From Podarcis pityusensis (Eukaryota), in NCBI GenBank assembly GCA_964106645.2, contig OZ067051.1: a stretch of DNA of 64,000 nucleotides; one strand, written 5' to 3'. The translations under genes and the position numbers were made by a program. Shown piece after piece: positions 1 through 64,000 of this stretch (position 1 is its first letter; each line of letters begins with the position of its first letter). Under the pieces are notes generated by a model. That model did not search any database, was not told where the DNA came from, and saw only the letters and a program-made list of their open reading frames with translations.

Positions 1-1530
1 TAGATATAAGATTCAGAAAATTAAAAACTTCCAATTCTTCCTCTATCCGCTATGTAAAAACAATATTCACTTTGTCCTGTGAGGCGAGTTTCAAGTTCTC
101 ATGGTCACAGAGAGAAAGATTTATCTTTGTTGCTTTAACTTCGTAGCTGTGACACACAAAGGTGTCTTGGGGGTGTAGGGGACCCCGAGAGAAGGGTGAG
201 GTGGATTTGTGTTCTTCATCCTTGAGGAGCAACCCTGATGTGTTCGTGCGCCCAGGCGCACAGCTTCTGGAAAAGGTCCAAGTGGTGTATTTATAAAGCC
301 ACCTTTTGCTCTTCTCTTCCATTTTTGACTCCTGCCCCTTTCGGGAGAAGACTATTAAAAGCTCTCTCCTCTTTTTGAAACTCAGCGCTTAGCCCCCCGT
401 TGCCTCTGGGAAGTCTTTCATTAACCATTCCCCGGTGAGGCTGCCTTTGCGTCTGGCAGCTTCACAAAATCTATAAATAAGATATTTGTGTGCACATGTT
501 ATTGTGGCCCTCAGCTGTTTGAAGACTGGGGTGGGAAGAGGTGTCTTGCTGGAAACCAGGATGCAGAAGGAATAAAGGAGCTATGAAGGGAGAATGTTCA
601 TGTTAGATATGCAGAAATAAAAAACTGCTACCCTTGCTAGCTCTGTTCACCAACCCCACTCCCATTTCTTCCACATTAATAACCCAGATTTTCCCCTTCC
701 CACCTCAGGCAACTATACCAAGCTTGCTTTTCACCTTCCTGACCTGATTTCTTCATGCAAATGCAGGATTGTGATGAAGCACTACGAACCCTCCAATGGG
801 GGCTGTGTGACAACAGCCTTGCATTTTTATGTATATAGGAGGGAAAGTGGAACCCGTCCTCCGACTCTTAATCCACCTCCTTCAGCAAGATAGGCTGTGA
901 CCCTTTCCCTCCAAACTATCTGCTCATGCTAATAGCTTACTTTATTTTGAAAATATCAGCGTGGTCTTTCCAGTGCAAAAAGCTTGAGGCAGTTTACAGT
1001 AGCAGAAACACTTAAAAACAATGAAACCAACATGAAGTTATAACCAGGAAGAGCATCAACAATGGGGAGAGGCTCAGAGTCCTTCTGGCCAAGAACACTT
1101 TCAAGTCTGTAAAAAGATTGAAAACCACAGATGCTAAAAAGCTAAATCTAGGCGGTGCGGCAGAAGGAGACAATTTTAACCCGGCATGTAAAAACTATCC
1201 AAGGAAGATGTTGGCGATTCCGCAGCAGTGGCTGTACCCCAGAATTTGTTCTGCTTTGTGAAGCCACGGTTTTATTTTCCCATCGGTATGGCTTTTGGAG
1301 CATGGCCTTATCAGGATTTTAAAGCACAGGTCCATTTCTGAGGCCCAGGGTTGCCTTAACTGCAACCAGCCTGCCGCCCATCGGGTAGGGCAGGTTGCAA
1401 ATGCAACAGTACCAGTATCACGATGACATTTTTCTCCTGAGACAATTGCAAGACAAAGATGTCAGTGCAGGGGCAGCAGGTAAAGTGATGTGCTGTTCTA
1501 CACACTTAAGATGCCAGGTCTGCACAACCC

Positions 1531-1598
1531 CCATAGCTCAGTGGTAGAGCATCTGTTTTGCATGCAGAAGGTTGCAAGTTCGATCCCCGGCATCTCCA
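1531..1598 (+). mobile_element. tRNA(Ala-like)-derived SINE head, squamate SINE
   Basis: A box TAGCTCAGTGG and B box GTTCGATCC are present, but the acceptor stem is broken. A probable tail of the same SINE lies at ~2058-2115, and a similar copy at 21002-21135. Confidence 0.65.
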
Positions 1599-1699
1599 GT
1601 TATTACTCCTGACGGTATTGTTACGATTAAACTTATTTATTGCTTCTTTGCCGCAGCAACTCAAAGCGATTTACAGAATTTTAAACAAAAATCTTACTC

Positions 1700-2050
1700 T
1701 GACATACATAAAAGCCAACATTTTAAAAACATGAAAAGACAAATCCATTAAATATATATATAGATTAAAACATCCCACTCAGGCAAAAAGGTAGTTGATA
1801 GTTGAAAACCTGATGAAGAAGGAATCTTTTCCTGGCGCCTATAGATACGTAATGGTGGTGCCAGGCGAGCCTCCCTGGGGAGAGTATTCCACAAGCAGGG
1901 AGCCACCACTGAAAAGGCCTGTTTTTGTGTTGCTGCCCCCTGGACCTCCTGTGGAAAGGACAGATAAAGATGGGCTTCAGATTATGATTGCAGGGTGCAG
2001 GTCGGTTAATATGGGCAGAGTTGGCCCTTGAGACACAGGGGCTCTGAGCC
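1700..2050 (-). mobile_element. L2 LINE 3' fragment (degenerate)
   Basis: Resembles the reverse complement of the L2 ORF2 C-terminus (AFSVVAPxLWN region) seen in the better copies at 9860 and 25190. Confidence 0.6.
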
Positions 2051-2259
2051 ACAGAAGACTAATAATAAGCCAGATTGACCTATGGTCCGACTCTGTATAT
2101 GGCTGCTGTCTGTGCATCCTTCTGGTTTTGGCACACTTACCCTGGTCATGAAATGATCAGGCTACATGTTGATGGGGAAACTCAGGGTTTGATGACATTA
2201 CTACATGAGCCAGTGCAAGCCTAAACATAAGAGGGCTGCCATTTGTTTGTTTTTTAAAA

Positions 2260-2724
2260 TAAGAATTTTATTAACAATTTCAACATAACAAATTATCAAA
2301 ACAAATCATCTTCATTATTTCCCCCCCTTTCCCCCCTCTCACCTTCCCTCAGCTCCTGTTTTTGATTTCTCAACTCATGTTATTTTCTGCATATTGTAAA
2401 ATTGCATACTTCCTTGTATTATCTATCTACTATATTAACCCTCACTAAATTTGTGTATGTTTATTCAAAACCTGCCAAGGAGTCCAGTTCATTTTGTTGT
2501 CTTTTTAAATAATTTGTAAAAAGTTCCCATTCTTCTTTAAAGTCACAGTTGTCCTTATCTTGCAATTTGTATGTCAATTTCTCCAGTTCTGCATAGTTCA
2601 TCAATTTCTCTTGCCACTGTTCTTTTGTCGGGGTTTCCTCATTCTTCCATCCTTGTGCTATCAAGACTCTTGCTGCTGTTGTAGCATACATGAATAAGTG
2701 CAGGGCTGCCGTTTTTGACAGCAA
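2260..2724 (-). mobile_element. L1-clade LINE 3' end (ORF2 C-terminus + 3'UTR), 5'-truncated
   Basis: Translates as LFMYATTAARVLIAQGWKNEETPTKEQWQEKLMNYAELEKLT...WELF, typical of non-mammalian L1 ORF2 ends. An A-rich tail lies on the minus strand. Confidence 0.75.
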
Positions 2725-2863
2725 TGTGTGTCTCCTTCACTGAAATGCTGAGCTGCAACTCAGCTTGCATTAAAACCGGTGGGTCTGCACGGGAGAAAGT
2801 GTATAAAGAGAAGACCCTCCAGACTCCCTAGCCTGTCCTTTAAACCTGTGCTAAGTCCTAGTC

Positions 2864-3351
2864 CAGGGGTCTGCAACCTTTAAGACAAAAAGAGCCACTT
2901 GGACCCGTTTCCGAAGAAAAAAAAACTGGGAGCCGCAAAACTCGTCATTATAAAAATAACTTTTTTGTCACTTTTTATTATTTCTTTGTTTGACCCCTCA
3001 GAATTACTCCTCCTCATAGAAATAAACGTTAAATTAACAAGTTACCTTTTTGTGTGTGTGTGTTCTTCACTCCCCTTCAAAACAGTGACCAGCGTACATG
3101 CCCCCTTTCAATGCAGTGACCAGTGTACATGCCCCTTACAACGTAGCGGGCGGGAAGGTGACGTCGGGACAGTGCGTGACTAACGCACGCACTGCCCCCA
3201 TGCGACGTCACAGCCAGTACAGCGCCCGCCACAGTGGGGAGTGTCGGGGTGCACAATGCGCCTCCTCCCCTCGCTAGTATCCGCCCCGGAGCCGCGACAA
3301 AGGTGTAAAAGAGCCACATGCGGCTCCGGAGCCGCGGGTTGCAGACCCCTG
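2864..3351. mobile_element. hAT-type MITE
   Basis: TIRs CAGGGGTCTGCAACC / GGTTGCAGACCCCTG; 8-bp flanks TCCTAGTC / TCCTAGAC. Confidence 0.85.
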
Positions 3352-3359
3352 TCCTAGAC

Positions 3360-3611
3360 CATGGGTCGGCAACCTAAGGCCCAGGGGCCAGATACGGCCC
3401 AATCGCCTTCTCAATCTGGCCCGTGGACAGTCCGGGAATCAGCATGTTTTTACATGAGTAGAATGTGTCCTTTTATTTAAAACGCATCTCTGGGTTATTT
3501 GTGGGACATAGGAATTCGTTCATATATTTTTTTTCAAAATATATTCCGGCCCACCACATGGTCTGAGGGACAGTGGACCGGCCTACGGCTGAAAAAGATT
3601 GCTGACCCCTG
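3360..3611. mobile_element. hAT-type MITE (same family as 18347-18671)
   Basis: TIRs CATGGGTCGGCAA / TTGCTGACCCCTG; 8-bp flanks TCCTAGAC / TGCTAGAC. Confidence 0.85.
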
Positions 3612-3965
3612 TGCTAGACTGATCCTCTGAAGGTTGCTTTCCTCATTTTTCACATGCTTCTCCTCCCTCCTCGCCTTGGGAGAGGAGACATCTTTGTGTG
3701 TGTCTCTTGCGGAGCACAAAGAGCAGCCATGGCTCTGTTACTAGTCTGGCAGAACTCAGGCCTTCCCTATCAAATATGTGTTTCTTATTTTCTTAAACTC
3801 GGAGTGATTATAACCAAGGGCGAGGTGTGTTCTTAATCCAGCAGGGATCCAGCACTCAGTTCAGCTTCCAAACTGCATGTTTACATTCCATGACATAAGT
3901 TGGTGTGAGAGAAAAAAATTGTCAGTGAAATTCACGTCGCCTGACGGTTCTGCCTTCTCTCCTAG

Positions 3966-4176
3966 GAACCCGGCCCGGCAAAGATGGCCGTCACCAGCAG
4001 CAACATCCCTGGTGCAGAGAAGGTCCCCACCACAAAGTCCACCCTTTGGCAGGAAGAAATGAGGAGCAAAGACCAGCCAGATGGCAACGGAGGACTCAGC
4101 CCAGCCCCAAGCCCTGTGCAAGGCCAGGCCCCCGCTGGATGCTCCTTGAAGGAGCCATCGCTGGACAGCAAGGAAG
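3966..4176 (+). CDS. MPRIP: MPRIP internal exon (EPGPAKMAVTSSNIPGAEKVPTTKSTLWQEEM...LDSKE)
   Basis: Acceptor cctag, donor G|GTAAGG, phase 0 to 1. Matches the recalled MPRIP linker AEKVPTTKSTLWQEEM. Confidence 0.93.
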
Positions 4177-4634
4177 GTAAGGGTTGAACCCTGAACCCAG
4201 ACAGAACAGAGAGGACAAGGCCGGCACAGAAGGTCTGGGGTCAACCATGTTTTTTGCACATGGGACGTGCTGTGTTAGCACACCTGATATCCCACACCTC
4301 CGCGTTTCGGAAGATAACTGCGTAAAGCACGGAGGCCTTGCGAAATTTAAGCACAGAGACCCTGTCCCTCCACTTATCTTTGCTGCTGCGAAGGATTGTG
4401 TAACATCCAAAGAGAAGAAGTCAAGTCTCTCCTGTTTTGAAGGAACGTGTTGACTTCCCAGTGACCCTGTCCGAATATGTTATGGCTCTGGCCTGCTGGA
4501 GCTGGGATTGTATCTGAGAATAGCAAAGATAAATCCAAGGCTAACACGCCGTAAAGAGAATGGTTTGGCAGAGCTGCAGGGGCTGATTTGGGTGGCTTCA
4601 GGCGCGTCCCAAGAACAGCATGTTCATCGTGAGA

Positions 4635-4835
4635 GTCAGCGAGGTTTTAGTGGTTAGGTTCCCGGACGACGTTCCCGGCTGTGAAATTCTCACTGGGTGA
4701 CCTTGGAGTCTGGTCGCTGCCTCTAGGCCTAACCTACCTCACAGGGGTGTTGGGTGGATTAGATGGGGGGGGGGAGAACCTTGCACTCCACCTTGAGCTC
4801 CTCAGAGGAAATCGTGGCATGAAATTCAACAATAA
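4635..4835 (+). mobile_element. MIR/CORE-like SINE (other copies ~10215-10385 -, 19780-19990 -, 24505-24640 +, 28480-29175 -, 48490-48690 -)
   Basis: Core-like GGGTGACCTTGG...CCTAACCTACCTCACAGGG motif recurs across the window. Confidence 0.6.
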
Positions 4836-5989
4836 ACAAAAACCTTGCGTGAGGCCTGGGTGAGGTGTACAGAGGAGGGAGTCTGAGAATTGGGAAGGGG
4901 CTGCAAGGGAGCTTTGCAAGCCCTGCCCAGCTGATGGGAGACCACCGTTCTTGTCGGCGGAGTCTGCATCAAACTCTGTGGATTGCATTGTTGGGCTGGC
5001 AGGGCTGTTGTTAATAATAAGAATAATAAGAATGATGATGTTTTATTTATACTCCGCCCTCCCCAGCTAAGACCTGGCTCAGGGCGGCTAACACCAGGTA
5101 TAAAACAATTGATTAAAATACAACTTGAAAACAAGATTAGAATGGAACATTAAAATGCAGCCTCATTTCAGTAGAAACTCAAATCATAAACTTTTTGGGG
5201 ATGAAAACGTCAAATCTTCACCCAAGTTGCCCAAGTGCAGCAAATCATTTTTCTTTTTCGCATGCAAGGAAGCAAAAGGCTGTGTGCTTGTGATTGGGGA
5301 CACGAGGGGGGAGCTAAACTCTGCCTCCAGGTGGCTCCCTGTGTCTCGTGTGTTGGGCTTCGACACCCTCTCGACTGTCTCCCAAACCTCCTTCCCCACT
5401 GCGAGCATCCTGACCTCACTCTTAAGTTCCGTTTCTTGACGGACCCTCTTTACCTCGCACTTTCCCAAAACATTGCAGAGTTTGGGAACTGGCGACGTTT
5501 ACACAATTTAAATAATGCGAAGAGGTGTCTGGATCTTGAATGTGTTTGCTAACGCGCCCCCCATACCACCTCTAGATAGGGGGCAATAGGACTTTTGCCT
5601 CCAACTGATAATAAACTGCGGAATGCCTTGATTTTATTTTGCATCTCTCGGCTCACCACCTGAACTACCCGGCATTTCTTGTCAAACAGTGATTTCCTCT
5701 CTCATTCTCCCATCCCCAGTGGTTTGCCTCATCCCACTGCCCCCCATCTCCTCTGATTAGTCTGCCAGCAGCTCTGCTGCATTGTTCTCCACGAAACAAT
5801 AAGGGCTAGAGATCTCCTTCCTGTTCAGGATGATGAGTTTTCCCCTTGGCTACCTAGGAAGAGGCAGTGTTTCCCTCCTCCTTTATCTGTGTTTCAAGGC
5901 TGGCTATCAAAAGAGCTTGTTTTCTTCCTTGCCTTCCTCTCAGGAGGTTCACCATTCTCGCATGAGCAATGCTTGGGATAAACCAAGAT

Positions 5990-6350
5990 GGGCTTTTTAT
6001 TTATTTTTTGCCCCTGGTACCAGAAATGTTCGACTTCCCACCCCATTTTCCATGCCCAATATCTTCTCTCTCTTATCACATCACATCCATACTATATTCT
6101 CTTAATTCCTTCTGTTGCTCCTATTTCAAATCCTGCTTGCGAGTTCATCATACTACTACATTTTCTTGAAAGGGCTTTCATTCTTCCACAAAGCAATTGT
6201 CATTAGAATCTCTTACTCTGGCAATTAATTTTGCCAATTCTGCATAGTCCCTCACCTTACTTACCCATTCCTTGGTGGGAACGTCTTCTTCCTTTCATTT
6301 TTGTGTGTGGGGAATCCTAGCCGACGTTGTTACATACACAAACAACTTTA
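5990..6350 (-). mobile_element. L1-clade LINE 3' fragment (older)
   Basis: Similar to the 2260-2724 copy (TCTGCATAGT...TTGTTACATAC), with frame disruptions. Confidence 0.55.
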
Positions 6351-6489
6351 ATGCTGGTTTTAAATGGTGTTTTGATGTCCTTTCAACTTGCTCTTTTTAG
6401 CCAGTTTGCTTTGTATTTTATAACTTTCAGTAGTGCTGTAAGCTGCCTTGAATCCCAATAATGATGATGATAATATGAATATAATATAC

Positions 6490-6770
6490 TATAATGGAAT
6501 AATATTTATACATTCATACATATATGCCTTGTCCATCTGGTTGAGTTTCCCCAGCCACTCTGGGCAGCTCCCAACAGAATATTAAAAACACGATAAAACA
6601 TCAAACATTAAAAACTTCCCTAAACAGGGCTGCCTTCAGATGTCTTCTGAAAGCCAGATAGTTGTTTATTTCCTTGGCATCTAATGGGAGGGTGCCACTG
6701 CCAAGAAGGCCCTCTGCCTGGTTCCCTGTAACCTCACTTCTCGCAGTGGGGGAACCGCCAGAAGGCCCTC
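6490..6770 (-). mobile_element. L2 LINE 3' end
   Basis: Translates as EGLLAVPPLREVRLQGTRQRAFLAVAP; closely similar to the 9860 and 25190 copies. Confidence 0.85.
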
Positions 6771-6912
6771 AGGAGAAAGGTGGGTGGTGTTTATAATATT
6801 ATATAAGCAAGTCCCACCCCACCGATCTACAAAGCCCTTAGTTCCCTGCGAGGAGGGAGGGGGCACCCAAAGGCAGCCCAGTCACCTCCAGCTTCTCCTT
6901 GCCTCCTCACAG

Positions 6913-7432
6913 ACGACAGCAGCATGCACGGCGACCGAAGCGACAGTGGGCGGAAAACCCGGGTGGAGAGCGGCTACTTCTCCTTGGAGAAGACGAAACA
7001 GGATGGGAAGCCGGATGAGCAGCAGCTGCCGACCCCGCCATCCCCTCCCAGCCCCAGCACCCCCAACAACAGGTACAGTGACTCCCAGTCGCCCTCCCCG
7101 GAGCAGAGCTGCCCCTTTCCTTCCCCAGGTGGCCCCCCAGGCAGCCGAATGGTGTACAGCTTCTCCCTCAACTGCCTGGACTTGACGAGCGACTCCATGT
7201 CCGGCTGCGAGGACTCGGCAGTGAGAGACGGGGCGAGGGGAGCCGAGAGGCCGGGCCGCCCCCTTTCCTTTAGAGCAAGCCGGCAGTACGCCACCCTGGC
7301 GGATGTCCCCAAGGCTGTCAGGATTAGTAACCGGGAGGCTTTCCAAGCGGAGAGGAAGAGGCTGGAGCGGCGTTCCCGAGCTCGCAGCCCCGGAAGGGAA
7401 GAGGTGGCTCGGCTCTTTGGCAGCGAAAGGAG
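6913..7432 (+). CDS. MPRIP: MPRIP exon with two alternative donors (short form ends 7072, long form ends 7432)
   Basis: Acceptor cacag; translates as RVESGYFSLEKTKQD...PSPSTPNNR. Donors AG|GTACAG (7072) and AG|GTAAGG (7432) are both phase 2 and 360 nt apart. Confidence 0.9.
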
Positions 7433-8694
7433 GTAAGGAACGGGCGGCAGCGCCGCCGACGGGTTTCTCGTTCAGAGGAAGCCGGTTGGCTCCTGGCAGA
7501 TGAAGTTCACGGCGCCTCTCGCGGCGTTTCTCCAATTTGGGTCTCCTGTTGTCGGACTACAAATCCCATCATCCCTGGCCACCGGATGATGGGCCTTGTA
7601 GTCCATCAACAGCTGGAGGCCCGAGATGGAGAGATGCGGCAACGTTTGAGTGGGGTTTTGAGCTGGCCTGCTGGGCACAAATAGGGCAACCTCCGCAAGT
7701 CCATTTTTGCTGGGTGGGTGGCGTTAAGTGTGGCCCGACCAAGTGGCATTTCAAGAGATCACTCGGTTGTGCAGAAGAAGGGATACTGGGATCCGGATTC
7801 GCAAATGGCAAGGCAGCCAGGAAGCTGAAAGCAGGTGCAGGCAACTCCCTACTTGTGCGTGACCCCCAAAAGTTATTGGTTTAGCTGCCTCCCAGAGCAC
7901 CGCACCCAAGCCCTGAAACTATATATCACTGCATCCAGGATGCAAAGGAACTCCTTTTCCTTGGACATGGCTTTAATGCAGGGCTTTTGTGGGTATCGCA
8001 CAGCATGGGCAAGGAGTCTGGTATCTGGTTCGGGGCTTGGAAAATGTTAGCTTTCTTCGGAAAGAAAGGCGGAGCAAGTTGCTGGACCTCGTGCTTTTGA
8101 AGCAAAGCGCAGAGAAAGCCTCCAAAATTAAAGAGTGGGTCGGCACCAGGTTTTAACTCAGTTGGCGGTTGAGTTTAAAGCTTTGCACAACTGTCTCTCT
8201 CCCCGCCCCACATATTTCCCTAGGCAATGCATGTGTGGGAAGTCTGGCATGTATGCTGGCCTAGCTTAATGAGCTGTGATGGAGACTCAAGGAGACGTCG
8301 TTTAGTGGAGCTGAATAAGCTGTAAAATACCTTGGTATGGGCACAATAGCTGGATTGGTGCAATAGCTCTGCTGATGTGCAAGGCCCATATTTGCAGCTG
8401 CAAAGGTGTATTGCAGACATACAACCGTGTGTGTGTGTGTGTGTGTGTGAGTGACATTCCAGACCCCTCACATATAATAGTTGAAACTTGCCTTTCCAAA
8501 TCAACTCTCTCTCTCTCGTTTTCTCGGCATGACGAGGCCTGCAGATAAAACGACAAGAGAGCAGGAGGCACAGGACCAGAGGGGAGAAAGCTGTCTTCTC
8601 TCTTTTGCTCGCTCTTGATTCCCGACAGGCATGTTCACTCGAGCAGGTTTCTGACGAGTGGCTGCGGGGTCTTTTTGCATTTGTCTCCAGTATT

Positions 8695-8810
8695 CACAGA
8701 ATCACAGCAGTTGGAAGGAGACCTGAGGGTCTTCTAGTTCAACCCTCTGCAACGCAAGGATCTTTTGTCCAACGTGGGACTTGAACCCGCGACCCTGAGG
8801 TTAAGAGTCT
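8695..8810 (-). mobile_element. SINE with tRNA-Lys-like head and CR1-derived 3' tail
   Basis: Minus strand reads AGACTCTTAACCTCAGGGTCGCGGGTTCAAGTCCCACGTTGG, followed by the CR1-type tail CCTTCCAACTGCTGTGATTCTGTG. Confidence 0.65.
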
Positions 8811-8917
8811 ACCCCAGACAGATTATGCTGTGGTGTTGACCCTCGCACCAAGAAGCAAAAGTACAAGGGGTGGCAAGAATATTGGGGGATTCTTGGGCCA
8901 CATTGGTTAGGCTGCCT

Positions 8918-9210
8918 TACATTTAAAGCACTTTTGTACAACTTTCAACAGCCCCAAAGAATTCTGGGAGATGTAGTTTGTTAAGGGTGCTGAGAGTCGT
9001 TTGGAGACCCCTATTCCTCCCGCAGAGCTACGATTCCCAGAGTGGCTTAGCAGTCAGTCCCTCTTACCAGGGAAATCTGGGAACTGTGGGTCTGGGAGGG
9101 AAATAGGGAGTCTCCTAATAACTTTCAGCACCCTTAACTAATTACAATTTCTGGGATGCATTAGGGGGAGAAATTATTTCTCCAGAGGTATAAATAGTGC
9201 TTTAAATGTA
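8918..9210. mobile_element. Palindromic non-autonomous DNA element (MITE)
   Basis: Termini TACATTTAAAGCACT / AGTGCTTTAAATGTA, with internal arms GTTAAGGGTGCTGA / TCAGCACCCTTAAC. Confidence 0.7.
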
Positions 9211-9786
9211 GGGGATGGTATTGTGTTAGATTTTACTAAGAGAATAATTGGCCTCATTTAGTTGTCTTCATTACTTCCAGTGGGTCTCCTCTGAGTAGCC
9301 CACAGTGTGGATGTGGTCTTAGTGTAGAAACAACCAGGACATTCTGCAGGTCATTCAAGATAAATCACAGGCACCTAGAAGTTCTCACCAGGGACCCCGC
9401 TCAGGCCTCGGTTCCTGCAGTGATCCTAAGCTGCTGCTCGCATGAGATCTAGGAACTGTTTGCAATGGGAAAGTTACATTTTTCGGGATGACCCTTTTTG
9501 CGCCGGGTACCAGTCTCCATGCACGCATGGGTGGGGAATTCCCTCGCAGGTGAGACCCTCCTCATGGTTCTTTCCTGACATGTGCCCAGAAGGTACAGGC
9601 TTCATGTAACTTCGAAGGCCTGGCAGGTGGCTGGGCCCCCTCTCCCAGAGCCGCTTAGCTGAGTGTGTGACACACCTTGTCGTGTCTTTTGAAAAATGGA
9701 GGGAGAATGTACATGCCCCAAGAAGTGGTCCCCTTTCCAGGTTCCTGGATTGCAGGATTCATTAGTGTTGCTGTGAAACTGGGGAA

Positions 9787-9827
<41 letters not shown>

Positions 9828-9859
9828 CCTTGCGCATGTGGCTGGGTTTCCCAACAGAA

Positions 9860-10220
9860 TTAATGATAATAATAATAATAATAATAAAGAGATAAAACAT
9901 CAGACATTAAAAACTTCCCTAAACAGGGCTGCCTTCAGATGTCTTCTAAAAGTCAGATAGTTGTTTATTTCCTTAACATCTGATGGGAGGGTGTTCCACA
10001 GGGCAGGTGCCACTACCGAGAAGGCCCTCTGCCTGGTTCCCTGTAGCTTCACTTCTCGCAGTGAGGGAACCGCCAGAAGGCCCTTGGAGCTGGACCTCAG
10101 TGTCCGGGCTGAACGATCAGGGTGGAGAAGCTCCTTCAGGTATACTGGGCCGAGGCCGTTTAGGGCTTTAAAGGTCAGCACCAACACTTCGAATTGTGCT
10201 CAGAAATGTCCTGGGAGCCC
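9860..10220 (-). mobile_element. L2 LINE 3' end with (TTA)n-type tail
   Basis: Translates as LVLTFKALNGLGPVYLKELL...RQRAFSVVAPALWNTLPSDVKEI...FREVFNV; (AAT)n tracts at 9786-9885. Confidence 0.9.
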
Positions 10221-11419
10221 AAAGGAAACTAGGCAGCTTGTTGAGCAGGGCAGGCCAACTTCTCAGACCAAGTGGGCCGCAAGAATCCTCGGAACAATGC
10301 CTTGCTCAAGGTCCCCCAGTGAGAGCTTCATGACCGAGCAGAGATTTGAACCCTGGTCTCCCAGGGTCCAACACTCTAACCACTGCTCTGTGCTGGTTTA
10401 GCCTTACGTGCAAACCAGCTTGGCGTGACTCCACTCCCGTCGTGAGCTTTTCCTGCCCTGCTAGCAGCTGCCAGTGATTGCACAAGTGTAACATCTGAAT
10501 GAAGTCCCAGAATGCAAAGAAGCATGGATTTTTTTTTGGGGGGGTGTCATTAGCAAAATATCCAACAGGAGATGAATGGGGCTGCTGTGTACAGCCTCTC
10601 TGGTTACCCTCCAGCCATCCTGGTGTCTGAAACTCTCCTAAGAGGCGTGCAACCCTTAAGAACAGCTGGATCCAGCCGGCATCTGGCTTCCAGAAATGTC
10701 TGGGGAAACTCTTTAGCAGGGTGTGGACACTGCAGCCTTCTTGTTGCTCGTCCCTTAGCGTCTGCTCTTGGGATTTGCCATGTTCCCTCTGGCCATGGAG
10801 GTCCTCCTGAGCTGTCGCGGTTAATAGCTGTCAATCAGCTCTCTCCTCCGCAAAGGCGTCTTCTGTATCCAGGTGGGCTGGCGCAGGACGGTTTTCGGAG
10901 CCCTGCCTGCGGCCACCTGCAACGGCGAATTAACATTGCCCTGCAACCCCCCCCCCTTCCCCTTCTGCTTGGCTCCTGGCTGCTTCTCTGCTTTCCCCAC
11001 TTTGCTTGTTGCTTATTAACATTCTTCTCCCACCTGTGAGTCGGTTCTGTTGCCGTTTGTGGAGCTGAGCAAACTTGTTCCAAGCATCTGGTGTCTGTTT
11101 TTGCACCTGGACTTTCCTCCTCCTCTATTTGTGCCTGATCTCCGTTTGTGCATGGGAGTCCACTCCCCACTTACCACTCCCACCCCTGTCACAAACACAT
11201 ACTGCACATGCCAGGGTCCCAAGGAACAGACCAAGCGCTTTAAAAACAGCCAGCAAAATCCCAAACTCACATACTGCCTCCTGCCTTAGTCCCTCTGGGT
11301 CTTGGATTTCTTGTGCCAATTCTAATGTTCTCTGAGGGGCTGCGGGGTTATTCTAGCAACAGCCCAGAGCAAACAGTCCTTAGAACTAGTTACAGGTAGG
11401 TAGCTGGGTTGCTCTGCCA

Positions 11420-11800
11420 TGTTGTTGTTGTTTAGTCATTTAGTCGTGTCCGACTCTTTGTGACCCCCTGGACCAGAGCACGCCAGGCACTCCTGTCTTC
11501 CACTGCCTCCCGCAGTTTGGTCAAACTCATGTTAGTAGCTTCGCGAACACTGTCCAACCATCTCGTCCTCTGTTGTCCCCTTCTCCTTGTGCCCTCCATC
11601 TTTCCCAGCATCAGGGTCTTTTCCAGGGAGTCTTCTCTTCTCATGAGGTGGCCAAAGTATTGGAGCCTCAGCTTCAGGATCTGTCCTTCCAGTGAGCACT
11701 CAGGGCAGATTTCCTTCAGAATGGAGAGGTTTGATCTTCTTGCAGTCCATGGGACTCTCAAGAGTCTCCTCCAGCACCAGAATTCAAAAGCATCAATTCT
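11420..11800 (-). mobile_element. RTE-BovB LINE 3' end, 5'-truncated
   Basis: Translates as RVPWTARRSNLSILKEI...LKLRLQYFGHLMRREDSLEKTLMLGKMEGTRRRG...VTKSRTRLND; (CAA)n tail. Confidence 0.93.
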
Positions 11801-11904
11801 ATAGTTGAAACAAATTAAATTAAATTAAATTAAAAAATTCCTCCCAGTAGCATCTTAGAGACCACCTAAGTTAGTTATTGGTATGAGCTTTCGTGTGCAT
11901 GCAT

Positions 11905-11942
11905 GTATCTGAAGAAGTGTGCATGCACATGAAAGCTCATAC
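11905..11942 (+). ncRNA. Minimal type I hammerhead ribozyme motif (PLE type; C11.1-to-U variant)
   Basis: Sequence GTAT-CTGAAGA-A-GTGTG-CATG-CACAT-GAAA-GC-TC-ATAC. Helix I is GUAU/AUAC, the catalytic boxes are CUGANGA and GAAA, and helix III is the palindromic AGCU. Confidence 0.6.
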
Positions 11943-12617
11943 TGATAACTAACTTAGTTGGTCTCTAAGGAGCTACTGGAAGGAATTTTTTATTTTATTT
12001 TATTAGTCCTTAGAGGAGCAGTTTTCATACTCCTTTCTACCCACCACCCCAGGCTTCCTTGGAAGCATATCAGGGATTCAAAACCAAGGAGATCATTAAC
12101 AGTACACAAGTTTGTCTGCCAGATCCACCTTCCCCTGGTTTGTTCTTTCTCACGGGGAGATTCAGTTGCTAAACAGAGTGCAAGAGGCATTGTCTGTGAC
12201 CAGAAAAGGCAGTGTTTGAAATTAGCCAGGAGCCAGGCGCATTTTGCTCCTAGGTATCGCCCAAGTGAGGATGCCTGGACACAAGAATGGTGCCTGACAT
12301 CTCCACCATCTGAAGGTGCATGCCTGGAGATCATTGGATCTGAACTGTTTTCACACACTAATAGTCCATCCTGTAGAATTCTATCTTTTATATTTTAACC
12401 TCATAGTCAGAACCAAATTTCAGGAACCAAATTGCTTTTTCTGTGCAGCCTGAACAGGAGCAGGGAATGACATGACGGTTAATTGTTGTCTCTTGCTTTC
12501 TCTTTAACCACCCCAGTGCCCTGCTCACAGTTGGGAAGAATGTTGTTTGTTGTTTGTTGTTTGTTGGGACTCTCACTCCTGCCAGGCCATCCAACATGGC
12601 CAAAGATCAGGATTGAT

Positions 12618-12975
12618 GGGACGCGGGTGGCGCTGTGGTCTAAACCACTGAGCCTAGGGCTTGCTGATCAGAAGGTTGGCGGTTCGAATCCCCGCAATGG
12701 GGTGAGCTCCTGTTGCTTGGTCCCTGCTCCTGCCAACCTAGCGGTTCAACAGCACATCAAAGTGCAAGTAGATAAGTAGGTACTGCTCCGGCGGGAAGGT
12801 AAACGGCGTTTCCATGCGCTGCTCTGGTTCGCCAGAAGCGGCTTAGTCATGCTGGCCACTTGACCCGGAAGCTGTACGCCGGCTCCCTCAGCCAGTAAAG
12901 CAAGATGAGCGCTGCAACCCCAGAGTCGGCCACGACTGGCCCTAACGGTCAGGGGTCCCTTTACCTTTACTTTAC
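12618..12975 (+). mobile_element. Sauria SINE, full length
   Basis: 5' GGGACGCGGGTGGCGCTGTGG, B box GGTTCGAATCC, (ACCTTT)n-type tail. Confidence 0.92.
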
Positions 12976-13634
12976 AGCCCAGCATCAACTTGCGGGTTTG
13001 CTTTTTTAGGGCTTCCTCTCCATCCATTTTCAAACTTTTCTCTATACCATCATGAGGGCTAGAAGCATGTTTTTAAAATGCAGTATTTGGCTGAGAAAAC
13101 TGCCCCCCCCCCCGGTAACATGTTCACCGGCAGAGCTGAGATTCAGTGGTTGGCTACAATTCAGTTTTCACAATCCTCTTTTTTTAAAAGGAATGGATCA
13201 GGAATTCAGCACTACAAAACGGAGCACGGTTTAGTCCAGCTGAAACACAGATTAGCGGCACATTTGCAAGCTGGTATAAACGTCTGTACTTAAGCCAGCT
13301 TCAGATGGGTTTGAAATTGCTGTAGTTGTTGCAGAGAATTGGGAATTGTAATGTTAGGGTGGTGCCCCCTTAACCGCTTTAAAGAAATCATGACTACTAG
13401 GTGGTCTTGAGAGCAAAGGGTGGCTCCTAAACTGGTTTGAAACCGGTTTAAATTTGTAGTGTAAATGTGCCCTAGGATGAGAGAAAATGTTTATTGAATA
13501 GGTTGGAGGATATGTGACCCATCCTGGTTTATGCCAACCTTGCCAATTTACAAGGGCCTTCAAGTGGCATGGGATTCATCTCTGGAAAGGCGTGCCTCAC
13601 AGTTCATTGGTGTCCACACTCCCCCTGCTGGTAG

Positions 13635-14190
13635 CATAGATTCATAGGATTGTAGAGTTGGAAGGGAGCTTGAGGGTCATCTAGTCCAACCCCACCCCCA
13701 CCCCCAAAATGAAGGAATCTCAACTCAAGCATCTGTGACAGATGGACATCCAACCTCTGCTTTAAAACCTTCAAGGAAGGAGGGTCCACCACCTCCCAAG
13801 GGAGACGGTTCCACTGTCAAGCAGCTCTTACTGTCAGAAACTTCTTCCTGGTGTTTAGTCGGAAACTCCTTTCTTGGAACTTGAATCCATTGGTTTTTCC
13901 TCTGGAGCAGGAGAAAACAAGCTTGCTCCCTATTCCATGGGACGGCCCTTTAGATATTTGAAAATGGCTATCCTATCTCCTCTTAGTCTCCTCTTTTCCA
14001 GGCTAAACATACCCAGCTCCTTCAACCATTCCTCATCAGGCTTAGTCTCCAGACCCTTGATCATCTTGGGTCACCCTCTTCTGCGCATGTTCCAGCTTGT
14101 CAACATCCTTCTTAAATTGTGGTGCCCAGAGCTGGACACAGAATTCCAGGTGTCGTCTGACCAAGGCAGAACAGAGCGGTTCTATGACTT
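13635..14190 (-). mobile_element. CR1 LINE 3' end
   Basis: Translates as [33 protein letters not shown] and PSLKVLKQRLDVHL; ATTCTATG-like tail. Confidence 0.9.
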
Positions 14191-15548
14191 CCACAACTTT
14201 TTTTGCCAACTCATTTTGTTGTACAATGGAAATGGAAACTGAACTGTTCTGTCTAAATTTTACTTCCCAATAGGTGCATGTTGTGTTTCTGAATGAGGTT
14301 TTTGGTTTCATAGGGAAGGCTAAGACTGCACAGCAACACATTTTCAGAATCTCTTATCTTTTTGTCCCCAAAGCTGCAGGTGGAGGGGACGCAGTCCTCC
14401 CAGCTTGGCATTGTTTGATTACAACCGCCTTTGTCTCTAAAGTGGTAGCTGTCTTTCCAGATAAAGACCACTCCTCACTTAGCGACTGAGCCCTTGCCTT
14501 CTACATACTCTGATCTAAGTTGCAGGTTCTACTTCTGTCGAGAGATGCTTGAAAGGGTTTTGGCACAGCTTGCTAAAATCTCAAAAGCCAGGAATGCCCA
14601 ATCAGATTCGGCATTCTGGAAGTTGGGCTTCCAAGTGCCTCGTATAACTCCTCGGTCCCTTTCTGCAACCAGGAGAACCAGAACAAGTTATGTAAATTTG
14701 CTCGAAGGTTGCACAATAGATTCAGCTTACAGAATGTAGCAGCAGCCCTTTTCTCGGAATTGGCATGGAGTTGCGTGCAACCGCGACGGTTTCTCATTTT
14801 TGCTCCTTGAGAAACTAAAGCCCAGCATAATGGATGCACGCTCTTGACTGTCTCTTTCTGTTTTAGATCAATGAGCCCTCTCTATCTGGGCTTTAAACAT
14901 TTCCTGGTAGATTTCCACCCTCTTCCCATTCTCCCTACACACAGGTACACAGAATGTGCTCCTTCTCTGGGTACATCTCTTTTGTCCCCTCTGGCTGTTC
15001 CTGACTCCTCACCTCACTTCCTGCAGAATAATAAAAAAAATCAACCCAATGAAACTGCTTTCAATCAAAAGCAAATCATTCTTATCCCATTGACTCCCTG
15101 CCACATGGAAACCCTTCTAACCTTGGAGCGTGGCTGCCTGCCACAAACTAACATGCATGGGGCTCCCTTCTCTTTTCCTCCCTACCTTTTTAACCCCCCC
15201 TCCCCCAACGAGAGCATGGCACCCCACGCCCCAAAGTCTTTAAATAACTCTTCTTTTTGTTTTACATTCCTCAGCAGACCCATTGGCCAGACCAGGCGTT
15301 CAGCAGCGGCAGATGCAGGTTTTAGGGATCCCGCTGCTCCCCTCCCTACAAAGAGGGTTACGAAGGTGTGGCTTTTGCAGGGGAGAAGCGGTGGCAGGAG
15401 GAGCTCTCATGCGCTCCCCGCCCAGCCGGTTCCAGACTTGCCTTTAAGTTGCCCTCAAAAAGCAGCTGGAGAGCAGCAGATTGCTGAGAAACAGCTGCGC
15501 AAAACAACAACAAACCTCTGGTTACGTGAAACATATTCAATGAACACA

Positions 15549-16122
15549 CAAGACATAACCGGCTGTACGTTTGAAAAAATAATATATTCTATTTGTTGTA
15601 CTGAATTGTAGATTTCAACAGAAGTAGCTGATAAAGTTCAACGAGAAAAGTAGCAGACCCAGTGGATCAGTTCTGGGGATATTTTTGAACCGTTTAACCG
15701 CTGGGTCAATATATAAAAAGGTAAAGGGACCCCTGACCATTAGGTCCAGTCATGGCTGACTGGGAATGCGGCGCTCATCTCGCTTTATTGGCCGAGGGAG
15801 CCAGTGTACAGCTTCCGGGTCATGTGGCCAGCATGACTAAGCCACTTCTGGCGAACCAGAGCAGTGCACAGAAACGCCGTTTACCTTCCCGCCGGAGCGG
15901 TACCTATTTATCTACTTGCACTTTGAGGTTCTTTCAAACTGCTAGGTTGGCAGGAGCAGGGACCAAGCAATGGGAGCTCACCCTTTCACGGGGATTCGAA
16001 CCACCGACCTTCTGATGGGCAAGCCCTAGGCTCTGTGGTTTAACCCACAGCGCCACCCGCGTCCCTTTGGGTCAATATATAGCATATGTTATTTTTTCAA
16101 ACTCACAGCCGGTTACGTCTTG
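15549..16122. repeat. 44-bp inverted repeat enclosing two hairpins (T-shaped palindrome), interrupted by a Sauria SINE
   Basis: 15549-15592 matches the reverse complement of 16079-16122 at 39/44 positions. Internal hairpins lie at ~15592-15645 and 15656-15708. Confidence 0.8.
15716..16065 (-). mobile_element. Sauria SINE with 14-bp TSD
   Basis: Reverse complement of the 12618 copy; TSD TGGGTCAATATATA at 15702-15715 and 16068-16081. Confidence 0.93.
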
Positions 16123-16609
16123 AGAAATATCTGCGGGCAAAGCAGGAGGCAAACCACCCCATCTCACCGGCCACTTCTCCACTGCAAACCGGTCTCTCTC
16201 CCCCGGCCACTTTTGAAGCCGGGTGTCGTCTGAACGCCTTCGCTGTGCCCTTTCCAGGCATCTGAGTTCTCCAAGTGCCTGCATGTTCCTTTTTGGCAAG
16301 CTCTCGCAGGGGCTGCCTGGGCAAACTTAGATTCCACTGGGGAACAGGGATTCCTTCTCCTGCACCTCTCCCCGAAACTACTCACCCGGCCCCTTTCCTT
16401 AATGATCAGAATAACCACTCACAGCGGGGATGTGATTTTGGGGGTTTGCAATGATTATAATTTCATTTTGCTGATGATTTGTATTTTTTTGTTTTGTTTC
16501 TTTCTTTTTTTTAGAAATCTTGGAATGATTTTAATTTTTATTTGTGGGTTGGGGAGGAGGAAATATAATTTTGTCTGTTCATTCATTTTCCAGCTTTCTT
16601 TTCTTCCAG

Positions 16610-16640
16610 GTCTTGTTGCTCTCCACCTTCTGCTGTGTGA
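16610..16640 (+). CDS. Candidate alternative terminal exon of MPRIP (R-SCCSPPSAV*)
   Basis: Long pyrimidine tract plus CAG, phase-2 compatible with both upstream donors; ATTAAA at 16950. Confidence 0.35.
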
Positions 16641-17616
16641 CGTGTCCGCCCTTTTTACTCCGCCTGCTTCGCTACCATCTCATCTCCAAAAAAAAAATAT
16701 TTAAAAATTCGAGCTGTAGACAACCTGGTGGTGCAACCCCCCTTTCCATAAGAAATCAGCCTGCTTTGTTTTGTTGGGTTTTTTTGTTCCGTTTCCTTTT
16801 TCATAAAGAAAATGAGCCCCTTTGCCATTTGGCCGAGACAAATGTCAATTTGATGATCCTTCGCTTTTCATCCCTTTTTGCAAAACTGAGATGGAGGGAG
16901 TGGGGGAAAGTGGGGTTTCCTTTCTTTTTTAACGAAAAGGCTGCTGTCAATTAAAAAAAACACATTGCAGAGTGTTAAAATATGTGCAGCGCGGCTTATG
17001 AAGAAAGGTGTTTTGCGGGGTCTTTGCCTTCCCTGGGAGTATCCGGCAGGCCTCTTCTTCAGGCCTCTTGGTGTTGGGAAAGCTTTGGGTGGCTCTCTGT
17101 CCCTGCATGTGGCATGGCGTGGTCTTGACTGTGGAGGCTAACCTGGAAGGGGTTCCTTGGTGGGAAAGATCCTGCCTCAAACGTTGGGACTCTGGGTTTT
17201 GTGATCATCTGGTCCCTTCCAGCCCAATGTTCCTCCCTTATTAGCAGTTAGTCTTTTTTATTTTGTTTTATATTCTTTATTGGGGGAGGAAGTACAAAAT
17301 TACAAGTGCACAGCATAAGACACACACACAAAAGGAACAAGAAATAGTACCCATGTAGAAAACAAAACAGGATAATGTATTGTGCACATTACAAAAAAAG
17401 GGGTATTGTTATTGTAGTTAACCCTGAATTATAGCATGGCTGGGGTCCGTTCGTGTGGGAGGCAGTCATTTCCCACAGCAAGAGACCAGAAGTCCCTCTT
17501 ATTGTAGTTAACCAGACCTTAATCTCATATGGTATTTACTCTTATAAAACAGACTTCTGGAAGTTAGTCTTATAAAAGATCCATCAGATCCAAGCCTTCT
17601 TCAACTGACACAGCTA

Positions 17617-17781
17617 CAGTGGTACCTTGGTTGCTGAACTTAATCCGTTCCGGGAGTCCATTTGACTCCCGGAACCGTTCGAAAACAAGGCACAGCTTCC
17701 AATTGGCTGCAGGAGCTTCTTGCGTCATTCGGGAGCCAATTTGTTTGGGAGCCAAGCTGTTCGAGTACCAAGGTACCACTG
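17617..17781. mobile_element. Tc1/mariner (Tigger-like) MITE
   Basis: TIRs CAGTGGTACCTTGGT / ACCAAGGTACCACTG; TA TSD. Confidence 0.85.
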
Positions 17782-18197
17782 TACAGTGGGACATCAGATT
17801 CCAGTCTCCAGAGAAAACGCTACTTTTCATTTTGAGAGTAAAGCCAGGCATTTATTCATGTCGTCTCTTTCTAGTTAGATGATAATGCCTTCAAAGTGAT
17901 AAGTGCTTGCAAGCAAACACACAGATACATGTGTATTTATGTCTTGCAGGCGGGCTGAATCCCAATAAGTTTATTTCCGGTCATATTCCTTCTCCCCTCC
18001 CACCCCACCCCCCCGGCAATAAATCCAAACAGGGCAGAGTGAGCTGTTTTGAAAGGGTTGCCATTCCAATACCTTAGGAACGCTCTTGTTGAATTGGGGT
18101 GAGGGGGATGGAGCTGCTGTGATTTACTGAGGATTGTTGCAGGCTCCTGTCTTTTGGAAAAAAACAGCCCTGGTTTCCCCTCTTATCTGTCTTGCAG

Positions 18198-18339
18198 GCG
18201 GTCCCAGGTAATTGAGAAATTTGAGGCATTAGATATTGAGAATGCTGAGCACATGGAGACCAACGCCCCCTCTGGAACTGCCCTCTCCAGTGAGACCCGG
18301 CAGGGCAGGAGCGAGAAGAGGGTTTTCCCCAGGAAACGG
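18198..18339 (+). CDS. MPRIP: MPRIP exon (RSQVIEKFEALDIENAEHMET...FPRKR)
   Basis: Acceptor ttgcag, donor CGG|GTAAGA, phase 2 to 0. Confidence 0.95.
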
Positions 18340-18346
18340 GTAAGAC

Positions 18347-18671
18347 CATGGGTAGGCAAACTAAGGCCTGGGGGGGCCGGATCCAGCCCAGTCGCCTTCT
18401 AAATCCGGCCCATGGATGGTCCAGGAATCAGCATGTATTTACATGAGTAGAATGTGTCCTTTTATTTAAAATGCCTCTCCGGGTTATTTGTGGGGCCTGC
18501 CTGGTGTTTTTACATGAGTAGAATGTGTGCTTTTATTTTAAATGCATCTCTGGGATACTTGTGGGGCATAGGAATTCGTTCTTTTTTTCCCCTTCAAAAT
18601 ATTGTCCGGCCCACCACAAGGTCTGGGGGACAGTGGACCGGCCCCCTGCTGAAAAAGTTTGCTGACCCCTG
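18347..18671. mobile_element. hAT-type MITE inserted in a splice donor
   Basis: TIRs CATGGGTAGGCAAACT / AGTTTGCTGACCCCTG; perfect 8-bp TSD GGTAAGAC. Confidence 0.92.
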
Positions 18672-18894
18672 GGTAAGACAGTGGAACAATATTTTTCTGC
18701 ATCGCCTTGTCTTTTTCCCCAGGGTGTCCAGAAGCCCCGTAGGGCCTGTCAGGGGGCATTTTCCACATTGCATAGTCCTGCATTGCAGGGGGATGCACTA
18801 AATGACCCTCAGGGTTGTGTTCAACTTTTTTTTCTTCCGTTTTATCCCTCACAACTTATATCGTTCCCAGGCCCATTGTTAGCAGAAAAAAATA

Positions 18895-19152
18895 CAGTGG
18901 TACCTCGTTTTGAGTCCAGGATCTGTTACAGAGCCCTGAGCGCTTGACATAAAGAATGCACGACAAAGTGCCGCTCTGCACATGTGCGTGGAGCGGTTTG
19001 TGTTTCTGCACATGCGTGAAGCGTGATTTAGCGCTTCTGCACATGTGCGAGCGGCAAACCCGGAAGTAACTCGTTCCGGTACTTCCGGGTTTGCCGCGGA
19101 CATTCGACGAAATGGACGCTCGATGAGGCGGACTCAAAATGAAGTGCCACTG
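18895..19152. mobile_element. Tc1/mariner (Tigger-like) MITE
   Basis: TIRs CAGTGGTACCTCGTTTTGAGTCC / GGACTCAAAATGAAGTGCCACTG; TA TSD; internal TCTGCACATG repeats. Confidence 0.85.
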
Positions 19153-19363
19153 TAATTAAATCCAGGAAGATCTTTGTACACGTGGAATTTTTGCTTCTCT
19201 TGGGGAAAAGTACACCATTCTCAGGGTTCAGATTCATTTCGACTTGCTTTTGACTCCTGCTTTGCAGGCTTTCAGTGGAAAGAGTTCTTTGGTGTTGAAT
19301 TTTGATGTTTAGAGCCGAGCTCTGCAGATTTTCCCCCAGCCTTGACCTCCGTGTTTGTTGCAG

Positions 19364-19477
19364 GACTTTGCTGCCGAATCTGCAACTAGCCCCATCCTGG
19401 ACGTCTCGACTTCTCCCTTGTCCCCGCACCGCAGAGCCAAATCGCTGGACAGAAGGTCGACTGAGTCCTCCATGACG
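19364..19477 (+). CDS. MPRIP: MPRIP exon (DFAAES...SPLSPHRRAKSLDRRSTESSMT)
   Basis: Acceptor ttgcag, donor ACG|GTGAG, 114 nt, phase 0/0. Confidence 0.95.
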
Positions 19478-21001
19478 GTGAGCCCCGAGGCGTTTGCTGT
19501 TTTCCTCCATGCATGGAAACTGGCACGGTGCCCCAAAGGAATGAATGGCGACGCTCTCCTTTGCAGGTGTCCTCTGCAGGAGAAGGGAGCGCTCAGGGAA
19601 AAGGCAGGTGCTTGACGGGGCAAAATAGGAGACCTGGCATGACATTAGCGTGCTAATTGCTCGGCTGGGAATTTGAGCCAAAAGTTGCAGCGCCCATTAA
19701 GGCTGGATAAGGATCTCAGAATTTGCCAAGCCGGGGCTTGCTCTGCAGGTATTCCTATCCACTTCTGCAGACAGCTTTGTTATTTGTTTGCTCCATTTAT
19801 ATTCCTTTCCGCCAGTTCCTCCAAAGAGCTCAGGGGTGCATACATAGTGATCCTCCTGCCCATTTTATCTTCACAGCAACCTTGCAAGGTAGGCTGGGTC
19901 ACAGGCGCAAGGTCACCCAGCGAGCTTGGTGGCTGAGTGGGGGCTTGAACCCTGGTCTGGGCTTGAACCCGGTCGCCTACATCCTCAGTCGCTACATCAC
20001 ACAGGCCGTCATTGCACTTGCAATGCACAGGGCCCTGAACTGTGCCGCTTGGTGTCTTTGGGAAAAGTGGGGCTATTGCAGGGCCTTTTCTGTAGTGGCT
20101 CCCCGCTTGTGGAATGCTCTCCCCAGGGAGATGCCTTCCTGATGTCAGTAGGCAGGAAGTTATGGCCCTCCCCTTACTGGTTTTCCTGAGTGCATGCAGT
20201 TTGTGCCATTCTTAGGAGGTGCCCAGTCCTATTTAGAGATGGGTTGTGTTGTCTCTTGTTGAAGAAGCCAGTTCCGTGATGTAAGTGCCACTTGAATTGT
20301 GTCAGCTGAAGGTGATAAAACCCAGGTTTTGCCCCCACTTACGTGCCCCTCCATTCCCACCCAAACTCTCCCTCGGCTTCAGGTTCTTTTGCTCAAACTT
20401 CAGATGGAACAACCCCTTCCCCACTGTCCCCAAATTCACTGATGGAGCATACTAGCCTTGTGAGTTCGGTGGTAAACCTTTAACCAACATTTGTTCTGTG
20501 TGAATACTAATCACTTCACCGTTGCAAGAAGTTACATGGTGCGTGATCAGCAAGGAAGCCTCCTATATCTTGCTTCATCTGAATGGTTTTTCTTCAGCTG
20601 CAGTGAAATGCTTTTGTGGCAGCAGCTCACCAGCTTCTTTCTCCCTCTCTCTGCACCTCTCTCTTCCATCTCAAGGCTTCCTTGAAGACTGAGTTGACCT
20701 TATCAGAGGGGAACATTTATCAGCAGGCAAGTCTGCCCGTGCCTGTTCAACAAGATGAGATAATAATGCGGCTTTCTCCACAGTGAACCACGTGCATGAC
20801 TTTTCACAAAGAAACATAACACTCTCTGTGTGTGTGTGGCTTGCCTGTCACGTTGTCCCCCTCTTCCTTTGTTAGCCTGGGCACCGCTTCACAGGGTGGT
20901 TTTTGGGAACACACTCTTATCCCTGAAGCAGGTAATTTTAAGGAATGAGGCAGGAACTCAAAATAGGAAGTGGCCGTTTCCACTACAAAGGACTGTAGTG
21001 A

Positions 21002-21135
21002 AGGACCACAACTCAGTGGCAGAACACCTTTGTGTGCAAAACATCCCGGGTTCAGTCCCCAGCATCTCCAGGCAGGGCTTTCAAGGACTCCTCTCTGAAC
21101 CTCTGGAGAGCTGTTGCCAGTTGGTGGAGACCATG
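21002..21135 (+). mobile_element. tRNA-derived squamate SINE (same family as 1531)
   Basis: Reads ACTCAGTGGCAGAAC...GGTTCAGTCCCCAGCATCTCCAGGCAGGG...CTGGAGAGCTGTTGCCAG. Confidence 0.6.
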
Positions 21136-21411
21136 GGTCTTCAAACACTGGGTTGGCACCCACTGGTGGGTCGTAGCGAAGTCATTGCTGCCATGTTGGA
21201 TTCCAGCCAAGGCTGGCCAGACCAAAGGAGGACTGCAAACCATGTCTGGTCTGGGACACGTTATCCGACGAGACCCTCTGTTTTTCTGTTTCCATGAGTG
21301 CTGCAATACGGCAGGAGAAAAGCGTGAGCTGTTTTTTAAAATAAGTTGCGTATTTCTGGCCAATCACATGCCCCACCTCCCTATATCTATGCCTCCATTG
21401 TGGGTCCTCCA

Positions 21412-21556
21412 CAGTGCTTTTTTTTTCCTTTAAAAAAAGTGTTTAGGGGTACTCTCATTTTCCTACTCATATTGAAATACTGTCCCTCAATGAGGCCAAA
21501 CTTAGATTCACAAAATGTTTAGGGCTATGCGTCCCCCCCCCAGAAAAAAAGCACTG
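21412..21556. mobile_element. hAT-type MITE
   Basis: TIRs CAGTGCTTTTTTT / AAAAAAAGCACTG; perfect 8-bp TSD GTCCTCCA. Confidence 0.88.
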
Positions 21557-22259
21557 GTCCTCCATATTGAGCACATGTCGACCTTCTGGTCCATTTCCAG
21601 GCTCCTCCCCAGAGTGCAAAATTGCTGGTTTTCAAAAGCTGCTCAGCCTTTAAGCTAAGATCAAGTGTTAAAAATAAAAATCCCACTGCTTTTCAATTGG
21701 TGACAATGCTAAGGTATACTGCTCTGTGAATTGCCATTTTGGGATTAATAATGTGCATTGTTAAGTAGAAATCCAAAGTGAAAATGCCACAACGGTTGCC
21801 ATGTTGTGGGTTGCAAGTCAGAGGTGTGGACCAGTGTGGGAAACCGCAGGGGCAGACAGTATTGAGCCAGGGGGACTAACAGTTTGGCTCTGACTTTACG
21901 GCATTATGTCTTTATGACATTCCTGGAATGTGTTCAGTTCAAAGGACTTGGATGAAACATACGCTTAATGTATTCACCAGCAGTTCAGTATGGACCACTC
22001 CTTCCTGGGGCAGCTGTCACTCGCTATGTCTTTTGCAGCATCCCCAAAATAATGGAAGGGATGCAGACTGTGTGTGCGCGCGTGTGTAGCTTCGTCATTC
22101 TACCAGTGTGACGGGCGCATTGGCACTTTTCCCTCTCATGCCGTTGGGCCCACTCTCACTTTGATAAATTGCCCCTACCTCACTGAACAACCCTTTACCC
22201 AAAGGTTTCTTTTCCTTTCCTCTTAAAATTCTAGCCCAGAGTATCCTATGGGGGACCTT

Positions 22260-23000
22260 TGTGAGGGGGTAACTAGTAAATTGGAGTCTCAGACAGGTTT
22301 TCTTTAAATAAACAATAAAGATTTATTCAAGGCAAGACAGCATATAACACAACTGGATTAAACTTAGGTTACTTCAAGAATGCAGTGCAATTTCACTTTG
22401 ATTCATCCTCAGTTGTTTTTGTGTTATAGGTTTGTTTCCTTTATACAGTGATACTTTCTTTCAGTTCTCCACCCCTTTTAACAATCCTGCTCCTGAGGTA
22501 CTTTAAGTAATAGACCAAAGGGTCCTACACACACACACACACACGCACCCTTCACTGGGTCTGGGAGTTTCTTCTTTTCCTCAGAAGAATCTCTCCCCTC
22601 CAGACTAGATTTGAGTCCCAAGGAGGCTGTTCCTTTCCAGCTCCTACTTCTCCTGGCTCAACCTCTGCCTCCCAGTAAAATTCCCGTTTATTCCTCCTAC
22701 AGGACACCACACTCTGTCCTTCACAATACGCTCAGAGCAGAATTTGTTTCCCCCCAAAACCAACTCTTTCTCCCATTCACTCTTTCTACCTCATCCTGTC
22801 TCCTAATCTGTATCCCTACCTATCTCCTAACCTCTCCAACCTCAATTCCAACCCTCTCAACTAACTGCCTCCCTCACATCCTCTCCTTTTGAACTCTCCC
22901 TCCTGGAACCACAGCCAGTTAGAGGCTTCCGTTCATTAACCATTTGCTGGCAGGGAAAGAAAAAAGAAACCTGTCCAGCAAAACCAATTTTCTCGTCACA
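22260..23000 (-). mobile_element. Possible solo LTR
   Basis: TGTGA...TCACA termini, a minus-strand AATAAA near 22322 and CT-skewed composition; no clean TSD. Confidence 0.4.
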
Positions 23001-25186
23001 ACCAGCTTCTGAGGACAAGTGCTTCTCCATGGGGCAGCTTGGGGGCAGCCCCTGGGCCTCACCTTGTCCAAAAATGGTGGGAGGTTGTGGGTGGCTTGAC
23101 ACACAAATATGCATGTCGCTCGTGTTCTGCTTGGCCACCTGGCACAATGTGTGAATGCGCTCCACTGACGAGCACTGTGACTCGCATCCCTTAATGTTGC
23201 TCCCACCAGGTGATCCAGAGTTGTCTCCTTCAATCCAGGTGTATCTGGTTTCTGTCCCCCAGTGAGGCAGACTTGGGCAAGCAGGGAATCTAAAACCGCT
23301 GGATGTGGCAGGTTGTCCTTCCTTGTCCCTCATCGTCTCTTTCTCTTGCTGAATACACTTCCAAAGTGTGCAAGGGAGGCCATTTCGAAGCCTGGGACCT
23401 CATCCTCACCATGGGGCAGATCTTCTGTACAGGAGAGCCAGCAAGATTGTCCTGCGGCCTAAAACTCATTTCAAAAATGGCACCGGCAGCAAGGGCTTGT
23501 TGACGGCCTAAATCCTTTGAAATCCAGAGGCTGCTTTCTTAACATCCGGAGTGGGTTTATCCCAGAGGGTCGTGTTACTACTGGCAGCACCTCGCTTTCT
23601 ATTTCAGAGACGCTATCGGCTTCTCCCTGATTGCATGGCATTCTGAAAACGGCATTCAGGGATCATTGCTCTGGCTGTGTGTGATTTAAGGTTTCCTTAA
23701 GGGAGGCTTCAGCTCAAAGGAGGAAGCAGCTCCCCCATTCTCCCCCTGCAGCTGTGTTGAGTGGCTCAGCGGGGCCACTTTCTCCTAAATCTGCCCCCCA
23801 AATCTGCAATTTGCTCCACTGGCTAGATCCTGCAGCGAGTTTCGGAAACCTGAACTCCTGGCGCAAGCGGTTTCTTGGCACCAGGTTGGGGCCTCCTTAC
23901 GAAAGGCTGGTAGGACGGATATTGCTGATCTGGGAAAGGTGTAAAAAAGAGCAGTCGAAGTAATCGATGGCCGGGGCACCTTCACTATCTGGAAAGAGTA
24001 AAACGGGGCATTCCTTTGTGGGAGGGAAGGGATTGTTTTAGAAAAGGTAGTGGTTAACTTGAATGCATGGGTGAAGAGATACCCACTCCCTTTTACCTAA
24101 TGCATAACTGGGGGCAGTTTATGAAAACAGTTAGGCTGCAGATCCAGTCAAAAGAGGGGACAATCTTCACATATGACACGCTTTGTACGGAATTTGCAAT
24201 CTTCGCCAGCTTAGATGGGTCTGAAAGGGGTTTAGCTAAATTCATGGGAAAGAAGGAGAGGTTGTGGACTCTCCTTCCTTGGAGGTTTTTAAGTAGAGGT
24301 TAGGTGGCCATCTGTCAGGGATGCTTTAGCAGAGATTCCTGCATCGCCAGGGAGTTGGGCTAGATGACCTTCGGGGGTACCTTTCAACTCAATAATTCTA
24401 CGAGATAATATTTCAGGCAGCTAAGTGGACACTTGCTGGGGACAAGCTGTTGCTTTCACGCGTCGCCTCTTGGGCTTCTTGAGAAACTGGGTGCTGGGCT
24501 AAATGAGAGTCAGTGGTAGTGTCGTGGTTAGAGCGCTAGGCCAGAACCTGGCAGACGAGGGTTCAAATCTCTACCCCGCCATGAAGCTCTCGATGGGTGA
24601 CCAGTCCCTGCTTCTCAGCAGGATTGTGGGGTTAAACAAGGTCCTTAAAATGCACCGACCCCCTTCCAAAGGCCTGCGTAAATATAATAGATTGACACTC
24701 CTCTTGAATGGCAGGAAAAGGGGTTGCCTGATCCCCCCCCCCCCAGCAGGAGGGAATTCCAGAGATGGGGGGCATCTACCTCTATGGAGAATATGGAGAG
24801 TGGCACATGCGGAGAATGGCAGAACCTCCTCGGACTGTTCTCGGGAGTGCAAGGTGGCATCTCCCTGGGTGCAGATAAGAACATCGGCCCATCATCCTGT
24901 TCTCACAGTGGCCAACCAGATGCCTGTGGGCAAACCCACAAGCGGGACCCCTACCCAAGTGCGCTCTCCCCTTCTGTGATTTCTGGTATTCAGGAGGATT
25001 GCTGTCCCTGGCTGTGGAGGCAGAGCATAACCATTGTGGCTCATAGCCACTGATAATAACCCTCTCCTCCGCGGATTTGCCTCGTCCTCTTTTAAAGCCA
25101 TCTAGCTTGGTTGCCCATCAGCGCATTCCTGGGGCAGTGAGTTCCACAGTTTAGCATCGTGCTGCTGTCCTTCCTTTTCCCCCTAT

Positions 25187-25189
<3 letters not shown>

Positions 25190-25235
<46 letters not shown>

Positions 25236-25945
25236 TTATTTATGCCCTGTCCACTCTGGGCGGCTTCCAACAGAACACTAAAATACAATAACCTATTAAA
25301 AATTAAAAGCTTCCCTAAACAGGGCTGCCTTCAGATGTCTTCTGAAAGTTTGGTAGTTATTTTTCTCTTTGACATCTGGTGGGAGGGTGTTCCACAGGGC
25401 AGGTGCCACCACCAAGAAGGCCCTCTGCCTGGTTCCCTGTAACTTGGCTTCTGGCAATGAGGGAACCGCCAGAAGGCCTTCAGAGCTGGACCTCAGTGTC
25501 CGGGCAGAACAATGGGGGTGGAGACGCTCCTTCAGGTATACTGGACTGAGGCCGTTTAGGGCTTTAAATGTCAGCACCAACACTTTGAATTGTGCTCGGA
25601 AACGTACCGGGAGCCAGTGTAGGTCTTTCAAGACCGGTGTTATATGGTCTCGGCGGCTGCTCCCAGTCACCAGTCTAGCTGCTGCATTCTGGATTAGTTG
25701 TAGTTTCTGGGTCACCTTCAAAGGTAGCCCCACGTAGAGCGCACTGCAGTAGTCCAAGTGGGAGATAATCAGAGCATGCACCACTCTGGCGAGACAGTCC
25801 TCGGGCAGGTAGGGTCTCAGCCTCCGTACCAGATGGAGCTGGTAGACAGCTGCCCTGGACCCAGAATTGACCTGCACCTCCATGGACTGCTTTGAGTCCA
25901 AAATGACTCCCAGGCTGCGCACCTGGTCCTTCAGGGGCACAGTTA
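25190..25945 (-). mobile_element. L2 LINE 3' portion with (TTA)n tail
   Basis: 214-aa open frame VRSLGVILDS...LDYCSALYVGLP...QNAAARLVTG...HWLPVRFRAQFK; (AAT)n at 25190-25233. Confidence 0.93.
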
Positions 25946-26247
25946 TCTCCGTTGCTTCTGTTCTCTCACACCCCTGAGAGGCTAGAGGGTCTACTGCAAC
26001 GTGAGGGGGCTTATTTTGTCTCCAAAGTAGGCAGCTTTTCTTTAAGGCAGGTTGTCCCTTAGGATCTGCTTCGGGGGGAGAAGAAACAGCAACAGCAACC
26101 CTGACGGGTCAGAGCAGAAAGGCCAGTCCCTCTTCCGCCGCCCCACCTGCCAAATTTCCAGTGTATTTTGAGGCCTCGTAAATAGGAACCCCTGGGAGTA
26201 GCTTGAATCCCGTCGCACGTGACGGCCACCTGCCAGCCCTGCAGAGT

Positions 26248-26331
26248 TTATAAATAAAAGGCAGGGAATTGTGGAGCAAGACCTTGAAGACTCTTTGAGT
26301 TGGCAGATGAGCAGGGAACTGCATGGATAAG
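26248..26331 (+). promoter_or_regulatory. Candidate internal promoter and first exon (MEF2/TATA box; ATG GAT AAG|GTAGGC)
   Basis: TTATAAATAA at 26248-26257, with upstream CCGCCC and CACGTG motifs. The donor is in frame with the PH2 exon. Confidence 0.4.
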
Positions 26332-26869
26332 GTAGGCAGCCCGTGTGTGTAGGCGTATGTATTTCTATATTGGTCTGCTGGCTGCAATGGGCAGCACTGA
26401 GCCGTTTTGCCTCCTCCAGAAAACATTCCCTGCATCAGATTTCCCTGCTGGCGGGATCCTTGCCTTGCTGGAGAGGGAGTGGCTCCTGTTTTTAAGACGC
26501 TCCCTGCTGGCCAGTATGTGCAACGGCAGCGGCTCACAGCTTCAGCCCCAGAGCAATCAATTGGTGCCTTCTCTGCTTATATGGAGAAGGATTCTTGTTT
26601 ATCTGTGCAAGGGCAGGCTGCAAAGCCATTCATTTAAGGTTTAGTGGCTGGGACATCCAGGGAGCTTCCCGGCTGAGTGAGGATTTGAACTCGGGTCCTT
26701 CAGACACCCAAGTCCACATCGTCATACTGGTGCACTCCCTCCCTCTCCCTTTTGCTTTGTATTTCCATCTTCCATTTCATTATGTTGTTCAAAAATCCTT
26801 GGGCCTGATCCTGTCTGCACCTTGTATGTGCAGAGTCCTCTGAGTTTGGGACTTGAGCTGGTGGGAGTG

Positions 26870-27170
26870 CCCCAGAAATATTGACTTACCTGCTTCTCTT
26901 TGCCCCCAATACCTCAAGGACTGCCTCTTTCCATATGAATAGACCTGGACCGTGCGATCATCATCTGAGGCCCTTCTTTGTGTGCCTATTCTGCGAGAGG
27001 TCCAGAGGGCAGCAACACGAGTACGGGGCCTTTTCTGTGGTGGCTCCCCATCTGTGGAATGCTCTCCCCAGGGAAGCTCGCCTGGCACCTTCATTAAATA
27101 TCATTAGGCAAAAATATTCCTCTTCATCCAGGCCTTTGGCTAATTAAAAAATCTATGGTCTTTTAAACTA
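26870..27170 (+). mobile_element. L2 LINE 3' fragment
   Basis: Translates as AFSVVAPHLWNALPREARLAPSL. Confidence 0.75.
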
Positions 27171-27269
27171 TTTGTAGCTATAGTACACATTTTTGTGAAA
27201 AATGCTGTCTTGAAGACCACTGTAGCTTTCATTTCTAAATATAGGGGATGGATTTCATTTCTAAATATA

Positions 27270-27568
27270 GGGGATGGAGGGAGAAAGGTTGTTTTCTGCT
27301 GCTCCAGAGAAGCGGACACGGAGCAATGGATCCAAACTACAAGAAAGAAGATTCCACCTAAACATTAGGAAGAACTTCCTGACAGTAAGAGCTGTTCGAC
27401 GGTGGAATTTGCTGCCAAGGAGTGTGGTGGAGTCTCCTTCTTTGGAGGTCTTTAAGCAGAGGCTTGACAACCATATGTCAGGAGTGCTCTGATGGTGTTT
27501 CCTGCTTGGCAGGGGGTTGGACTCAATGGCCCTTGTGGTCTTTTCCAACTCTATGATTCTATGATTTA
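27270..27568 (+). mobile_element. CR1 LINE 3' end
   Basis: Translates as RTRSNGSKLQERRFHLNIRKNFLTVRAVRRWNLLPRSVVESPSLEVFKQRLDNHMSGVL; (ATTCTATG) tail. Confidence 0.92.
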
Positions 27569-27978
27569 CTCAAAGACTGCAGTCTAATGAATTCACAGCA
27601 TGGCTGCTGGCTGCAAGAACAATATCCGTAGCATAAAAGTGGAAGGATTTGCAGATACTTCTGTGATATATAAATTTATGGAACCTGGCGATGGCACAAA
27701 AGCTTCCTTGGATCCCAGCACACATACAATGCTGTTCCTTGCCGGGGATGGTTTTGAAAACAACATACATAGTTTTAAGTAACGGAAGTAGCTTGTTCTC
27801 CTGTGGCATCCTTGTTCAGTGCAGACTGAGTCTCCCCTCGTTTCCTTTTGGCCTTGTGGAACTGCAGGCACCTTCCTTGGATGAAGATAGCGTGTTTTCC
27901 CTCTCTTGGAAGCTGAACGTGGCCCCGGTCCTGTCTGAGTTTTGCAAAGGACTCATTATCTCCTTTTCCTCTCTGCAG

Positions 27979-28035
27979 CCTGACTTGCTGAACTTCAAGA
28001 AGGGATGGCTGACCAAGCAGTACGAGGATGGACAG
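27979..28035 (+). CDS. MPRIP: MPRIP PH2 exon (PDLLNFKKGWLTKQYEDGQ)
   Basis: Acceptor ctgcag, donor CAG|GTAAA, 57 nt. Confidence 0.96.
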
Positions 28036-28084
28036 GTAAAATCTCGGATGAAATTCTGATTTAAGGACCTCTCCTCCAAGTAAA

Positions 28085-28434
28085 GGGACGCGGGTGGCGC
28101 TGTGGGTTAAACCACAGAGCCTAGGACTTGCTGATCAGAAGGTCGGTGGTTTGAATCCCCGTGATGGGGTGAGCTCCCATTGCTCGGTCCCAGCTCCTGC
28201 CAACCTAGCAGTTCGAAAGCACGTCAAGTGCAAGTAGATAAATAGGTACCGCTCCGGTGGGAAGGTAAATGGCGTTTCCGTGTGCTGCTCTGGTTCGCCA
28301 GAAGCGGCTTAGTCATGCTGGCCACATGACCCGGAAGCTGTACGCTGGCTCCCTCGGCCAATAAAGCAAGATGAGCGCCACAACCCCAGAGTCAGCCACG
28401 ACTGGACCTAACGGTCGGGGTCCCTTTACCTGTA
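28085..28434 (+). mobile_element. Sauria SINE with 12-bp TSD
   Basis: Full head and tail; TSD CCTCCAAGTAAA at 28073-28084 and 28435-28446. Confidence 0.93.
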
Positions 28435-28588
28435 CCTCCAAGTAAAGAGCTGGCTTTTGTTACGATCTGGTTACAGTTTGTTGTACTTTTATCTGATTTA
28501 TAGCCCACCTTTTTCCTCCAATAAGCTCCATTTGGCATACATGGTTCTCTTCCTCCCCGTTTTAATCTCACAACAGCCCTATGAAGTA

Positions 28589-29084
28589 CCATATTTTTCG
28601 CACCATAGGACGCACCGGACAATAGGACACACTTTGTTTTAGAGGGGGGAGAACAAGAAAAAAAAATTCTCCCCCTCTCTGCCCAGCGCCCCTTCAGCGA
28701 AGTGGCAGGAGGCGCTGTGCAGAGAGGGGGAGAACTTTCCCCCTCTTGTTTTCCCACTCTAAAACAAGGTGCCGTTTAAGGTGCGTTCAGGCGGCTACCT
28801 TGGAAGCCTGGAGAGCGAGAGGGGTCGGTGTGCACTGACCCCTCTCGCTCTCCAGGCTTCAGGTTCCTTTCGACCTGCTCTTTGGGGCTGGCGGGGGGAA
28901 GCCCACCACCAGCCCCAAAGAGCAGTTCAGGGAGCAGCGGAGAGGCTCCTGCCATAGCCGTCCGTCACCTCTCCAACCGGGAGAGGGTCGCGGGGCTATG
29001 GCGTCTTCGCTCCATAGGACGCACACACATTTTCCCTTCATTTTTGAAGGGAAAAAAGTGCGTCCTATGGAGCGAAAAATACGG
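28589..29084. mobile_element. Pogo/Tigger-type MITE nested in an older SINE
   Basis: TIRs CCATATTTTTCGCACCATAGGACGCAC / GTGCGTCCTATGGAGCGAAAAATACGG; TA TSD. The host SINE continues on both sides. Confidence 0.85.
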
Positions 29085-30139
29085 TAGGTTAGACTAAGAG
29101 ACTGTGACTGACTCCAAGGTCACCCCAGGAGCTTCATGGTCGAGTGGGGATCCGAACCCTGGTCTCCCAGGTCCTCCTTGCCGTATGCTGTTCCCTGAGT
29201 ATCCAGGCAGCCTTGGTTGATAAGCAGAAGCCGAGGCTGCCAGTTTCCGCTGCAAGATTCACAGGCTGCAGCTACAGCAGCAGCCTCTGAATACTGAAAA
29301 GGGCATCTTGAAATACAGTAAGGAGGAAGAGGTTGGATTAAAGCAGAATGCCTTGGAGAGGGTGTCCTTAATGGAAGAGCCAGCTGCTCTGTTTCCCTAA
29401 GGCAACGTGGTTGAATGTTCCCTTCCTAGACCCAGCAAGGCTGCCAAAGTTATTGATTGGAGAGCGTGTCCTGTCGAAAAACCCCTCCCCACTCTCTCCT
29501 GTTGCTCAGGCTTTCCATTCCAACTTCTTCACTTGTTTATGAAATGCATGTATTATTACTTGGCTTGCATTTTTTCTCCTGGTCAAAAATCCCCTACGCG
29601 GTTGTCAGAAATCACAGATCCAAAATTCAAATTGAAACACGATAAATACTTTTGAAGCCCGTCATTTAGAAGAGCACGTCAGGCAACTCAACAGGGTTAA
29701 CACTCTCAAACATCCCCAATAGGCCCGGGTGAACAACTGAGTTTTTAGGAGGCGTTGGACATCCGAGAGACGGAGGTTCTGAAATCTCCTTTGTGGGAGT
29801 GTGTTCCAGAGGCTTGTTGTTAAAATTGAAACAGCCTGCTCTCTTGGAAACATTTCCAGATTGCAATCTCTGGCCACCATACGACCAGTTGCGTCTCCTC
29901 TGATCGCAGAGGACAAGGTTCACTATCATAAGGGAGGCAGGCTGTTGCATCAGGAGTTGTTACTTGCTCCCGTATACAGAAGTTTATGTGTGCTTGCACA
30001 GAGGCACACATCGCAAGATCTAGTGTCTAGAGTCACAGTATGCTAGTGAGGCATTGCACAATAAGGATTGGGGGGAATGGCAAGAGCACACAGATCATCT
30101 GAGCAGTTTGTAAAACAGCTTGTCTTGTTTGTTCCCTAG

Positions 30140-30208
30140 TGGAAGAAACACTGGTTTGTGCTGACGGATCAGAGCCTGAGATACTACCGGGATTCTGTGG
30201 CAGAGGAG
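30140..30208 (+). CDS. MPRIP: MPRIP PH2 exon (WKKHWFVLTDQSLRYYRDSVAEE)
   Basis: Acceptor cctag, donor GAG|GTAAG, 69 nt. Confidence 0.96.
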
Positions 30209-30469
30209 GTAAGCTACAATCGCCAATGATAGTCAAAGCTCCATTTCCCCCCTCTGATGTTCAACTCCTCGCATTCTCCTGCTTTCCCTGCTTCCATTTC
30301 CCAACCCTGCTGAATTTTAGACTGTAAGCTGCTCTGGGCAGGGACCTATCTTCCTGTATTTTGTAAAACACTGCACACATGCTGCTTGAATAAGCAAATG
30401 ATCTACTTTGTCTTGTTGGAGATGAGAAAAACAAGCCTCACACATTTCTTCTTTGCGATGTTTTGCCAG

Positions 30470-30559
30470 GCTGCTGATTTGGATGGGGAAATTGATTTGT
30501 CAACATGTTTTGATGTCACGGAATACCCCGTCCAGCGGAACTATGGCTTCCAAATCCAT
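30470..30559 (+). CDS. MPRIP: MPRIP PH2 exon (AADLDGEIDLSTCFDVTEYPVQRNYGFQIH)
   Basis: Acceptor gccag, donor CAT|GTAAG, 90 nt. Confidence 0.96.
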
Positions 30560-31698
30560 GTAAGAGAAACTTGTGGGGAGCAGGATGGGTCATGCAGTGA
30601 ATTTAGGAGGTGGCTGCGGTTGGAAAATAATAGTAATTGCTTCTGTAGCTTTCATCCAGTTTCAAATGGAATTTCACTTATTCTTCAGAGGATGAGGTCC
30701 ATAGCTTGGGAGATTTCCTAGGTCGAGGTTTGTTTAAGACCGCTCCAGTATCTCCTGCAGCACAAAGTTGTTACTCTTCATCCTGGCCACAGCTCCCCAT
30801 GCTTTGGTTAACCTCCAGGCTTGACTACTGCAATACGTTGCACATGGGGCTGCCCTCAGAAAACATTTGAAAACATTATCTGATTCAAAAGACTCCTGAC
30901 TGAGGCTTGCTGGAGTGGCCACAACATATATCATAAATGTAATAAACTTATTTATAAATTTTAATAATCATAATATCATAATGACAATTTACAATAAAAT
31001 CGTAAATAAAAAATATCCTCCCAGTTCCCCAACTTCCTCTGAAGTTAGGCAGGCAGTTACTGGGGAAGAGAGTCTTGGTTATGCCACCCCAGTTTTTAAA
31101 CTCCCAGTTTGCCTGGCGCCTTTTCTTAATGTCCTTGAGGTGACAGACAAAGACCATATTTTACTGACATTATAGCTTTAGTGTCTTTTTCTTTTCATTT
31201 TTGCTGTTAGCTTTTATTTTCTGACGTTTCAGCCTTAATACAGCTAATTTGAGATTTTGCAGTCTTGTTGTTTTTTAAAAAAACTAGATTGTTTTTTGTG
31301 TGCTGCAAAATTGTACACACACAAATCATAAAACATAACATGACTGAGAAAAATTGGTGACGGGCGGGGTGTGTGTAAAATACAAAACATATGATTGTAC
31401 AGTAAATAATCACAAGGTGATTACAGTTAAGCAGTTCAACGAATTCTTCAATAAATCAACTTGAAGACAACTTTAGAAGACATCTGAAGGCAGCCCTGTT
31501 TAGGGAAGATTTAAATATTTGATGAATTATTGTATTTTAATATTTTGCTGGAAGCTGCCCAGAGTGGCTGGGGTATAAATAATAAATTATCATAATATTA
31601 TTAATAGAAGGGGATGCAAAGGATGCTTTCTTCTAAATGAACTGGTGCTCAGCATCACCTCTTCCCCTTGTATTTCTCTTCCTTTTCTTTTGGCGTAG

Positions 31699-31808
31699 AC
31701 TAAAGAAGGCGAGTTCACTCTCTCTGCCATGACCTCGGGGATCCGCAGGAACTGGATCCAGACGATTATGAAGCACGTTCGCCCCACCACTGCTCCAGAT
31801 GTGACCAG
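31699..31808 (+). CDS. MPRIP: MPRIP PH2 exon ([36 protein letters not shown])
   Basis: Acceptor cgtag, donor AG|GTAAG, phase 0 to 2. Confidence 0.96.
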
Positions 31809-32816
31809 GTAAGAAGAAAGGGGCGTTTCAGGGCAGTCTCCTATTCACTGGGCCTCCACACCTTCCAGCCTTTCTCTGTCTCTCTCTATGCCTCTGTTCT
31901 CTCTCTCTCTCTTTCTCCATTCTCCTTTACTGACCCCCTCCTTTTGATCCTCACACGGCTCGGAAGCTGCTGTTTGGTGCCTCGCTGCCAAATTTCTCGG
32001 CTGCGGCTTGTTCCGATTCTACGCCGGCGTGCGGCGCAACGGCTGGAAGTGTTGGGTGGGCCTGGAGCCAGGGAGACAGAGACTTAAAAGTCTGCTGGGT
32101 TACAAAGCGCTCTGGTGGACCCAAGACCGGTTGGTCGCTCTCCCTCCCTCACAACCTTCCTTCAAGGAAGGGCAGGATCCGAGGCTCACACACCTGTTTT
32201 AATCTGTAAGACACTGAGGGCATCTTACCGAGGATTTCTCATCCGTTTAGGAAGACTTGTGAGGAAATATGTGATCAAAAGTCGCAGAATAGTTCAGAAG
32301 CAAAAGTTTACTCCCAATAAATTGAAAAGCATAAAGAGCCCAGAGTTGATTGATGAGATCCCTCAGCCTTGGGCAATTTAAAGAGTCCTCATCTCTCCTT
32401 TGGAATCCACACTGCATTGCACGGTGGGTGTTTTTCTCCTTGGGAAAGATGTCACTTCAGAACTGACTCTTAGAATTATCTGTCAGACTTCGTTGATTGC
32501 AGGTGTTTAGGAAAACCTCGAAGTCCCACTTGTTTCTGCCAGCTTTTTCTTGAGCCACGTTTGTTGTGTGTTGTATTTTAGTATGGGGGGGGGGCTTTTT
32601 TCCAAAACTGGCTTTTAATTGTTTTGTTGTACTGTATTTTAATTGTACACCACATTGGGAGGAGTCTCCTGACCTTAAAGGCCACATAAAACTATTTTAA
32701 ATAAAGCCTTGATTCTCAGCTTTGCTGAGGCTCAGGGCAGCTGCCTGAATTGCAAATATTCCATTATATCTCTAGTGTTTTTCAGTGTACAAAGTGATTA
32801 GCAGAAGAAATACATA

Positions 32817-34430
32817 CAGTCGCGGGGAAAAGAAAGCGCACCCTCTTTGAATTCTGTGGTTTTACATATGAAGACATAATAACAATCATCTGTTCCTATA
32901 GCAGGTCTTAAAAATTAGGTAAATGCAGCCTCAGATGAACAGCAACACATAGCATATTCCACTGTGTCATGATTTATTTAACACAAATAAAGCCAAAACG
33001 GAAGTCGTGTGTGAAAAACTAAGTACACCTTATGATTCAATAGCTTGTAGAACCACCTTTAGCAGCAATAACATGAAGCAGTTGTTTTCTGTAGGATTTT
33101 ATCTGTCTCTCACATCATTGTGGAGGAATTTTGGCTCATTCTTCTTTACAACTTTGCTTCAGTTCATTGAGGTTTGCTGGCATTTGTTTGTGTACAGTTC
33201 TCTTAAGGTCCCACACAGTATTTCAATTGGGTTGAGGTCTGGATTTTGACTGGGCCATTGCAACCCCTTGATTCTGTTCTTTTTCAGCCATTCTGTTGTA
33301 GATGTGCTGGTGTGCTTGGGATCCTTGTCCCTATTGCATGACCCAATTTCAGCCAAGTTTCAGCTGTTGGGCAGACGGCCACACATTTGACTGTAGAATA
33401 CTTTGGTATACAGAGGAGTTTGTGGTCAACTCAATGACTGCAAGGTTCCCAGGTCCTGTGGCTGCAAAACAAACCCAAACCAATCACCCTTCCACCACCA
33501 TGCTTGACAGTTGAGATGAGGCTCTTATTCTGACATGCTGTGTTTAATTTTTGCTAAACGTGGCGCTGTGCGTTATGGCCAAACATCTCCACTTTGGTCT
33601 CCTCTGTCCAAAGGACATTGTTCCAGAAATCTTGTGATTTGTTCAGATGCAACTTTGCAAACCAAAGCTGTGCTGCCATGTTCTTTTTAGAAAAACGAGG
33701 CTTTCTCCTGGAAACCCTTCCAAACAAACTGTACTTGTTCAGTCTTTTTCTAATTGTCATGAACTTTAACATTTAACATGCTAACTGAGGCCTGTAGAGG
33801 CTGAGATGTAACTCTTGGGCTTTGTTTTGTTTTTTTGCCATGTCTCTGAACATTGTATGGTCTGACTTTGGGATGAATTTGCTGGGACGTCCACTCCTGA
33901 GAAGACTGGCAACTGTCTTGAATGTTTTCCACTTTTGAATAATCTTTCTCCCTGTAGAATGATGGACTTAAAACTGGTTGGAGATGGTCTTGGAACCCTT
34001 CCCAGTTTCATGGGCGGCAGCACTTGCTTCTCGAAGAGCATTGTGTTCTCTTTCCTCTTTGGCATTGTGTTAAAACACACCTGAATGCTCCAGACCAGCA
34101 AACTGCTAAAACTTCAGCTTTTACAGAGGTGAACATGCTGATGATCAGTTAAGCAGGAGCATTTGATTAGCAGCCTCTGTCAGCTACTTAGCTTCTTAAT
34201 TCCTATGGAAGCAGTAAGGGTGTACTTAGTTTTTCATACATGATTTCTCCATCTTGGCTTTATTTCTGATAAATAAATTATGCCACGGTGTAATATGTCC
34301 TATGTTGTTGTTCATCTGAGGTTCTATTTAGCTAATTTTAAGACCTGCTAAGGAACAGATGATTGCTATTATCTCCTAATATGTAAAACCACAGAATTCA
34401 AAGAGGGTGCACTTTCTTTTTCCCATGATG
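32817..34430 (-). mobile_element. Full-length IR/DR-type Tc1 transposon fossil
   Basis: ~210-bp TIRs with inner and outer direct repeats, a TA 5' flank and ~1.6 kb total length. Confidence 0.92.
33037..34065 (-). pseudogene. Frameshifted DD34E Tc1 transposase
   Basis: Fragments in several frames: MPKRKE..., FAKLHLNKSQDFWNNVLWTEETKVEMFG, DKDPKH...[12 protein letters not shown] (34 residues between D and E) and GGSTSY*. Confidence 0.9.
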
Positions 34431-34766
34431 CATGTAACCCCCCTCTTAAGAGTCAATGGAAGCACCGCCTGGGTGTGTTTTTAGGGGGTCTTCTTTCAGT
34501 TTGCTGCCTCTTTCTTTCCTCTTCTACCACTTGCATTCTTCCATTCTCTGCCCTGTTCTGACCCCTCCCTAGCAACCGCTTGAGGACGCTCTTGCTTTCC
34601 TTCTTTTGAGAGCTGTGATTGGAAAAACGCAGCCCACAGTTTCAACCCGGAACGACCCATTCCCCTTTCTGCTCCGCACATCACCCCATTTCTCTCTGGG
34701 TGCTTCTGAACCCTCTTTTCTCTCTCTCCTCACTCCTTCGTGTGTTTAATTTCCATGCGTTCCCAG

Positions 34767-34805
34767 GAAAAGCTTCTCTTTGAAACTATCCGTGCTGAAG
34801 CCCAG
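34767..34805 (+). CDS. MPRIP: Candidate 39-nt MPRIP microexon (R-KSFSLKLSVLKP)
   Basis: Very long pyrimidine tract, TGC just upstream of CAG, donor AG|GTTGGA. Symmetric phase 2 and open in the MPRIP frame. Confidence 0.55.
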
Positions 34806-35515
34806 GTTGGAAAACTGTGTTCTCTCCTGTATTAACGTTTTGTGGTTTGTATATATCTCGTGATTCACTGCATGCCTCCCTTATCTTTTTTGCACTCTGG
34901 AGGGGGTAAAAAGTCCTGCTTTTCTGCTTTGGGAACAAACAGTGGGATAGAGGAGAACGGGGGAAAGAGGCAGCTCCTCGTTTCGCTGCTGATTTATCCT
35001 CCTTTGGCTCAGTGATGCTTTCCCCGTTTACATCTTGACAACGGAGGCGCACTCCTGCAGCTGAGTCCTGTGTTCAAAAATGTCACATGGGAAAAGCAAT
35101 ACAAGCTGCCACCTCTGCGAAGGACACAGAAATGACCCCATGTGTATGACCTTATCTGTGTCTGCTGGTCACCTTTCCCATGTGACGTTTTCACACATTC
35201 CTGGAAATGCCTCAGGGGCGTTTGGAAGCATTGGAAATGTTTCCCTGGAAAAGACTCCTGGTCTGATCAGGTCTGTGCCTTGGAAGGGGGCAACAGCCGA
35301 AGATGCAGAAAGTCTCTATAGTACAGCAGATTAGCGTTGAAACTTCCCGTTAAGAGATTGTGGGATCTCTTGCAGGTACTGTTTGTCTTCAGAAGTGTAG
35401 GAAAATGCCTCTCTGCCATCATTTTGCTAAGCGACTGGTATCCATGCTTCAGTTCCAGGTTGGGCAGTGCTTGGACCTGCCATGTTACCAGGGTAGCTGG
35501 TACCTGTAGCTAGTA

Positions 35516-35861
35516 CAGTGGTGCCCCGCAAGACGAATGCCTCGCAAGACGGGAAACCTGCTAGACGAAAGGGTTTTCCGTTTTTCGATGCGCTTCGCAG
35601 GACGAATTTGCCTATGGGCTTGCTTCGCAAGATGAAAATGTCTTGCGAGTCTTGAGATTTCTTTTCGCTCCCCCCCCCTTTTTCTAAGCCGCTAAGCCGC
35701 TAATAGCCTTTTAGCAGCTAAGCCACTAAGCCGCTAAGCCTTTAATAGCCACTAAACCGCTAATAGTGCTAAGCCGCTAATAGGGTTGCTTCGCAAGACG
35801 AAAAACCGCTAGACGAAGAGACTCACGGAACGGATTAATTTCATCTTGTGAGGCACCACTG
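35516..35861. mobile_element. Tc1/mariner MITE with internal (TAAGCCGC)n minisatellite
   Basis: TIRs CAGTGGTGCCCCGCAAGACGAA / TTCATCTTGTGAGGCACCACTG; TA TSD. Confidence 0.85.
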
Positions 35862-35954
35862 TACTGGTATCCAAGGCAGCGAGGGCCTGGGCATCTGATG
35901 GTGGCACCTGCAAATTAGATGCTGTGTTGAAATCCTCAGGCCCCTGGGACGTCT

Positions 35955-36245
35955 CTCCAGTTCTGGGCACTACAATTTGAGCAGGATATTGACAAGCAGG
36001 AACATGTGCAGAGGAGAGTGACCAAGATGATCAGGGGCCTGGAAACTAAGCCTTATGAGGAATGGTTGAAAGAGCTGGGTATGTTTAGCCTGGAAAAGAG
36101 GAGATATGAGAGCCATCTTCAAATATATCAAGGGCCGTCACGTGGAGGATGTAGCAAGCTTGTTTTCTCCTGCTCTGGAGGATAGGACCTGAACCAGTGG
36201 ATTCAAGCTTAGTCGGAGATTCCGACTAAACATCAGGAAGAACTC
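35955..36245 (+). mobile_element. CR1 LINE ORF2 fragment
   Basis: Reads CAGTTCTGGGCACTACAA...GACAAGCAGGAACATGTGCAGAGGAGAG...AAACATCAGGAAGAACT, homologous to the 13635 copy. Confidence 0.8.
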
Positions 36246-37891
36246 CTCTCCTCTTTTTTAAACCCAGTCTGCCACTTTGCATGCTGAAGGCTGGCATGTG
36301 TAATGTTTTGTCCATAGGCCTTGTCTGGCAGCTCCTTTTAGGTTCTCCTCCGATGTCTGAAACTCTCTTCCTCCACCTTGCTTGTCTGCTGCTGCCTGTG
36401 TTGTCTGCCTCTTTTTCTGTTCCTCTCTCACTACTGGCATTGAGGGCTGCCGCTTTCCTTCTTTGGTGTCGGCAGTAGCTTGCGTTAGGCCCTGCGCTGA
36501 TGCCTGTCGTGTAGAAGTAGCAAAGCAGTGTGCTGTCTCCAAACGCCAGGACTGTTGACTGCAAGCCAAGGCCCTCTTCGCACATGACACTTTCCCCGCA
36601 ACATGGGTGTAGTCAAATGTCCGCCTTGCCCGTTGCAAAAAGTTGCCAAAGTGTCTGTCCTGCCACAGTCGCATGGGTTTAGAAGTTGCTGCGTCTGCTG
36701 CCGTTTCTGGACGCACACACACAATGGTGGCAAAAAGTAGACATTTGTACGCTTTTACAGCTTGTATGCTTGTTTTTGTTTTATACAGACGACAACTCTG
36801 AAAGGCTTTGGACCTGAAAATCCCACGCAGGCAGGTCCACTTGCTTCCTGATTTCTGTCTGCCAGGTGGAAGTTGTGCTGCCTGTGTGGGATTGCTTGAT
36901 CTGAAGCCACCCACTTGAGTGGGGAAAACACTAAGAAAACCTGAGTGTTCAGTACAGAGAAGAGCTTGGAGATGTTTCATGGAGAACCTTTTCCAAGGAA
37001 TCCATTTAAGCACGTCTACCAAATTTCCCTGCAAACCGATGTTTACTTTTGTGCGATCAGACTTCCCCCTCCATTGTTAAATTGAAGCCTGACAGCCAAT
37101 GTGCCCGACTAAGGCCACGTCCTCTCCTCTTTGGGAACTGAACTGAGTGCAGTGGTTTAAAATAAAAAGAAAGAAAGATAAGTGATCAGGGATGCCTGTA
37201 TCTCAATGGGCAAACAAGCCCAGTGTTCATCTTTTATTATCATTTAGGCTTTATTCTGGGGTAACGTTTTCCTTCCCTGAAGATGGGTCCCATTGAGGAA
37301 CCTGTTAAAATAAAAGCACAGGAATGTACAATCAGTGTACCATTTTTGTGTGTGTATGTATGGTAGGGAAAATCTCATCTTGTATTCAGCCCTGAATTCT
37401 GTAACTTAGGAGGGTTTCTGTGAGGCTACTCATAGGAATTATTTCACCTTGCCTTGTAATCACCAGCAACAAAGCTAGTTTTCTTTTGAGGACACACTAG
37501 ATCAAACTGTTGAGAGGAATCCTTTTGTCTTTGTGAGGTTTAATGAGAATTGGGGAAAACCCTGGCAGAATGTGGCCAAAATCAGGCCAGTTTGGGAGAA
37601 CAGTTACACTTCCCACTTAGTAGAAAGCAGATTTTTAAAAAGGACCTTCCCTGGTCGTTCTGATTGCCATACTTCATAACTGTTTGGTTCAGAGCATGTC
37701 TGTATGTAGCCCATAATGCTCAGGTGTGTTCTGAACCACCTTGAAGTCCTCCTCTAGCTTGGAATGCAAAAATGAATTTGCAAAGCTTCTAAGCTGCTTC
37801 AGACTTCAGATGAAGGGGCGCTTCACCACTCACTAGTTTTGATAGGCATCAAATGCTAAATCTTGCAAGAGGGAGATAATTTCACAGGCAG

Positions 37892-37892
<1 letters not shown>

Positions 37893-37930
<38 letters not shown>

Positions 37931-38540
37931 TTTATTTATATCCCGCCCTCCCCAGCTGAAGCCGGGCTCAGAGCGGCTAACAACAATCAAATAATCCAAC
38001 ATTCTAAAAATATTTCATTATAAAAATTAATAAAAATCAAATTGATGGCAACCGTTAAGCAAAATTCTGTGCAGATTGCAGAGGAGGGAGTCAGGCTGCG
38101 CCCTGACCAAAGGCCTGGTGGAACAGCTCTGTCTTGCAGGCCCTGCGGAAAGATGTCAGGTCCCGCAGGGCCCTAGTCTCTTGTGACAGAGCGTTCCACC
38201 AGATTGGAGCCGCAGCCAAGAAAGCCCTGGCTCTAGTTGAGGCCAGCCTAACCTCTCTGTGGCCTGGGACCTTCAGGGTGTTTTTATTTGCAGACCGTAA
38301 GTTCCTCTGTGGGACATACCAGGAGAGGCGGTCCCGTAGGTACGAGGGTCCTAGGCCGTATAGGGCTTTAAAGGTTAAAACCAGCACCTTAAACCTGATC
38401 CTGTACTCCACCGGGAGCCAGTGCAGCTGGTATAGTACCGGATGAATGTGATCTCGCAGCGAAGACCCCATAAGGAGTCTCGCTGCGGCATTCTGCACCC
38501 GCTGGAGTTTCTGGGTCAGTCTCAAGGGCAGCCCCAGAGA
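37893..38540 (-). mobile_element. L2 LINE 3' portion with (TTA)n tail
   Basis: Translates as LGLPLRLTQKLQRVQNAAARLLMG...LHWLPVEYRIRFKVLVLTFKALYGLGPSYLRDRL... Confidence 0.92.
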
Positions 38541-38713
38541 TAGCATGGCCCTGGACATTTCAACGGGCTTCGATTCTTCCCTCCCTGCCCCCACTACCTT
38601 CTGCCCTACAGTGGTACCTTTACATAGCAAAACTGAAAGGGGGTATACAGATAGGAAACCAACACCAGCGCTGATGGTTTTTCGCTCTCTTGTCCACTTT
38701 CCTCCCTTTCCAG

Positions 38714-39305
38714 CTCTTTGCCCGAGGAGAAAAGCAAAACCAGCTCCTCCTTCGACGCCTGCCCCAAGCCGAGCGAGAAACAGGACGCCGAGCAAGCGGA
38801 AATTGACCCCGAGCACAAGCGCAGCCGCGCCCGGGAGCGCCGGCGTGAAGGCCGCTCCAAAACGTTCGACTGGGCCGAGTTCCGCCCCATCCAGCAAGCC
38901 CTGGCTCAGGAGAGAGCCAGCGTGGCGGACACTTCCAAAGGCAGCGGCACCCCTTTGGCCAAGGAGCCCGGCTCCACGGATGCAGACCCCGGGGAGCTGG
39001 AGAGGGAGCGTGCACGGAGGAGGGAGGAGAGGCGCAAGCGGTTTGAGAGCCTGGATGCCCCTGACGGGGGAGGCCCGGAAGACTTTTCCCGCATGGAGGT
39101 GGACAGGCTCCCGGGGCTGCCCAGCCCTTCGGAGACCAAGCCGCAGAACGTCCACGTGGAGATCGAGCAGAGGTGGCACCAGGTAGAGACGACCCCTCTG
39201 CGCGAGGAGAAGCAGGTCCCCATAGCCCCTCTACACCTCGCCCATCCGGACGACAGCAGCGAGGCTCTCCACAAACAGCACCTCACCACACTCCTGGAGA
39301 AGGAG
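38714..39305 (+). CDS. MPRIP: MPRIP exon (SLPEEK...REGRSKTFDWAEFRPIQQALAQER...VHVEIEQRWHQVETTPLREEKQVPI...LLEKE)
   Basis: Acceptor ttccag, donor GAG|GTAAA, phase 2 to 0. Confidence 0.96.
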
Positions 39306-40767
39306 GTAAAATGGAGGGAGGGAAGAGGGCAGGTGGGTGGGACGGGCTCCTCCAGGCAGGCTGGCTTAGGACTGATGGGAGTTCAAGAAGCCTAGCAGTG
39401 AGCCATGGAAGAAACAGGGGGATATGAGGTTAAAGCAGGGGGCTTCAGTTCTCTTGCTCACACTAATCTCTTCCCGCCCTCTCTCCATTTGCAATTTGCT
39501 TACGGTCACTTTAAATATGGACGAGGCACGTTAAACTGGCTTACCTTTCCTCTTTAACTCCCGATAGGGCAGGGCTAGGGAACTGGATCTGTTTCTGTCC
39601 CACCCTTTCACTGCCTGCCTGTCAGATCACCTGGCACCCCATCCAGCGATGGGGCGTTCGTGAAGTCCCCACCATGGTTGAGACTTCAAAGTGCCACACT
39701 GGGTTTGCAAAGAGCCCTGTTACCACTTTGGAGTGGCAATAGTCAGCAGGTCATTGGTACTTCAGAGCAGCAAGCAGGGCTCTGTGCAAGCAGCAGGGAG
39801 CTTGCACATAGCTCTGCTCGGTGCTTTGAAGGCCCTTTCAAGGACTGGTTTGCCACGTGCAGCCGAAGCGATGGATCCCACAGAACTTGAAGTCCAAGCT
39901 CCGCTCTCTTCTGGGATCAGCCATCCTGCGGAGTTCCCTCGGCAGTGACCGCCAAACTCTTTGGCCAGGATACAATCGGGAGCACCTGTGACATCATGCG
40001 TGGGGCTTGCATGTGGGCGTGGCTTGTGGGAAACAGCCTTGCAGGGCGAATTGGAATTCATGCTGGGTCACATTGTTGATTTTGCAAAGCATTGCTCTCA
40101 TTGTTGTAATCCTCTCTGAGTATAATCTGGGAAGGCAGCATGCAGTCAAAGGGGTGGTGCTGAAATTTGGCCCATGGACCAGAGGTTCCCCATAACCTGT
40201 GATATTACTGGTCCTCCTTAATTATCCGGAGATGGATCTAAATTGGCAAGCCTCCCCACTCTTGTGGGATATAAGAAACCATTCCCTCTCTTCCCTCTAC
40301 ACGGGAGAGAAGTGTCCAAGTGTGTAGACCTCCATGGCTTCATTTACTTGGAGAAGCTCACCTCACCTTGGCACTTCTGCATCTTCAGCAAGTGAATTAT
40401 GTTTAGTTTATCTGACCTCTTCTGCTGTCCTTGTAGCATCTGCTGTTAATGAGCCAGTCCTGGGGAGGGGGAAGAAAAATGCAAGCCAAGCCTCACCCAT
40501 CATCTAAGCCCATGCCTTTGGGGAGAAACTGGAGATGGAATGGCTTCCTAGAGCACGATGGTTCCTGGAGAAGTTCTTCGCTTAGTTCCTACCCCAAAGC
40601 TTGGTATAGAGAAGGAGGAGAAGCTCCTGTTAGGAGGTTGCAGGAGAAATCCATCCAATTCACCCAACCAGTTTGTATAGGGCAGCCGGTCACCGTGCCG
40701 GTTTGGAGTTGTGGATGTTTTTGAATGACGTCTTTGTGGTCTTCTCCCTTTCCTCTTGTGCTTGCAG

Positions 40768-40884
40768 CTGGAGCAGAGCCAGAAGGCAGCCTCTGAACTC
40801 CTGGAGCAGAACCGCGCTCTGCAGGACCAGCTGAAAGTAGCTTTGGGCCGTGAGCAGAGTGCCCGGGAAGGTTACGTCCTGCAG
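40768..40884 (+). CDS. MPRIP: MPRIP exon (LEQSQKAASELLEQN...REQSAREGYVLQ)
   Basis: Acceptor ttgcag, donor CAG|GTAGG, 117 nt. Confidence 0.96.
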
Positions 40885-43800
40885 GTAGGAGAGCAAGGCC
40901 AACGTCCTACTTGGTTGCCGTCGCTCGAATTTAATCTGTGGGACTTCAGTCCAGGGTACTTGTGGGGACGCACCTGGGTGGGAGACACAGTTTGCAAAAC
41001 CTTCAGTCCTCCACGTCGTAGGGGTGAGAGAGAAGCTTTTTGTATTACCCTCTTTTCTGTAGGTACAGAGCAAGCTCCTCTTTTCAGTACTGCACTAAGC
41101 AGCCTTGTTGCTTGGGAATTCTGAGAAATCATCCCAGTTTTGAAAGCAATGGTTTAAATCAGAAGAGTTTCGGAAGGTTCGGTCCACCATCTCCATTGAT
41201 AACCACGTCTGGTTGTATCCAAACGTAGACTAAAACCTGCCTCTTGATCTTAGGAAACTTCGTGGAAAATTGGGTTGCAGTATCTTAAGAGGTGTCAAAA
41301 TTGATAGCAAACAAGCCACTTTCCAAAGTATATAGTTGACAATGTAATTTGCTTCTAGGGCTGTGTGCGCCCCCTCTCCTACTAACTGATCCAGGGATGC
41401 AACCCAGGGAACACCCAATCTGCATCTGATCCTGACTCATTTTGGTCAGTGGGGTTAAATGTTTAATTGGGGTTTTTAAAGCCTATATGGGCAAGAGAGA
41501 AGGAGACATGGCGTCTCCTCCATCACCCCGCTGACTACACTGCTGAGAGCGGGAGGGTTCAATCCTGCTGGGTCCTACTCTTCTACCATGTTCCCTAGCT
41601 GATGAAGCAGACTTCTTGCAGGGGAGTAAACATAGCTCCCAAGCTGGTGTGTGCCATTGTCAGTTTGCATACATTTCAATTAACAATAATTTAAAATTTT
41701 AAAGCATTAGTTGCTTGATTAAGTGAGGGTGCCTTTGGGATTATTAAAATGTATTTCAATTTAATGCCCACTCTTCAGAGCTGCAAGCCTAATATTTTTA
41801 TTTTGTAAGTAGCTTTGATAAAGAGCGACACCATGCTACAGAGGCATCCTTCCCTTTTCATAATGTGTTCAACCTTCTGGAACAGTTGGCCTTCTGTCCA
41901 AGACTACCCAAGTCTCCTGATGGAGAGAGATCATCTTTTGGAACAGAATCTCTTGCATACTGACAAAAGAGAGCAGATGCTGCCCATTTGCTAGGTTATC
42001 TGTTGTGCCTTCAGCCTGATACCCTGCACCTATGGCTCCTTGCTATTTTGCCATTTGTGTAGGTGACAGAGGTGGCATTGTGTGGGGTGAACCTCCTTTC
42101 CCTGGGGGACACTGGCAGATTAAGATCACTGTACAGATTGCCTGGCTCAGAATAATGGGACGAATTCCATCAGGTCGCACCAGATAAGCTAAATGCTTCC
42201 TCTCCTTTTAACTGGGCCCAATAGGAGTACCTTTGCTTGTAGGACTAAGAAGCTAACGATGTGATCCTATGTCTCTCTACTCGGATGTAAGTCCAATTAA
42301 GTTCAGTGGGACTTGCTCCTGGGTCAGCGTGCATAAGATGGCGCTTTAAGAGACCTTGAAGAATTGGTGAAAGACTGATAAAGCAGGCATGCTGGTCACC
42401 CCAGCGGGGAAGCAAATGACCCTTGTGAAAAGCAGATGGTTGCAGCTTCTGGGGAGCGTTTTTGCCAGACTCCTCCCAAAACGGCAGAGCCCGGGTGAGC
42501 TCCTAATCCTTTGCCTCCTTCCCATCCCCGGTCCATAGCGCTGATGTTGCAGAATGTTCTGCCCAACAAGACACTGCATATCTATCTACAGGACTCGATC
42601 CGCGTGCATGTTGAACTGAGCCCCTCTTTGAGCTCTTGCAACGTAACCTTTCCTGCGTGTGTCCTGCCTTGAGCTCGATGGCAAGTGGAGCTTCTCCAGC
42701 CCATTCAGTGCTAACAGAAGTTGAGCATGACTGTTTTTCCTCTCTCCCCCCCCCCCAAGACACCAGTTGTGTCTTCTGCCTCCTTTGGGGCGAGGGTGGA
42801 GAGGGTCACTCTACTAATCTCTCTTGGGTGTGGATAATATTGCATGGGTTGTTTTTTAGGGGTTTGGTTTTTTGTTTTTGGGTGTGGAAGCATGTAATCT
42901 GACTTATTGTACCTGAGTGTCACATCTATGGGCTGTCCCTGCCAGCGATTACGGTACAGCAAGACAGGCCAAATTATCAGGCTTAGCGCTGTGCTCCTCT
43001 TGCCTCTTTCTGTTTGTGTATTCTTCAAGCCACATGATTTCTGTCCGACTCTTGCATGATTCTCTGTGTGTTTATTCCCCTGCCCCCTTGCATGCAACAT
43101 GGCTTTGGTTTTGAATCTCTCCGAGGGTTTCCTTGTTCTGACTTTTATGTTCTCATCATACTCCTCCTTTCCTCTCCGCTCGTCTTGATTTACAGCAAAA
43201 CACGGGTAGCAGACAGATCTAGAACTTCCGCATTTTAAACTTCATTCACATATTACACACACAAATATATTTTCCACGAGAAGGAAAGCTATAAGACGTT
43301 CGCGGCAGGGATCAGTTCGCAGCTGCCATCTCTTCAGGTGAGGGGAGAGCAATTGTGTCTTCTCAGTGGCCTTCATTCCTCCAGGACTTTATTTACCTGA
43401 AGCTCTGAATCTTTTGCTAGGCAAAAACATTATGCTCTAACTGTACACCTGCACACACACAATCCAGCAGTTAGACTCACAGGTCAACCCACCCCAAAAA
43501 GTCAGGGTGGGTAACACAAAAGTGAAAATAAAACCCCAGCAAAACAAGATAAATATTGATTTAAACCCATCCCTTCCAAACTTAGCCTCAAGCTGCAAAA
43601 GATAGTTCCTAGCAGGTAGGTCTCCCAATGCTTCAAAGAGTTGCTTGTTTTATCTTAGTATATTCGAATTGCCCGCCCCCTCACAATTTTCACTCCTTTC
43701 CAAACCTTTTTTCTACTTGTCCCAAGTCATCATTTCTCCTGTGGTGTTCTCTTCTCCATCATTTTGTTTTCTTTTGTTTTAATTTGTTTTGTTCCTCTTA

Positions 43801-44069
43801 GGCTCGTTTGCGTTCAAGCTGTTTCAATGTTTTATCATCCGTGTTGTCTGTTAAACTTGAAGAAGTGTTTCCTTGTTTCCCTGAGCAAAAGGGATTTAAA
43901 AAAAAAAAGAAAGCAGACAAAACTGAAACCATCCAAAATTGGAGCAGATGGGTAGTGATCAAACCTATGCAAGGAATTGTTCTGTGGCCCAACTTGACCA
44001 GAGGTGTGACACTCAGAACTGGGAACCGAGAGTGCTACTAATCTCCTATTTAATCAATTTTTTTTAAAG

Positions 44070-47000
44070 ACCGAGGTGGCCACCCCCCCATCGGGGGCCT
44101 GGCAGAGGCTCCATAAAGTCAATCGAGACCTCCAGAGTGAGCTCGAAGCCCAGTGTCAGCGGCAGGAACTGATCAACCAGCAGATCCAGTCGCTTAAGCG
44201 TAGCTATGGGGAGGCCAAGGATGTGATCCGGCACCACGAGGCAGAGATCCAGAGCCTACAAGCGAGGCTCAGCAATGCCGCCGCAGAGCTCTCCATCAAA
44301 GAGCAGACTCTGGCAAAGCTGAAGAGCGACCTGAAGGCTGAGCGGAAGAAAGCTCAGGAGCAGATGGAGGAGTGGCAGCACAGCGAGGAGGCGCTGAGCT
44401 CGCAGCTGAAAGCCAGCGAGCAGAAGCTCAAGAACGCGGAAGCACTCCTGCTGGAGAAGACCCAGGAGCTGCGAGATCTGGAGACACAGCAGGCTCTGCA
44501 GAGGGACTACCAGAAGGAAGTGCAGCGGCTCCAGGATCGGATCGCTGGCCTCAGCCAGCAGCTGAGTGCCAGCGAGCAGTCCCAGATGCTGATGGAGGAG
44601 AAGCTGCAGAGGAATTACGAGGCTTTGCTGGAGAGCTGTGAGAGGGAGAAGCAGGTCCTCATCCAGAGCTTGAAGGAAGCGGAGGACAAAGCCAGCGAGT
44701 ACGAGAACCAGCTTCAGAACAACGAGCAGCAGATGGAGGTCTTGCAGAAGGAGAAGCTGTCCGTCAAATTTGAAAGCAGCGAAATTGTCCACCAGCTGGA
44801 AGAGCAGCTCGAAATGAAAGAAGCCAGCATCCAAAAGCTCGCCGAACACATCAAGAGCCTTGAGGAGGAAAGGGATCAGATCAAATGCCGGTTCCAAGAG
44901 CTGATGAACCAGGTTGCCGAGTCTGATAACGAGGTCGCCAAGCTGCAAGCCAAGCTGCAGCTGGAGGAGAGCAACTACCATGCCCTGGAGCACTCCTACG
45001 AGGTGGTGTCAGGGCAGTTCCAGAACTTGCAGGCGGTGCTGAAAGAAAAGGAGGAGGAGCTAAGAGTGGTGAGGGAAGCCCACTCGAGAATTGTGGAAAA
45101 TAAGGACCCGGAGCTTGCAGAACCTTTCTTAAAAATAACTGCCGTAAGTAGCAGTCCAGAAAACGTGGAAGATCAGCAGACGCAAGACGATGAGTTGAAA
45201 ACATCAGCTGGTGAGAGCTTAGCGCCGTGTGTTGTGACGGAAACAGGTGGTCAAGTTGTGGAGCCAGCACAACATTCACAGCTTCAAAGACTTCCAGTCT
45301 CAGAGTGCATGCTCACTGAGGATCAGGGCCCCAATATCAGTCACAGGCAGATCTGTGAGCACCCAGCAGTGAACCCAGAAGAGTGTAGGTCTACCTCTAA
45401 GTCTACAGACCTTCAAGAGAGAGAGATTTGCCAGAAGGAGTCTGCAAAATTGGACACAGAAACCCCGGGAGCCAAAAGGCAAAGGATACGTTTCTCCAGC
45501 ATCCAGTGCCAAAAATATATCCACCCTGATGGATCTGAGAAGATGTGGACCAGCAGCACTTCATCAGACACCAGCCAAGACAGGTCACTTTCAGAGGACA
45601 GCATGTCATCAGAACCAGCTCCGAGTTACCCAGGCACAGGCGATTCGGAGACTTACCTGTCTATCATCCACGCCCTGGAAACCAAACTTTTCATCACAGA
45701 AGAAAAGCTCAAAGATGTGACCATGAAACTCGAAAGCCAGCAGGGCCACAATCAAGACACCCTCATCACGCTTCACCACCAGTGGGCCAGCACAGAAGCA
45801 CAGCTGAGGGAGCAGCTTCAGGAGAGCTTGGCTCAAGTCAGCAGGCTGGTCTCACAGCTGGAGGGCGAGAAGCAAGAAAAACACAAGCTGCTTGAGAATC
45901 ACATCCATGAGCTGGGAAGGTTCCATGGGAGAAACAACCAAGCCTTGGTGTGCTTAGAGCAATGCAGAGAACAGCTAAGAACTTTGTCCAGATGTGACAC
46001 GGAGCAAGAGAGAGAGGTGCTTTTGGGTGTCCTGTCGAATACAGAAACTTCTTTAACGGATGCAGTCCTCGTGTTGCAACAGGCACTTTCTTCGCCTGGT
46101 CATCTGGCAGAAGAATTGTCTGCAGCCCAAGCACTGCATGCAGAAGGCAGCAGCTTGGGGGAGGAGGAGAAAACTGCCCTCCAGCAGCAACAAGTGGGGT
46201 TTTCTGAACAAGACCAGCTGCAGATGCTTTCCAGGAGGGTAGCTTTTGAAGCCAGCTTGATCAACCAGATAGCAGAGTCCCTAACAGATGCAACCTCCAA
46301 GATTTCCTTAGCCCTGAGAGAGATTCATGGTTCGGTGGATGCAGTCTTGCTGGAGCCTTCAAATATTTCACATATTGCAGTGGCCTTGGCTGATGTCTTA
46401 TCTAAAAAGCTAGTGTTGGAAGATGAGTTTTGGAGCCAGGTGGAGGAGCTAAGGAAGAATTTGAGTGCCAAGGAAGAAGAGGGGAAGGGAAAGGTGGAGG
46501 CCCAGTGTTTAAACATTCCTCAGTGCCTCATTCATTCAGTGGCAGACAGCACGCTGATTAAAGCAGAGCTCAGTTTTGTTGCCCAGAAAATGAGAGAGTC
46601 CTTTCATCAGAGATTAAAGGCCATCGAAGAAGACCTCCACAACACCAGAACAGCCCTTCAGCAGCACAAGTGCATGCTGGAGGAAATCATTAAAGCATAC
46701 CAGACTCCTGAATTTGACGGCGTTATGCATCAGATTTCCAAAGCCCTTGAAATCCAAGAGGGAACTTCAGCTTGGGATGCCAGCCTTTCTGGCTTCATGC
46801 CAGAAGCCCACACTTTGCAGGATCTTGGCAGTCAAGCTCTAGCCGCCGTTCAGGGCGATCTTGCTCAGCAGCTCAAAGACAGAGCAAATGTCCTGAAAGA
46901 AATATCTGCTGCTCTCCTGTCTCTGTCCCCTGACGAGGCCCTGAAAGACTGCCGCAAGCTGCTAAGGATTTCTTCCAGTCCTCCCTACGATATGTGTCTG

Positions 47001-47879
47001 GGGGATCTTGAGCGCTACTCGTCTCTGCTTGTTCAAGATGCGATTATCCAGGCCCAGGTCTGTTACGGGGCTTACAGGGCAAGGCTGGAGTATGCCAAGG
47101 AGGCACGGCTGTACAAAGAGTCCCTGCACAATGTGGATGCTCTGTGTCAGGAACGCATCAGGGCAGTTGCCACCCTCCGGGAGGAATATGAAGAGCTGCT
47201 CCGAAAGCAACAGGGCAAGTATGCTGAGATGATTGCTGTGCTTGAAAGGGAGAATTCGGAGCTCAAGGCCAAAGTGGAGCAGCTTGATAATCAGCGGAAA
47301 CTCCTGGAAGAAGAAGAACATAAACAGAGCAAGAAAATACTGGAGCTTCAGGACACGTATGAAGAGGAGATCCGGAACGTGGTTGAGCAGCTTCACAAGA
47401 CCGAGGATGCTCTGAAATCAGAACAGACTGAAGGGCTGCAGCGACTAGATTCTCTTGCGCGGGATAAGCTGAACTTGGAGACTTTCCACCTTGAGCAGAT
47501 CCAAACTCTAGAGGACAAGTTTCAAGTCAAGATGAAGGAACTGCAGGTCTTCCACAACGAAGAGCTGCTGGCCTTGCAGAAGCGCTACGAGCAAGAGCTG
47601 CAGTGCTTGCAAGCATCTCTGGAACAGTACCAGAATCAGCACTCAGAAGCACTGCCTGCTGTGGCATTGGATGCGGGAGAAGCATGGGCTGCTGATGACC
47701 CCGCTGGCGGGGTGCAGGGCTCAGAGAGTGAGCTGAACGCCATGCACGGCTTGAGAGAGCGCATTCAAGAGCTGGAAGCCCAAATGAACATCATGAGAGA
47801 TGAGCTGGAGAACAAGCACCTCGAAGGCAATGCGTCCACTCTGAGGGAGAAATACCAGAAGGACTTTGAGAACCTTAAG
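44070..47879 (+). CDS. MPRIP: MPRIP giant coiled-coil exon (1,270 aa; TEVATPPSGAWQRL...YQKDFENLK)
   Basis: 3,810-nt open frame, phase 0/0, acceptor tttaaag, donor AAG|GTTTTT; heptad-rich E/Q/L/K composition. Confidence 0.9.
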
Positions 47880-49490
47880 GTTTTTTCTTCTTCACTGCAC
47901 TTAATTTCAATAAGTCATGTGTGTAAATCTCTCCCCGCCCCCTACCCATGGCAATGCAACAATCATCTTTTTATTTAAAGCAAATAGAATTATATAACTT
48001 GATGGTCAGAGGATAGATAGAGCTAAAAAGAGGGACGGAAACACTTCCTTCCCATGACAGTGAAAAAGGTAAAAAATAATAATATTCTGTCACAGGATGG
48101 GATGCATTTCAAACGGAATGTTTACAGTCCACAAGACTGCCCCCTAAGAACACTAAATCAAAACTTTGCATTGCAACATAGGAACAAATTGTCCATCTTG
48201 GAAGCCCAATATAATGTCCTTGAGGTGATACAGCCAGAGCCCTAGGGGTGTATGTCATCTTCTGCAAACCTTCACAAGATCTTTTTCACCTTTAGATATC
48301 AGATTTCCTATAACTGTCCTTCAAAACACCTCTCCTTCTATCGAGCCTACATCCTTACAACCTAAAACCAATGAAACGGTAGTATCAAAGCACAGAAAAA
48401 CAAAGAAAACAGGAGCACAAGCACATAAAATAGGGTCTGGCCGGGAAAAGCCTGCGCAAAAAGATAGGTCTCTACAAGTCTTCCTTTTAATCACATTTTA
48501 TACCCCCACCCCCTTTCCTAAAAGAAGCTCAGAGTGTAAATGGGATTGCATCACCTTATCCTTGGACGAGCCCTGCAGGCTAGGCAAGGCTGAGAGAAAA
48601 AGACTTGCTTCAGCTGAAATTCACAGCTGAGCCATGATTCAAACATGGGTCCCTCCAGTCTAAGGCCAACATTCTGCCCACGGACACCCTCCAGTATTAA
48701 TTGCTGTAGCATATGGCCATATAAAGGGGCTAATGGGAGGTAAATGGTATGTTACATCATGAAATGATGATAGTAATGTGAGAAGCAGTCAACAGTTCTA
48801 GGAGAATACTCTGTTCCAGGCATGGCTGAAGCCTGCCTTCTTCTTTCTTTTGCCTTTCACAAACCTTTGTAGCATTCCCACAAGAACATTCTCCACCCTT
48901 CAGCAACAGAGCCTTTTCACAGCTCACAAGGTTTGCCGTACAGGCCAATTGCACCTGCTGGCATGCTTGCACTAAATGTCCCTTGCAGAACACTGATCTC
49001 CCCCTGGACTAACTTTCTGCCATCCTAAAAAGTATTGCCTTGGCTGACAGATCTGCAGCAACCACTTCTGCAGCCCACAGCTGGTTCAAGGGGCAGTTCT
49101 GTGCTTACCAAGGAACAGAGAGCAAAGCGGCATAAATAAATCCCAGCCCACCTGCTAAGATTCTGGCCTCAGTGTAAAGAGCTGGGAACTGAAGCTGTAC
49201 ATGCCTCCACAGATGTGTTTCAGGAGGGCATGGGCAACTTATATAACCACAGCTTTGCAACGTGTTGTTATTTACCATATTTATATAGGCTGGCCAGTAA
49301 CCTATATCCTCGCAGCCAGCTGCAGAAATACCGTTTTTAAGCATTCATGCAGAAAAGACCCATCTTTCATTTTTAAAGAGCCCAGTTTTTGCCCTTTGTA
49401 ATCGCCAATAAAAATTCTGAAGATATTTAAAGATTTTATTTAAAGACTTAGGCTAGGATCCTAGAGGTACCTTAGGTAGATTTTAAAGAG

Positions 49491-49530
<40 letters not shown>

Positions 49531-50319
49531 AGAGAGAGAGAGAGAATGTTTTCCTCCTTAAGACTCAGCAGACACCCTGTGTGTGTACTACATGGGTACA
49601 AAAAATTGCACGAGAAGCAGCTGTTTCCTGGCAGCTATGAATTAGGGTGCATGCTTCACATTTTACACCAGAGAAAGAAGTTGTACAGTGCAGAAGTGGG
49701 ACAGACAGTACCTCCCAAGGAATAGCCTAGATTGGTGCAGGTGAATATAGTACATCCAGGCCACTCCAAATGATTTTGTGGTTAAAAGTGTGCCTTTAAG
49801 CTTCATACTTCCTTCAAACAACTCTGTGTAGCAATACAATGACGCTGGGTTGTGTTGTCTCTTCTTAGTCTTATCTAAATGGCATCCCAAGTTAAGCCTA
49901 GATCAGGAACAAGGAACCTGCATTCCTCCAGATGTTGTCGAGTGGTTGATGGGAACAGGCATTCAGCAACACCTGGAGATCTACAGTTTCCCCATCCCAA
50001 GTACCAGTGACAAGGGCTGCTTCCTAAGGCTTTTTGGAAGTCCCCATTTAAGTGGGTTTTGAACTAACCCTCTTCCTAGTCAGTCAGATTTCACGTAGTT
50101 TTTCTATCAGGTTAAGATTGAAGAGGCATGTTAGAGCTCTAGTCTAGACCTTCCATGCATGCTTGTCCATCAGCTCCATGGCTTTCTCCTCCTCTCTTTG
50201 TTTGCCTGCCTGCCTGCCCATACAACCTAACACAATCCTAACATTCAACCTAACACCATCCCTGTAGGTTCTGAGGCCGAGAAATACAAATTCAGTTCCC
50301 CCGCCCCATCTTTTCCCAG

Positions 50320-50467
50320 GCAACTTGCGAGCGAGGGTTTGCAGCTATGGAAGAGACCCATCAGAAGAAGATAGAGGACTTGCAGAGGCAGCACCAGCGA
50401 GAACTGGAGAAGCTAAGGGAGGAGAAAGACCGCTTGCTAGCTGAGGAGACAGCAGCCACTATCTCAG
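50320..50467 (+). CDS. MPRIP: MPRIP exon (ATCERGFAAMEETHQKKIEDLQRQH...TAATIS)
   Basis: Acceptor cccag, donor G|GTAAG. Confidence 0.96.
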
Positions 50468-50608
50468 GTAAGAGGAAAGAGAAGACCATAAGCGGTCATC
50501 AGTAGCAACATCAGAAGGTGGTTTTGTTCCTGAGGTGAGATCAGAAGACGGGAGTGTTTCTTAGAGGAAGACAGCTTATCTGCAGCCCTTGCCTCTTTTC
50601 CTACACAG

Positions 50609-50726
50609 CCATAGAAGCCATGAAGAACGCCCACCGGGAAGAGCTGGAGCGGGAGCTGGAGAAGACTCACCGCTCGCAGATCAGCAGCATCAACTCTGAC
50701 ATCGAAGCGCTCCAGAGGCAATACTT
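50609..50726 (+). CDS. MPRIP: MPRIP exon (AIEAMKNAHREELERELEK...RQYL)
   Basis: Acceptor acacag, donor TT|GTAGG, phase 1 to 2. Confidence 0.95.
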
Positions 50727-51180
50727 GTAGGTGCTCCTCTGTATTTTCTAGATCTGTTGAAGTATGAAATGTGGAGCAGCTCTTGGCACCTGGGTGGCGT
50801 TGGGTGGAACAATTTGTCATTCTACACCACCCACGCTAAACAGCCCTGCTGGATCAGGCCAGAGACCCATCTAGTTCAGTATCCTGTTCCCACACTGGCT
50901 GACCCTAATGGGGATCCCATCTATAGACAACACAAATGTTTAGTCTAGTCAGTGCAATCAAACCGCATGCCTAAGTTTGCTTTCCTGGGAAAGCAAAACT
51001 GAACGTGTGGGATGCACTTGAATGCCCATCTTGTCTGTCCACAGCCAGAAGGTTGTGCAATGCCTCCTTCTCCTCTGTGCATCCTAGTCTCTGATAGTTG
51101 ATTTGATCTGTTTTGGGGGTTGCAGTGGCCTTGCAATCTTTATTTTTTGTTTTTACCCCCACCCCCCTATGCCCAATCAG

Positions 51181-51340
51181 GGAGGAGCTGCAGTCTGTCC
51201 AGCGTGAACTTGAAGTTCTCTCCGAGCAGTATTCTCAGAAGTGTTTGGAAAACGCTCACTTGGCCCAGGCCCTGGAAGCAGAGAGGCAGGCCCTCCGTCA
51301 GTGCCAGCGGGAGAACCAGGAGCTCAATGCACACAACCAG
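51181..51340 (+). CDS. MPRIP: MPRIP exon (EELQSVQRELEVLSEQYSQKCLENAHL...NAHNQ)
   Basis: Acceptor atcag, donor CAG|GTAAA. Confidence 0.96.
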
Positions 51341-52535
51341 GTAAAGCAACACCTGTCCAGCCTTATTCAGCTGCCTAAGAGAAAAGGGTCATTTTGGGGC
51401 TTTTTCAGAACGGCTTTCAGCCAGGATTTGACTTGCAGGGCAGGGGAGTCAGTTGGTCAAGAGGCCTGATAAGCAGTTTCAGCAGGACCAAAATCATAGC
51501 GATTCTGCAGGGCAGGATTAAGACCTTCAAAGGCCCTAAGCACTGAAGAGAATTGTGGTGGAGCCCGCATATATGTTTTTAAAAATAAAAACAGTACTAA
51601 ACTGTAAAATATATATTTTTAAAAACCATAAATTTATTGCAACACCTGGCAGATCTGATTTCTGCACATGTTTTCAACCTAAGTTGGTAGGAAGCCCCCT
51701 GGTTTAGGTAAGGAAAATGAATTAAAAAGATGGTACCCCAGATGGTGTTACTGACTTAACCAGGCTTGTAAACTGCCTTTTGCTTGGTGGTCTCTGAAAC
51801 TTAGGATCTTCTTTTTACGAAATCCACCACAGCTCCAATTGTCTTGAAATACCAGGTCAGGGGTGTCTCAAGGTGTCTCCTCAATGGCGTTTTGTTTCCT
51901 GGGAAAATATGCAAGATGGAAACTGCTGTGTTAAAGATGACATTGTGCAAATATGCAAGCTCCATAGTTTTAGATGGTTGCATGTGCGGTTTTGGAAATC
52001 TTGTGGTTTGGTTTTAAATCCTTTTGTGTGCTTATTTTCATCACCAGGCCTTGTGACACATCTTCTTTAATGAAGCATTGATAAAATACATGCTTTCTAA
52101 AATCTTTTTTCTTTGTCACAATCACTTCAGAAGAATCAGGCTTTCACGACTAGGAATAGATTTTTTTAAAAGTCATTATTTCAGGCTATTGGTATATTAT
52201 GACCAGCACAGATGTACATGGGTTACTAAAAATGTTTTAAAACTCTGTGAACTTAAGAAATGTCCATCTTTAGAGGAGGGAAACAGATGTGCTGGTTGGG
52301 CCACGTTTGCGGAAGTACTGAGCTCAATCCCTTCGTCTGATCTGCAGAAGTACAGATAGCAGCAAGGAAGGCCCAAAGAACCACAAATGCTGTTTTGTGC
52401 TGTTTGGTGAAAACTGAAGGCATTTATATCCTTGAGGTCGCCATCCAAAAGCAAAATAGGGATGTTCAGTTGCTAGGATTGGGGAGAGCTTTATTCATAA
52501 CTGCTGCTCATAGCCATCTTGTGGTCTTCTTACAG

Positions 52536-52655
52536 GAGCTGAACAACCGCCTGGCTGCAGAGATCACACGGTTACGGACCCTGGTGACTGGGGAGGGTGG
52601 GATTGAGATGGCTGGCTCACCTCTCACCCAAGGCAAGGATGCCTACGAGTTGGAG
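52536..52655 (+). CDS. MPRIP: MPRIP exon (ELNNRLAAEITRLR...GKDAYELE)
   Basis: Acceptor tacag, donor GAG|GTGAG, 120 nt. Confidence 0.96.
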
Positions 52656-52817
52656 GTGAGTGTGCCCTGCCTTGATTCCAGATGTTGGAGTTCCAGGGGC
52701 ATGTGAAATGGACTTTCCTTCTTGCTCAGTGGCTTAACTCCTCCCCCCCCCCTTTTCATTTGTGCATAGTTGCCTAACCTAAAAAGCATCTGCCTGGGTT
52801 TCTCTTCCCCTTTGCAG

Positions 52818-52904
52818 GTCTTGCTGCGAGTCAAGGAATCAGAAATACAGTACTTGAAGCAGGAGATCAGCTCCTTGAAGGATGAACTGCAAACAGCATT
52901 GAGG
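52818..52904 (+). CDS. MPRIP: MPRIP exon (VLLRVKESEIQYLKQEISSLKDELQTALR)
   Basis: Acceptor ttgcag, donor AGG|GTAAT, 87 nt. Confidence 0.96.
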
Positions 52905-53677
52905 GTAATAGTTCTGGAGGAGGCCTGCCTTTGCAACATACAAGCAGACAGCAAGTGCCTTTAAACGCATATGTATTCAGCTGACTCGTGTATATACATA
53001 CCGCTTGTAATTATGATACAAGGTAGTTCGCAACATAAAACGATTCAGTAAAATTCAACAAAAATGTATTTCTGTAGCATCCACAAAGCAGTGAAACCAG
53101 TATTGAAACATGCCTGAGCAGATAAAAAAAAAGTCTTTAGTTCTGTCATGGAACTCAGAGCAGCGTACATTTGGTTTTCGGACCATCTCCCAACCAGACC
53201 CACACAGGCCTCAGGAAGATAGCTAAGTTTTGAGCCTTCAGTCTGTATAGCTGCTAATTGTTTCCAATGTAGAAGGGTCTGTATCAGTGGCAAATGCAAG
53301 CTGTACATTGGTTCCCCCATGGGAGTGCGTGATCTCCCTCCCCTTGAAATACGTACTGCCTTACTTTGAGTGGATGGTTGTCAAGAGTACTGGTAGTTCA
53401 CAGATTTGAAAGATGCCATATACAACTATTTGGTCAAAACCAAATTGTTCTGCTTTTTAAGAATGGAGCCTGTCTCAGTGGGTTGCAGTGTCCTTTTTTT
53501 AACCAAAGCCCAAACCAAGAAAGATAAAAGAGAGTACATATGGCATTGATTGCTACAATATGTGTTGTTGGGTTGAAATCTGTCTAGCCCTTTGGCAATA
53601 TTTGCTGCTGCCGATCTCCAAGGCCGAAGGGGACTGAAAGCATTTCCTCTGCTGAAACGCTGTTGTCTTTTCTAAAG

Positions 53678-53840
53678 GACAAGAAATACGCCAGTGATAA
53701 GTATAAAGACATTTACACGGAGCTCAGCATTGTGAAGGCCAAGGCGGACTGCGACATTAGCAGGTTGAAAGAGCAGCTCAAGGCGGCCACCGAAGCCCTT
53801 GGCGAGAAGTCCCCAGAGAACACCACTGTGTCTGGATACG
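53678..53840 (+). CDS. MPRIP: MPRIP exon (DKKYASDKYKDIYTELS...TVSGY)
   Basis: Acceptor taaag, donor G|GTCAGT, phase 0 to 1. Confidence 0.96.
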
Positions 53841-54415
53841 GTCAGTCTTCTGTTAGCTGGTTTGGCTTTTTCATAGGTGCTGCTGAGGATTCCGGATGAA
53901 AGCAAGGCCAAGTTTCTGGCTTTCGCTTTGGGTATACTTACGTGGGCCATACCAGTTTAGGGAGCCAGCTCTGTAACTGGTAGCAAATGGGGGGTCCCTT
54001 TGGAGACTGTGTTCTGGGGTAAGGGTGGTCCTTGAATGAGGTTAAGAGAAGCCATTGCCTCTGGCAGCAGATCCACACCCTCCCTCCCTCCCTGTGCTCG
54101 CAGTTATGCTGCTGCCAGCCCCACTGTGGTTTTGCCCGCACCATCAACACAGGACCGTTGATCTCACCAGTCGCAGTGATGGGGCTGGCGGCAGCGTGGG
54201 CACAATGACTGGGCCAGGGAGAGGGGGGGCAGAGCTTCAAAGGGGGTGTTGGAGCATTTTGCCTACAGTGGCAAAATGTCTCGGCCCAGGGTTGTTCCTT
54301 GTGTCCATTTGACAACCATTTGTTTTCCTTTTTTCCACGGCGAGGGAGGAAATGTTGCGCTTGTAGTGCTTTCAACGGTAAGGTAAACTGGCTCTGTTTC
54401 TCCTCATCCACCTAG

Positions 54416-54501
54416 ATATTATGAAATCCAAAAGCAACCCTGATTTCTTGAAGAAAGACAGGACCAGCGTTGGCCGGCAACTGAGAAATATCAGGTCAAA
54501 G
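54416..54501 (+). CDS. MPRIP: MPRIP exon (DIMKSKSNPDFLKKDR...RNIRSK)
   Basis: Acceptor cctag, donor AAG|GTGAG, phase 1 to 0. Confidence 0.95.
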
Positions 54502-54598
54502 GTGAGTTTATGGTGACTTCACCCAGCTTTCCAAACGAGCTTATGCTACGTCGGATGCCGTAACAAGTCTATGTTCTGTGTTCTGTCTGGGTTATTAG

Positions 54599-54739
54599 CA
54601 TGTGCAGTTTTTTTTCCAGCCGGAACTCACTGGAACTCAGTTCTGGCACCTCTCAGGCAGGTGCCATTGCTGTTCTAAGAGAACAAGAGAGGTGTTCATG
54701 GTGAGTTCTGGCACCTTTTTTCCTAGAAAAATAGCACTG
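54599..54739. mobile_element. Short hAT-like MITE (degenerate)
   Basis: 3' end AGAAAAATAGCACTG resembles the 21412 element; internal GGAACTCA / AGTTCTGGCACC repeats. Confidence 0.5.
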
Positions 54740-55520
54740 AGCAGCTTTCTAGATTCTACTCCACCCCTGGGTCTCTGGTTTTGGGACTGTTGGTGGTTTC
54801 AGTTTTCCCATTTTTCAGTGCAGGGCATGAGAGCTTTACTAGGGCAGTTCAAGGTGTGACCTTGAGGCCTTCTTGGGTGGCCCTCAACAACATTTGACGC
54901 CCCACACAAACCCTCGCACTGCCTTTCCAAAGCTAGGTAAGCAAGGCCCTGGGCTTTGGGAAAAAGGCATGAAGGCTCTGACAGGATCCGAGAGTCCTCG
55001 TGCCTCCTTCCCAAAACCTAGTTTGAACTTTCCCAACCGTAGGAAGAGGAGGGAGGGCTCTAGGATCCTGCCAGAGCCCTGTGCCTCCTTCCCAAAGCCA
55101 GGCACTTTGCTTAGCCGGCTCTGGGGAGGCAGTGCAAGTGTGTGTGGTGGTGGTGGTGGTGGTTGTGAAATTTTCCCTCAACTCTCCCCCCCCCCGCACG
55201 CATACAAAGCAGTGTGTCACCCACAGGTTCCATGTTGGAAGTGCTGTTGCAGCCCCCTTGGTCTGAGAGGTTGGATCACCCTGGCTTAGAGGGATATGCT
55301 TTCAGCTAGGCCACAAGGGCAGTACTGTTGGGTGTTTAACAGGCTTGGCCTGTGTCAATGAACCACCCTCCTGCCCCATGTTTGAGCACCTGTGCTGGTG
55401 TGCAGTTCCAGGATCAGTAGCCTGGTAGAACTGGAAGGAGGGAAAGTTACACACAACTCTCCTCACCCTGAGAGCAGGTTTCCCTGAGCTGGTATGGTAG
55501 GAAGACTGCCGCAGCAAAAA

Positions 55521-55556
<36 letters not shown>

Positions 55557-55929
55557 ACACAAATGTTGTGATAATCGTGCAGTTCAGTCCTGGTGTCATT
55601 TGTGATTTGCCAGTTTTGTGTGTATGTGTGCACTTCGTTTTGGAGCACCCCAATTTTTCACTGTGGCGTAGCTCCTCTTTATTACAAAGTGTTGTGCTTT
55701 TTATTTATAGTTTCCCTTCTGTGGCTGATTTTATGTACTGAATTTAAAAAGCAAACTTCTGACCTTGCAGGCCATGAAGACCCCCAAGCTGCAGTTTGCC
55801 TTTTTTTCTCCTTGCTAGGGTGGGAGGGAGTATGTTGGCACTTGGGAATTTCTGGAGCAATCAGGATTCATGTATTTCTCCTATTTCTGTTTTCTGTGTT
55901 GTTGTTTTTGTCTTTGCTTCCAACAACAG

Positions 55930-55962
55930 TCCGTTATTGAGCAGGTCTCATGGGATAACTGA
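55930..55962 (+). CDS. MPRIP: MPRIP alternative C-terminal cassette exon (SVIEQVSWDN*; exon runs to 55995)
   Basis: Long T-rich tract plus CAG, donor TAG|GTAAT at 55995. Matches the recalled mammalian isoform ending SVIEQVSWDT. Confidence 0.85.
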   Translation, partial: SVIEQVSWDN

Positions 55963-57954
55963 AATGCACCAGATTCCAGGTTCCCTGTCACATAGGTAAT
56001 CCAAACAGCACCTTCCAAAGAACACTGCACCTCTTGAGGGGCAGCCCACTTAATGCATGCCCGGCTCACATCTCCATGGCTAATGAGAATCTATCTCCCC
56101 TTGCCTTTGAATTACATAGAGGTTAAGTGGGAGGAGCAAGAGGCAGAATTTCAAAACTTAAGATCATGCCAGATTGAATGGCTGTTTCTGTGCCTCTTCC
56201 ATCCTTTTGCTTCTCCCTGCCCTCACTGACATCCATCACTGGAAGGATTTCTGCACCTCCTAAGACAAACAACGGGGTGCTGCGTTGAAGGCATGGGACA
56301 AAAGAGTGTGCATGCTGGATGAAAATGCATGCTTTGGACTTAACTCTCCCAAATGGCAGTGTGTACAGGCAGAAGGGTACTTTTTGATTCACTAATTATG
56401 TCCTCTGGAATGGATGAATTTTTTCCAACCTGCTCCTAACGAAGGGCAGACAGATGTTATGTGAAAAGCCAGTTGTGCTGTCCACAGATCAGGTTTCTGA
56501 TCTCTACCTTTCCCCCTTTTGAAATCCTTTTTACCCATTTCTTAAATATTCTGGTACTAAATCAGCTGATCTACCCAACCCATACAGGTTTATTTTCCCA
56601 ACCGTCTTAGTTGTTAGGTTAGTTGTCCCCCACAAAAAAAGATGACCCGATGGGAGAAAGCAGTTGATTTTCTGCAGATTGTCAGCAACAACTGAAAAAA
56701 ATAGGTCACTACTGTATAAAAGTAGTGACCTTCTCAAAACATGGTTTTATTCCTGAATGAGGTTTAATTTTCAGAAATTAAGTGTATTGCCCATCAAGAT
56801 AAGTACCGCACCTGACCAAGAAGATATCTACATTTTGACACAGAAAAAGCAATGTTCTATATCATAGGCAGCTTGGTTTGGATGTACTGTAAGCATTTTC
56901 CTCTATAGCCATCTAATTTGGAATATAGGGAGGCAATTTTAATCCAAAGAACAAACAACTGTGGATTTTTTACCAGCATTAAGAGCAGTTTAAATGTCTG
57001 ATACTAGACTAACTGTAGTTAGCTTTAATCTACAGTGTCCCTAGAGCTCTCTTACAAATACCACAGAATTGCATGGTGCTGCTTTTGTTGGGACTCTTTG
57101 TCACTTGAGTTTTTGTATTGAGGAAATGGTTCGCATGTTTCAACACACACACCACACACACACACACACACAAAGAAACCCTTTCACACAGAGCAAAGCA
57201 CGTTAGAGCAAAGGGTTCTAGGCTAGCCTTCTCCCTGTCGTCCTTGAGTGCAGGGAATTTTTGTCATGGATAAGTATAAAAACAGATTCGATCCTGAAGT
57301 GATACAGTCCACCTGCAACTGCATCCCTTGATTCAGTTGCCTGTAAATCAGCTGATGCTGCCATTCCTCTCCATCAACTTGCCCCAGTTTGTAAGGTTTT
57401 GTAATTAGATTTGATGGGTGGAGAGAAAGGCTTCTTTCAAATGGCAGAAAATGGACATTGGCACAAGATGATCAGAAACTGTGCATCTCCTTGTCTCATT
57501 GATTTGTGGTTGGATCTCACTGTAAGAAATGTATGTTCCAGTGAAAAATAGCCAGTGTCTGACACGGAGATTCTTCTTTCAAAATAACTGCTAAAAAGGC
57601 AGAAGAGTGATTTCATAAGGTCCAGACAGAGATCTCCGGACCTTATCAACAATCTCCCCTCTGGAATCCTGGGTTTAAATAAGGGGTGGTGAACCGGCTG
57701 CCTTCCAGATGTTTTAGACTCCCAGTTCCCATCATCCCTGTCCGTTGGCCATTCTGCTGGGCTGGTGGGAGTTGAGAGTCCAAGCGTACCTGGAGGCCAC
57801 CTGGTTCCCATTCTTGATGGACCCTTAACTTGGGGGGAAGTTTTAACTTAGAAATTAACGTATTTCTCCGATTAGCAAAAAACAAACAGAAACGTATGGC
57901 ACCCTGGTCTATCAAGACCGGCTGCTTTATATCAGGATCAAGATAGGACTTTGA

Positions 57955-58097
57955 ATCATAGAATTGTACAGTTGGAAGGGACCCTGAGGATCATCTAGTT
58001 AACTCTCTGCAATGCAAGAAGATGCAGCTGTCCCATACAGGGACCGAACCTGCAACCTTGACATATCAGCACCATGCTGCAACCAACTGGGCTATCC
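57955..58097 (-). mobile_element. SINE with tRNA-Ile-like head and CR1 tail (POM-SINE-like)
   Basis: Minus strand reads GGATAGCCCAGTTGGTTGCAGCATGGTGCTGATA...GGTTCGGTCCC, then CCCTTCCAACTGTACAATTCTATGATTC. Confidence 0.7.
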
Positions 58098-58575
58098 TTT
58101 CTCTCCAGAAGCATTTAGCTTTCACCAGGATTAACCATTGTAGGGGCATAACTGCTTGTTGAAAGAATCACTCTGGGCAGCTGTGCTGATGAACTGTTGG
58201 TGTACAGCCCTGGACTTGAGTGCTCAAACAAAATGGTTATGCGAAAAGTGCAGTTTTGAGGCGCTGATGAGCTAGCAAAGGCTTTTGCAGTTGCCTCAAA
58301 CATCCAAGCAATTACTCTCCCAACTAAGTTAGCTGTGCCTGCAGTCATCCAGTTCATTTCCCGTCTTTCTTCACCGCGGACTGATTCACCAATAACACCA
58401 CTCCATAATGGTGCATTTTCTTTGAAGCATGTCTTTCTAATCTTCCCATTGAGGATGCCATCTTTTGCCTTTCCTTTGCCTGAGCATCTGTGTCATCTCT
58501 CTCTATTGGACTTTTGCTTTCCCCACCAGAATGGCATTTAACGGTTTGCTCTTCCTTCTCTCCTCCCATGTACAG

Positions 58576-58647
58576 AGTCTGAAGGAAGGCCTGACCGTGC
58601 AGGAGCGCCTCAAGCTCTTTGAATCCAAGGACTTGAAGAAAGACTAG
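58576..58647 (+). CDS. MPRIP: MPRIP last coding exon (SLKEGLTVQERLKLFESKDLKKD*)
   Basis: Acceptor tacag; TAG stop at 58645-58647. Confidence 0.96.
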   Translation, partial: SLKEGLTVQERLKLFESKDLKKD

Positions 58648-61600
58648 TTCTCTCCTTCCTATTTGGCTTGACCACGCACACCTCCCTGCTTGCGGCATCA
58701 CAGCACAAGCACCCTTCTGTTTTTTGTTCTCTAGGATCCTCACTGCTGTTGCTTGTGTGTGGGGTTTTTTCTGTTGTTGTATGGATGCTCCAGAAGACTG
58801 GAAAATGCTGGGAGTTCTTCTGCCCACCATCAAATGAACTTCCCAACTTCTTAGTCCTGACTTACAAAGTTTTTAACCTTGGCAAGAGGGCTGGGAGAGA
58901 TTGGGGATACGCTCCCCACCCCCCTTGGCTCTCTACAAAAACATCCTTCCTACTGTATATCCATTACACTAAGTGTCAGTATTAAGGCTCAACAGCCTGT
59001 TGATAAGCTAGCTCTGTTTTACCAAATTCTTTGGTGTAGTGACAGGGCCGTGGGATGGGGGGAGGGAGGCAACACACTGTGCTTAGCTTTGCCACTGTTG
59101 AGAGGAATCCAGCACTTAAGTGCATGCTCTGGATCAAATTTTGAACCACTGAAACAAGACATGCAGACCTGTTTTTGGCATAATCAGTGCCCTTAGTGAA
59201 AGCTTGTTTGTTGCAACAAGATAATTGGCTTAGAAAAAGACATTTGTGGCAGCCCTGATTTGTAGCTTAGTGTTTAACTATGTGGTCAGTTTGGAATTTA
59301 TTCCCTTAACGCCACTTAGATCTTCTTGAAAAGCTTTTAAGTTGCTTTGCATACAGACAGTTGCAGGCATTGATGTGCAATCAGCTTGTGATGAAATTAA
59401 TCAGTGCAACTTAACTATTTCTTGTGGAGAAATAGGGTGGTGTCCTTCCACACACTCCTCCTGGCAAGGCCATGCTAGAATTTGCACTGTTTCTTAGAGT
59501 TTCAGTGGGATGTACCTGCCTCTGTGTCTGTCATATAATGTGACCCAGACTTTTCTCCCACCTAATTTGTTGCAAAACAAACAAAATTCTTCTGCCCAGA
59601 AGCTCAGAGTTTTTCTTCAAGATGCCTTTTAAAGAACAAATCTTTTGCAATCCTTGCTCTGGTCCTCTGGAGGCAGTAAGAGCGCTTCTGCCATGTAATC
59701 GGTAGGAATGGTTCAGAATTCTAAATGAGCAGGGCTCTTTTACAAAGCAGGAAGGGTGTGGCTTGCTGATAAGCAAGAGGTATTTGGAACAGTACAGCTG
59801 AAGTCAGACCAGTCCTCCAAGCAGGTCAAGGCAGAAATTGGGGCTGGCTTGCCTTTGGATTGACTTAATGGGTCTCAAAACAGTTGAAGAGAGTCTTCTG
59901 TATGTTCATGTAAGCTGGTAGCATCTGCATGTGGAAATACAGTTGCAAGATGTCAGTGGAGAGAGAAGTCTAACCAGGGGAATGGCAAGTCACAAATAAC
60001 CTTGCTAAAAGGGAGCATTTGAAAAGTGGAAGTCCAAATTTTTTAAAACATCTTAGTGCCATTGTTTATCTGAAACAAAGCAGTTGTCTGGGCCCATTTG
60101 TCCTCCTTACCTATGAGGCCCAATAACAGAGGCATTGAATATTTGATCTGTTGGGTTCCAGGGCCAAAAGGCCTTTCCCAAGCAGTATAATGTATATAGA
60201 GCAGCTTTGAACAATGCATGCAATTTTTTTATTCCAAAAGCAGGTGAACATTGCTGTTTTGAAAAACGTATAGGAAGTGTTGGGAAGTTAATTCTACAAG
60301 GTTTGTGGGCAAGGTGCCTTTTGGTATTTTAAAAGTCTTTTTATCTGCCTTGCTCAGGTGGGGTGAATTTGAGGTGGCGTTTTGCTTTTCAGTCTATTCA
60401 GACTAAAATTGTTGATCTTTTGAGCAGACAAATCTGTAAAGCAAAGTTTTGCTGTTAGAGGCTAGGGAGAGCACCCTGTCCCTTTTAGTTTCATCCTGTT
60501 CTTAATTGGACACACATTGATTCTGTTCTGTGGGCCCTTGCTGCTGATCCATGCGGAAGCAAAACAGCTCTTAGCATCTTTCTTTGTGTTATATGCAAAG
60601 CAATGTTCCTTCAAAAGCTGTTGCTATTTTGGAGCAGGGGGGTCTTCACAGCAGAAAATTTGCTGTCTTCTTGCTGTGTGTCTGGCAGTTTCTTTTTAAA
60701 TCAGGTATGAAAGGGATAGGGTTTGGCTGTCTTGCATTGGTGCCTCTAGCAGTCTGTCCACACCGTCTGACTGCAGAGAGTGATTAGCACATAATGGAAA
60801 AGCCTGCATATTTTATCCCCTAGGGTGGCTAAGGAAGGATGGTTGTGCTTCAGGCCTAGATTATTTTCTTTCTCCTTTAAAATCATTAACTAGGCTTGTA
60901 GCTTGGCAGAAGAATCTTATTTTTCCTTAAGTACCTGCAACTTGAGAGAAACCTTGCCACTGGAATGAATTATCTTTGGATTATGTTTATGTTTAATCCA
61001 TACACTTCTTTAATAAAACAAACAAATGTCCTATGTCCTCTAAGATTAGAATAGCCAGTATTTCACAAACATTAAAATTGGTGTAAAAAAAAAAAAAAAA
61101 AGCAACCAAGCATCTTTTTGCTCAAGAAAGTCTGTACTGCTGTGACCAAGTTGCTCTTCATACACAGCAAAGCAAGTTGGCTTTCTAGTTGTATTTCTTG
61201 AATGGCTTTTAAAAGGCACAGTATAAACATTATGTGAATAAATAGGTATGTTCTATTGCAAGCTGCTGCATTTTACACAAACCTACACTACAAAATAACT
61301 GTGGTCTCAGTGAAGTTCAACACTAATGGATGTACAGTATAAATATACTTGCATAACAGCTTCTTTAATCTTGCCTGTTGCAGATTTCTTTATTCGTCTC
61401 TCCTTTTGAAACAGAATTGAGTGTTCTGTTAATGAAACTCATTTTCCTTTATCCCATTAAAATATGGAAAAGGGGGATTGCCGAAGTGCATATCCCAAGC
61501 AGGCTGTTTTTCCTGTGGCAGAGGCTGCCTGCAAGTAGCCCTACGCGTTGTTTCTTAATAAGTGTCACTTTTTGTAATGACAACATACTTGATTAGAATC

Positions 61601-63495
61601 CCACTGGATTTTTTGCATTTTGGTGGCTCATATGCAGTACTTAGTTTGTTGTGAACACTTTTAAGCACATGCACGCTCAGTGTAGCTTATACTTCCTTTG
61701 TAATTTCTTTCTTTTTTAAAAAAGCTTTGTTATTCTCTTTAAAAATAATTTAAAACCTGTATAGTATTCAAAGCACGCAATGTAAATATTTATTACTCAA
61801 AAAAAAATAGTGGAGGGGTTTTGGGGGTGAATTTTTTTAAAATCTTGTTCTAATACAATGTCCTTTTGACTTGGAAAAGGAAATTAGTGTAACCCGATAA
61901 ACCCACTCTATGTTCCCTTAAAGAATGTCTGTTGGTTTGTTTGAACATTATAAATATATTTTTAAATTTCTCTGATACCTTTTTAGTTTTGGAAATGCCT
62001 GTCCAAAGAAGATGTACAGTGTTTCAAAACTTCAAGCCTACTTACCTATACATTAATTTTCTTACCCTTTTCAGTTCAATAATCTTAGAGCTGACAGTGG
62101 CATAAACTCCTCTTGGGTGTGCATATATATGATTACAGAGAGTAGTATATCTGTATATTAATGGTGGTAGTTATTCTGTCACTAAGCGTACATCAGTATT
62201 CTTGCATGGTAACTTGGCGCTGTTGCGGAGTAAACCAAGGATTTCAATAAGGGAATGGAGTAGATTTTTATTCCTGCAACCCACCCATCTTTTTCAGGTT
62301 ACGTGGCATGGTGGTGTAACAGCATGACAGAATACAGTTAACATAGGATGATTATTCAATTTACTGTAACACTAGATTTCATTGCGATGTAGTTTCAACA
62401 GTGTTACAGTGCCGGGGTCATCTTTACCACTAGACCATGGAAAGTAGATGGGAGTCCATTACTGACTGCATGCCTTGGAGAACAGTTATATGGCACATTA
62501 GAAAATGTCTTGCTTTTTCAAGCAGTGCTCAGCAGCCTCACGCCATGCACTGAAGTCCACTAAGGAGTAAATGAAACTGGGAGTTGACAGCAGAACCCCT
62601 CTAGTGCCAAGTGAATTAACCCCTCTAGTCATTGAGATTGATGTAGGGTTCTCATTTCAGTCTGCCAGTAGAAGAACACAGCTTCTAATTGTGTATTAAA
62701 ACAGTCACCTCTAAGAGAAATCAAAGCACTTGAGAAGCTATCAGCTAAGTGTTCTTGAGTAACAAAAGCCTGCATTAGTACACTCCTCCAATGTGGTACT
62801 TGTCTGGACAAAATGTGTATATGGCTAAGAAGGTGAGGCAAGCACTGTACACACACAGGTATCCCTACTTGAGCTCTTCCTCATGCCCACTCAACACCAG
62901 CTTCCTTTTAAAAGATACTGAAATCAGTCTATATTATAAACCTGCTTGATCGACAAGCAAGCCTACAGAAGCATCAACTCCTAATTGACCACGACCAAAT
63001 TGAATCCTAAAGTGGTCATCCAAGCATCAAGCATGAGGAGAATGATCAATTACTCCAGCCCTGCAAGATTCAGAGCCAGAGCAGCCGTGGGATTCGGCAG
63101 GAAAGCTGCTAACCCCAAAAACTGGAACTCGCATGCAAGAGCAGAATCAAATAAAACCAATTCACTGGGAGAACATATTCTCTAATTTGCCTGGTGAACA
63201 AACATGTCCAATCTGACTTTTTTTTTTGCAAAGATGAATGGTTTGAGCCGCCTCCTAGGAGTCTGAAAGGTATCTTTCTCCTCTTGTTTTGTTTTCATGC
63301 TTTTAAGAGCTATTTCCTCCTTCAGCTGTTCACTGTAATAGAAGTATCATTTATGTCACAGTATTTATTCCTTACAAACCTTGTGTGACATGCTAGGGTT
63401 CCCATGGATGTAGCTGATGATTATTTTGTAAATATTAATTACTTAACTATACATAAAACTGTATCGTAATAAACTATTTTTGCACCACCCTTGGC
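58648..63495 (+). other. Probable long MPRIP 3'UTR with alternative poly(A) signals
   Basis: AT-rich with no recognisable TEs; AATAAA at 61012, 61237 and 63468; Pumilio-type TGTAHATA at 60191, 61781 and 63427. Confidence 0.55.
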
Positions 63496-63944
63496 ATGCT
63501 GTGGAGAAGATTTTTGTTAACACTAGATACAGAGAAGTTCTTGAAATAGCATTCCAATGTTTTTGCATCCTTCAATTAGTAATAGAAGACAACAGTCAAG
63601 GATGCTATGCTTACTAATAAAAGGATCTATGCAATACAATTGTGGAAAGCCTCCGAGTACGTCCATCTGCTCTGGAGAGGCATTTCAGGGCAGATACACA
63701 GCAAAAATAGCACACGTGAAATTATTAAATGTCCAAAGAATTTAATAGTACATAAGGATGATTGTAGCAGCTATCCCACCTGCAGTTACCCTTCAATATA
63801 AGTTAAGTATTAAGAAACATTTTATGAACTATCATTGGAAGGCCACGACGATTACAGTACACCAATTACTAAACGGCTTCAAGAAAGGCTGAGCATTCTG
63901 AACTAGTGATAAATTACTATTAATTACCACATATTGTTTCTGTA

Positions 63945-64000
63945 GGGACGCGGGTGGCGCTGTGGGTAAAACCTCAGCGCCTAGGACTTGCTGATCGCAT
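63945..64000 (+). mobile_element. Sauria SINE 5' end (cut by the window edge)
   Basis: Reads GGGACGCGGGTGGCGCTGTGGGTAAAACC... Confidence 0.88.

Follow-up and report, generated by a model that had tools for sequence, protein, structure and literature searches.

Host gene and anatomy of the insert

The window, that is, the whole 64,000-nt stretch of DNA analyzed here, carries exons of MPRIP. Its ORF at 44010–47978 shares 98% identity with MPRIP of Podarcis raffonei, and tblastn placed flanking MPRIP exons at 6867–7433 and 18196–18339 on the plus strand. Given that plus-strand exons lie on both sides of 11905–11942, the hammerhead-like motif that the first-pass annotation had reported there indeed lies within an intron, in the sense orientation of the gene. 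Pfam searches of 10 window ORFs returned one sub-threshold match, which was uninformative. The long MPRIP isoform has a very large coiled-coil exon of ~3.8 kb (44058–47882, plus strand), common to other reptiles and birds. The features around the motif are as follows.

7434–18195, plus strand: MPRIP host intron (tblastn limits, approximate; further alternative exons possible)
11375–11384, plus strand: left copy of the 10-bp target site duplication
11385–11420, minus strand: outer section of the long arm, consisting of the pLTR "tail", severed by the nested LINE piece
11421–11800, minus strand: nested 3' fragment of a LINE of very high copy number, its C-terminal frame open and followed by a (CAA)n tail (from reading frame and contig depth)
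11801–11903, minus strand: inner section of the long (tail-bearing) arm, an inverted pLTR copy whose start lies within helix II
11904–12004, plus strand: short arm, a pLTR transcript 5' stub spanning the hammerhead, between roughly the inferred start site and a T-rich stretch
11905–11942, plus strand: minimal type I hammerhead motif (letters read; equals the parent pLTR, L092, except at 11.1)
12005–12014, plus strand: right copy of the 10-bp target site duplication

The whole insert (11385–12004) exceeds what the first-pass annotation had recognized and lies between the two copies of the target site duplication. Within it, the ~160-nt palindrome previously placed at 11833–11990 is real, but with its AT-rich ends it reaches 11821–12002, as 83-nt arms (11821–11903 and 11920–12002) with 89% identity, the motif belonging to its right half. 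The short arm is 92% identical over 88 nt to the autonomous Penelope-like element (PLE) L091, as is the inner part of the long arm over 72 nt. The latter keeps C11.1 and lacks the CUGAAGA box, in agreement with the first-pass description, and the pLTR tail aligns to the parent element immediately before its ATG.

The long arm was split by the LINE fragment after the Penelope insertion. In contigs assembled from DNA runs, the fragment had a depth of 10^5–10^7, compared to 8–37 in unique flank, with loose ends at 11420–11423. This LINE piece, nested in the Penelope arm on the minus strand, has an unbroken 124-codon frame besides its (CAA)n tail, and we take it to be RTE/Bov-B-like from a protein motif. 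The left junction of the insert, at which unique flank joins tail and LINE, was found in all four DNA runs, which carry four organism labels, while the right junction was bridged in two of the four. Given that these junctions occur in several organisms, the insert seems to be shared and not recent; neutral fixation explains such sharing, and selection would too. Another multi-copy repeat fragment with raised contig depth (12200–12400) starts ~200 nt right of the insert.

A minimal type I hammerhead motif

The window letters contain every part of the motif that had been read at 11905–11942. Helix I comprises 4 bp (GTAT, 11905–11908, with ATAC, 11939–11942), followed by the first catalytic box CTGAAGA (C3–A9, 11909–11915) and an unpaired extra A between positions 9 and 10.1 (11916). 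Helix II comprises 5 bp (GTGTG, 11917–11921, with CACAT, 11926–11930) closed by the 4-nt loop CATG. GAAA (G12–A15.1, 11931–11934) and GCTC (11935–11938) come next, with the palindromic 15.2–16.2 stretch AGCT (AGCU) at 11934–11937 as the vestige of helix III; cleavage is predicted to follow C17 (11938). The copy retains C17 and each of the 11 core letters. At position 11.1 it has T (11930), giving G10.1-U11.1 instead of G10.1-C11.1, which still pairs as G-U; letters and alignment thus both agree with the C11.1U change reported before.

Minimal PLE hammerheads are described as having a short helix I, an unpaired base before 10.1, G10.1-C11.1, and a palindromic 15.2–16.2 (PMC4209133). The metazoan examples in that source are alike in being type I, with a helix I of 4–5 bp, in both pLTRs, and mostly as single dispersed copies, and they include sequences from turtles and snakes. 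In contrast, the window copy carries U11.1 and lies inside a palindrome, and its helix II of 5 bp with a 4-nt loop differs from the 7–8 bp given for Schistosoma (PMC4209133). By its letters, the window motif is a minimal type I hammerhead of PLEs and, since 11.1 lacks the G-C pair while the family mostly has C, a decayed member of that class.

A descriptor requiring helix I and helix II matched once in the window, at 11905–11942, and in none of 30 Markov-resampled windows. The Rfam scan of 9000–15000 at E ≤ 10 contained no hammerhead family among its 18 matches, none of which reached its gathering score. A loose two-box pattern was no commoner in the window than in shuffles (10 matches vs. 7.1 ± 3.8) and was therefore not counted in favor of the motif. 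Two miRNA-like Rfam matches (34.8 and 34.5 bits, with gathering scores of 85 and 200) were rejected as reflecting a generic long hairpin.

Parent element and genomic family

The 30-nt hammerhead core, with two free positions, had 1,697 exact matches in the genome, and the reversed control had 0. The palindrome as query gave 2,187 first-look genomic candidates, the best 40 of which were scored and were 83–93% identical besides the window copy itself; being biased by the query, these 40 best BLAST copies were kept out of the junction statistics. The route to the parent led through a tandem copy (L011), after which four loci were fetched whole. Two of them, L091 and L093, carry a complete 897-aa ORF, while a third meets another hammerhead before reaching its end and the fourth has an internal deletion. 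Both complete ORFs contain RVT_1 (E = 7e-12 and 6e-12) and, at the C terminus, a GIY-YIG domain at residues 795–842 (E = 3e-5 and 3e-4, the latter just under the cut-off), preceded by a linker, CNKPRCQLC, that fits the CX2-5CxxC linker of the Neptune definition. The hammerhead occurs in both pLTRs of L091 and L093, ~3.0 kb apart, directly behind TCAGT and ~35 nt behind a TATA-like box; we take these to be promoter elements, with TCAGT as an Inr-like sequence.

The parent element shares a single ORF, RT, the CX2-5CxxC linker, and a GIY-YIG at the C terminus with the Neptune clade (PMC8557442), and on these features we assign it as a probable Neptune-type PLE, the linker being common to Nematis as well. 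Finding this parent bears out the earlier recognition of a Penelope-type minimal type I hammerhead with an AGCU helix III vestige. The intact elements at L091:1533–4226 (G000:C7) and L093 (G000:C1), both with a tail end, have ORFs nearly identical to each other, which points to a young family that could still be active. In these youngest intact elements the loop of helix II is not palindromic, while helix II is self-complementary in the window copy (11917–11930) and in L092; the loop is free to vary. The ORF of the Anolis carolinensis Poseidon element PAc starts in stem II (PMC11167929), whereas the ATG of the parent element lies ~130 nt behind C3.

Head-to-tail tandems of 181–185-nt units with two to four hammerheads were found at L061, L062/L063, L065–L067, L080, and L085/L086. 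The joint between units links the ORF start to the transcript start and is identical within an array and different between arrays, as would be expected from a circular or repeatedly copied template. These units resemble non-LTR retrozymes, for which reptile units are reported to average 176 bp (bioRxiv 10.64898/2026.07.22.740005). A retrozyme needs at least two tandem units, as seen at L061, L062, L065, and L085, whereas the window holds one inverted pair with one hammerhead. The tandems, and not the window copy, are candidates for dimer cleavage. Our search of the published papers found none on this lacertid family; Repbase or Dfam may well list it, and the 2014 reptile motif alignment by the authors of PMC4209133 may already contain its motif.

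Decay of the catalytic core

For the statistics on arm ends and pairs we took the first 100 of 1,692 matches to an anchor outside the hammerhead, of which 99 arms could be mapped; all belong to a single chromosome and a single subfamily. In 40 unbiased arms, all 11 core letters and H17 were kept in 29, C was present at 11.1 in 35, and each helix I position was conserved in 38–40, with no covariation seen within this young family. G12 was the most altered position (8/40). Core positions other than G12 had 5 changes in 400, compared to 48 in 1,440 at other positions, although 17 of those 48 fall at three subfamily-marker-like positions, without which the difference shrinks; including G12, the core had 13 changes in 440.

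Among the 1,697 core copies, C11.1U (TG) occurred in 215 and G12A (CA) in 301. G12 is the hammerhead general base. The C11.1U of the window copy is thus ordinary CpG decay, and G12A would be catalytically worse. That the family loses G12 no less often than C11.1, and that the window copy is one of at least 1,697, argues against the self-cleavage or switch function in the host that had been suggested for this locus.

Arm ends and the proposed origin of inverted copies

We mapped the 5' ends of the 99 sampled arms relative to C3. One third of them (33/99) ended at -6 to 0, another 26 reached beyond -7, and 35 were scattered over +1 to +28. Only two ended at the cleavage site ±1 and three beyond it, two of which are alignment slips. 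Given that nearly all arms reach upstream of the cut, their templates were probably uncleaved, and the junction positions suggest that many were copied to the transcript 5' end, the start site itself, ~7 nt before C3, being inferred from the same positions. The opposite possibility, cleaved RNA as template, was prompted by two loci (L051 and L052) and was rejected: ends at +29 to +31 numbered 2 of 99, against 1.25 per position over +1 to +28.

A 3' splice site would be another way to produce the pile-up, with a pyrimidine tract and CAG lying before helix I; Drosophila Penelope provides the comparison case. We do not favor this reading, given that the ends scatter over -6 to 0 and peak at -4, not at -5. 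Six of the ten arms ending at -4 have a G just before the end in place of the T of the parent; this G may be a copied cap or may come from the inverted arm.

Inverted partners were located within 300 nt for 41 of the 99 arms. Both arms had been sampled for 11 close pairs, and in every one of these a single arm was tail-ended and the other ended in a T-rich stretch; short arm ends may be underestimated here because T-run length varies. Insertions of EN+ PLEs are described with an inverted pLTR, a one-sided tail, an 8–10-bp target site duplication, and TATA and Inr elements (PMC3846280, PMC8557442). The window insert is similar in its head-to-head inverted pLTR, single tail, and 10-bp duplication, with a TATA and an Inr-like motif in the pLTR, and unlike them it has no ORF and consists of stubs of ~100 and ~140 nt, one of them split by a LINE.

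We propose that such copies would arise when an endonuclease makes a staggered cut and both target strands act as primers, with short pLTR transcripts that have not been cleaved as the templates of reverse transcription; copying would begin at the tail in one case and at a T-rich stretch in the other, after which the two cDNAs would be joined head to head near the transcript 5' end. Both the two-strand priming and the head-to-head joining are inferred from junction positions. The sampled arm ends fit the scheme described for PAc in vitro, with two internal RT start regions, extension of both target strands, and an uncleaved RNA template (PMC11167929); the ends left in vivo by this Neptune-type family are thus consistent with the Poseidon result that uncleaved RNA serves as template. 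Self-priming on an antisense template has been proposed as an alternative origin of inverted copies (PMC3846280).

Folding and the likely fate of the window copy

The palindrome hairpin has a predicted free energy of -116.4 kcal/mol (z = -21). Forcing helices I and II would cost 29–30 kcal/mol in transcripts ending at 11942 and 36 kcal/mol in the whole hairpin, and the pair probability of the hammerhead beside the upstream arm was 0.0000, including when the transcript ends at 11942. Taken alone, the 38-mer forms both helices with a probability of 0.55–0.81, but 11900–11960 already does not. Proteins and helicases do not enter into these energies. Being upstream, the mirror arm would be transcribed before the hammerhead, pairing with the motif during transcription, which is why we predict that the motif is inert. 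Minimal hammerheads have no stable helix III and depend on a partner. Given that the C-keeping arm lies on the minus strand, it offers no dimer partner in the same pre-mRNA, and no second hammerhead partner was found in 214 kb including all MPRIP coding exons found, in which there was one descriptor match and one element match.

We are thus rather confident that the window motif is a decayed pLTR hammerhead of a Neptune-type PLE, lying in head-to-head stubs in an MPRIP intron and predicted to be inert. The sequestering hairpin and the probable attenuation that the first-pass annotation had anticipated are both upheld, whereas the potential self-cleavage site, or hairpin/ribozyme switch, that it had suggested is not: the blocking arm comes first, the energy gap is 29–36 kcal/mol, and there is no partner in cis. 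Points on the other side are the intact core, the folding of the isolated 38-mer, and the lower rate of change in the core outside G12. The window copy is most likely an inert passenger, and we consider it very unlikely that it acts as a switch or is cleaved within the intron. It would fold into a long hairpin in the pre-mRNA and be spliced out with the intron, while the hammerhead would serve the element's own cycle, through tandem dimers or with the help of the element's protein, and not the host.

The best surviving alternative, although improbable, is low-rate cleavage of MPRIP pre-mRNA once the hairpin is opened, through AGCU pairing in trans with family RNA or through the element's protein. 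The core is intact, the G-U pair at 10.1–11.1 still forms, intact ORFs and dimer-capable tandem copies exist elsewhere in the genome, and protein-assisted cutting has been shown for the Poseidon element (PMC11167929). However, this reading must overcome the 29–36 kcal/mol barrier set by a blocker that is transcribed first, and it lacks a cis partner in 214 kb. In addition, the minimal PLE hammerhead is described as not cleaving as a monomer and only at a low level as a dimer or trimer, so that even true dimers cut poorly in vitro (PMC4209133), and for the Anolis Poseidon hammerhead, which depended on the protein of the element and was not needed for insertion, no RNA-seq ends were seen at the cleavage site (PMC11167929).

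It is highly improbable that the hammerhead is idle while the 83-bp hairpin acts as double-stranded RNA, as a substrate of A-to-I editing or a small RNA source with minor effect; the hairpin is very stable and has the two weak miRNA precursor matches in Rfam, but those scores lie far below their gathering scores and are typical of any long hairpin, and hundreds of such inserts exist. We give hardly any weight to a latent site, in which the element's protein or a helicase would open the hairpin so that Penelope activity would cut MPRIP and hundreds of other lizard introns; if true, transposon expression would be coupled to host RNA processing.

Finally, co-option of the insert as a hairpin/ribozyme switch tuning MPRIP splicing or level has a close to negligible probability: the motif is in sense orientation within an intron, the insert is common to related organisms, and the intronic hammerheads of amniotes (RECK, DTNB) are likewise type I and domesticated, but those are canonical and conserved across whole classes (PMC6155905), whereas the window copy is minimal, multi-copy, found at the level of a lineage, ~92% identical to a young family, drifted at 11.1, and hit by a LINE, and a gap of 29–36 kcal/mol leaves no switch.

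As a single locus, the decayed Neptune-type hammerhead in the MPRIP intron matters little, being a common footprint of a known class. If host introns were truly cut at such sites, a large hidden layer of reptile RNA processing would exist, and the evidence points away from this. The family-level result is of modest use for understanding Penelope transposition, given that arms gather at the inferred transcript start and not at the cut (33 vs. 2 of 99) and that each close pair has a single tail-bearing arm (11 of 11). The genome also contains intact ORFs and short tandems, which are ready substrates for tests of hammerhead function.
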